A program made the position numbers and the translations under genes. DNA of 24,000 nucleotides from an uncultured Candidatus Saccharibacteria bacterium (GTDB lineage: Bacteria; Patescibacteriota; Saccharimonadia; Saccharimonadales; 2-12-FULL-41-12). The notes under the pieces were generated by a model, which was not told where the DNA came from, made no database searches, and saw only the letters and a program-made list of their open reading frames with translations. The DNA is taken from positions 170,969 through 194,968 of the forward strand of contig CAMTWJ010000002.1 of NCBI GenBank assembly GCA_947085495.1, given 5' to 3'. This document shows, one piece after another, positions 1 to 24,000 of this stretch. Numbering within the stretch: position 1 is the stretch's first letter; each line of letters begins with the position of its first letter.

Positions 1-410
1 GCAACGTATGCAATGCCTGCTTTGGTGCTACCTTGTTTGCCTTGTCCGCCTTCTCGGGCGCAATCAAGTCGAATATGGTGTGGCAATACCAAGTGGGCTA
101 TATCGCTTACTAATAAATTTTTCGGACCTACGGAAATGCCGGCAGCTCTTGCTTCGGCAATCTCCCCTTGTAGACGACGAGGGTCAACATAGACACCGTT
201 CCCAATAACATTAACCTTGTCAGAGTATGCAATACCGGATGGAAGCTGGTGCAAGGCAATTGCCTCTGCGCCTTCCGGAACTACGGTATGGCCAGCATTA
301 GCTCCGCCATTTCCACGAGCTATTACTTCATAATTTTTTGCCGCAAGGTCGACAAATCGGCCTTTGCCTTCGTCGCCTCGCTGCAAACCTACTATTACAT
401 CTACAGACAT
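1..410 (-). CDS. purA: Adenylosuccinate synthetase, N-terminal part (gene continues past the left window edge)
   Basis: Absent from the ORF track because it has no stop in the window. Reverse-strand translation from the ATG (rc of 408-410) reads MSVDVIVGLQRGDEGKGRFVDLAAKNYEVIARGNGGANAGHTVVPEG... The GDEGKG P-loop and GG.NAGHT motif are the PurA N-terminal signatures. Confidence 0.85.
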   Translation of the reverse strand, partial: MSVDVIVGLQRGDEGKGRFVDLAAKNYEVIARGNGGANAGHTVVPEGAEAIALHQLPSGIAYSDKVNVIGNGVYVDPRRLQGEIAEARAAGISVGPKNLLVSDIAHLVLPHHIRLDCAREGGQGKQGSTKAGIAYV

Positions 411-471
411 TACTGAGGTAAAGCATAATCTACCTCTGTTAAATATGCAAGCGTAAGCGGCTAAAAAACTT

Positions 472-480
472 TGCTATAAT
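472..480 (+). promoter_or_regulatory. Extended -10 promoter element (TGCTATAAT) 6 nt upstream of the VIT-family start codon
   Basis: TGCTATAAT at 472-480 matches the TGnTATAAT extended -10 consensus. It is followed by agcggg and then ATG at 487, and no Shine-Dalgarno fits in that gap. This implies a leaderless or near-leaderless transcript. Confidence 0.5.
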
Positions 481-486
481 AGCGGG

Positions 487-1206
487 ATGACAAAACATAT
501 TGCAGATCTCGTGGTGCCTTTTGATGATCTGCACGAAGAAGAACACAAATCACATCGATCTCAATGGCTCCGTGCCGCAGTGCTTGGCGTAAACGATGGC
601 GTAGTCTCGACCGCCGGTATTATGGTGGGTGTTGCCACAGCGACTGCCACGCAAAGTACGATTTTAACTGCTGGTATTGCAGGTTTGGTGGCTGGTGCTC
701 TATCGATGGCCGCCGGCGAATATGTATCGGTAAGCTCTCAGCGTGACAGTGAAGAGGCAGATATTGCTATCGAAAAGAAATCGATTGCAAAAAATCCAGA
801 AGCCGAAAAGGCAGAACTTGCTTCGATTTATGTAGAAAGAGGGCTCACACCTAGTCTGGCTACAAAGGTTGCACAGCAGTTACATGAGCATGATGCTGTG
901 GCTGCCCACGCTCGAGACGAGCTAGGCATCGACGAAGATGGCATGGCAAACCCATGGCAAGCAGCTATTGCTTCGGCTACGGCATTTACGTTTGGCGCTA
1001 TTTGGCCAATTATAGCTTCCCTTGCCTGGCACAATCCTTGGGGTATTGTCATCGCAGCTATGGTAACTCTCGCTATTTCAGGCGCCATTGGCGCATTTAT
1101 TGGTGGAGGCAACAGATGGTGGGCTGCTATTCGGGTGTTGATTGGCGGCGGTTTAGCAATGCTAATCACAGCCGTTATTGGGCACTTTGTCGGCACAGCC
1201 CTCTAG
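487..1206 (+). CDS. VIT1/CCC1-family iron/manganese transporter (VIT family membrane protein)
   Basis: 239-aa ORF. The motif LRAAVLGVNDGVVSTAGIMVGVA, a glycine/alanine-rich TM region, and a C-terminal hydrophobic half are typical of VIT (DUF125) family proteins. Confidence 0.8.
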   Translation: MTKHIADLVVPFDDLHEEEHKSHRSQWLRAAVLGVNDGVVSTAGIMVGVATATATQSTILTAGIAGLVAGALSMAAGEYVSVSSQRDSEEADIAIEKKSIAKNPEAEKAELASIYVERGLTPSLATKVAQQLHEHDAVAAHARDELGIDEDGMANPWQAAIASATAFTFGAIWPIIASLAWHNPWGIVIAAMVTLAISGAIGAFIGGGNRWWAAIRVLIGGGLAMLITAVIGHFVGTAL

Positions 1207-1246
1207 CAGATCTGGCTAGGTTTCCCGCTTATGATATGATTTAGGC

Positions 1247-1738
1247 ATGACAATAAACCTATACGAAGACAAAGCAAAACTATACACATTTCTGTCAAAG
1301 CACAATATTGGTGTTCTATCTACAGCCACCAAAGATGGCCAGCCCCATGCAGCCACGATTTATTTTATAATCGACCCAGACTTAAATGTTTACTTTATAA
1401 CCAAAGAAAAGACCGCAAAGTCTAGAAATCTAGCCGAGAATCCTCAAGCAGCATTGGCGGTATTCGAGGCCCAAACCCAAACCACTGCACAGATTAGCGG
1501 AGATGTCATAGAGGTTAAAAGTGTTTCTCGCCTAGACGAAGTCTTCCGTAAAATACTTGCTATTACAGCAAAAACCAGCGAGAGTACCATACCACCTGTT
1601 TCAAAGCTCCAAAGCGGAGGTTACAGATGCTTTAGCTTGCAGCCAAAGGTCGTACGCTTAGCCGAGTATCTCAAGCCCGAGCATCACGAGCTCGATGGTT
1701 TATTCGAAACAGTTGTTCGTCCAGATAGCGAGCTTTAG
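1247..1738 (+). CDS. Pyridoxamine 5'-phosphate oxidase-like FMN-binding split-barrel family protein
   Basis: 163-aa ORF. The N-terminal pattern (HNIGVLSTATKDGQPHAATIYFIIDPDLNVYFITKEKTAKSRNLAENPQAALAV) is typical of PNPOx-like general stress proteins. TATGAT at 1235-1240 lies 6 nt before the ATG. Confidence 0.65.
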   Translation: MTINLYEDKAKLYTFLSKHNIGVLSTATKDGQPHAATIYFIIDPDLNVYFITKEKTAKSRNLAENPQAALAVFEAQTQTTAQISGDVIEVKSVSRLDEVFRKILAITAKTSESTIPPVSKLQSGGYRCFSLQPKVVRLAEYLKPEHHELDGLFETVVRPDSEL

Positions 1739-1741
1739 GCT

Positions 1742-2140
1742 ATGAGCATGAATAAAGATATCCAGTCATACAACAATACTCAAGCACCAGAAGATAAAGA
1801 AATCTGCGAACTTCTTGCTAGTGAGATCATGAAGGAGCTACCAGACGCAGAAAATAAAGTGTGGCATGCTCATCCAGTATGGTTTATAGACGGTAATCCG
1901 ATCGTTGGCTACAGTAAGCTCAAAGACGGTGTGCGCTTGATGTTTTGGAGCGGCGCAAGCTTTTCAGTGACTGGATTAACGCCAGGGACTGGCAAGTTCA
2001 AGGATGCTTCTGCTACCTACACTGCAGCTAGCCAAATTGATACAGACCAGCTAAGCAAATGGCTAAAAGAATCGGTTTCCGTGCAATGGGACTACAAAAA
2101 CATTGTTAAACGTAAGGGTAAACTCGAACGGATAAAATAG
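1742..2140 (+). CDS. DUF1801 (YdhG-like) domain protein
   Basis: 132-aa ORF starting 3 nt after the previous stop. The segment VWHAHPVWFIDGNPIVGYSKLKDGVRLMFWSG resembles the DUF1801/YdhG family core. Confidence 0.6.
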   Translation: MSMNKDIQSYNNTQAPEDKEICELLASEIMKELPDAENKVWHAHPVWFIDGNPIVGYSKLKDGVRLMFWSGASFSVTGLTPGTGKFKDASATYTAASQIDTDQLSKWLKESVSVQWDYKNIVKRKGKLERIK

Positions 2141-2141
2141 G

Positions 2142-2951
2142 ATGAAAGTACAAGACAAGGTTTTTGTAGTTACAGGCGCAGGCGGTGGTATCGGTAGCGA
2201 GTTGGTTCTTGAGCTTGTATCTCGTGGGGCAAAAGTGGCTGCTGTTGACCTAAAGCCAGAGGGTCTGCAGACACTCAAAGAAAAAGCTGGTGGGCATGCA
2301 GACAGTATTACAATTCATACTCTAGATATAACCGACAAAGATGCAGTCCTCGACTTCCCTGCATCTGTTATAAAAGCCCATGATACAGTCGACGGTGTTA
2401 TCAACTGCGCTGGCATCATCCAGCCCTTTGTACGAGTTAACGATCTCGATTACGCCGCTATCGACCGAGTTATGAATGTCAATTTTTACGGCACTCTCTA
2501 TATGACCAAAGCCTTCCTGCCTCATTTGCTAGAGCGGCCAGTGGCGTATATTGCGAACGTATCAAGCATGGGCGGCTTTTTGCCAGTGCCTGGGCAGAGT
2601 GTATACGGAGCATCAAAAGCGGCGGTAAAGCTTTTTACCGAGGGGCTGTATGCTGAGCTACTGGATACTTCTGTTCGTGTAAGTATTGTCTTCCCTGGCG
2701 CCACCAACACAAATATTACTAAAAATTCAAATGTAGACATGCCAAAAACCAATAGTGCTGATGCAGCAAAATTAGCTTCAAAAATGCTGTCTGGCGGCAA
2801 AGCAGCGCAGATTATTGTTAACGGTATCGAGAAGAACAAGCCCCAGATCTTTACTGGCAGCGACTCCAAGCTTATGAACCGGCTCTACCGCACAAACCCA
2901 GTATTTGCCATTAAATTTATTGCCAAACAGATGAAAGGATTACTCGGTTAG
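2142..2951 (+). CDS. Short-chain dehydrogenase/reductase (SDR family oxidoreductase)
   Basis: 269-aa ORF with the cofactor motif TGAGGGIGSEL (TGxxxGxG), NCAG, and the catalytic YGASKAAV (YxxxK). Confidence 0.9.
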   Translation: MKVQDKVFVVTGAGGGIGSELVLELVSRGAKVAAVDLKPEGLQTLKEKAGGHADSITIHTLDITDKDAVLDFPASVIKAHDTVDGVINCAGIIQPFVRVNDLDYAAIDRVMNVNFYGTLYMTKAFLPHLLERPVAYIANVSSMGGFLPVPGQSVYGASKAAVKLFTEGLYAELLDTSVRVSIVFPGATNTNITKNSNVDMPKTNSADAAKLASKMLSGGKAAQIIVNGIEKNKPQIFTGSDSKLMNRLYRTNPVFAIKFIAKQMKGLLG

Positions 2952-2980
2952 TTCTTGGGTGACAGGTGCGCTATTTTTGG

Positions 2981-3220
2981 CTATTCGAGGCCTTCTTCTT
3001 CGTGAAGGGCTTCTTCGACTCTTTTAGCTTCGGCAGGAGTTAGTGTTTTGTCTCTTAGCAGTGCTGCTACGACAAGAGCCAAGATAAAGGAAACGAGTAT
3101 TCCTAGCAATAAGAATAGTGCAAAGCTGTATCCTTTACGCTGTGCGATAAAAGCTGGCCACAATGCAAAGGATACCCATGCAATGACTCCCAAGATTATA
3201 AAAAACATAAGCACTCCCAT
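2981..3220 (-). CDS. Small two-TM membrane protein (hypothetical)
   Basis: 79-aa ORF with two clear hydrophobic helices and an acidic C-terminal tail. It is convergent with the SDR gene. No recognisable family. Confidence 0.5.
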   Translation of the reverse strand: MGVLMFFIILGVIAWVSFALWPAFIAQRKGYSFALFLLLGILVSFILALVVAALLRDKTLTPAEAKRVEEALHEEEGLE

Positions 3221-3281
3221 TAATTAAGCTTAATTGTAGTTCTCTGGTGCCAAAAAAGCCAGCTTGCGGTACTATAAAACT

Positions 3282-3596
3282 ATGAACAAAGCAGAAATTT
3301 CCGAAGGCGTAGTACACAAACTACCAGATGATCTAAAGAAAGCACTTGTTGCTAATCCAAAAGCACTAGCTGCCTGGGAGGCTATTACTCCCCTAGCTCG
3401 TAACGAGTGGATATGTTGGACGGTTACTGTCAAACAAGAAGCTACCAGAAAAGATCACGTCAAACGCACCGTCAAAGAGCTTACAGAGGGAAAGCGCCGT
3501 CCTTGTTGCTGGATGGGCTGCATCCACCGCACGGACAAGCCCATGAGCGCTACCCAAAAGTGGGTCCTCGAGAAGCAAAAATCCAAGACCAAGTAA
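3282..3596 (+). CDS. YdeI/OmpD-associated family protein
   Basis: The ORF track begins at a TTG (3264), but the ATG at 3282 (MNKAEISEG...) is the more likely start. The segment LKKALVANPKALAAWEAITPLARNEWICWTVTVKQEATRKDHVKRTVKEL matches the YdeI/OmpD-associated domain pattern. Confidence 0.6.
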   Translation: MNKAEISEGVVHKLPDDLKKALVANPKALAAWEAITPLARNEWICWTVTVKQEATRKDHVKRTVKELTEGKRRPCCWMGCIHRTDKPMSATQKWVLEKQKSKTK

Positions 3597-3600
3597 ACAG

Positions 3601-3843
3601 ATGGCCTTTAACCACTATGCAAAGATAAAACGCATTCTAGATGAGCAGCCAGGGGGCTGGGTGATCAAACGGATCGACGAGCCAACCAGCGCCAAAAACT
3701 TTAAGGGCGAAACAATAGAGTTCCCCCACTACTACCGTATCTACGATGCAAATGGTGCGCCTATAAAATACTGTAAGTTCCAGCAGATCGAACGCCTAGC
3801 TCAGGCTTTGAAGTTGCCTGTTGAAGCACTGCCTGTAGTCTGA
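3601..3843 (+). CDS. Hypothetical protein (80 aa)
   Basis: Intact ORF packed 4 nt after the previous stop, with no competing ORF. No family recognised. Confidence 0.4.
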   Translation: MAFNHYAKIKRILDEQPGGWVIKRIDEPTSAKNFKGETIEFPHYYRIYDANGAPIKYCKFQQIERLAQALKLPVEALPVV

Positions 3844-3879
3844 TCTACAGACGGAGCACCTGGTATAATTGGGTTTATT

Positions 3880-4344
3880 ATGAAGACAACAAAGGAACGG
3901 TTTAAGCTAATCCCGGCGGTATACCTGGTGTTGCGGCAAGATAATAAGGTGCTGCTACTCCGACGAGCGAATACCGGCTATCAAGATGGTAAGTATGGAC
4001 TAGTTGCTGGGCACCTTGATGGGGATGAGCTTGGTACTGTAGCTATGGTTCGTGAGGCAAAAGAGGAAGCTGGCATAGATGTTGACCCAACCAAGTTGAA
4101 ATTTGTTCATGTTGCTCACCGATTAAGTCGTGATCAGATTGGCCAGGAGAGGATTGACCTATTTTATGAATTAAGGGAGTGGCAGGGCCAAATACAAAAT
4201 GCTGAACCTGAAAAATGTGATGACCTAACCTGGTTTGACATTAACGATCTTCCAAGCAATACATTGCCTTTTGTGAGACACGTGTTGGAAGATATAGCCA
4301 ACAACATAAGTTACTCTGAGTATCTAATCGAACCTAAGCTCTAA
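3880..4344 (+). CDS. NUDIX hydrolase
   Basis: 154-aa ORF with a complete Nudix box, GHLDGDELGTVAMVREAKEEAGI (Gx5Ex7REUxEExGU). TGGTATAAT (3861-3869) lies 10 nt upstream of the ATG. Confidence 0.85.
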   Translation: MKTTKERFKLIPAVYLVLRQDNKVLLLRRANTGYQDGKYGLVAGHLDGDELGTVAMVREAKEEAGIDVDPTKLKFVHVAHRLSRDQIGQERIDLFYELREWQGQIQNAEPEKCDDLTWFDINDLPSNTLPFVRHVLEDIANNISYSEYLIEPKL

Positions 4345-4348
4345 ATAA

Positions 4349-4381
4349 AACAGAGCGCTACTATTAACGCTCTGCTCTGTT
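4349..4381. terminator. Hairpin between convergent genes (possible bidirectional terminator)
   Basis: aacagagcgc-tactattaa-cgctctg...ctctgtt. CAGAGCG (4351-4357) pairs with CGCTCTG (4368-4374), and AACAGAGC can alternatively pair with GCTCTGTT. It lies between the NUDIX stop (4344) and the minus-strand small ORF stop (4395). Confidence 0.45.
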
Positions 4382-4394
4382 ATTGCTGGTTGCT

Positions 4395-4553
4395 CTAGAT
4401 CTGAGCAATAATCCATACTGCGCCGGCTACAGCGAGTATGAAAAGACCGAGCCCAACGGGTGAACCCCAGCTGAACCATGATCCCCACGAACGCCAGTGT
4501 TTATGGGTCCGCTCGTACCAGTCCGTTTCATCTTGTTTTGTCAGTTTTGACAT
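4395..4553 (-). CDS. Small membrane protein (52 aa, hypothetical)
   Basis: Below the ORF-track size cutoff. The reverse strand reads taaataAGGAGtcatctATG, a good SD with 7-nt spacing. Translation is MSKLTKQDETDWYERTHKHWRSWGSWFSWGSPVGLGLFILAVAGAVWIIAQI*, with one C-terminal TM helix. Confidence 0.5.
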   Translation of the reverse strand: MSKLTKQDETDWYERTHKHWRSWGSWFSWGSPVGLGLFILAVAGAVWIIAQI

Positions 4554-4672
4554 AGATGACTCCTTATTTAGCTAATAGTGAGCCTCTTCGGTATGTCTGC
4601 CAGTAAATAGTTGTTCTCGGTGAGGCCAAGAGCTATTCGTGCGTCTGGACTTATTAACGGAGTAATTATAGC

Positions 4673-4702
4673 AAAACAAAAACACCCCACAAAAGTGGAG
4701 TG
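4673..4702 (-). terminator. Rho-independent terminator closing the tRNA-Asn / tRNA-like transcription unit
   Basis: The reverse strand reads CACTCCAC-TTTT-GTGGGGTG followed by TTTTTGTTTT. This is an 8-bp stem (one G-U pair) plus a U-tract. Confidence 0.7.
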
Positions 4703-4710
4703 CCTTTGTA

Positions 4711-4835
4711 TGGCTCCGGGGAGAGGGTAAACGCACGTTAATCTGTGCGCCGAGAAAACTCGGGCAACAGACTATCGATCGAACCTCCGACTATCGTCAG
4801 CTAAAGCTGTCGAGTCGGAGAACCAGAACCCTCCC
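4711..4835 (-). other. tRNA-Asn-derived 3'-half copy with a 50-nt insertion in the T-loop (tRNA-like structured element or att-site scar)
   Basis: Plus-strand 4711-4728 is identical to 4881-4898 (18 nt: acceptor 3' strand, CCA and T-stem 3' half). Plus-strand 4779-4791 is identical to 4899-4911 (13 nt: T-stem 5' half and TTCGA). In the real tRNA these 31 nt are contiguous; here they are split by 4729-4778. No matching 5' acceptor strand, D arm or anticodon arm is present. A palindromic hairpin at 4785-4820 sequesters the T-stem copy. The element is bracketed by two terminators. Confidence 0.5.
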
Positions 4836-4880
4836 AAAAAGAAATAGGTCGGGTGACAACTAAAGTTATCTTCCGACCTA
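4836..4880 (-). terminator. Terminator-like hairpin immediately 3' of tRNA-Asn
   Basis: The reverse strand reads TAGGTCGG-(20-nt loop)-CCGACCTA followed by TTTCTTTTT. Confidence 0.5.
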
Positions 4881-4955
4881 TGGCTCCGGGGAGAGGGTTC
4901 GAACCTCCGACCTGGTGATTAACAGTCACTCGCTCTACCACTGAGCTACCCCGGA
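4881..4955 (-). tRNA. tRNA-Asn (anticodon GUU), CCA encoded
   Basis: The reverse strand reads TCCGGGGTAGCTCAGTGGTAGAGCGAGTGACTGTTAATCACCAGGTCGGAGGTTCGAACCCTCTCCCCGGAGCCA. It folds as a cloverleaf: 7-bp acceptor, GCTC/GAGC D stem, anticodon loop CTGTTAA, T arm GGAGG-TTCGAAC-CCTCT, and discriminator G73. Confidence 0.95.
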
Positions 4956-5068
4956 TTATATGAGACAAACCTACGGTTTTTCTCATCGTGCCAGGCGCAA
5001 AATAAATTTGACGCTTGGACTGCTCTTTTCCCTTTCTTTCTAGTGCCAGGAAGAGAGTCGACCACAGT

Positions 5069-5098
5069 ATTCTAAACGATTGCCCCTGTATCTGTAAA
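5069..5098 (-). promoter_or_regulatory. Candidate sigma70-type promoter for the tRNA-Asn unit
   Basis: The reverse strand reads TTTACA (5098-5093), an 18-nt spacer, then TAGAAT (5074-5069). It starts directly after the smpB stop codon. Confidence 0.35.
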
Positions 5099-5100
5099 TA

Positions 5101-5562
5101 CTAGCGGTTCTTCAGCTCTCGCTGGTTAGCCCTGTCTTGGTCACGTTTTTGTATCACATCTCGCTTGTCGTAGCGCTTTTTGCCTGTTCCAACTGCCAAA
5201 CGGAGCTTTATATATCGGCTGCCTGTCAAAAGCTCTACTGGCACCAGGCTTTTACCCTGTTTTTTAGCTTCAATGAGACTAGCCAGCTCTCGCTTTTTAA
5301 CCAGCAGTTTACGGTCTTGCACCTGCTCTGCCTCAGTAAGGGTCACGCCGTTAAAGCCGGTAATGGTGGCATTCACTAGCCACAGTTCATCATTGCGGAT
5401 AATTACATATGAACCACGCAAGTGCCCATGGCCAAGCCGTAACGCCTTGGTTTCACGACCATTCAAAGAAATTCCAGCCACGAGGTCATCACCCAGCTGG
5501 TAGTCAAAACTAGCTCGGCGATTGGTGATCTTTTTGGTAGTCGGCTTTTGCTTCTTTGCCAT
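5101..5562 (-). CDS. smpB: SsrA-binding protein SmpB
   Basis: 153-aa ORF. The segment NRRASFDYQLGDDLVAGISLNGRETKALRLGHGHLRGSYVIIRNDELWLVNATI and the basic C-terminal tail are typical of SmpB. Confidence 0.93.
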   Translation of the reverse strand: MAKKQKPTTKKITNRRASFDYQLGDDLVAGISLNGRETKALRLGHGHLRGSYVIIRNDELWLVNATITGFNGVTLTEAEQVQDRKLLVKKRELASLIEAKKQGKSLVPVELLTGSRYIKLRLAVGTGKKRYDKRDVIQKRDQDRANQRELKNR

Positions 5563-5616
5563 AAGGGTTAATTATGTAGTATATTGCCAAAAATTACAAT
5601 ATGTTACGAAATATGT

Positions 5617-6744
5617 TTATTGAGAATGTGAACTCTTTGCAACTTCTTCTCTGGCTACGTTCCAGAGGCTTGGGTCGTTGGCTTTGACTTTACGCCAATA
5701 CCACCACTCGACACCCCAGGTGTCCATGGTGCGAAGGCCAGTCTCTCGTCCGTATTCAAAGCGTTCTTTTAGGCGTTCGGCATTCATAGATTTATTTTGC
5801 TCAGGAATGTCAGAAATTTTATTAATCTCATATCCTTCTGGCATCCAAGGCTCCATCTGAAGCTCGTGAATGATCAGCGGCTTGCCCTGTGCCAACTCAC
5901 CTGCTCCGGCCAATGTGGAGTAGAACCAAGGCGGATACGGGTATTCAAAATAGCGATGCGTTACCGAATAGTCGTAGACTCTTTTGTACACAGCAACGCC
6001 ATACACATCGGGGGTTGGTTTGCCGACTGGCCACCCGCCCCAGTTATTGCTACGAGTAACAACGATTGGTTTACTTGGGTCGAGTTTGCGCACTAGCTCA
6101 GTTTCCTCAACCAAACGTTCTCGGTCAAAGTCTGTGCACTTGCCAAACACTTTCATAAAGAATTCGTTTTCTACCTGATAGCTCACAAGAGCTGGGCTGT
6201 CTTTGTACCGCTCAACCACAGCAGTCATGAACTTCTTAAGCTGAGGGTACCACACATCTTTAGGCTCTTTTTGAGCCCAAGCTGGTTCGTGGCACTCTGG
6301 CCAGCGAGGTTGGCGAAGACCTACGGCCAAGTTCACTGTTGCTCCCGCTTCCTCGGCCATCTTAAATTGCCAGTCTAGGTCGCTAAAATCATACGTGCCT
6401 GGCGTTGCTTCTATTTCTTTCCAGTAGCTCACTAGGCGCAAACGCTTAATCTGTAAGTCGTACAAGGTAGCGTGCAGCGTGTCTTTGGGATCTAGGCCAA
6501 AGTAGCGAGCATACCTAGGAATAAAAGTGGTGCCAACCTGATGAGGTTCGCTGGCGTGTTTTTGCTGATACCAATAGGCAAGGCCGTAGCTGCCACTAAA
6601 GACACAAGTAACTAACAAAATAACGAAGATCACTATTCGTTCGTACCAGTCTCGCTTTTTCCAAAGCACGCCGGTTATCTTGGATATTGGGCCAGATTTT
6701 GCCTTTGGCCGCTTTCTTAGAGCTGTTTTTTTCTTCTTTGGCAT
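5617..6744 (-). CDS. Membrane-anchored glycoside hydrolase, clan GH-A (GH35/GH42 beta-galactosidase-like)
   Basis: I prefer the start at MPKKKK (ATG, rc of 6742-6744), giving 375 aa. The track's longer ORF would overlap the divergent GT2 gene. Features are a basic N-terminus plus one TM helix, then PGTYDFSDLDWQFKMAEEAGATVNLAVGLRQPRWPECHEPAWA and the catalytic-acid motif YQVENEFF (compare QVENEYG in GH35). Confidence 0.6.
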   Translation of the reverse strand: MPKKKKTALRKRPKAKSGPISKITGVLWKKRDWYERIVIFVILLVTCVFSGSYGLAYWYQQKHASEPHQVGTTFIPRYARYFGLDPKDTLHATLYDLQIKRLRLVSYWKEIEATPGTYDFSDLDWQFKMAEEAGATVNLAVGLRQPRWPECHEPAWAQKEPKDVWYPQLKKFMTAVVERYKDSPALVSYQVENEFFMKVFGKCTDFDRERLVEETELVRKLDPSKPIVVTRSNNWGGWPVGKPTPDVYGVAVYKRVYDYSVTHRYFEYPYPPWFYSTLAGAGELAQGKPLIIHELQMEPWMPEGYEINKISDIPEQNKSMNAERLKERFEYGRETGLRTMDTWGVEWWYWRKVKANDPSLWNVAREEVAKSSHSQ

Positions 6745-6771
6745 TCTGTTATGATTTAGGGAACTTATCTT

Positions 6772-7614
6772 ATGGGAAAACTGCTTACGCTTTCGATTAT
6801 CATACCAGCTTACAACGAAGAAAACCATCTTAGAGCATGCCTCGACGCCATAGCCGTACAAACAGAAAAACCCCTAGAAGTTATTGTGGTAGACAACAAT
6901 TCTACCGACAAAACAGTAGAAATTGCCAAAAGCTATAAGTTTGTAACCTTGATCCACGAAAAAAACCAAGGGTTAATCCCCTCTCGCAACAGAGGTTTTG
7001 ATGCTGCGAAGGGTGATCTGCTAGCTCGGCTCGATGCCGACTCGGTAATTGCACCCAACTGGGTCGAAGAGGCCTTAAGCCAAATGTCTCAGCCAGATGT
7101 AGTGGCCATAACCGGCCCTGGCAAAACCTATGTGTTGAGCAATCTTATCCCTTGGCACTCTGCCTTTTGGTCTCGGCTGTATTTTTGGCACATGTACTCC
7201 GTACTAGGCTTTCAGGTGCTTTGGGGCCCAAACATGGTCATCGCTAAGGATATGTGGCAAAAAGTTAAGGGGCAGGCCTCTACGGACGACACAGAGGTGC
7301 ATGAGGACCAAGATCTTTCTATTCTCATCCGAGCAGCTGGCCATTCGGTTAAATACGATAAAAATCTGGTTATTACCACAGATGGCGAGCGCTTGGCTTA
7401 TTTGCCCAAGGCAATTGAGTACGAAGGCCGCAAACACAAAACTATTCGGCGCCACAAAGAGCTCGGCACACTAGAACTAGCCAAAGCAGGCTCACTAAAC
7501 TCTGCTGTTGGCTGGCTGTTATTCATGGTCCTACTGCCGTTTGGTTTTTTGTATTTTGTGGTGGCCGCTATCTATAGCCTAGAGAAGCTCATCGGCCTCA
7601 AGCCGATCGAATAG
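6772..7614 (+). CDS. Glycosyltransferase family 2 with C-terminal TM helix
   Basis: 280-aa ORF. The motifs LSIIIPAYNEENHLRACLDAIAVQT and VIVVDNNSTDKT, and the RLDADS (DxD-like) motif, match the GT2 signature. The C-terminus is hydrophobic. Confidence 0.85.
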   Translation: MGKLLTLSIIIPAYNEENHLRACLDAIAVQTEKPLEVIVVDNNSTDKTVEIAKSYKFVTLIHEKNQGLIPSRNRGFDAAKGDLLARLDADSVIAPNWVEEALSQMSQPDVVAITGPGKTYVLSNLIPWHSAFWSRLYFWHMYSVLGFQVLWGPNMVIAKDMWQKVKGQASTDDTEVHEDQDLSILIRAAGHSVKYDKNLVITTDGERLAYLPKAIEYEGRKHKTIRRHKELGTLELAKAGSLNSAVGWLLFMVLLPFGFLYFVVAAIYSLEKLIGLKPIE

Positions 7615-7619
7615 CTTAA

Positions 7620-8213
7620 CTACTGAGCATCGTTGCTGGTGTAGCCACCAAATTCATTTTCTGCAGGGGTGCAGCTGTTCCACAGTCCCCTATTTTGCTC
7701 ACGAGCTTCGACTTGAAGTGCCCGAAATTCATCGAGCTTTTGGAATGGAAAGCTGACATAGGCAAAGCCATAGCCATTTTTGATAATCTCGGCATTCACC
7801 AGTCTGCCATCTGGCAGATATACATAGCGCAGCAAGCGGTTGTATCTGTCTCGGTTTTGGTTGGTTGGGTCAGCATCTAGGCGGAGCTCTTGGTTGCCTA
7901 TCAAGTCTTTTGTGTACTGTGCCGCTGCTTGGCCAAAACACTGGATGGCTTTACGAGGATCATGTGTTTCGGGTGTATCAACACCGATAAACCGTACTTT
8001 TTCAGTGGTACCGTTCATGTTTACGGACACGGTATCGCCATCGCTAAACTCAACCACTCGATATAGACCCGGGTTTTGAGTCTGTGCCAGCTTTGGAGGC
8101 TCTTCTTGTTTTACAACCGCAAAGCTAATCGCTGTTAGTAGCAGCGCAAATATAAGTCCAGATAATGTCTTCGGTCGTCGTTTTAGATAGCGGAAGCTAC
8201 TTTTGGTACCCAT
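7620..8213 (-). CDS. Thermonuclease (staphylococcal nuclease/SNase family) with N-terminal membrane anchor or signal
   Basis: 197-aa ORF with the N-terminal TM LSGLIFALLLTAISFAVV. The SNase core reads GDTVSV...EKVRFIGVDTPETHDP...RDRYNRLLRYVYLPDGRLVNAEIIKNGYGFAY. TATAAT (rc of 8222-8227) lies 8 nt upstream of the ATG, inside the upstream gene. Confidence 0.85.
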   Translation of the reverse strand: MGTKSSFRYLKRRPKTLSGLIFALLLTAISFAVVKQEEPPKLAQTQNPGLYRVVEFSDGDTVSVNMNGTTEKVRFIGVDTPETHDPRKAIQCFGQAAAQYTKDLIGNQELRLDADPTNQNRDRYNRLLRYVYLPDGRLVNAEIIKNGYGFAYVSFPFQKLDEFRALQVEAREQNRGLWNSCTPAENEFGGYTSNDAQ

Positions 8214-9049
8214 ACCGAAGTATTATACTCGGCTGGTTTTGGCAGTTCGGCCACAAGCTCGGTAAGCTCTTCCTGCGAAGGCAGGTTTTTCTTGAGTTCT
8301 TCAAGGGGCTCTGTAGGGCTAACATGCTGTTCGGTATACTCTGTCCCGGCACTGTTGTACAAGTCAGTGTGCGTAGCAGCCGGTAGTTGTTCTGCTGCTG
8401 GGAGTGCGTACAGCGCCGAGCGAATTGGAGCTATAGAAGTAACATCTTCTAGCGAGTGGATGAATGTCTTGGGAGCTATCTTTTTCCCATAGCCGTATGG
8501 AGTTTTGTCGATGTTAAACAATGTCCCTGCTGGGTATGAAATGCCATTTAGAGACAAAGGCGCAAATGATAAAGCAGTGGGTTCACGGTAGCCCTTCTTA
8601 AAAAATACAAGCTGGCCTTCGTCGTCTACAAACATGCGGTTTTTATTGCTACCGTATTCGTCGTCTGACAGATCACTGCGCTCAATCGCTGCCTTAAAGT
8701 AATATTCAGCCGAAAGACAATTATCTGCTCCCTCTTTTGCCTCGTTATGGTGAAGCTCTATCTTCTCTTCGGCATCTCGAAAAGACGAATCATTAACAAT
8801 GTTTAGCAGATAGCCGCCCATAGTACTTAGTCCATCCATTTGAGGAATGTATTCGTTGGATAGCTCTCGGTCCGGCTTTTCTCGCAGAACAGTACACGCC
8901 CGAGTGTAGGCATTAAAGGTATTAGAGCCGGTCAAGGTTGTGATTGACGGGTGTTTGGAATTGCCTTTGAGCGCATCAAGAATAAAGGGTTCTACAACCC
9001 CCTCCATAGCCTCAACAAGCTGTTCGTGATCTTGAATAAATTCTGACAT
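8183..9049 (-). CDS. Hypothetical protein, paralog 2 of a tandem pair (288 aa)
   Basis: Shares blocks with the 281-aa neighbour: GSNTFNAYTRAC vs GSNAFNAYAQAC, and FVDDEGQLVFFKKGYREPTALSFAPLSLNGISYPAGTLFNI vs YVDDEGETVLFQKSFGEESAMSFKPISVAGIDYAPGTIFSV. No signal peptide and no family recognised. Its 3' end overlaps the nuclease start by 31 nt. Confidence 0.6.
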   Translation of the reverse strand: MSEFIQDHEQLVEAMEGVVEPFILDALKGNSKHPSITTLTGSNTFNAYTRACTVLREKPDRELSNEYIPQMDGLSTMGGYLLNIVNDSSFRDAEEKIELHHNEAKEGADNCLSAEYYFKAAIERSDLSDDEYGSNKNRMFVDDEGQLVFFKKGYREPTALSFAPLSLNGISYPAGTLFNIDKTPYGYGKKIAPKTFIHSLEDVTSIAPIRSALYALPAAEQLPAATHTDLYNSAGTEYTEQHVSPTEPLEELKKNLPSQEELTELVAELPKPAEYNTSVWVPKVASAI

Positions 9050-9055
9050 AAAGTA

Positions 9056-9088
9056 TATATTATACTAAAAAACACTAAAAAAGTCAAT
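9056..9088 (-). promoter_or_regulatory. Consensus sigma70 promoter cassette, copy 1 (TTGACT-17-TATAAT)
   Basis: The reverse strand reads ATTGACTTTTTTAGTGTTTTTTAGTATAATATA, with -35 at rc 9082-9087 and -10 at rc 9059-9064. The ATG at 9049 lies 9 nt after the -10. The cassette is 32/33 identical to 10541-10573. It is preceded on the reverse strand by hairpin AGCGT-AACC-ACGCT (9090-9103) spanning the upstream stop codon. Confidence 0.65.
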
Positions 9089-9096
9089 GAGCGTGG

Positions 9097-9942
9097 TTAC
9101 GCTGCTTTGGTTTGGGCTTCTGCCTCACGTTGCCAGGCTCTGCCCATAACACCAGCCAACCTTGGGCGCTCTTGAAGCACTTGTTTTAGCACACCAGCAG
9201 AAGGCATAAATGCAGATACGTCACGTACATCTAGATGTCTGAGGGCAGAATCAACATGGTAGTAGTCGAAGCCTTTTATAGTTTGCCTTCTGTCTTTATC
9301 TCTCTCACTCAAAGCAAGATAGCTCAGCCTCATCGGGCGAAGTGCAGCAATATGGCCCAGTGGATATACTTCGCTTTCGAAGAATTGGCCACTGACTGGT
9401 TCTCCAAAAGCGTCCTCGGTTTGCCATACGCTAAAAATAGTCCCTGGTGCATAATCTATGCCAGCGACAGAGATTGGCTTAAAGGACATTGCGCTTTCTT
9501 CTCCAAATGATTTTTGAAACAGCACTGTTTCGCCCTCGTCATCAACGTATAGATTATTGATATAGTCATGGCCAGCATTTCGTATGGAGCGAATATAATT
9601 TACCTCTGCGGACTTACAGGTTCCTATTAGTTTGTCAGTCCAATGAAACGGATACTTAGTGTTTTTTGGCCCTTCCACAGAGCTGTTTATAAGATCGATA
9701 ACCATCTTGCCGGCTTGCCCTATTTTCTTTGGCTGTTCAATCTTTCTTTCGGTCAATGGCTCCGCTTCGGCAGTCTGCTTGCAAGCCTGAGCATAGGCGT
9801 TAAATGCATTACTTCCTTCGATGTAGATCATCCCAGAGCTAGGCACTCTATATCCTGCTAAGGCCTCGACAATTGGCGCAGCAACTCCAGCCTCGTCAAA
9901 GGCTTCCAGCAAATGCGCAGTATCTCGTTCAATTTTATTCAT
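9097..9942 (-). CDS. Hypothetical protein, paralog 1 of a tandem pair (281 aa)
   Basis: Intact ORF with conserved blocks shared with 8183-9049 (see that entry). No family recognised. It begins 15 nt downstream of the hammerhead motif. Confidence 0.6.
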   Translation of the reverse strand: MNKIERDTAHLLEAFDEAGVAAPIVEALAGYRVPSSGMIYIEGSNAFNAYAQACKQTAEAEPLTERKIEQPKKIGQAGKMVIDLINSSVEGPKNTKYPFHWTDKLIGTCKSAEVNYIRSIRNAGHDYINNLYVDDEGETVLFQKSFGEESAMSFKPISVAGIDYAPGTIFSVWQTEDAFGEPVSGQFFESEVYPLGHIAALRPMRLSYLALSERDKDRRQTIKGFDYYHVDSALRHLDVRDVSAFMPSAGVLKQVLQERPRLAGVMGRAWQREAEAQTKAA

Positions 9943-9957
9943 AAATTTTCTAAAACT

Positions 9958-10010
9958 CTTGCTTTCGTCCTTTTGGACTCATCAGTATGACCGCACAGTC
10001 ATAAAGCAAA
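9958..10010 (-). ncRNA. Hammerhead ribozyme, type III topology
   Basis: The reverse strand reads UUUGCU-U|UAUGAC-UGUGCG-GUCAUA-CUGAUGA-GUCC-AAAA-GGAC-GAAA-GCAAG.
- Core: both conserved core strands (CUGAUGA and GAAA) are present.
- Stem I: 6 bp with a 6-nt loop.
- Stem II: 4 bp with a G10.1-C11.1 closing pair and a 4-nt loop.
- Stem III: A15.1-U16.1 plus GCAAG/UUUGC, open-ended.
- Cleavage: site triplet CUU obeys the NUH rule. Predicted cleavage falls between 10004 and 10003. Confidence 0.8.
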
Positions 10011-10105
10011 TAACAAAGTGAAAACAGACCAAAAAGGATGGTGTGGGTAAAGGACGGATGTCCACCAATGCGTTTTCTTTGCATTGTCCCTCTTTTGCAT
10101 CTCCT

Positions 10106-10534
10106 TCAGAGACCTTTCTTTTCTCGGTACACAATCACAGGTATGACCAAGATTGTGAGAGTGAAGACGCTGGCCAGGAAAAGGCCCTCTATTTCGTCAC
10201 TCTTGATCATGATCAGCTTGTTCTCCAAGTCCTTCTTGTTGAAGAAGGAGTAGCTGATGACCAGGTCATGTAGCAGCACCAAAAGTGCTACCGCAAGCCA
10301 GGCTGCAGCGATGTACTCGAAAAAGCCGAGATCTTGGAACAGTCCATTGTTCCCGGTGAGCTGGCTGTATAGCCAAGAACTACCTACCAGCTGAGTTATA
10401 AAGCTCAGTCCGGCTGCGAGGAGTAGAACGATAGTACGTTCAGCTGTATCTTTATCAAAGAAGTTCACTGTTGTATCCTTCGGTCGAGGTTTCCACTTTG
10501 TTAAGGTGTTAAGGAGAAAATGTTTTCTCAACAA
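10106..10534 (-). CDS. Hypothetical multi-pass membrane protein (142 aa, TTG start)
   Basis: ORF with about three hydrophobic helices (IVLLLAAGLSFITQLV, YIAAAWLAVALLVLL, LFLASVFTLTILVIPVIV). The only in-frame start near the promoter is TTG at 10534, 9 nt after the -10. The start assignment is uncertain. Confidence 0.5.
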   Translation of the reverse strand: MLRKHFLLNTLTKWKPRPKDTTVNFFDKDTAERTIVLLLAAGLSFITQLVGSSWLYSQLTGNNGLFQDLGFFEYIAAAWLAVALLVLLHDLVISYSFFNKKDLENKLIMIKSDEIEGLFLASVFTLTILVIPVIVYREKKGL

Positions 10535-10540
10535 AACTAA

Positions 10541-10573
10541 TATATTATACTAAAAAACACCAAAAAAGTCAAT
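10541..10573 (-). promoter_or_regulatory. Consensus sigma70 promoter cassette, copy 2 (TTGACT-17-TATAAT)
   Basis: The reverse strand reads ATTGACTTTTTTGGTGTTTTTTAGTATAATATA, with a single mismatch to copy 1. It is preceded on the reverse strand by an interrupted hairpin (10578-10607). Confidence 0.65.
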
Positions 10574-10631
10574 AATGCTCGATGAGCGAATGTACTTTCG
10601 CAGCGAGTAAAGGGAGCCCACGGAGTAAAGA

Positions 10632-10811
10632 CTAACTAACCATGCCCTGCACCAGCAGGTTGAAACGATCGCTGTTGTATATTCGCAGCTCTAACCAGTT
10701 TGATATATGCTCGAATTGGATGGCGTTTAGTCGATGGATCATGCGCTTGTCGCTGAATACATTTACGTATGTGCCACAATCTGTGAATATAATTTGGGTA
10801 CCTGTGACCAT
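10632..10811 (-). CDS. Possible small protein (59 aa), leaderless candidate
   Basis: The reverse strand reads tTGaTATAAT (extended -10; the -10 is rc of 10818-10823), followed by atgtat and ATG (10811). Translation is MVTGTQIIFTDCGTYVNVFSDKRMIHRLNAIQFEHISNWLELRIYNSDRFNLLVQGMVS. No family recognised, and it could be non-coding. Confidence 0.3.
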   Translation of the reverse strand: MVTGTQIIFTDCGTYVNVFSDKRMIHRLNAIQFEHISNWLELRIYNSDRFNLLVQGMVS

Positions 10812-10910
10812 ATACATATTATATCAAAGCACCCCCTTACCCCAGTTAATTCTAGGCTACAAAATAATTAAGCGCACTAAGTGAAACCCGAGTAGGTGTA
10901 CAATGAAAGC

Positions 10911-11225
10911 ATGTCGAATATGTTCAAAAACCTACGTAAATCTATACGAAGTTGGGCTCAGCTTAAAGACCCTGCCCCCGGACTTAGTATGGGTATCCCC
11001 ACAACAGAAGTAGAGAGGCATTCTGAAAATAGAAATATAGAGTTAGCTAAGCTCAGGCTACAAAAAGAGCATTACGAAAAGAATTTAAGAATAATGATCG
11101 TCACTACAGCAGTTGGTATTTTGGGTATCATCGTATCCCTAATGCTGGGGGTGGTTGCCATAACTTCACGACAAGAGATAAAAGTAGAAGTTCATGATCA
11201 GAAAACAGTTCAAAAGAGTGATTAA
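10911..11225 (+). CDS. Hypothetical protein with C-terminal TM helix (104 aa)
   Basis: The track starts at GTG 10896. I prefer the ATG at 10911, which lies 6 nt after TACAAT (10899-10904). The TM segment is IMIVTTAVGILGIIVSLMLGVVAI. Confidence 0.5.
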   Translation: MSNMFKNLRKSIRSWAQLKDPAPGLSMGIPTTEVERHSENRNIELAKLRLQKEHYEKNLRIMIVTTAVGILGIIVSLMLGVVAITSRQEIKVEVHDQKTVQKSD

Positions 11226-11243
11226 GAAGGTTTACTGAGGCAC

Positions 11244-11813
11244 CTAATAATCGATGCCGGGGTTGGCGAGGAATTTGTCGTCGAAGTGGTGCCGCAGCTT
11301 TGTCATGTTGGTAGCGATGTCTACTTGGTCGAGTAGTTCTTTTGGAAAGTTACGGCCAGTTAGGCACAGACTAGTCTTTTGCGAGCGCTTTGCAAGTAAC
11401 TCCTTCATATCTTTTATACTTAATAATCCGTCGTGGACGGCATTGTTGATCTCATCGCAGATCACTAGGTCGTACTTGCCGCTGCTGACAGCTTTTAAAG
11501 CTTCCTGATACGTCTCTTGGGCGGCTTGTTTGTGTTGCTCTGGAGTGATCTCGTCTGCACTTAGCTCGCCAGCGTTATAAAACCCTTTGCCGCCTTTATA
11601 AAAATACAGCTGGTCCTTATACAGGTCACTGATATCCCGCAGGAAAACATGCTCCCCCACTCCCCAGTATTTGATGAACTGTATAAATGCTACGTTCCAG
11701 CGGCTACCCAGCGCACGGGCAACGAGGCCCAGACTAGCGCTGGTTTTGCCCTTGCCGTCGCCGGTGTAGACAAGTACCACTGACTCTTTGGTCTTAAAAT
11801 CGTCCAAACTCAT
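11244..11813 (-). CDS. cobO: Cob(I)yrinic acid a,c-diamide / cob(I)alamin adenosyltransferase (CobA/CobO/BtuR family)
   Basis: 189-aa ORF with the P-loop-like YTGDGKGKTSASLGLVARALG, the motifs FIQFIK and DLVICDEINNAV, LCLTGRNFPKELLDQVDIATNM, and the C-terminal GIDY. Confidence 0.8.
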   Translation of the reverse strand: MSLDDFKTKESVVLVYTGDGKGKTSASLGLVARALGSRWNVAFIQFIKYWGVGEHVFLRDISDLYKDQLYFYKGGKGFYNAGELSADEITPEQHKQAAQETYQEALKAVSSGKYDLVICDEINNAVHDGLLSIKDMKELLAKRSQKTSLCLTGRNFPKELLDQVDIATNMTKLRHHFDDKFLANPGIDY

Positions 11814-11833
11814 ATGTATATAGTGTAGCGTAC

Positions 11834-12508
11834 TTAGCTGACTAGCTTGATGGCAATTGGCACAATAGCGTGTGGGTTGTTTACGACTTCGTCTGCTCCA
11901 GCCACGATAAGGCTGCTAGCAATGGCGTGAGAGTTGTCGTGGTCGATGCCTACAGCGTAAGTTTGGGCGCTCTTGGCAGCTTGCATGTCTACAATCTGAT
12001 CGCCGATCATAATGGCTTGCTCTGGGTGTACCTCTAGCTTTTCGAGCGCTAGCAGTAGCGGCTCTGGATGCGGCTTATGGTTTTCGACGTCATCGGCGCA
12101 GATGACGACATCGATGTGTTCCTCGAGGCCAGAGCGTTTAATAATTTCGTGAGTGCCGGCTGCGCCACGGCCCACGGTGCCACGGCTAGTGACGATGGCG
12201 TGCTTAAAGCCCTGGCGAGAAAGTTCCTCAATAACCTCGATAATTCCTTCGAAAAGCATGATTTCTGCGTAGTGCGCTTGCTGTGCTTCTTTGAAGCGTC
12301 GGGTAATCTCTGGATGCTCTGGGTGGTCGTTGCTGTGATGGCGCAAAAATTCTTCTAGAGTGCCGCTAAAGTTCTTTTGCAATTGCTTTCTGGTAGGTGG
12401 AGTCAGGCCAAAATCTGGGAAAAGATCTTCCAAGACTTTCTGGGTAATGCGGGAGCTTGGAATAAGTGTGTTGTCTAGGTCCCAAAGTATAGCTGCTTGT
12501 TTTTTCAT
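11834..12508 (-). CDS. HAD-superfamily hydrolase (phosphoglycolate phosphatase-like, subfamily IA)
   Basis: I prefer the start at MKKQAAILWDLDNTLI (ATG, rc of 12506-12508). HAD motif I is DLDNT, motif II is VTSR, and motifs III/IV are K...GDQIVDMQAA. TGCTATACT lies upstream on the reverse strand. Confidence 0.8.
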   Translation of the reverse strand: MKKQAAILWDLDNTLIPSSRITQKVLEDLFPDFGLTPPTRKQLQKNFSGTLEEFLRHHSNDHPEHPEITRRFKEAQQAHYAEIMLFEGIIEVIEELSRQGFKHAIVTSRGTVGRGAAGTHEIIKRSGLEEHIDVVICADDVENHKPHPEPLLLALEKLEVHPEQAIMIGDQIVDMQAAKSAQTYAVGIDHDNSHAIASSLIVAGADEVVNNPHAIVPIAIKLVS

Positions 12509-12606
12509 AATTGCTTCTTGAAAGTATAGCATTAGCCTATTCGTCTACTAGATTGACGATCTGTAAACACAGTGGTAGAGTAATCTCAAAAGAAGGAGAC
12601 GCTAAC

Positions 12607-13137
12607 ATGGCCGTTGGAGAGATAACAAAACTAGAAGTACCAGAGATTTTACCGGTCAATATTAGTGTTAAAGAAACCTACAGGAAGGCTCGGCGTATTA
12701 TGGAGCTTTTCTGCGAAGAAGATGAAGTAACTCAAAAAACACGGGAGCAACATATAAGTGTACTTAGCTCCAGAGCAATTATTTTAAGCGAACAAGATGA
12801 AAGTGAAGCACCGGACTCTTTAATGCGCTATGAGTATGTAAAGTTTCGTCAAGTCAAATATGAACGGCAAAAAAGAAAGTTTATCCCACAGAGCCTTGGC
12901 GAGCTAGCCATGAGGGGTGGTGCTGATACCGCCGATGGAGTGTCTGTGACTGCGATGGTAGGGTTTTCCAATATAAGAGGTACCGTGACAGAGCAAAAAC
13001 AAACATATAACTTAACCGACAGTAACGGTTTCCAGGCAGTAGACCGAGGTTTTATAGAGGCAGTAGCAGCGGTTCGTGTAAAAATTGCTGAAGATAAGAG
13101 CCTTCAGGAACTCCTGCATAGCCAACCTAAGTCATAA
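12607..13137 (+). CDS. Hypothetical protein (176 aa)
   Basis: The ATG at 12607 is preceded by AAGGAG with 8 nt of spacing, and by a candidate promoter TTGACG-17-TAGAGT (12551-12579). The track's longer TTG-started ORF overlaps the HAD gene's promoter region. No family recognised. Confidence 0.5.
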   Translation: MAVGEITKLEVPEILPVNISVKETYRKARRIMELFCEEDEVTQKTREQHISVLSSRAIILSEQDESEAPDSLMRYEYVKFRQVKYERQKRKFIPQSLGELAMRGGADTADGVSVTAMVGFSNIRGTVTEQKQTYNLTDSNGFQAVDRGFIEAVAAVRVKIAEDKSLQELLHSQPKS

Positions 13138-13180
13138 GATATAGCACGGCTCTTGTGTGACTCGGGGTGGGTCTGTTAAA

Positions 13181-13453
13181 ATGCTAAGAGTAATGACTAA
13201 AGCCGCCGACACTTCGACGACTGAACGAGATCGAGACCGGGCAAACAAAGCTCGACGATTGTTTTTTACAAACCTGTTTGACTTGAGCTGGCGCATGATG
13301 AGCGCAATGCTTTTGCCAATACTTATAGGTCTTTATATCGATTCAGTTGTCGGACGAGGGCAAGCATTTGCACTCACTGGGTTCGTGGTTGGCATGATCC
13401 TAGGGGCATTAGTCTTACGAAGCGTAGTAATTAAGCTATCGAAGGGACAATAA
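13181..13453 (+). CDS. AtpZ/AtpI-like small membrane protein preceding the ATP synthase operon
   Basis: It sits immediately upstream of atpB. It has two TM helices (WRMMSAMLLPILIGLYI and AFALTGFVVGMILGALVL), as in the AtpZ/AtpI family. The start is ambiguous between 13157 (GTG), 13181 and 13193. Confidence 0.6.
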   Translation: MLRVMTKAADTSTTERDRDRANKARRLFFTNLFDLSWRMMSAMLLPILIGLYIDSVVGRGQAFALTGFVVGMILGALVLRSVVIKLSKGQ

Positions 13454-13455
13454 GT

Positions 13456-14244
13456 TTGAGATTTCTGTTTGCAGACGATGGTCCGCATATTGTAATCGCC
13501 CCAGAAAAGTTGTTTGAAGTTGGGGGCTACCCCATCACGAACTCAATGATCTATGGCTGGCTTTGTGCCACCCTGATAATTGTTGGCTTTTACCTTGCAC
13601 GCCGAGCGATCAAGCTGGGTGGTAACAAGGGTATTTCGCAACTGCTCGACGTAGGCACCGAATTTATCGTAGGACTACTCGAAAACACCTTGGGCAGCCG
13701 TAAGATGGCCGTAAAATATGCGCCAATCTTTGCCAGCATGTTCTTCTTTATCATGTTTAGCAATTGGCTCGGGCTACTGCCTGGTGTGGGCCCAGCGATT
13801 GAATATAACGGCAGTGCACTCTTTAGAGCCTTTACCGCAGACCTGAACGCTACCATAGCTATGGCATTGTTTGGCATGGTGCTGGTGCAAGTCTTGGCAA
13901 TTAAAGAAAACGGGCCAAAAGGGCATGTAAAACACTACTTCCCCCTAAAAGCTACCAACCCCCTTACCTACTTGATCGGAAGTTTTGAAATATTTACCGA
14001 GTTTACTCGTTTGCTAAGCCTTGGGCTTCGACTTTTCCTAAACGTAGCGATTGGTGAAGTGTTGATATCTGTTGCCAGCTACCTGGGCGGAACTGTTGCA
14101 GCGCCTATTGCGGCCCTACCGTTTACCTTACTTGAGATTTTTGTTGGCGCCCTTCAGGCGTATATTTTTGTCGTACTTTGTGCAGCGTACTTAGCAGCAA
14201 CCACTGCTGGGCACGGTGATGATCATCAGGAAGCGAAAGCATAA
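13456..14244 (+). CDS. atpB: F-type ATP synthase Fo subunit a
   Basis: 262-aa polytopic ORF with a TTG start. The conserved arginine region is RLLSLGLRLFLNVAIGE, and the C-terminal helix carries QAYIFVVL. Confidence 0.92.
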   Translation: MRFLFADDGPHIVIAPEKLFEVGGYPITNSMIYGWLCATLIIVGFYLARRAIKLGGNKGISQLLDVGTEFIVGLLENTLGSRKMAVKYAPIFASMFFFIMFSNWLGLLPGVGPAIEYNGSALFRAFTADLNATIAMALFGMVLVQVLAIKENGPKGHVKHYFPLKATNPLTYLIGSFEIFTEFTRLLSLGLRLFLNVAIGEVLISVASYLGGTVAAPIAALPFTLLEIFVGALQAYIFVVLCAAYLAATTAGHGDDHQEAKA

Positions 14245-14295
14245 CTGGTATGAATAAAGTAATTAATAATAAGAAGTAAAACATAAGGAGTTACT

Positions 14296-14526
14296 ATGGA
14301 TTTACTAGCAGAAACAGTTAACACAGCGGTACTTGCCAAGGGTATTATCATCGGTTTTGGTGGTTTGGGCCCAGCAATCGCTTTAGGAATTATGGGTGCA
14401 GCTTACATGAACGCTGTGAGCCGTAACCCTGAGAGTGCAAAGTTCTTGAGCACCCTGTTCATCTTTGTTGGTATGGCTGAATTCTTTGGAATCGTAGCCA
14501 TCGGTGCATTCTTTATCGTTAAATAA
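14296..14526 (+). CDS. atpE: F-type ATP synthase Fo subunit c
   Basis: 76-aa hairpin protein. The loop reads RNPES and the ion-binding carboxylate lies in FVGMAEFFGIV. A strong SD (TAAGGAG) lies upstream. Confidence 0.93.
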   Translation: MDLLAETVNTAVLAKGIIIGFGGLGPAIALGIMGAAYMNAVSRNPESAKFLSTLFIFVGMAEFFGIVAIGAFFIVK

Positions 14527-14537
14527 CAAGGAAATAC

Positions 14538-15080
14538 ATGATTAACGTTTTACTAACACAATTTGCGAGCGAAACAGCCGAAGAATCTTCGGGCTTTGCT
14601 GCATTGGGCTTTGACCCTAAAGCGTTCTTGATCCAGCTGATCACGTTCCTTTTTGTCTTCTATATATTGAAGCGCTACGTGTTTGGTCGTGTAGTGGACT
14701 TGCTGGAAAAGCGTCGCATGACCATCGAAGATGGCGTGCGTCTGACTACCGAGATTCGAGAGCAAAAGGAAAAGCTCGACAAAGAAGTCGAGAAGATCCA
14801 AAAAGACGCCCGCAAGCACGCAGACGAGGTAATTAGCGAGGCGCAGGCGCAGTCTGGCGTAATCTTGAAGGAAGCTGAAGAATCAGCCCAAGCCAAGATT
14901 GAGATCTTGCTAACCGAAGCTGGTAAGAAGATTGAGCAAGAGACACAACGTGCTCGAGCAGCTGTCGAAAAAGAAGCGGTTGAGCTCGTAATTAAAGCGA
15001 CTGAAGTGATTGCTCGTGAGAAGATTGATACCAAGAAAGACCAGAGCTTGATAGCTAACGCTCTAAAGGAGCAAGCATAA
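14538..15080 (+). CDS. atpF: F-type ATP synthase Fo subunit b
   Basis: 180 aa with a single N-terminal TM helix followed by a long charged coiled coil (KEKLDKEVEKIQKDARKHADEVISEAQ...). It occupies the canonical operon position. Confidence 0.88.
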   Translation: MINVLLTQFASETAEESSGFAALGFDPKAFLIQLITFLFVFYILKRYVFGRVVDLLEKRRMTIEDGVRLTTEIREQKEKLDKEVEKIQKDARKHADEVISEAQAQSGVILKEAEESAQAKIEILLTEAGKKIEQETQRARAAVEKEAVELVIKATEVIAREKIDTKKDQSLIANALKEQA

Positions 15081-15081
15081 G

Positions 15082-15474
15082 ATGAGTACTTATTCTCGTA
15101 CTGCCCTAGCCGATTTTGTAGCAAGCAAGATGAACGGCTCTCCAAAGAAGGTTGCCCAGCAAGTTGCTGCCTATTTGGTAGAAACTGGCCACACCAGCGA
15201 CCTGAGCTCACTCGAACGAGATGTGCTGACTATTTTGGACGAGCAAAAAGGGATTGTTGAATTGACCGTAACCAGTGCGCATGCACTTACGGCAGTCGAG
15301 AAGAAACAGATTGAAAAGCTTGTAAAGAGTATTCACCAAGACGTGAAGAAAATTGTAATAAATGAGCAAATTGACACAGATGTAATTGGTGGAATCCGTT
15401 TGGAATTCCCCCACCAAAGTCTGGATTTGACCGTAAGAAGTAAATTGAACCAGCTAAGGTCACTGACCAGTTAA
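15082..15474 (+). CDS. atpH: F-type ATP synthase F1 subunit delta (OSCP), unusually short
   Basis: 130 aa in the operon position between b and alpha. The C-terminal OSCP-like motif is VIGGIRLEFPHQSLDLTVRSKLNQL. Confidence 0.8.
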   Translation: MSTYSRTALADFVASKMNGSPKKVAQQVAAYLVETGHTSDLSSLERDVLTILDEQKGIVELTVTSAHALTAVEKKQIEKLVKSIHQDVKKIVINEQIDTDVIGGIRLEFPHQSLDLTVRSKLNQLRSLTS

Positions 15475-15486
15475 GGAAAGGAAATA

Positions 15487-17022
15487 ATGAGCGACGTATC
15501 CGTAAAAGAACTATCGGCTGACATCAAAAAAGCCATTGATCAGCTAAAAACCCGTCCAGAGGTTGAAAATGTAGGCATTGTAACTCGTGCCGCAGATGGT
15601 ATCGCTTGGATATATGGTCTTCGTGGCTGTGGATCCAACGAAGTGCTAGAGATTGAAGGAGTAAATGGCGAAACTGTATCAGCTTTTGCTCTAAACCTAA
15701 GTGAAAACGAAATTGGTGCCGTGCTGCTTGGTAGCGACCAATTAGTACAAGCAGGTGGCAAGGTAAAACTAACTGGACGATCTTTGGACGTGCCAGTTGG
15801 CCCAGAACTTGTTGGCCGTGTGGTTGACCCACTTGGTCGCCCACTCGACGGTAAAGGCCCGATTAAGGCTAAAGAACGTGGCCCGATTGAGCAGAATGCT
15901 CCAGGTGTGCTTGCCCGAAAGAGTGTGCACGAGCCACTTATGACTGGTTTGACCGCTATTGACGCTATGGTACCTATCGGGCGTGGTCAGCGTGAGCTGA
16001 TTATTGGTGACCGACAAACTGGTAAAACAGCGGTTGCAATTGACACGATGATTAACCAGCACCGACAAAAAACCGGTGTGGTAAACATCTATGTTGCGAT
16101 TGGCCAAAAAGCTAGTAAGGTTGCCCGACTCGTAGAGCGATTGCAGCGTGAAGGCGTGATGGATCAGACAATTATTGTTGCTACGTCAGCTGCCGACCCT
16201 GCAAGTTTGCAGTATCTTGCACCGTACGCAGGAACTGCCATGGGTGAGTATTTCCGAGATTACAAACAGCACGCTTTGATCATCTATGATGACCTTTCAA
16301 AGCACGCAGCTGCATACCGACAGATGAGTTTGTTGCTTCGACGTCCACCAGGACGAGAGGCTTTCCCTGGTGATGTGTTTTATCTTCACTCACGACTTTT
16401 GGAACGATCTGCAAAACTATCTGACGAAATGGGCGGTGGTAGCTTAACTGCCTTGCCGATCATCGAAACTCAGGCTGGTGACATTAGCGCATATATCCCA
16501 ACCAACGTGATTTCTATCACAGATGGTCAGATTTTCCTCGAAACAGACTTGTTCTACCAAGGTATTCGACCAGCTATTTCGGTTGGTACATCTGTATCTC
16601 GTGTAGGTGGCTCTGCTCAGACCAAAGCGGTTAAGAGTGTGGCCGGAAGTCTTCGACTTAACTTGGCGCAGTTCCGTGAACTTGCTGCCTTTGCGCAGTT
16701 TGGTAGCGACCTTGATGCCGAAACCAAACACCGAATTGACCGTGGTCAACGACTTACCGAACTTTTGAAGCAACCTCAGTACAGCCCGTACTCTGTCTGG
16801 GAACAGACTGCAATGTTGATGGCAGCTACCGAAGGTGCTTTTGACAAAGTGAGCGTCAATGACGTCCAGAAGTGTAAAGAAGCGTTCTTGAGCGATCTAA
16901 AACGAAAGCACAAGAAAGAAATGGAAACACTGAACAAGGGTGACAAGCCAGATGACAAGCTTAAAAAAGCTATCTTGGCAGTTGCCGAAACTGTAAGCAA
17001 AGACTACAAGGAACAGAAGTAG
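15487..17022 (+). CDS. atpA: F-type ATP synthase F1 subunit alpha
   Basis: 511 aa with Walker [20 protein letters not shown], and the typical alpha-subunit segment [24 protein letters not shown]. Confidence 0.97.
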
Positions 17023-17026
17023 ACAA

Positions 17027-17896
17027 ATGTCCAACATTACCTCGTTAAAACGCCGAATCGGCAGTGTCAAAAACACCAAGCAGCTTACCAAAGCTATGCA
17101 ATTGGTGGCTGCTAGTAAGATGCGCCGGGCTCAGACCAGCGCTCTTGCCTCTCGACCGTATCGAGAAAATGCATTTAATATTTTTGGTCGCATGAGTGAG
17201 ATTAGTGATGTTGCGACGCATCCATTGTTTTCTCGCCGAACTGTTAAGAACAAGCTGAGCATTGTGATTACGAGTGACCGGGGTTTGGCTGGGGCATACG
17301 ACAGTAATGTCCTAAAAGTTTTGGCAGCTAGTCTAGCAGACAGCAAGAAGAACCACGCTAATGCCCAGGTGATTACTATTGGCCGGCAAGCTGGCCGATT
17401 TGTGTCACGCTTGCAAGGCGTAAAAGTAGTTGGTGCTTACCCAATGTTTGGCAAAGAGCCGACTCCTGCAGATATTCGCCCAATTTTGACCACGGCACTT
17501 GAGCTGTTTGAGAGCGGCGAAGTAGATGCAGTTGAGGTGATCTATACCGAATTTATTTCGAACATTACCCAGACACCAAAATCTATCCAGGTACTCCCTG
17601 CCCCGCATTCGGAGGACGATAAAATTTCTGAGCTGGAGACAGCTATTTTTGAGCCGTCAATCGAAGCGATTGTAGAAGACGCTACGCTTCGCTTGATCGA
17701 GGCACAACTGTGGCAGGCACTTCTTGAGAGTCTGGCCAGTGAGCATTCTATGCGTATGATCGCTATGAAGAATGCAACCGACAATGCATCAGACATAATT
17801 GATGATCTAACACTAGAATTTAACACCGCACGGCAAGCAGCTATCACGCAGGAAATTGCCGAAATTGCCGGTGGTGCAGCGGCGGTAGGAGCATAA
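17027..17896 (+). CDS. atpG: F-type ATP synthase F1 subunit gamma
   Basis: 289 aa. The N-terminal segment is IKRRIGSVKNTKQLTKAMQLVAASKMRRAQ, and the C-terminal segment is ASEHSMRMIAMKNATDNA...LEFNTARQAAITQEIAEI. Confidence 0.95.
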   Translation: MSNITSLKRRIGSVKNTKQLTKAMQLVAASKMRRAQTSALASRPYRENAFNIFGRMSEISDVATHPLFSRRTVKNKLSIVITSDRGLAGAYDSNVLKVLAASLADSKKNHANAQVITIGRQAGRFVSRLQGVKVVGAYPMFGKEPTPADIRPILTTALELFESGEVDAVEVIYTEFISNITQTPKSIQVLPAPHSEDDKISELETAIFEPSIEAIVEDATLRLIEAQLWQALLESLASEHSMRMIAMKNATDNASDIIDDLTLEFNTARQAAITQEIAEIAGGAAAVGA

Positions 17897-18336
17897 TGAG
17901 TCACGAACAGCTACCAGAAGATTTCTCGATGGAAAAACAGCTTGAGGACGCAGCTGCTTTGGCAGCAGCGAGGCTCGTCATAAAAGGTGTAGTTGAAGAT
18001 AAGGATTTATCTCAAGCAGACTTTACATGGGGACTTGCTCGTGAGGATATAATTCTTGCGAGAACTAAAATTGCCGGTATGGCTCTTGGGCTTGACGACT
18101 TACATCATATATCTCCCGAAGTGGTCGACATGACTATGAATGTTATCTTTGATGACCTTGCCGACAAAGATCTTCCAAGGGACGTTTTAGATGTTAAGCC
18201 AGACGAAAAACTTGATCCAAGAGAACGAGAAATCCCAATTTTGCCGGACAACTTTGAAAAACTCTTGGCCGAGGATTTTAAGCGTTTTCAAAGTTGGTGG
18301 GATAAACCAGATGCATTTGATATAGAGTTGTTGTAA
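17896..18336 (+). CDS. Acidic hypothetical protein inserted between atpG and atpD (146 aa)
   Basis: Its ATG overlaps the atpG stop (TAATG at 17894-17898). It ends 15 nt before the atpD start. There is no TM helix, and it is rich in D/E. No family recognised. Confidence 0.6.
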   Translation: MSHEQLPEDFSMEKQLEDAAALAAARLVIKGVVEDKDLSQADFTWGLAREDIILARTKIAGMALGLDDLHHISPEVVDMTMNVIFDDLADKDLPRDVLDVKPDEKLDPREREIPILPDNFEKLLAEDFKRFQSWWDKPDAFDIELL

Positions 18337-19733
<1,397 letters not shown>

Positions 19734-19734
<1 letters not shown>

Positions 19735-20162
19735 TGATACGACTTCGACTCATTACTCTCAGCGGCGTGCACTTTGACGAAGATGTGCATGAAGCAATGA
19801 TCCCAACCCAGGCCGGAGATATTGCTATCTATGGAGGTCACGCTTCCCTGCTCAGCGTAGCTGCACCTGGAGTGGTGGCTATTCGAAAAGACCGAAAAGT
19901 CAAAGACGCTGACCGAGAATTTGTGGCTATCTATGGTGGAACAGTAGAAGTTCTAGACAATGTCATCACGGTTCTTGTAGATGAAGTTGACGACACGAGT
20001 GAAGTAAATGAAGCTGAAGCCCAAAAGGCGCACCAGCGAGCGCTAGAAATGAAAGATAAAGCCAAAGATGCTCTGTCGCTTCAGGAGGCTCAGAAGCTCA
20101 TCGACCGCTCAAGTGTTCGCTTGAAACTAGCTGGTCTCAAAAAACACAGCCATCGGCGCTAG
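19734..20162 (+). CDS. atpC: F-type ATP synthase F1 subunit epsilon
   Basis: 142 aa. Its start overlaps the atpD stop (TAATG). The fold pattern is an N-terminal beta-sandwich and a C-terminal helical region (EAEAQKAHQRALEMKDKA). Confidence 0.88.
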
Positions 20163-20186
20163 ATATAGTGTCCAGGCAGAAACACG

Positions 20187-20205
20187 ACACTACATGTGGT
20201 AGTGT
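20187..20205 (+). terminator. Hairpin downstream of atpC (weak terminator candidate)
   Basis: ACACTAC-ATGTG-GTAGTGT is a 7-bp stem. An alternative pairing is ATGTGG/CCACAT. No strong U-tract follows. Confidence 0.3.
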
Positions 20206-20253
20206 TGCCACATATTTGACTGAGTGCTAAAATGAGGGCTTCGTTTAAAAAAT

Positions 20254-21318
20254 ATGTTAGATAAATTCGAAAAAGGACCAGAAATAATTATGTCAGGAGC
20301 AGAGTCTACGCCCATGCAAGCCGAACAAGAATTAGAAAATATAAAAATTGAACGGATTGCCCCAGAAGGATTGGGCTTTGGCCATGGCAGCATATCGGTA
20401 CAAGATCGACTTGATTCAGGTGACCTTGACCAGGCAACCCTAGACGTAGTTGAGGGTATTGCGCACTCTGACTCGGCAATGGTTGTTGTAGATGCAGATG
20501 ACGATGGATGTCCTGATGGACGAAAAGCGGCAGCTATGATCATGGGACGTGATCGTCACACTGCGCCAAGTCATAAACACCGACCAAAGGTGTTTGGCGG
20601 TGGAGCGACTATGGCAACAGCAGCCTTGATCGGTAATGGAGCCGTTGACCCGAGCACAGAAACAATCTCGGAAGCGTTTGAATACGGTATTCACCGTCTT
20701 GAAAACGTTGGTCTTAACTTTGGAGGCCACTCTGCGGTAAAGACAGCAGATGGCAAGTCAGGCTGCGGTGCAATTGATGAAGCGCCAAATATTATCAAAA
20801 ACATTGTACGTTATAGAGAAGAAATAAAAGGTGTCATTGAGACTCTTATAGACCCAGAAGCAGACAAAGCAGAGCTAGACGGGATAATGGAGACAGCAAT
20901 AGACAATTTTGCAGCTGTGAGCGAGACAGAGTCATCGCAAGAACCTACAGAAGGTCAACAGCTAAGCGAGTACAAAGGTGGCTCTATCCTCTCCAAATTC
21001 CATCACAGAGAAAAGAAAATTGCCGAACTTGAAGGCGAGCACAAAGAAGTTGCGATTGTTATGAATATTGATGTTGCTGGTATGACCTTTGACCAAGATC
21101 GTGTGCGAGAAGAAACCAACGACGAGGCACAGGTTTTTGCAGTAGATGTGCCACGCATGAAGGATATTGCCGATGGAATGTTTGAGTACGATCATGACAA
21201 AAAGCAAGCACTTGTTTCTATGCTTATGTACTCACTCGGTACAGCTGCTACGCTTACCAAGGGTGACTTGCCGGTAGACGTTGTCTATCAAGGCCAAGAC
21301 CGCTACATAACTCTTTAG
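20254..21318 (+). CDS. Hypothetical protein (354 aa) with CxDxR ... H ... CGA motif arrangement
   Basis: Intact ORF, with an alternative start at M13 (20290). It contains DDDGCPDGR, VFGGGA and GGHSAVKTADGKSGCGAIDE. This order loosely parallels the beta-carbonic-anhydrase zinc-site motifs (CxDxR, HxxCG), but the H-C spacing is longer. No confident family assignment. Confidence 0.55.
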   Translation: MLDKFEKGPEIIMSGAESTPMQAEQELENIKIERIAPEGLGFGHGSISVQDRLDSGDLDQATLDVVEGIAHSDSAMVVVDADDDGCPDGRKAAAMIMGRDRHTAPSHKHRPKVFGGGATMATAALIGNGAVDPSTETISEAFEYGIHRLENVGLNFGGHSAVKTADGKSGCGAIDEAPNIIKNIVRYREEIKGVIETLIDPEADKAELDGIMETAIDNFAAVSETESSQEPTEGQQLSEYKGGSILSKFHHREKKIAELEGEHKEVAIVMNIDVAGMTFDQDRVREETNDEAQVFAVDVPRMKDIADGMFEYDHDKKQALVSMLMYSLGTAATLTKGDLPVDVVYQGQDRYITL

Positions 21319-24000
21319 ATCTTTCCGTCTAGTAAATCTTTTTCAAATTGTTTGGTGCCAGCAATGTCTGGCGAATAGCTTGTTGTATTTGGAAAATCTA
21401 CTGCTTTTACCTTTGCCCAAACGGCTTCTATAAGTTTTTCTAGACGGTCAATCTCTTCCTGAGAAGGTTTGTAGGTTCGGACAAGCTCTTTGTCTGACTT
21501 CGCTTCAACGTATACAATCTGTCCTTTGATGTCCTTGAACTTACTAAAACGGGGATGATTTTGCGCCAGGAGTGCGTAAAAGATAAGCTGCGTTTTTTGG
21601 CGCCAGGCTTTTACGCTTAGTGTCTTGCTGGTTGTGTCAAAGCTGGGCAATATGGAGCCAGTCTTGTAGTCGACGATCGTCAATGTATTATCGTCTATAT
21701 CAATACGATCAAGTTTGCCGTCGATCACTGCGCTGGACAAGCGAACATCGGTTAGGCGTTGCTCGGGCTTGCTGCCTTTAGGCAGCGTGTATATTTCAAA
21801 TAGCTGCGAGAGCATTTGCTGGCCATGCGCTTTGTATCGTTTAAATTCGTTACTTGGTAGATGTTCTTTTTCGAGAGTATCCACATACTCATCAATGATA
21901 TCGGACAGCTTAAACTTGTCGGCATTTACATCTTTTTGAGCTAACTCCAGAGCTGCATGGGCAGCCGTACCATGAGCAAGCGTGGCAGTCTTGGCTTCGG
22001 GCAAGTACAGTACATTTCGCTCAAAGAAATATTGTGGCCCCCCTCGGGTAACATCTAAGAAGTTAAGCAAGTTCGTAACGTTGATGGAAAACCTTTCGAG
22101 CCGGGCTTCGAGTAGAACTTTTTCTTTTGCTTCTGATAAATGAGGCCACCGAAGCCCCTCTTCTAAGATATGAACAGCTTCTTTTTCGGTTGGTTTGTCT
22201 ATCGTACTCGTTTTTGGAATCGCAGCATGCAATAGTGGCGTGGCCAGCACCTCGTTATTGGCATGGTCAAAGCTGTAGCTTGTCGTAATGAGAGTGTGCT
22301 TTGCTCGAGTAGCAGCTACATAGAGCAAGCGGATATAGTCATCATCGGTTTCGAGTGGCGGCTGCAAGGGCAAGTTGGCTGGCGGTTTGCGGCCACCACT
22401 TTTCGGTTTCCAGTTGTCTTCGACCGCATCAATAATGTACACGTTATCAAACTCCAGCCCTTTGGCTTTGTGGATACTATAGAGCTCTACCGCATGTTCG
22501 TCGCTGACAAATGGAGATTCGTCGGTGATCCCCTTTTCGTTTTCTTGGTTGAGCTGGATAAAGTGCAATAGATCTTTGAGACTTGGGTGAATGTCGACAG
22601 AGAAATCGTTCACAAGGTGTCGAAGCAATTGAAGTGCAGAAAGCGTCTGGAGATATTCTCCGCTAATACGCTGTTCGCTGACAAAGTATTTTTGGATAGG
22701 GCTGGTTATTGGTTCTCCCGGGCGCAAGCCGAGTACGTACTCGATCGTAAGCGCCAATGGCTGGTGAGAAGATTTGCCAGACAGCCAAAGTAACCAGTCA
22801 GCAATGTCTTTGGTCTCTGAGTTTTGTTTGATCGCAAGCAGCCAATCCTTTGTCTTGTAAGCGTCTATAGCAATGCTCCAAAGTGTTTCGGCAGACAATT
22901 CCCACATTGGGTGTCGAAGCAAAGATGCGAGATGGGCATTGACCTGATCTTTGTTGCCCTCATGGATACCAGAAAGAATCTTACATAGTAGAATTGCCTG
23001 CTGAATAGCTTCGTATTCTAAGATGTTATTTCGCTTTTCGTAGCGAACAGGCACATCACTGCGTAGCAATAACGCTGCAAGGGCTTGCAAGCTATCATGA
23101 CTACGTGCCAGCACGGCAATTGATTCTCCGGGCTTTGCACTTCGCTGTCTTTTGATCTGTTCTACGACACCGTGCAATTGCTGCTCTCTTGTTGCGTATT
23201 GCATATGGCTAATATCCCCGGCACGTTTTTCTCGTGCCACAACAAGCCTTTTGCTCAAGGTCGTGTCTCTGGTTACAAGGCGATCTATAGCTTGTTCGAT
23301 GATCTTACCAGAGGCATCTAAGATTGCTTGATTGGAGCGATAATTTTCCTCCAAAACTATTTTGGTTGTTTTGCCATAGGTTCGGTCAAAAAAGAGCATG
23401 TTATTGAGCTCTGCTCCATTAAACCCAAAGATCGATTGGTCGTCGTCACCCACGGCCATAATGTTTGGCTGGCCGCTGGCGCTTTCGTGGTCTGCGACCA
23501 AATGAGCCAAGCGAAGTTGTGCAGCGTTGCTGTCTTGAAACTCATCAATTAATACAAACTGATATTGCTCCTGTACGTCCGCCCGAAGCTCGGGGTTCTG
23601 CTCGAGCTGAGACAAAACCTCTACCAACATGTCCGAATAGTCGTAGTAGCCCTGGCTATGCATGGTTTCTCGATAGCTTTGGTACACATCTGCGAGTTCT
23701 AGCCACCATTTGTTGCGAGACCGCTCGTCCCACATGCCTTTTTTGCCATCGACTGCTTTTATCCACTTGCCTTTCCATTTGCTAGTATTCGCTGCTTTGC
23801 CTGTATCTAGATCCTTGTTTACTGCAAAAGCGAGGCTTTCTTGCAGCACTGTTTTGAGTGAAATTAGCGGAGCGATGGTAGCATCGATTGGTTGGTCGGG
23901 TAAGTTGTCTATCTCTGCCTGAAGATCACTTAGGCGTTTATGGCTTATGGTCTTGCTAAGGATATCCACGATCTGTGGCTCGACAGCTTCGATATATGCC
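21315..24000 (-). CDS. UvrD/Rep-family (SF1) helicase fused to a C-terminal RecB-like PD-(D/E)XK nuclease domain; N-terminus lies beyond the right window edge
   Basis: The reading frame stays open upstream of the track's GTG 'start' through to position 24000, and Walker A is missing from the window.
- Helicase motifs present: DEFQD (II), VGDDDQSIF (III), ENYRS (IV), SIHKAKGLEFDNVYII (V), YVAATRAKHTL (VI).
- C-terminal nuclease motifs: GTAAHAALE, LDRIDIDDNTLTIVDYKTG, QLIFYALL. Confidence 0.85.
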   Translation of the reverse strand, partial: AYIEAVEPQIVDILSKTISHKRLSDLQAEIDNLPDQPIDATIAPLISLKTVLQESLAFAVNKDLDTGKAANTSKWKGKWIKAVDGKKGMWDERSRNKWWLELADVYQSYRETMHSQGYYDYSDMLVEVLSQLEQNPELRADVQEQYQFVLIDEFQDSNAAQLRLAHLVADHESASGQPNIMAVGDDDQSIFGFNGAELNNMLFFDRTYGKTTKIVLEENYRSNQAILDASGKIIEQAIDRLVTRDTTLSKRLVVAREKRAGDISHMQYATREQQLHGVVEQIKRQRSAKPGESIAVLARSHDSLQALAALLLRSDVPVRYEKRNNILEYEAIQQAILLCKILSGIHEGNKDQVNAHLASLLRHPMWELSAETLWSIAIDAYKTKDWLLAIKQNSETKDIADWLLWLSGKSSHQPLALTIEYVLGLRPGEPITSPIQKYFVSEQRISGEYLQTLSALQLLRHLVNDFSVDIHPSLKDLLHFIQLNQENEKGITDESPFVSDEHAVELYSIHKAKGLEFDNVYIIDAVEDNWKPKSGGRKPPANLPLQPPLETDDDYIRLLYVAATRAKHTLITTSYSFDHANNEVLATPLLHAAIPKTSTIDKPTEKEAVHILEEGLRWPHLSEAKEKVLLEARLERFSINVTNLLNFLDVTRGGPQYFFERNVLYLPEAKTATLAHGTAAHAALELAQKDVNADKFKLSDIIDEYVDTLEKEHLPSNEFKRYKAHGQQMLSQLFEIYTLPKGSKPEQRLTDVRLSSAVIDGKLDRIDIDDNTLTIVDYKTGSILPSFDTTSKTLSVKAWRQKTQLIFYALLAQNHPRFSKFKDIKGQIVYVEAKSDKELVRTYKPSQEEIDRLEKLIEAVWAKVKAVDFPNTTSYSPDIAGTKQFEKDLLDGKI

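Follow-up and report, generated by a model that had tools for sequence, protein, structure and literature searches.

Orphan paralogs, a type III hammerhead ribozyme and an anchored nuclease at a probable variable slot of a Saccharibacteria genome

Genes and promoters of the locus

In the 24,000-nt stretch of DNA analysed here (the window), five minus-strand elements are packed together, and all of them were found where the original prediction had placed them (table 1). The source is a member of the Saccharibacteria, a reduced-genome epibiont lineage, as had been suspected. The proposed layout needed a sole correction, the start codon and hence the length of the small membrane protein. The reading frame 10534-10106 and its three TM-like segments stand; the 142-aa reading, which begins at TTG 10534, gives way to a more likely product of 120 aa starting at GTG 10468. 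This GTG is preceded, at 7 nt, by an AAGGA motif resembling a Shine-Dalgarno sequence, and 120 aa is the length both in the public NCBI-derived record (P0155) and in the ortholog of the related locus L001. Homologs were found in L001 and L002 only and no family match was obtained, PHROGs included; the gene is lineage-private.

Table 1.— Features of the locus (positions in the window)
Feature	Position	Strand	Basis or remark
Promoter P1, TTGACT-N17-TATAAT	10572-10541	-	11/12 consensus match
Small three-TM membrane protein (TM), likely 120 aa	10106..10468	-	ORF and three hydrophobic segments
Non-coding spacer, TM stop codon to hammerhead	10011..10105	-	two hairpins; conserved
Type III hammerhead ribozyme (HHR)	9958..10010	-	Rfam RF00008 match, fold, family covariation
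Hammerhead stem III	10010-10005 with 9963-9958	-	
Hammerhead U17	10004	-	predicted cut between 10004 and 10003
Hammerhead stem I	10003-9998 with 9991-9986	-	
Hammerhead core CUGAUGA (C3-U4-G5-A6-N7-G8-A9)	9985-9979	-	
Hammerhead stem II	9978-9975 with 9970-9967	-	
Hammerhead GAA (G12-A13-A14)	9966-9964	-	
Paralog A, 281 aa, orphan-family member	9097..9942	-	ORF; family HMM E = 4.5e-51
Small hairpin across paralog A stop codon, directly 5' of P2 -35 box	9090..9103	-	terminator-like match
Promoter P2, copy of P1	9087-9056	-	11/12 consensus match
Paralog B, 288 aa, orphan-family member	8183..9049	-	ORF
Membrane-anchored staphylococcal-type nuclease (SNase), 197 aa	7620..8213	-	PF00565

P1 and P2 are the two top promoter matches of the region. 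Both are consensus promoters, as proposed, but their 32-nt copies, then called identical, are near-identical and differ by 1 base; for a repeat of this length 0 chance matches are expected. P1 is kept in the related loci L001, L003 and L090, and the block 9108-9000, around P2, is conserved in L001. Since the -10 box of P2 ends 9 nt 5' of the paralog B ATG, we infer a near-leaderless mRNA for this gene. The hairpin across the paralog A stop codon may serve as a weak terminator. From the TM stop codon to paralog A no minus-strand terminator or promoter match was found. Paralog A has no promoter of its own, begins 15 nt 3' of the hammerhead and shows no obvious Shine-Dalgarno sequence at the normal distance.

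The two larger proteins are indeed paralogous (27% identity, E = 7e-26), and the absence of signal peptides was likewise borne out, no hydrophobic segment being present in either. Nor do they fit any known family, housekeeping families included: paralogs A and B gave no match in Pfam, PHROGs, NCBIfam or PADLOC, and a PDB profile search with the family returned designed helical repeats only. Of 137 homologs, one gave a spurious Pfam match (E = 0.0036), and none matched NCBIfam or PADLOC. The AlphaFold model of paralog B has a pLDDT of 87.3, and Foldseek, run on the AlphaFold model as originally advised, found no fold match (best E = 1 in PDB, 0.7 in BFVD). The orphan family, made up of cytosolic proteins of ~270 aa, comprises at least 387 cluster representatives and was seen in Saccharibacteria-type contexts only; seven residues are near-invariant in alignment A6 (N86, C111, E115, K152, P173, G175, and R210). 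Paralog B has a 74% identical ortholog in the first array position of L001. Paralog A, with no relative above 32% identity among 1.84 billion representatives, is a private deep branch. The dN/dS of the paralogs and the TM protein ranges over 0.11-0.24 (0.18 for paralog B; 0.24 for the TM protein against its L001 ortholog) vs 0.02-0.14 for the backbone genes; they are genuine genes under purifying selection that evolve faster than their neighbours.

The nuclease carries the predicted N-terminal hydrophobic anchor (residues 15-37). It scores 80.3 bits against Pfam PF00565 (cut-off 21), residues 72-179 spanning profile positions 1-106 of 107. Its translation contains SDGDTV, VRFIGVDTPET and RYNRLLRYVY, which may correspond to Asp21, Arg35, Asp40, Thr41, Glu43 and Arg87 of the S. 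aureus enzyme, residues with Ca2+-binding and catalytic roles. The protein shares with the SNase family (PF00565; NucI, EcnA) the full-length domain and the motifs GDTV, R-x4-DTPE and R..L.Y, and with secreted or anchored thermonucleases the N-terminal anchor. As it falls under the NCBIfam equivalog cut-offs for NucI and EcnA (90 vs 250 and 83 vs 180), it is a family member rather than an ortholog of either. An assignment to PADLOC C3a212 was rejected, the LTD domain being absent and the profile match only partial. Orthologs in L001 and L003 are 83-92% identical. The SNase start overlaps the paralog B 3' end by 31 nt (8183-8213), as predicted, and L001 and L003 share this overlap with the window; there may therefore be a local functional link between paralog and SNase in this clade.

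An intergenic hammerhead family

The predicted hammerhead is real, with a complete CUGAUGA...GAAA core, three stems and membership of a covarying family. The predicted fold of 59 nt has stems I and II loop-closed, stem III open and the A15.1-U16.1 pair present. Against Rfam RF00008 the window copy scores 30.7 bits (E = 8e-4 locally), as does the L001 copy, short of the gathering score of 48.5. All tested copies of the family fall under this threshold, those other than the window and L001 copies at 31.3-44.5 bits, a shortfall that stems from how the curated model is composed rather than from the lack of a defining feature. A family model scores the window copy, which was in its training set, at 75.7 bits and aligns all 63 positions.

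The family spans the Saccharibacteria and Patescibacteria, with 102 copies in 86 loci. In 70 distinct copies the core CUGAUGA and GAA are invariant (70/70), these positions having been part of the search pattern; N17, outside that pattern, is C in 55, U in 12 (as in the window), A in 3 and G in 0. Stem II was fixed by the pattern, and the covariation test accordingly covers stems I and III: 95.4% of cells are paired, vs 30-46% in slid registers, with compensatory changes at 6/6 stem I pairs and 3/6 stem III pairs and a score reached by 0/500 shuffles. Such covariation strongly supports the hammerhead fold. The copies lie between genes of diverse kinds and in the same orientation as these; at other loci they cluster on one strand, 2-3 copies bracketing single genes. 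The cleavage triplet in the window is CUU, and CUC in most family members; a CUU triplet may cleave more slowly than CUC.

Compared with type III hammerheads in general (RF00008, clan CL00010), the core, the three helices, the open stem III, H17 and the conserved loops are the same, although the tested copies lie below the gathering threshold. Hammerheads of bacteria and prophages are known beside genes that are transcribed polycistronically (Perreault et al. 2011, PMC3088659), and the intergenic, gene-co-oriented placement is shared, as is the bracketing of single genes. In contrast to those prophage hammerheads, the present setting is chromosomal: housekeeping genes flank the locus (ATP synthase, SmpB, and a tRNA), neither the TM protein nor the paralogs match a PHROG, and no prophage or integrase context was found. 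In the open-access literature we found no paper tying hammerheads to Saccharibacteria or Patescibacteria, and the family is apparently undescribed so far. It is, in our view, the most interesting part of the locus.

A probable variable slot and competing readings of the cluster

The backbone reads ATP synthase-HAD-CobA-like, then a slot, then SNase-GT2 (opposite strand)-GH-SmpB. Among 54 CobA-anchored loci, SNase holds the same syntenic position in 35; unlike what defines the SNase family at large, it is here a conserved Saccharibacteria backbone gene. Members of the paralog family sit in this slot in L090, L095, L151, L173 and the window clade and in no others, the alternative occupants being a P-loop protein (28 loci) and a ~330-aa protein (8 loci). 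The neighbourhood check called for originally speaks against co-occurrence on both counts. Some 30 of the 35 SNase-bearing loci lack the paralog family, most having a ~170-aa P-loop protein upstream instead; the family also occurs elsewhere, at times in tandem (three copies in L091), and stands without a nearby SNase in L090, L091 and L093-L096, the neighbourhood sample of distant members comprising 8 loci, several on short contigs. It is encoded in 0/85 other hammerhead loci. Beyond the three closest relatives, nuclease and ribozyme both fail to be conserved neighbours, and the view of the five elements as one tightly coupled, novel type of operon is not supported, every component being found without the others.

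Within the slot, copy number and order vary among close relatives: P-TM-HHR-A-P-B-SNase in the window, P-TM-TM-HHR-B-P-C-SNase in L001, P-C-SNase in L003, and P-C, with no SNase, in L090. The paralogs repeat the promoter and 5'-CDS (MSEFIQDHEQL) as well as the 3'-CDS (VWVPK..SAI), and recombination between these repeats likely caused the changes. A promoter that recurs and genes conserved at both their 5' and 3' ends are also traits of tandem paralog arrays in strain-variable slots; varying copy number and order and faster evolution than the neighbours are shared with contingency loci, from which the present array differs in its lack of a known family, in a confident AlphaFold model without PDB or BFVD match, and in the absence of an associated recombinase or invertase. 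Overall, we suggest, with a probability of roughly 0.6, that the region is a hypervariable slot in a conserved Saccharibacteria backbone, holding a lineage-specific mix of genes, rather than a dedicated nuclease system.

Other readings were weighed against this one. The paralogs could be rapidly diversifying interaction proteins of an epibiont, for example effectors delivered to the host bacterium or their intracellular partners, kept as a contingency array with SNase and ribozyme as bystanders. The tandem variation between close relatives, a strong consensus promoter for each copy, the raised dN/dS, the restriction to Saccharibacteria-type contexts and the deep private branch of paralog A all fit; yet signal peptides and TM segments are absent, no secretion genes lie nearby, dN/dS of 0.11-0.18 denotes purifying and not positive selection, and seven near-invariant residues are more in keeping with an enzyme or with a binding site under conservation. 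We consider this reading rather unlikely. Quite improbable is a cytosolic inhibitor or immunity set that binds SNase before export, protecting the cell's own nucleic acids, and co-diversifies with the nuclease. The retained 31-nt overlap, suggestive of translational coupling of the last paralog to SNase, and the fast evolution of the paralogs would agree with it, but SNase stays conserved while the adjoining paralog changes in type (A, B or C), SNase and family each occur without the other, and in L173 a P-loop gene separates them; moreover, known nuclease inhibitors are small and specific. The originally suggested nuclease plus immunity or regulator set is therefore not supported.

As for the hammerhead, we rate as very improbable that it is left over from a mobile or repetitive element and plays no part in the expression of the cluster. 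It is a multi-copy element adjoining unrelated genes, and the block conserved with L001 stops exactly at its 3' edge, where the downstream genes of window and L001 differ. Against this, the hammerhead is 53/53 nt identical in L001 despite a dS of about 0.7 (0.64-1.05 in the flanking genes), stems I and III covary, position 17 remains H, loop conservation is seen, every copy runs in the direction of its flanking genes at a consistent distance past an ORF, and the competing helix described below, strand-specific and with G.U pairs, argues against DNA-level terminal repeats. Finally, a defence island against phages or plasmids, with the nuclease as effector, the paralogs as sensors or regulators and the slot as a hotspot, is scarcely credible and this part of the original prediction is not supported: the slot is hypervariable between strains, like such islands, and SNase matches the SNc part of the PADLOC candidate C3a212 (SNc+LTD; E = 1.9e-42), but only over profile positions 49-180 of 279 and in a 197-aa protein without LTD domain, 0/137 family members match any PADLOC model, paralogs and TM protein lack PHROG matches, and SNase is a conserved, not variable, gene whose membrane anchor places its action outside the cytoplasm.

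A model for expression of the cluster and gating of the ribozyme

For the variable slot as we read it, the following expression scheme is proposed. P1 would drive the TM gene and, via read-through, the hammerhead and paralog A, giving a bicistronic RNA, which the hammerhead most likely cuts. Self-cleavage after U10004 would leave upstream a TM mRNA with a structured tail and a 2',3'-cyclic phosphate end and downstream a paralog A mRNA whose start would carry a 5'-OH and the hairpins of the ribozyme, so that the two mRNAs would be uncoupled in stability and translation. The processing of polycistronic RNAs by ribozymes has precedents (PMC3088659; PMC6765202). P2 would yield the near-leaderless paralog B mRNA, and the overlap would couple translation of SNase to that of paralog B. 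Exported or anchored outside the cell, SNase may degrade extracellular nucleic acid for uptake; the activity of SNase enzymes and the nucleotide auxotrophy of Patescibacteria form the background to such a role. Of the original proposal of nucleic-acid scavenging, then, the part concerning the anchored SNase is plausible and the whole-cluster module is not supported.

The spacer region preceding the ribozyme is ~91% identical to L001 over 175 nt, vs ~78% in the flanking CDS. At its 5' end, 10106-10087 is able to base-pair (16/20) with 10023-10004, a stretch that takes in the 5' strand of stem III together with the cleavage nucleotide. In the window copy the hammerhead and competing folds are 1.6 kcal/mol apart, and this copy would thus be only weakly gated. 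In about one third of the hammerhead family copies, the cleavage site is sequestered in a helix of 20-28 bp whose 5' arm begins 2-14 nt past the upstream stop codon. This position next to the stop codon suggests translation-gated self-cleavage. We found no description of such a competing helix for bacterial hammerheads in the literature, and it sets these copies apart from them. The case resembles self-cleaving RNAs under regulation and RNA switches that sense translation, such as the glmS ribozyme and attenuator-type alternative helices, in its two mutually exclusive folds, one of which hides the cleavage site, and in a trigger region placed where the ribosome would act; it differs in that no ligand pocket is implied, the proposed trigger being a terminating ribosome. 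We put forward, as a tentative proposal, that the ribozyme belongs to an undescribed family of chromosomal, intercistronic type III hammerheads, many of them gated by a conserved competing helix that the ribosome terminating upstream opens, and that the paralogs represent a new, epibiont-specific fold family. If true, the processing of mRNA between genes in these bacteria would be coupled to the translation of the upstream gene.

A variable slot beside a backbone nuclease

All five minus-strand elements that the original prediction placed within positions 7620-10573 are present (table below), in a window whose proteins have no public names on record. The 32-nt promoter block occurs in two copies differing at one base, with none expected by chance, and these are the top two promoter matches of the region. 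In both, 9 nt separate the end of the -10 box from the first in-frame start codon (ATG 9049 for the copy at 9056-9087), so the mRNA of the 288-aa protein is predicted to be near-leaderless, with just a few nucleotides ahead of the start codon; a comparable promoter-to-start distance is seen for related genes in three other loci (L090, L092, and L093). The small membrane protein (TM), described as 142 aa, is borne out as an open reading frame with three hydrophobic segments but not in length, the likely start at GTG 10468 giving 120 aa, as in the public record and in the ortholog. The 281- and 288-aa proteins (A and B) are indeed paralogous (27% identity, E = 7e-26), with no hydrophobic segments found in either, and the nuclease is a membrane-anchored SNase (PF00565, 80.3 bits, with an N-terminal anchor) whose gene overlaps that of paralog B by 31 nt.

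Features of the window and hammerhead loci with several same-strand copies
Feature	Position	Strand	Description
Promoter P1	10572-10541	minus	TTGACT-N17-TATAAT
Promoter P2	9087-9056	minus	TTGACT-N17-TATAAT
TM protein ORF	10534-10106	minus	three hydrophobic segments
Upstream arm	10106-10087		pairs 16/20 with 10023-10004
33-codon ORF	10099-9998	minus	MQKRDNAKKTHWWTSVLYPHHPFWSVFTLLFAL
Hammerhead	10010-9958	minus	complete core and three stems
Paralog A		minus	281 aa
Paralog B		minus	288 aa
Nuclease ORF		minus	197 aa, SNase family
109-aa ORF	10896-11225	plus	one TM segment; between CobA-like gene and P1
tRNA gene	4884-4955	minus	67.7 bits; downstream of SmpB; identical in L001 (11084-11155)
Hammerheads, L025	493, 2712, 5497	minus	three copies
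Hammerheads, L050	1106, 1968, 2293	plus	three copies
Hammerheads, L077	5696, 6501, 7183	minus	three copies
Hammerheads, L004, L007, L042, L048, L087			several copies, same strand

What did not stand is the coupled nuclease cluster as a novel operon type. The window ATP synthase beta translation is 84% identical to loci of named Candidatus Saccharibacteria MAGs, and synteny across three related contigs follows the order ATP synthase-HAD-CobA-like, a slot, then SNase-GT2-GH-SmpB, the slot content differing in each. In the window, the slot reads promoter, TM, hammerhead, A, promoter, B, SNase; in the related loci L001 and L002, promoter, two TM genes, hammerhead, B, promoter, a third paralog type (C), SNase, and three additional genes; in L003, an unrelated TM protein followed by promoter, C, and SNase; and in L090, promoter and C, with SNase absent. 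Orthologs share 74% (B), 88% (C), and 83-92% (SNase) identity, and B and C approximately 40%. With dS between the window and L001 at 0.64-1.05, the paralogs and TM protein show dN/dS values of 0.11-0.24 versus 0.02-0.14 for backbone genes, indicating that the former are real genes under purifying selection, evolving faster than their neighbors. The repeated promoter, the common N-terminus MSEFIQDHEQL, and the common C-terminus VWVPK..SAI would be obvious substrates for a putative unequal recombination. The 109-aa ORF matches no family and is absent from L001, L003, and L090; it is thus one more lineage-private slot occupant.

Back-translated patterns from two alignments of the paralog family (A6 and A7) were too divergent to be usable, and a wider sample of 80 metagenomic loci was therefore fetched with the CobA-like gene as anchor. 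SNase precedes GT2 in 35 of the 54 anchored loci with a downstream marker, the other 19 leading directly to GT2. Slots holding the paralog family are confined to the window clade, L090, L095, L151, and L173; slot ORFs of other lineages were considered as highly divergent members and rejected (hmmsearch --max, nothing below E = 0.4). The commonest SNase neighbor is a P-loop protein of approximately 170 aa with a GYPGAGKTT motif (28 loci), corresponding to an AAA_33/KTI12/zeta-toxin-like annotation in L095 and lying directly upstream of SNase or GT2 in most of the Saccharibacteria loci L100-L177 (e.g. L165:3287-3829 and L118:7571-8104). This P-loop protein was not found in the 24-kb window (best tblastn E = 0.67), and a protein of approximately 330 aa takes its place in 8 loci. 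SNase is thus a backbone resident whose contact with the paralogs is specific to the window clade, and the coupled cluster is a lineage-specific juxtaposition within a variable slot. The claimed operon does not constitute a novel type of system, a result that saves effort on a false lead, and the CobA-SNase slot is a handy marker for strain-level variation. In the most likely working model, P1 would drive a TM-paralog A RNA cut by the hammerhead and P2 would drive paralog B, while SNase would be translationally coupled to paralog B and act extracellularly in nucleic-acid scavenging.

The orphan paralog family

The view that the paralogs belong to no recognized family was upheld: Pfam, NCBIfam, and PADLOC matched nothing across 137 members, PHROGs matched neither window paralog, designed helical repeats were the sole matches in a PDB profile search, and nothing exceeding 32% identity to paralog A turned up among 1.84 billion representatives. 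The family is truly uncharacterised. A word-indexed search with paralog alignments returned only 5-6 proteins, a tiny family exposed as a sensitivity artefact by an exhaustive HMM search, which recovered at least 387 cluster representatives (E <= 1e-3), 109 of them with E <= 1e-10. Members are mostly 250-300 aa long, with N86, C111, E115, K152, P173, G175, and R210 (A6 numbering) nearly invariant; an AlphaFold input of five sequences gave an unusable model (pLDDT 43). Distant members lie after CobA (L095 and L096), before GT2 (L094), as three tandem copies beside a malic enzyme gene (L091), and beside a TPR gene (L093), with no SNase near any of these sampled members. The family (approximately 270 aa, at least 387 representatives) combines a confidently predicted structure with the lack of any known fold and is a defined target for Saccharibacteria-specific biology.

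A hammerhead family in Patescibacteria

All nine tested hammerhead copies, including those of the window, L009, L016, L025, L039, L050, and L077, score 30.7-44.5 bits against the RF00008 gathering score of 48.5, with 30.7 bits for the window copy; standard pipelines would not report them, and the family thus appears to be missed by standard Rfam annotation. A 25-nt pattern, CTGATGAGTCCNNNNGGACGAAAGC, matches 85 stretches among one-genome-per-species contigs, against a chance expectation of approximately 0.3 (our calculation; 21 fixed bases, 596 Gb, both strands). Folded as a canonical type III hammerhead, 70 distinct copies are 95.4% paired versus 30-46% in slid registers, and none of 500 shuffles reaches the observed score; compensatory changes are seen at every one of the six pairs of stem I and at three pairs of stem III. 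G never occurs at position 17, which is C, U, or A; loop 1 has the sequence UGYGYR, and loop 2 is mostly AAAA. The family model recovers 102 copies in 86 loci, and in the window no hammerhead beyond the single copy. This variant is almost confined to MAGs of Saccharibacteria and other Patescibacteria and is abundant in Saccharibacteria, human oral lineages included. Typical copies also occur on short contigs labeled Nanoarchaeia archaeon (L068, DATIHE010000050.1) and Spirochaetia (L074 and L083, JARKOY01), the latter two with the upstream domain as well; these contigs are probably mis-binned. The only viral contig matching the pattern (L089, IMG/VR) bears hammerhead-like sites at 3049-3127 and 3952-4006, approximately 0.9 kb apart, to which the family model assigns 25 and 38 bits; they are GC-rich and deviate from the Saccharibacteria consensus.

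The copies are intergenic and flanked by mutually unrelated ORFs; a single family of flanking ORFs was rejected, the largest BLAST cluster holding 5 of 88 upstream and 2 of 56 downstream ORFs, and none of the other hammerhead loci encodes the orphan family. In several loci, two or three same-strand copies, spaced 0.3-3 kb, bracket single genes or short gene blocks. The closest precedent is the flanking hammerheads that process polycistronic prophage transcripts (PMC3088659), reported in 2011, with a similar bracketing arrangement; the setting here is instead chromosomal. No open-access paper tying hammerheads to Saccharibacteria, CPR, or Patescibacteria was found. The window and L001 hammerheads are identical at 53 of 53 positions, where a neutral segment at flanking-gene dS would be expected to differ at approximately 35-45% of sites (our calculation), and the downstream gene is A in the former, B in the latter. 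The public call of the first L001 paralog (5900-6805, 301 aa) begins at an AUG within the ribozyme core CUGAUGA; its true start is probably 14 codons later (MSEFIQDHEQL), an error that the ribozyme introduced into the annotation. The 33-codon ORF crosses the conserved spacer, ends at a UGA in ribozyme stem I, and is open in L001 too (approximately 5785-5883); its few differences are mostly non-synonymous, so conservation at the RNA level seems more likely than coding.

A competing helix past the stop codon

The domain preceding the ribozymes matches no Rfam family. Pairing at no fewer than 17 of 20 positions between an upstream arm (consensus GAGCGARUAUGRCAAGYRG) and the 20-nt segment that terminates at the cleavage nucleotide is seen in 31 of 88 copies, but in only 0.5% of shuffled controls. 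The resulting helix (20-28 bp, with G.U pairs and compensatory changes; e.g. L009:7412-7580(-) and L052:1057-1225(-)) covers the hammerhead stem III strand and the cleavage site. RNAalifold on a sequence-based alignment of 16 copies returns the same helix at 26 bp, and it dominates the MFE folds of two copies (z-scores -6.2 and -7.3). The arms are not DNA-level inverted repeats of a MITE, duplex pairing on the opposite strand being only at background, so the signal belongs to the RNA. The arm closely follows the 3' end of an ORF (60 codons or more) in 30 of the 31 copies (median gap 6.5 nt, most 2-14 nt). In silico, the free MFE lacks stem III in 9 of 9 consensus copies and forcing it costs 6-19 kcal/mol; once the arm is masked over its first 4-6 nt, 5-6 of the 6 stem III pairs return. 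These folds suggest that self-cleavage may be gated by a terminating ribosome; alternatively, the helix could be a site for RNase III or stabilise the 3' end. This layout recurs in the window copy, whose arm begins at the final base of the TGA. Just 1.6 kcal/mol separates its two predicted folds, and it is probably constitutive or only weakly gated.

The lasting value of the locus lies in the orphan protein family and in a ribozyme family with a competing helix adjacent to the stop codon. In many copies this helix is strand-specific and lies 2-14 nt past the stop codon, which makes translation-gated self-cleavage a concrete hypothesis open to falsification. Most genomic ribozymes are still described in reviews as being of unknown function, a long-standing question for bacterial hammerheads (PMC6765202). 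Since the copies are chromosomal, lie among ordinary genes, and have naturally variable flanks, the family may make that question testable, if cultivable strains carry it.

Follow-up and report, generated by a model that had tools for sequence, protein, structure and literature searches.

A 24,000-nucleotide stretch of a Candidatus Saccharibacteria chromosome, referred to here as the window, carries between two of its genes a hammerhead ribozyme that is almost certainly genuine and maintained by selection. Because it is perfectly conserved in a related genome, we regard it as an authentic but unsurprising example of a known ribozyme class. Judging from its sequence and setting, it is probably a functional type III hammerhead that would cleave in the cell and split a transcript of the Saccharibacteria chromosome. 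Its most likely role is to cut the transcript that starts at a conserved promoter, parting the mRNA of a membrane protein from the mRNA downstream; what exactly this would do to the fate of the mRNAs is less certain.

Results

Sequence and fold of the hammerhead

Read directly from the window, the minus-strand RNA running from 10010 to 9958 is UUUGCU-U-UAUGAC-UGUGCG-GUCAUA-CUGAUGA-GUCC-AAAA-GGAC-GAA-AGCAAG, the same sequence that the initial annotation had given for this interval. Its parts are as follows.

9958–10010, minus strand: complete type III hammerhead motif, 53 nt (sequence, RF00008, model R1, and identity with positions 3617–3669 of contig L330)
10003–10004, minus strand: predicted cleavage site, 3′ of U17 (10004) and 5′ of U1.1 (10003), triplet C16.2-U16.1-U17 (core alignment)
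10005–10010, minus strand: 5′ strand of stem III, UUUGCU, pairing with AGCAAG at 9958–9963
9986–10003, minus strand: stem I, UAUGAC/GUCAUA (6 bp, or 7 if a U-G pair is counted), with the 6-nt loop 1, UGUGCG (fold)
9979–9985, minus strand: core strand C3–A9, CUGAUGA (sequence; alignments A5 and A7)
9967–9978, minus strand: stem II, GUCC/GGAC (4 bp, G10.1-C11.1), with loop 2, AAAA (fold; pair probabilities about 0.9)
9958–9966, minus strand: G12-A13-A14 (9966–9964) and the 3′ strand of stem III, AGCAAG (9963–9958, with A15.1 and G15.2) (sequence; covariance models)

The conserved hammerhead core is fully present, with CUGAUGA at 9985–9979 and GAA at 9966–9964. A15.1 (9963) is paired with U16.1 (10005), and H17 is a U at 10004, not a G. 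These core strands and the A15.1-U16.1 pair, which had been pointed out at the start, appear in the sequence itself and in the alignments to RF00008 and R1. The topology is that of a type III hammerhead: stem III (6 bp) is open, stems I and II are capped by loops, and stem II is closed by G10.1-C11.1. All three helices are kept in the MFE fold of an isolated 58-nt piece and in both the MFE and the centroid fold of the whole 186-nt intercistronic RNA, and the MFE folds of the two pieces reproduce the helices, topology, and stem and loop lengths originally described. Pair probabilities in the helices range from 0.66 to 0.91, except for the terminal pair of stem I (0.46) and the G-U pair that ends stem III (0.28); the other five pairs of stem III lie between 0.66 and 0.79. 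A 44-aa open reading frame that overlaps the hammerhead (9950–10084) was dismissed as a by-product of the ATG inside the CUGAUGA-containing sequence.

Covariance models and chance matches

The Rfam model RF00008 (Hammerhead_3) matches exactly 9958–10010 with 30.7 bits, corresponding to E = 4.6e-5 when 201 nt are searched and E = 0.0055 for the window in full. This is below the gathering score of 48.5 for RF00008, and an Rfam scan of the window at gathering thresholds reported a tRNA alone, with the hammerhead absent. At E values up to 1, Rfam gave no other ribozyme family in the window. We also used a second covariance model, R1, derived from 69 type III hammerheads of phages with the window sequence left out. 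R1 scored the hammerhead at 58.1 bits (E = 3.9e-15), with the next best match in the window at 9.2 bits; 19 of its 51 model positions are fixed by a search pattern derived from the window, with stem I, loop 1 and stem III unaffected by it. The covariance search proposed in the initial annotation therefore came out in two parts, a significant E-value with the Rfam model and a bit score short of its gathering threshold.

The shortfall is shared by related sequences. When RF00008 was applied to 12 phage hammerheads of the same build, 11 fell below 48.5 (37–47.5 bits) and one reached 52.6 bits. Thus, the Rfam threshold under-calls this subclass, and a sub-gathering score is typical of it, given the scores of these phage comparators. 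The score of the window hammerhead is nevertheless below that of every phage comparator tested (37–52 bits).

A hammerhead descriptor written for this analysis had a single match in the window, again 9958–10010, so that the Rfam search, the descriptor and R1 agree on one hammerhead in the 24 kb. On 40 Mb of first-order Markov random sequence with the dinucleotide statistics of the window, the descriptor gave six relaxed matches, and a canonical match (A15.1-U16.1 together with G10.1-C11.1) was absent from this composition-matched sequence. A score under the Rfam gathering threshold is what one might expect of a chance resemblance in AT-rich intergenic DNA. However, that explanation is effectively refuted by the lack of any canonical match in 40 Mb, by the 58.1 bits obtained with R1, and by the identical copy on contig L330.

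Relatives in phages and metagenomes

Scanning viral contigs with a pattern for the core and stem II gave at least 120 loci, from which 69 distinct type III hammerheads were extracted. They share one build, with a stem III of 3–7 bp, a stem I of 6 bp plus a U-G/A pair, the loop GWGU, and GUCC-NAAA-GGAC. Most lie about 15–30 nt ahead of an ATG, and several contigs hold more than one. When G at 15.2 was added to the pattern and metagenomes were scanned, at least 120 loci (L209–L328) were again obtained, and nearly all of the matches listed fold as type III hammerheads resembling that of the window. The G15.2 pattern was found in one viral contig as against at least 120 metagenome loci, a contrast that is suggestive at most because the two collections differ greatly in size. 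The lengths of stems I and II, which had been described as natural for type III hammerheads, recur in both the phage and the metagenome set.

At the level of the subclass, stems I and III covary strongly. In the alignment of the 69 phage sequences (A5), whose members were chosen with a descriptor that demands pairing, 97.2% of cells are paired and both sides change at 12 of 16 pairs. A second alignment (A7) consists of 87 metagenome sequences and the window, cut at fixed offsets from the core and stem II pattern, with 17 of 105 out-of-register sequences left out; 97.5% of its cells are paired, and both sides change at 10 of 17 pairs (all 7 in stem I and 3–4 in stem III). Slid controls for the two alignments are 29–46% paired. 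The CUGAUGA strand is invariant in A7, and invariant except for N7 in A5.

The G15.2-C16.2 pair and the U at position 17 had been entered as caveats in the initial annotation. Both are present, but neither is unusual. C16.2 occurs in 87 of 87 metagenome relatives even though it lay outside the search pattern, and H17 among these aligned relatives is C in 61, U in 17 and A in 9. The CUU triplet, which fits the NUH rule as first noted, is accordingly found (U17 with C16.2) in 17 of the 87, with stems intact. Given these counts, G15.2-C16.2 and the CUU triplet are natural, recurrent features. Two metagenome loci (L214 and L223) have a stem III nearly the same as in the window (UUGCU-U...AGCAA). 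Loop 1 of the window, UGUGCG, fits the subclass consensus U-GUGY-R (U in 86/87, G in 85/87, U in 73/87, G in 71/87), and its loop 2, AAAA, fits the consensus NAAA of the same 87 relatives. Non-GUC triplets are generally less active than GUC in assays of trans-cleaving ribozymes (PMC2238771), and for this reason the CUU site of the window may be slow.

Gene arrangement around the hammerhead

The hammerhead lies among the following features.

10469–10573, minus strand: sigma-70-like promoter, TTGACT-17-TATAAT (10572–10544; 11 of 12 positions match), and conserved 5′ leader of the upstream gene (also in L330)
10106–10468, minus strand: upstream gene for a 120-aa protein (P0152) with three hydrophobic segments (annotation, GTG start at 10468; homolog P0153 is 66% identical)
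10011–10105, minus strand: conserved structured spacer with hairpins CAAUGC...GCAUUG and GGAC...GUCC and a pyrimidine-rich tract (87% identity with L330; MFE z)
9097–9942, minus strand: downstream gene for a 281-aa protein of an uncharacterised family (ORF and promoter scans; family searches)
9046–9088, minus strand: second copy of the promoter, 43 nt, 88% identical (direct repeat D1), ahead of the second paralog (repeat and promoter scans)
8183–9049, minus strand: second paralog, 288 aa, whose ortholog follows the hammerhead in L330 (protein identity)

The genes on either side of the hammerhead are both on the minus strand. The hammerhead ends 15 nt before the ATG of the downstream gene (9942), exactly as first reported, and its distance from the upstream stop codon (10106–10108) is 95 nt, one less than the 96 nt originally counted. 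We found no terminator-like site on the minus strand between the upstream stop and the hammerhead. In the promoter scan, the 281-aa gene was preceded neither by a promoter match nor by the TATAAT-7-to-9-nt-ATG arrangement that precedes many genes in the window. Because, of the two flanking genes, only the upstream one is preceded by a promoter match, and because there is no terminator-like site, the hammerhead most likely lies within a two-gene transcript; the scans for promoters and terminators are what point to co-transcription.

The upstream gene had been described as encoding a membrane protein, and its three hydrophobic segments agree with this; its annotated product is, however, a 120-aa protein from the GTG at 10468 and not the 142-aa product of a TTG-initiated frame. 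This protein has no Pfam or PHROGs match. The 281-aa and 288-aa proteins are 27% identical (E = 7e-26), which bears out the proposal that the two downstream genes are paralogs. Their family, whose proteins are about 270–300 aa long, has 248 representatives at E up to 0.001; Pfam and PHROGs gave no match for it. A word-indexed homolog search with the 281-aa protein retrieved itself alone, and a profile of 50 family members retrieved three proteins only. Look-ups of the exact 281-aa and 120-aa sequences gave no record. The initial annotation had placed the hammerhead in an operon. It does lie between co-directional genes, but the order is better given as promoter, membrane-protein gene, hammerhead and first paralog, with the second paralog having its own promoter copy.

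Conservation in a related genome

The upstream 120-aa protein has one homolog, 66% identical, on the JGI contig L330, which comes from a close Saccharibacteria relative (protein identity of 97% for CobA and 92% for SNase). At the third codon positions of CobA, SNase and GT2, identity between the window and L330 is 0.68–0.71. Against this background the hammerhead is unchanged, with 53 of 53 positions identical; the L330 copy lies at 3617–3669 and scores 58.1 bits with R1. By our own arithmetic, the chance of 53 unchanged positions at 70% neutral identity is about 6e-9 if sites are taken as independent. The absence of any change in 53 nt, relative to about 70% identity at third codon positions, argues for strong purifying selection on the hammerhead. 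Since the sole ortholog found is identical, there is no covariation at the locus itself. The search for covariation suggested in the initial annotation thus succeeded for the subclass (A5 and A7) and yielded none at the ortholog, where no non-compensatory stem mutation is present either.

Promoter, leader and 3′ spacer are conserved along with the hammerhead. In L330 the promoter and leader are 91% identical to those of the window, including an identical 48-nt stretch of the leader, and the spacer 5′ of the hammerhead is 87% identical with its substitutions outside the hairpin stems. The membrane-protein reading frame is 75% identical, and the sequence 3′ of the hammerhead 56%. L330 has the order promoter, membrane-protein gene, second membrane-protein paralog, spacer and hammerhead; a family gene follows, its ATG 17 nt away, and after it come another paralog and SNase. 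There are therefore two membrane-protein genes upstream of the hammerhead in L330 and one in the window. After the hammerhead, L330 has a gene 74% identical to the second paralog of the window, its ortholog, and 29% identical to the first. From these alignments, the flanking genes appear to have diverged or been reshuffled while the hammerhead stayed unchanged.

Such reshuffling raises the question of whether conservation here could come from DNA-level recombination or exchange, with the hammerhead and spacer serving as a conserved junction between gene cassettes in a hypervariable locus. The window and L330 have different genes on both sides (one as against two membrane-protein genes, and different paralogs), the promoter is duplicated in the window, and the 80 Saccharibacteria loci described below vary greatly between CobA and SNase. 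However, a DNA junction needs neither an intact catalytic core nor the compensatory stem changes seen across more than 150 relatives, and no recombinase or integrase gene is found among the window ORFs around the site. We consider this explanation very improbable.

Distribution among Saccharibacteria

Using the CobA-like neighbour protein, we gathered 80 related loci, nearly all from MAGs of Candidatus Saccharibacteria/Saccharimonadales. The order ATP synthase, CobA, variable region, SNase and GT2 is conserved across them, and what lies between CobA and SNase differs strongly from locus to locus. The source genome is not itself among the species representatives; the nearest of them (L129/L001) has a CobA 92% identical to that of the window. 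Neither it nor 77 of the other 79 Saccharibacteria loci have a hammerhead in the neighbourhood, and none is present at the orthologous position in the relatives L001–L008. Hammerheads occur in L132 and L183 only, at other positions: in L132 one lies 21 nt ahead of the SNase gene, and in L183 two flank an uncharacterised gene upstream of the ATP synthase operon. A hammerhead is therefore not a general requirement of the locus, because most relatives are without one there.

The neighbourhood in the window is chromosomal, with genes for ATP synthase, a CobA-like protein, HAD and SmpB. A PHROGs search of the neighbouring proteins gave no matches, and hence no phage protein families nearby. Within the limited literature covered, we found no paper tying hammerheads to Saccharibacteria or to the candidate phyla radiation.

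Is the element decayed, or so slow that it cleaves at no useful rate, as might be the case for a leftover of a phage or mobile cassette? Its CUU triplet is not optimal (PMC2238771), its Rfam score of 30.7 bits compares with 37–52 in all phage comparators, and most relatives are without a hammerhead at this locus. Yet a decaying element would hardly show 0 substitutions in 53 nt when nearby third codon positions are about 70% identical. Every core position matches the consensus, the combination of U17 and C16.2 recurs with intact stems in 17 of 87 independent relatives, and phage protein families are absent nearby. We therefore regard decay as improbable.

Structured RNA on the 5′ side

The 60 nt immediately 5′ of stem III are more structured than shuffled sequences, with an MFE z of −2.36 in the window and a mean z of about −2.6 in the phage and metagenome sets; the 3′ flank is not more structured. 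The 5′ flank of the window is thus structured as in phage hammerheads. The window also holds an inverted repeat (I3) that could form a long-range helix.

10489–10503, minus strand: 5′ arm, UAACAAAGUGGAAAC, of a possible 15-bp long-range helix, in the leader (inverted repeat I3; identical in L330)
10011–10025, minus strand: 3′ arm, GUUUUCACUUUGUUA, of the same possible 15-bp helix, directly abutting stem III (inverted repeat I3)

All 15 pairs of 10503–10489 with 10025–10011 can form in RNA, one of them G-U, although the helix was spotted post hoc and inverted repeats of similar length are found elsewhere in the same 3.9 kb. In L330 it loses one terminal pair and is left with 14 bp. A different 15-bp helix is found in a metagenome subset of 15 aligned loci, in which upstream AGCGAAUAUGGCAAG pairs with CUUGUCAUAUUCGCU, the latter including the 5′ strand of stem III. 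Pairing in this helix is 87%, as against 31–53% in slid controls, and compensatory changes are present. A model of this upstream module (R2) gave no significant match on the window (8.9 bits, E of about 0.9).

The position of the metagenome hammerheads relative to genes was examined for 110 G15.2 hammerheads among the matches listed, 94 of which have a same-strand ORF upstream. The hammerhead is less than 200 nt from the stop codon of this ORF in 78 of the 94, with a mode at 50–100 nt that the 95 nt of the window fits. Among the matches listed, the distance to the next ORF is broadly distributed, and the ORFs beside the hammerheads are diverse and do not form one family. In relatives, then, such hammerheads are tied to the 3′ end of the preceding gene no less closely than to the 5′ end of the following one.

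These observations bear on a different account of what the hammerhead does. It may mainly serve the upstream gene, making the 3′ end of its mRNA and protecting it with the help of the spacer, and separation of the downstream mRNA would then be a by-product. After cleavage, the 5′ product would refold on the spacer, or on its own leader through 10503–10489 and 10025–10011, and so block religation and 3′ exonucleases. The distances to upstream stops, the broad spacing and diverse families of the next ORFs, the structure on the 5′ but not the 3′ side, and the compensatory helix of the metagenome subset are all consistent with this account, as are the perfect 15-bp pairing of the leader with the segment abutting stem III in the window and the conservation of leader and spacer in L330. 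On the other hand, R2 is not significant on the window, the window helix has the post hoc character and the neighbouring repeats just described, and the lone substitution that L330 has in this helix breaks its terminal pair instead of compensating. In addition, a gene starts 15–17 nt past the hammerhead in both the window and L330. We judge a role mainly in 3′-end formation to be possible, although not the likely one.

A broader reading of the same data, which we find doubtful, is that a hammerhead and the structured element just 5′ of it form a two-part RNA device, a ribozyme-based alternative to the intrinsic terminator in small-genome Saccharibacteria and their relatives. In the metagenome subset the 5′ element would include the 15-bp helix, in competition with the 5′ strand of the ribozyme's own stem III, and in the window it would be the 15-bp pairing of the leader with the 15-nt segment abutting stem III; it would capture the new 3′ end after cleavage. 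If this were true, the cut would be irreversible, and the upstream mRNA would have a base-paired terminus capped by a cyclic phosphate.

Discussion

Our preferred reading is that the hammerhead cuts the transcript between the membrane-protein gene and the first paralog. Transcription would start from the promoter at 10572–10544 and proceed through the 120-aa gene, the 95-nt structured spacer, the hammerhead and the 281-aa gene. When stem III has closed, self-cleavage would follow 3′ of U17, between 10004 and 10003. The upstream mRNA would be left with a structured 3′ region ending in a 2′,3′-cyclic phosphate, and the downstream mRNA would begin with a 5′-OH followed by a compact scaffold of stems I and II, 62 nt ahead of its AUG. 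The predicted cut would thus give the two genes separate mRNAs whose stability and translation are uncoupled. The analysis shows the hammerhead motif, its fit to a large natural subclass, its fold in context, its perfect conservation in a relative, and the layout of promoters and genes; co-transcription, cleavage in vivo and effects on mRNA fate are what we infer.

With the type III hammerheads of RF00008 (clan CL00010), the window element shares the core, the three-helix junction, the open stem III and the NUH triplet, as well as a 6-bp stem I and a 4-bp stem II with G10.1-C11.1. It differs from them in having G15.2-C16.2 instead of C-G, U as H17, a 4-nt loop 2 and a score of 30.7 bits, and, unlike the viroid, satellite or eukaryotic-repeat members, it lies in a bacterial chromosome. 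The hammerhead of satellite tobacco ringspot virus (sTRSV) has a 6-bp stem I, a loop 1 starting with UGUGC, and a stem II of GUCC/GGAC with a 4-nt loop; the UGUGCG and GUCC-AAAA-GGAC of the window resemble these. Hammerheads of the sTRSV type have a tertiary contact between loops 1 and 2, and this contact gives fast cleavage at physiological Mg2+. Unlike the element in the window, the sTRSV hammerhead processes rolling-circle replication intermediates of a circular satellite RNA.

The window element belongs to a class of hammerheads known between bacterial genes since 2011. Perreault et al. (2011) described hundreds of hammerheads in bacteria, many lying close to prophage genes, and arrays of hammerheads flanking single genes (PMC3088659). 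Intergenic hammerheads of bacteria and prophages cleave polycistronic RNAs of about 2 kb in vitro, and in a halovirus a hammerhead precedes a start codon by 13 nt, a 5′ end having been mapped no more than 3 nt from its cleavage site (PMC3088659). A 2019 review notes that processing of polycistronic transcripts or mRNA has been suggested and that the biological role is still undefined (PMC6765202).

Phage and prophage hammerheads resemble that of the window in lying between co-directional genes, a few to tens of nucleotides before a start codon (PMC3088659). The 69 phage hammerheads that we extracted share with it the 6-bp stem I, the loop U-GWGU-R and GUCC-NAAA-GGAC. In contrast to the window, they have C15.2 in 67 of 69 and mostly C17, they often form arrays of two to four per contig, and they are often preceded by the hairpin GUCUUCAAAGAC. 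The window hammerhead further differs from prophage hammerheads in being a single copy in a chromosomal, non-phage setting. This gives it value as a test case, since a single-copy, chromosomal and non-phage hammerhead is here perfectly conserved amid protein genes that diverge fast or are swapped. The practical value is modest and consists of a corrected annotation and a defined construct for studying the effect of an intercistronic ribozyme on mRNA fate.

A further likeness is to the G15.2 subclass of metagenomes (L209–L328, with L183, L132 and L330 as Saccharibacteria examples), which shares with the window stem II, loop 2, GAAAG, C16.2 and the loop 1 consensus; the upstream 15-bp module of its subset is a difference, being not significant in the window. 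We did not find this subclass described as such in the limited literature covered, which does not by itself prove novelty. The G15.2-C16.2 hammerheads, often with U17, constitute a large natural subclass that is common in metagenomes and is missed by the Rfam cut-off. Among its Saccharibacteria members, the two copies in L183 each recall a different part of the window hammerhead: one has GCU-C...GAAAGCG like the window, and the other has the loop 1 sequence UGUGCG.

Variable CobA-SNase interval and its protein family

In Saccharimonadales, the interval that separates the CobA-like gene from the SNase gene is hypervariable (window 8183-9942; loci L001, L004, L006, L129-L208 and L330). Often it encodes one or two proteins of an uncharacterised 270-300-aa family, 248 representatives of which gave no Pfam match. 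Between the window and its orthologous locus in the close relative L330, the family genes in this interval are 29-74% identical; for CobA and SNase, which flank the interval, the figure is 92-97%. AlphaFold modelling of the window's 281-aa protein (9097-9942), using 50 family members, yielded a confident structure (pLDDT 86, pTM 0.86), in which a beta-rich middle is predicted to lie between helical N- and C-terminal parts. A Foldseek comparison of this model with the PDB returned no significant match (best E = 0.11, TM < 0.2).

Hammerheads of other Saccharibacteria and start-codon calls

Type III hammerheads occur in the same neighbourhood, at different sites, in two other Saccharibacteria loci:

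4544-4595 and 5614-5664, reverse strand, L183: two hammerheads, either side of an unknown 275-aa ORF
8214-8268, forward strand, L132: hammerhead 21 nt upstream of the start codon of SNase

The 275-aa ORF of L183 is found shortly before the ATP synthase operon; of the two hammerheads beside it, one carries an additional G ahead of GAAA. In L330, the public gene call at 3645-4550 starts at the ATG within the ribozyme core CUGAUGA. The true start is likely to be the ATG at 3687, which would give MSEFIQDH..., matching the paralogs. Thus, unannotated hammerheads can mislead start-codon annotation.

Promoters, start signals and other features of the window

The window contains two copies of a sigma-70-like promoter, the duplication taking in the start-codon position as well:

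9046-9088 and 10531-10573: 43-nt direct repeat, 88% identical

The start-codon position is ATG in the copy before the 288-aa paralog and TTG in that before the membrane-protein ORF. Many window genes have a TATAAT-like box just 7-9 nt upstream of the ATG and lack a Shine-Dalgarno sequence, a combination of upstream signals which suggests leaderless mRNAs:

487, 3880, 5562 (reverse), 8213 (reverse), 9049 (reverse), 11813 (reverse): genes with a TATAAT-like box close to the ATG

Unlike these, the internal genes of the ATP synthase operon carry ribosome-binding sites of the AAGGA(G) type. Two further features were recorded:

4884-4955, reverse strand: tRNA gene (Rfam, 67.7 bits)
10896-11225, forward strand: opposite-strand 109-aa ORF with a GTG start, located between the CobA-like gene and the promoter

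The anticodon loop of the tRNA, CUGUUAA, suggests tRNA-Asn (GUU). The 109-aa ORF, which had no homolog among 80 related loci and no family match, may not be a real gene.

Metagenomic and phage hammerheads

A conserved element of ~100 nt is common to the 5' side of a subset of metagenomic hammerheads (alignment A6, including L212, L216, L251, L257, L261, L263, L267, L286, L301, L312, L328 and others). Its 15-bp helix, in which compensatory changes were seen, takes in the 5' strand of the hammerhead's stem III, and the element therefore offers that strand an alternative pairing.

On phage contigs (viral loci L016, L113, L114, L120 and others), type III hammerheads form arrays of 2-4, each ~15-30 nt ahead of an ATG, and many are preceded by a conserved hairpin-like GTCTTCAAAGACAC. 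Type II-like hammerheads, CTGTCTCTGATGAGTCCGTAGGGACGAAAC...GTCAGACAG, were found in viral loci L026 (~560-630) and L127 (~7430-7490), immediately preceded by tRNA 3'-end-like sequences, GGTTCGAGTCC...

Follow-up and report, generated by a model that had tools for sequence, protein, structure and literature searches.

Why does the atp operon of an uncultured Saccharibacteria bacterium carry an additional gene between those of the gamma and beta subunits, and what might its product do? Few bacterial gene arrangements are as conserved as that of F1Fo operons, in which beta as a rule comes directly after gamma. In the stretch of DNA analysed here, 24,000 nucleotides referred to below as the window, a 146-codon frame, ORF146 (17896..18336, + strand), begins on the atpG stop and ends 15 nt before atpD. 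This arrangement had been described in an initial annotation, and the ORF call and translation confirm its coordinates, with the ATG at 17896-17898 and the TAA at 18334-18336.

The operon and its additional gene

All features of the locus lie on the + strand. ORF calls and Pfam matches in the window, together with gene calls in L084, place an atpI-like gene (13157-13453, matching PF09527) upstream of atpB (13456-14244), atpE (14296-14526), atpF (14538-15080), atpH (15082-15474) and atpA (15487-17022). ORF146 is flanked by atpG, encoding F1 gamma (17027..17896; PF00231 at 5.5e-89, TIGR01146), and by atpD, encoding F1 beta (18352..19734; TIGR01039 at 5e-235), both of them putative recombination arms. 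The last operon gene is atpC (19734..20162), whose epsilon product is full length including the C-terminal domain. The operon contains each of the eight canonical F1Fo genes as a separate gene.

The ORF146 start overlaps the atpG stop (TAA, 17894-17896) in the sequence TAATG (17894..17898), a translational coupling signal. The overlap takes the same form in L001, L087 and L088, and the form ATGA in L042, L083 and L082; an AGGAG Shine-Dalgarno-like motif (17887..17891), located inside the 3' end of atpG 4 nt 5' of the ORF146 start, is kept in the first three of these relatives and absent from the other three. At the opposite end, the 15-nt spacer between ORF146 and atpD (18337..18351) holds the atpD Shine-Dalgarno AAGGA (18340-18344), 7 nt 5' of the atpD ATG (18352), and GAAAGGA likewise stands after the stop of atpG at the empty junction of L004. 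RNA folds around the atpD start region have z-scores of at least 0.26. Because the spacer with its Shine-Dalgarno is unstructured, atpD can initiate independently, and structure-gated coupling through a hairpin sequestering this site is not supported. A search for terminator-like sites and Rfam RNAs between atpG and atpD found neither, which is consistent with co-transcription of ORF146 with both neighbours, although it is not the proof implied by the initial annotation, which had regarded co-transcription as unavoidable. Given the lack of transcription signals of its own and the overlap of its start with the atpG stop, translation of gamma would always be accompanied by synthesis of ORF146 from the same atp mRNA.

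The 146-residue product contains 35 D+E against 17 K+R and has a pI of 4.33. Its maximum 19-residue Kyte-Doolittle hydropathy is only 1.05, so a TM segment is not expected; the early description of the protein as strongly acidic and devoid of TM segments holds. An excess of rare codons, initially noticed by eye, is borne out by counting: AGA, AGG, ATA and TTA account for 11 of 146 codons in ORF146 and for 9 of 1402 in atpA, atpG, atpD and atpC combined, a 12-fold difference (Fisher p=3e-7). GC content is likewise lower (42.4% vs 48% in the F1 genes). Both skews are common to all six homologous alleles (6/6) and are a constant feature of the entire family rather than a signal of fresh import. 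Low codon adaptation also suggests that ORF146 may be less abundant than the F1 subunits.

An AF2 model built from only 6 sequences (pLDDT 83.8, pTM 0.78) predicts a compact domain of four helices and two short strands. Foldseek comparison of this model with PDB and BFVD gave nothing significant (best E 0.49, TM ~0.25), and the top matches, short-chain helical cytokines whose helix/strand order is only superficially similar, were rejected on that ground. Scanning Pfam-A and NCBIfam at E up to 1 returned 0 families, all ATP synthase subunit models included, in accordance with the initial failure to recognise such a subunit. The zeta (DUF1476), IF1 (IATP) and epsilon C-terminal-domain inhibitors gave no match in Pfam at E up to 1 or in the PDB profile search, which found nothing at all at E up to 10. 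Neither PF05635 nor PF22296 (23S_rRNA_IVP/bAvd) matched, PADLOC models gave 0 matches, and the best PHROG value was an E of 0.08, involving single members only. A full-text literature search found no published account of Saccharibacteria ORFs located between atpG and atpD. The family, unnamed in the sources, represents an annotation gap that automated pipelines would fill with 'hypothetical'.

Constraint and allele exchange

A search of billions of proteins recovered only seven distinct relatives of ORF146, at 37-82% identity. All seven (7/7) sit between atpG and atpD in a small Saccharibacteria clade, and no copy was found in phage, plasmid or any other genomic context. Indels in the family are in-frame, alignments contain 17-20 invariant columns, and W, AR, G, LP, D and FD positions persist across identities of 37-45%; the invariant residues include W45, R56, L93-P94, D107, D127 and F141-D142. 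The dN/dS of 0.08-0.26 indicates that the protein is held under purifying selection. Since the frame is kept in seven lineages with dN/dS well under 1, ORF146 is evidently not a chance ORF, and the comparison identifies it as a genuine protein-coding gene inside the F1 half of the operon. The synteny survey proposed in the initial annotation accordingly found the gene present, intact and conserved at the protein level in relatives, rather than absent or disrupted.

Constraint is unevenly distributed along the gene. The central part (17977..18165, approximately residues 28-90) is variable, with 72-77% nucleotide identity to L001 compared with 88-100% at the ends, and its dN/dS of 0.21 contrasts with 0.013 in the C-terminal third (18166..18333). 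The latter contains the LPR motif, D107, D127 and a tail ending in ..FDIEL, in which F141-D142 are invariant; this tail is predicted to be disordered (pLDDT < 50 at residues 140-146).

How does such a gene come to differ so strongly between close relatives? Comparison of the window with L087 shows the contrast. The alpha, gamma and beta proteins of the two are 99-100% identical, and the flanks agree at ~93% of nucleotides (dS 0.25-0.35), whereas ORF146 is only 45% identical in amino acids and ~50% in nucleotides. The break in identity, at 17885-18346, matches the ends of ORF146: atpG of the window remains 92-94% identical to both L001 and L087 right to the boundary, and identity to L087 is back to 93-97% from 18347 onward on the atpD side. 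The ORF146 tree disagrees with that of the flanks, and the allele of the window has a mosaic 5' end. Homologous recombination swaps ORF146 alleles, whole or in part, among related strains, the breakpoints falling at the ORF or within it. Separate ancestry, which the codon usage had been taken to hint at, is therefore upheld insofar as the alleles recombine independently of their flanks, and is not upheld as a recent import, the low GC and rare codons being family-wide. Divergence in the family reaches its extreme at 37% identity where atpD is still 91% identical. As a metagenome scan with atpG yielded only one further close relative, a duplicate of L003, the allele diversity known for the species cluster comes from five independent contigs.

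Occupancy of the F1 gene junctions in Saccharibacteria

The departure from the canonical gene order is not confined to the ORF146 clade. Of 156 Saccharibacteria atpG|atpD junctions surveyed, 78 have a spacer of 120 nt or more and contain a coupled same-strand ORF; about half of the junctions are no longer than 100 nt and a third are shorter than 30 nt. In 65 of these 78 occupied junctions, one same-strand ORF alone takes up 80% or more of the spacer; across all 78, the start offset is most often -4 (33 junctions), -1 (14) or -8 (11). The longest stop-free stretch takes up a median of 98% of the spacer on the forward strand vs 56% on the reverse. Occupancy extends to atpA|atpG (35/153) and atpD|atpC (24/118), and is nearly nil at atpF|atpH (1/90) and atpH|atpA (1/103); the difference between the F1 junctions and the latter two gives a pooled Fisher p=4e-23, computed, as are all junction statistics here, without phylogenetic correction. 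Occupancy is correlated among the three F1 junctions, and at each of them 70-90% of the interstitial ORFs have a pI below 5.5. Explaining this acidity as a consequence of purine-rich spacers was considered and found to rest on a weak enrichment only (55% vs 52% purine). Occupied junctions cluster in one large atpD clade, and presence and absence vary at shallow depth.

The atpG|atpD occupants fall into ~50 mutually unrecognisable families. An ORF146 HMM found no homologue among the other interstitial ORFs (best E 0.23), and hhalign of ORF146 against 97 of the ~110 occupant clusters reached a maximum probability of 4.5%. The occupant of L005, the nearest outgroup, is a singleton among 5.8 billion clusters, and its single-sequence AF2 model has a pLDDT of 46. 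By eye, the occupants of L044 and L057 show a sub-threshold resemblance. A few occupants in other lineages belong to known families, namely 23S_rRNA_IVP/bAvd, HXXEE and Transgly_assoc; the 23S_rRNA_IVP/bAvd proteins match Pfam at 1.4e-34 and occupy atpG|atpD in another Saccharibacteria clade (L024, L066, L067, L071, L074, L165). These comparisons place ORF146 as the local representative of a fast-turnover, mostly acidic class of interstitial ORFs at three F1 junctions of one large Saccharibacteria clade.

Genomes with and without an interstitial ORF have epsilon, gamma, beta, delta and b subunits of equal length, alpha differing by 4 aa. The ORF as a detached domain compensating for a truncated delta or epsilon was rejected, subunit lengths being independent of occupancy. 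A short delta of ~131 aa is general to the group.

Possible roles of the interstitial protein

What could be the role of a protein so constrained within its family and so readily replaced outside it? Tentatively, we favour ORF146 as an optional, non-enzymatic F1-linked binding protein rather than a core subunit. The lack of a catalytic-looking motif, the strong acidity and the conserved disordered ..FDIEL tail suggest a non-enzymatic binding protein, and the confinement of the ORF class to F1 gene junctions points to F1, or its assembly or regulation, as the partner, of which ORF146 would be a lineage-specific optional modulator. A conventional conserved subunit of the ATP synthase is argued against by the hypervariability, the allele swapping and the unrelated occupants of the same junction. 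The same features also speak against an F1 partner, as partners conserved at 99-100% would not be expected to tolerate alleles of 45% identity, ~50 alternative families and frequent absence, and a few occupants elsewhere (23S_rRNA_IVP/bAvd, HXXEE, Transgly_assoc) belong to families with no connection to ATP synthase. Known F1 inhibitors, moreover, are basic, not acidic. Nothing appears to be compensated by the interstitial ORFs, given that canonical subunits are alike in length with and without them.

A close rival, doubtful in our estimate, is that ORF146 is a moron-like operon passenger, a hypervariable accessory gene whose role is unrelated to ATP synthase. The constitutive atp mRNA would supply its expression and the conserved F1 genes would provide homology arms for exchange; the role might, for example, be in conflict between strains or with host or phage, or that of an immunity- or decoy-type acidic binder. 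Sharp-edged allele replacement with a tree at odds with the flanks fits a passenger well, as do the ~50 unrelated families with shallow presence and absence, the non-ATPase families 23S_rRNA_IVP/bAvd, HXXEE and Transgly_assoc at junctions elsewhere, the deviant GC and codon usage, and the canonical subunits that show no compensating change. Small acidic hypervariable proteins are, moreover, typical of immunity or anti-defence roles. A passenger, however, would leave unexplained why atpF|atpH and atpH|atpA are near-empty and why acidity is common to the occupants of three junctions. The family never occurs outside atpG|atpD; in each of the seven lineages atpG and atpD flank it, with no adjacent toxin or defence gene, and the PADLOC and PHROG searches were empty. 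Less probable still is a translated spacer or young de novo gene, selected mainly as an open, coupled frame that lets ribosomes cover the mRNA and reach atpD, whose peptide would be an innocuous by-product, with selection acting on nothing beyond its solubility and lack of toxicity. The near-complete forward frames (98% vs 56% on the reverse strand), the overlap of starts and stops with neighbouring genes across unrelated sequences, the orphan status of most interstitial ORFs, including the L005 singleton, the low GC and poor codon adaptation, and an acidity compatible with being harmless when highly expressed would all follow. A mere by-product is difficult to reconcile with dN/dS of 0.08-0.26, falling to 0.013 in the C-terminal third, with the positions that stay invariant across 37-45% identity and with a confidently predicted fold; the atpD ribosome-binding site is open and independent of upstream translation, and with about half of the junctions at or below 100 nt, many Saccharibacteria manage without a spacer.

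Two further explanations concern origin. All atpG|atpD occupants could descend from one ancient accessory gene that diverged past detection, which we regard as unlikely though not negligible, and which is compatible with any function. The detection horizon is very short, as shown by the 37% identity within the family where atpD retains 91%; occupancy clusters in one large atpD clade, the occupants are alike in length, acidity and coupling, those of L044 and L057 show the resemblance noted above, and the empty junction of the sister L004 looks like a deletion scar. Set against a common origin are the HMM and hhalign comparisons with other occupants (best E 0.23 and maximum 4.5%) and the clearly distinct families, IVP and membrane proteins, at the same site. 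A mobile element, as in the selfish insertion entertained in the initial annotation, or the target of a diversity-generating retroelement is largely refuted and hardly credible. Orphan status, atypical composition and the bAvd-like four-helix proteins at the same junction in other lineages would suit it; yet no direct or inverted repeats bound ORF146, no second template-like copy occurs within 24 kb, neither ORF146 nor the window encodes a transposase, integrase, reverse transcriptase or endonuclease domain, and no copies or relatives were found in other contexts, phage or plasmid. The combination of template repeat and reverse transcriptase that marks a diversity-generating retroelement is missing from the 24-kb window.

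Among known systems comparable with an F1-linked binder, mitochondrial IF1, alphaproteobacterial zeta, cyanobacterial AtpTheta, the C-terminal extension of mycobacterial alpha and the C-terminal domain of epsilon are small, non-enzymatic, taxon-restricted F1 add-ons, non-homologous between lineages. ORF146 resembles inhibitors and accessory proteins of the IF1, zeta and AtpTheta type in being small, restricted, without homologues elsewhere and arranged for co-expression with F1, and has no sequence or fold similarity to them. Where known F1 inhibitors are helices of basic or amphipathic character, ORF146 is strongly acidic and predicted to be globular; AtpTheta, at ~48 aa, is also far shorter. 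The genes for zeta, IF1 and AtpTheta lie elsewhere than in the atp operon, and each protein is conserved across its own lineage, in contrast to the hypervariable ORF146, which is replaced by unrelated ORFs in sister lineages. As an extra non-core ORF co-transcribed with atp genes, ORF146 would have a parallel in atpI/uncI, atpZ and the AtpQ/AtpR of N-ATPases; these are small membrane proteins of recognisable families, located at the 5' end or within the Fo genes, whereas the product of ORF146 is soluble, has no match among them and is encoded between gamma and beta.

Phage morons and integron cassettes share with ORF146 the character of small, mostly orphan genes between conserved genes, of deviant composition and variable among close relatives. 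ORF146, however, resides in a cellular housekeeping operon and never in another context, and is devoid of its own promoter or terminator, attC-like repeats and an integrase. The 23S_rRNA_IVP/bAvd proteins (PF05635, PF22296), helical bundles of ~120 aa, occupy the same atpG|atpD junction elsewhere, and 23S_rRNA_IVP is named for its residence inside another highly conserved and highly expressed gene, that of 23S rRNA. ORF146 differs from them in its two predicted short strands, and has no Pfam match to them (E up to 1) and an hhalign probability of at most 4.5%.

A more far-reaching proposal, speculative and in our judgement improbable, is that the ATP synthase of one large Saccharibacteria clade bears an additional layer not described before, made up of hypervariable, recombination-exchanged acidic proteins that are encoded between the F1 genes and dock on F1; ORF146, whose predicted fold has no known relative, would be the first of them to be defined. 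Such proteins might, for example, serve as decoys for the basic C-terminal domain of epsilon, or shield or modulate the F1 head. Diversifying or balancing selection would then drive their evolution, ATP synthase being a target in the conflicts of an epibiont with hosts, phages or competitors.

Whatever its role, ORF146 is a well-supported example, constrained, predicted to fold and exchanged between strains, of what makes the F1 junctions of Saccharibacteria, a major uncultivated lineage of the CPR, a hot spot for fast-evolving coupled orphan genes. If binding to F1 is true, the class would constitute a new and unusually plastic type of ATP synthase modulator in organisms with a poorly understood energy metabolism. 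Otherwise, it would offer a natural system for gene birth and swapping inside essential operons, and for the use of conserved genes as recombination arms across species. As to the acidity of ORF146, other proteins of the window without Pfam matches are likewise acidic (pI 4.6-4.7), so that this may be a general trait of lineage-specific proteins.

ORF146 and its place in the ATP synthase operon

The window carries a complete F1Fo ATP synthase operon (13157-20162, + strand, by gene calls, Pfam and NCBIfam), and the relatives of its atpG place the host in Candidatus Saccharibacteria (TM7, CPR). An atpI-like gene (13157-13453), atpB (13456-14244), atpE (14296-14526), atpF (14538-15080), atpH for delta (15082-15474), atpA (15487-17022) and atpG (17027-17896) are followed by ORF146 (17896-18336), atpD (18352-19734) and atpC (19734-20162), all on the + strand. 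The final A of the atpG stop codon TAA (17894-17896) is the first base of the ORF146 ATG, which has AGGAG 4 nt upstream; 15 nt separate the end of ORF146 from the atpD ATG, which is preceded at 7 nt by AAGGA and keeps its own accessible ribosome-binding site. Between atpG, ORF146 and atpD neither terminator-like sites nor Rfam elements were found, and promoter-like matches around ORF146 stay at chance level. As read from the sequence, ORF146 is placed to be expressed along with gamma from the atp mRNA. The delta subunit has just 130 aa and matches positions 48-170 of the OSCP profile, its N-terminal part being absent; the Saccharibacteria surveyed have a short delta in general (median 131 aa), whether or not they carry interstitial ORFs, as we call coupled ORFs lying between two atp genes.

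The ORF146 product is acidic (pI 4.33; 35 D+E vs 17 K+R) and has no hydrophobic segment, and the initial annotation had described it exactly in these respects as well as in its TAATG overlap and its distance to atpD. Its remark on codon usage also holds: AGA, AGG, ATA and TTA make up 7.5 per 100 codons in ORF146 vs 0.6-0.7 in atpA, atpG, atpD and atpC (p=3e-7), and GC content is 42.4% vs 48% in the flanking F1 genes. Low GC and rare codons are common to every ORF146 allele and are therefore a property of the gene itself rather than a mark of recent import.

Conservation and exchange of ORF146 alleles

ORF146 matches nothing in Pfam, NCBIfam, PADLOC, PHROGs or a sequence-profile comparison with the PDB. 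Only seven distinct family proteins, the window's included, came out of searches of 5.8 billion protein clusters (word-indexed) and of 1.84 billion representatives (exhaustive HMMER), a profile re-search and tblastn of the fetched loci. Identity to the window's protein is 82% for the database protein P0002, about 45% for P0005 and P0008, 38% for P0003 and 37% for P0004, and 43% for the ORF of the related locus L042, found by tblastn; two further long repeat proteins proved to be compositional false matches. None of the sources consulted has a name for the family, and a full-text literature search found no description of atpG-to-atpD genes in Saccharibacteria. ORF146 was also compared with canonical F1Fo subunits and AtpI/AtpZ, with the sequences of zeta, IF1 and epsilon-type inhibitors, with IVP/bAvd, with DGR targets and cassettes (repeats sought in the 24 kb of the window) and with defence and phage families, and fitted none of them.

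The genes of all seven members lie between atpG and atpD, overlapping by TAATG or ATGA, and the family is monophyletic on the atpD tree. Its alignment has in-frame indels only and 17-20 invariant columns. By the Nei-Gojobori method, dN/dS is 0.13 between the window and the related locus L001 (0.013 for the C-terminal third alone), 0.08 between L087 and L088, and 0.23-0.26 between either of these and L042. The possibility that the ORF might prove absent, disrupted or unconserved in relatives, on which the initial annotation would have let its proposal fall, is thus countered by seven syntenic homologues, in-frame indels, invariant columns and dN/dS of 0.08-0.26. The AlphaFold2 model from six sequences (mean pLDDT 83.8, pTM 0.78) has the element order H12-36, E45-48, H49-63, H66-69, H74-89, E112-115, H117-134; the tail is predicted to be disordered, yet it bears the invariant F141-D142. 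Against PDB and BFVD, Foldseek returned no significant match for this model (best hit at E 0.49, with a TM of about 0.25). The ORF146 protein is under constraint and has a predicted fold.

Constraint on the protein is accompanied by a peculiar pattern of divergence. The window and L087 share 99.4% of atpA, 99.0% of atpG and 100% of atpD at the protein level, with about 93% DNA identity and dS of 0.25-0.35 in these genes, whereas identity between their ORFs is 45% for the protein and about 50% for the DNA. Identity drops at 17885 and returns at 18347, the exact limits of ORF146. This divergence is beyond that of even neutral sequence at the divergence of the flanks, which indicates that the allele was replaced. 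The flank and ORF trees conflict: in the flanks the window, L001 and L087 are mutually 92-94% identical and L042 79-85%, while the ORFs of the window and L001 form one type (82%) and those of L087, L088 and L042 the other (60-83%). The window allele is itself a mosaic, with its first 27 nt of the L087/L088 type and the remainder of the L001 type; compared with L001, its DNA is 72-77% identical in the centre (about aa 28-90) and 88-100% at the ends. Assembly chimeras are argued against because the sequences come from independent ENA, JGI and Logan assemblies. These patterns indicate that ORF146 alleles have been swapped by recombination, presumably homologous and mediated by the conserved sequences of atpG and atpD. 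The 'selfish insertion' of the initial annotation has to be given up in the mobile-element sense: the window holds no bounding repeats or second copy of ORF146, mobility domains are missing from ORF146 and the window's other ORFs, and the searches found no phage or plasmid relatives of ORF146. All conclusions on ORF146 rest on computation over metagenome assemblies.

Occupied F1 junctions and the possible role of ORF146

We surveyed 156 atpG|atpD junctions (79 genome loci, 80 metagenome loci and those fetched for homologues). The spacer is under 30 nt in 52, 30-100 nt in 26 and 120 nt or more in 78. In 65 of the 78 long spacers one same-strand ORF fills 80% or more of the length; across the 78, the longest stop-free stretch covers a median of 98% in the forward direction vs 56% in reverse. 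In most of the 78, the atpG stop and the ORF start overlap, as ATGA in 33 cases, in the TAATG manner in 14 and by 8 nt in 11; an overlap with the start of atpD at the other end of the ORF is also frequent. These occupants form about 50 unrelated BLAST clusters, mostly singletons, and no relationship of the ORF146 profile to any of them was detected (best HMM E-value 0.23, maximal hhalign probability 4.5%). Alignable occupant pairs have pN < pS, though synonymous sites are mostly saturated. In the sister lineage L004 the junction is empty, its 24 nt being TTTAATGA-TAAGAAAGGA (L004:4850-4900, TTTAATGATAAGAAAGGA). Here start context is joined directly to the stop and the atpD Shine-Dalgarno, and the junction resembles a scar left by precise deletion of the ORF body. 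The 148-aa occupant of L005, the next outgroup, is a singleton (5.8 billion clusters searched). All occupants may go back to one fast-evolving ancestor, which is a matter of origin and not of function.

Similar ORFs occur at the other F1 junctions and almost never at stalk junctions: occupancy is 35/153 at atpA|atpG, 78/157 at atpG|atpD and 24/118 at atpD|atpC, vs 1/90 at atpF|atpH and 1/103 at atpH|atpA (F1 pooled vs stalk, p=4e-23). Occupancy is correlated across the three F1 junctions (atpA|atpG with atpG|atpD: odds ratio 27, p=2e-8, not phylogenetically corrected) and is found mostly in a single large clade of the atpD tree, to which the window belongs. Median occupant pI is 4.6-4.9, with 70-90% below 5.5, against a crude background of flanking ORFs with medians of 9.5 (small) and 6.4 (large); purine content explains little of this acidity. 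More than one odd ORF comes to light here: across the clade, the F1 junctions are a hot spot for orphan genes that are hypervariable, coupled and acidic.

Occupancy is nested, atpG|atpD being the commonest site, then atpA|atpG, then atpD|atpC, and L010, L016, L044, L057, L079, L109, L127, L134 and others have orphan ORFs at all three together. Pfam recognised only five 23S_rRNA_IVP/bAvd proteins, one HXXEE and one Transgly_assoc among the 122 distinct interstitial ORFs of these junctions; two or three Pfam-matching ORFs were atpA fragments, hence artefacts. IVP/bAvd-like four-helix-bundle proteins (Pfam E down to 1e-34) sit at atpG|atpD in L024, L066, L067, L071, L074 and L165, loci of another Saccharibacteria clade that includes a Nanosynbacter MAG. 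Of the 90 atpF|atpH junctions, only one has a spacer that reaches 120 nt, that of L001, whose F1 proteins are 98-99% identical to the window's; its extra 54-aa ORF (L001:234-398) is absent from the window.

What could be the role of ORF146? Since its product lacks any catalytic-type motif, is acidic and ends in a conserved, disordered ..FDIEL tail, a type of tail that docks on partners, we infer a binding protein rather than an enzyme. Its partner is, in the reading we tentatively favour, F1 itself: the class keeps to the boundaries of F1 genes, its members have acidity in common, and a gene coupled within the operon of a complex usually serves the complex. ORF146 may then be a functional parallel of lineage-specific F1 add-ons, from which it differs in charge, in-operon location and, above all, turnover; the accessory subunit envisaged in the initial annotation is possible but unproven. 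Serious counter-arguments face an F1 partner: the would-be partners are invariant while ORF146 is hypervariable, the ORF is frequently missing or gives way to unrelated proteins, the canonical subunits display no compensating change, and other orphans of the window are acidic as well. The main rival, which we consider somewhat less likely, is a passenger gene that has nothing to do with ATP synthase and would rely on the operon to be expressed and on the conserved F1 genes to be exchanged. That the ORFs are mostly translated spacer is quite improbable for ORF146; this explanation suits the occupant class, but fits the ORF146 family poorly in view of its dN/dS and confident predicted fold.

Other features of the window

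Right after atpC lies an acidic (pI 4.6) 354-aa ORF (20254-21318) without Pfam or NCBIfam match, to which the best promoter-like site of the region belongs (20205-20233, 10/12 matches); the related locus L083 has a 333-aa positional counterpart. An exact 20-nt direct repeat (4709-4728 and 4879-4898), whose second copy overlaps the end of a tRNA gene (4884-4955, - strand), could be an att-like duplication. Two copies of a 43-nt repeat, 88% identical (9046-9088 and 10531-10573), stand immediately 5' of two ORFs on the minus strand (8183-9049 and 10106-10534), neither of which matches Pfam, and may represent a common promoter or leader. The 884-aa UvrD-helicase/PD-(D/E)XK (AddA-like) ORF at 21315-23969 (- strand) seems to have its N-terminal ATP-binding part cut off by a stop near 23970-24000; its Pfam match starts at position 139 of the UvrD profile, and the counterpart in L083 has at least 1068 aa.
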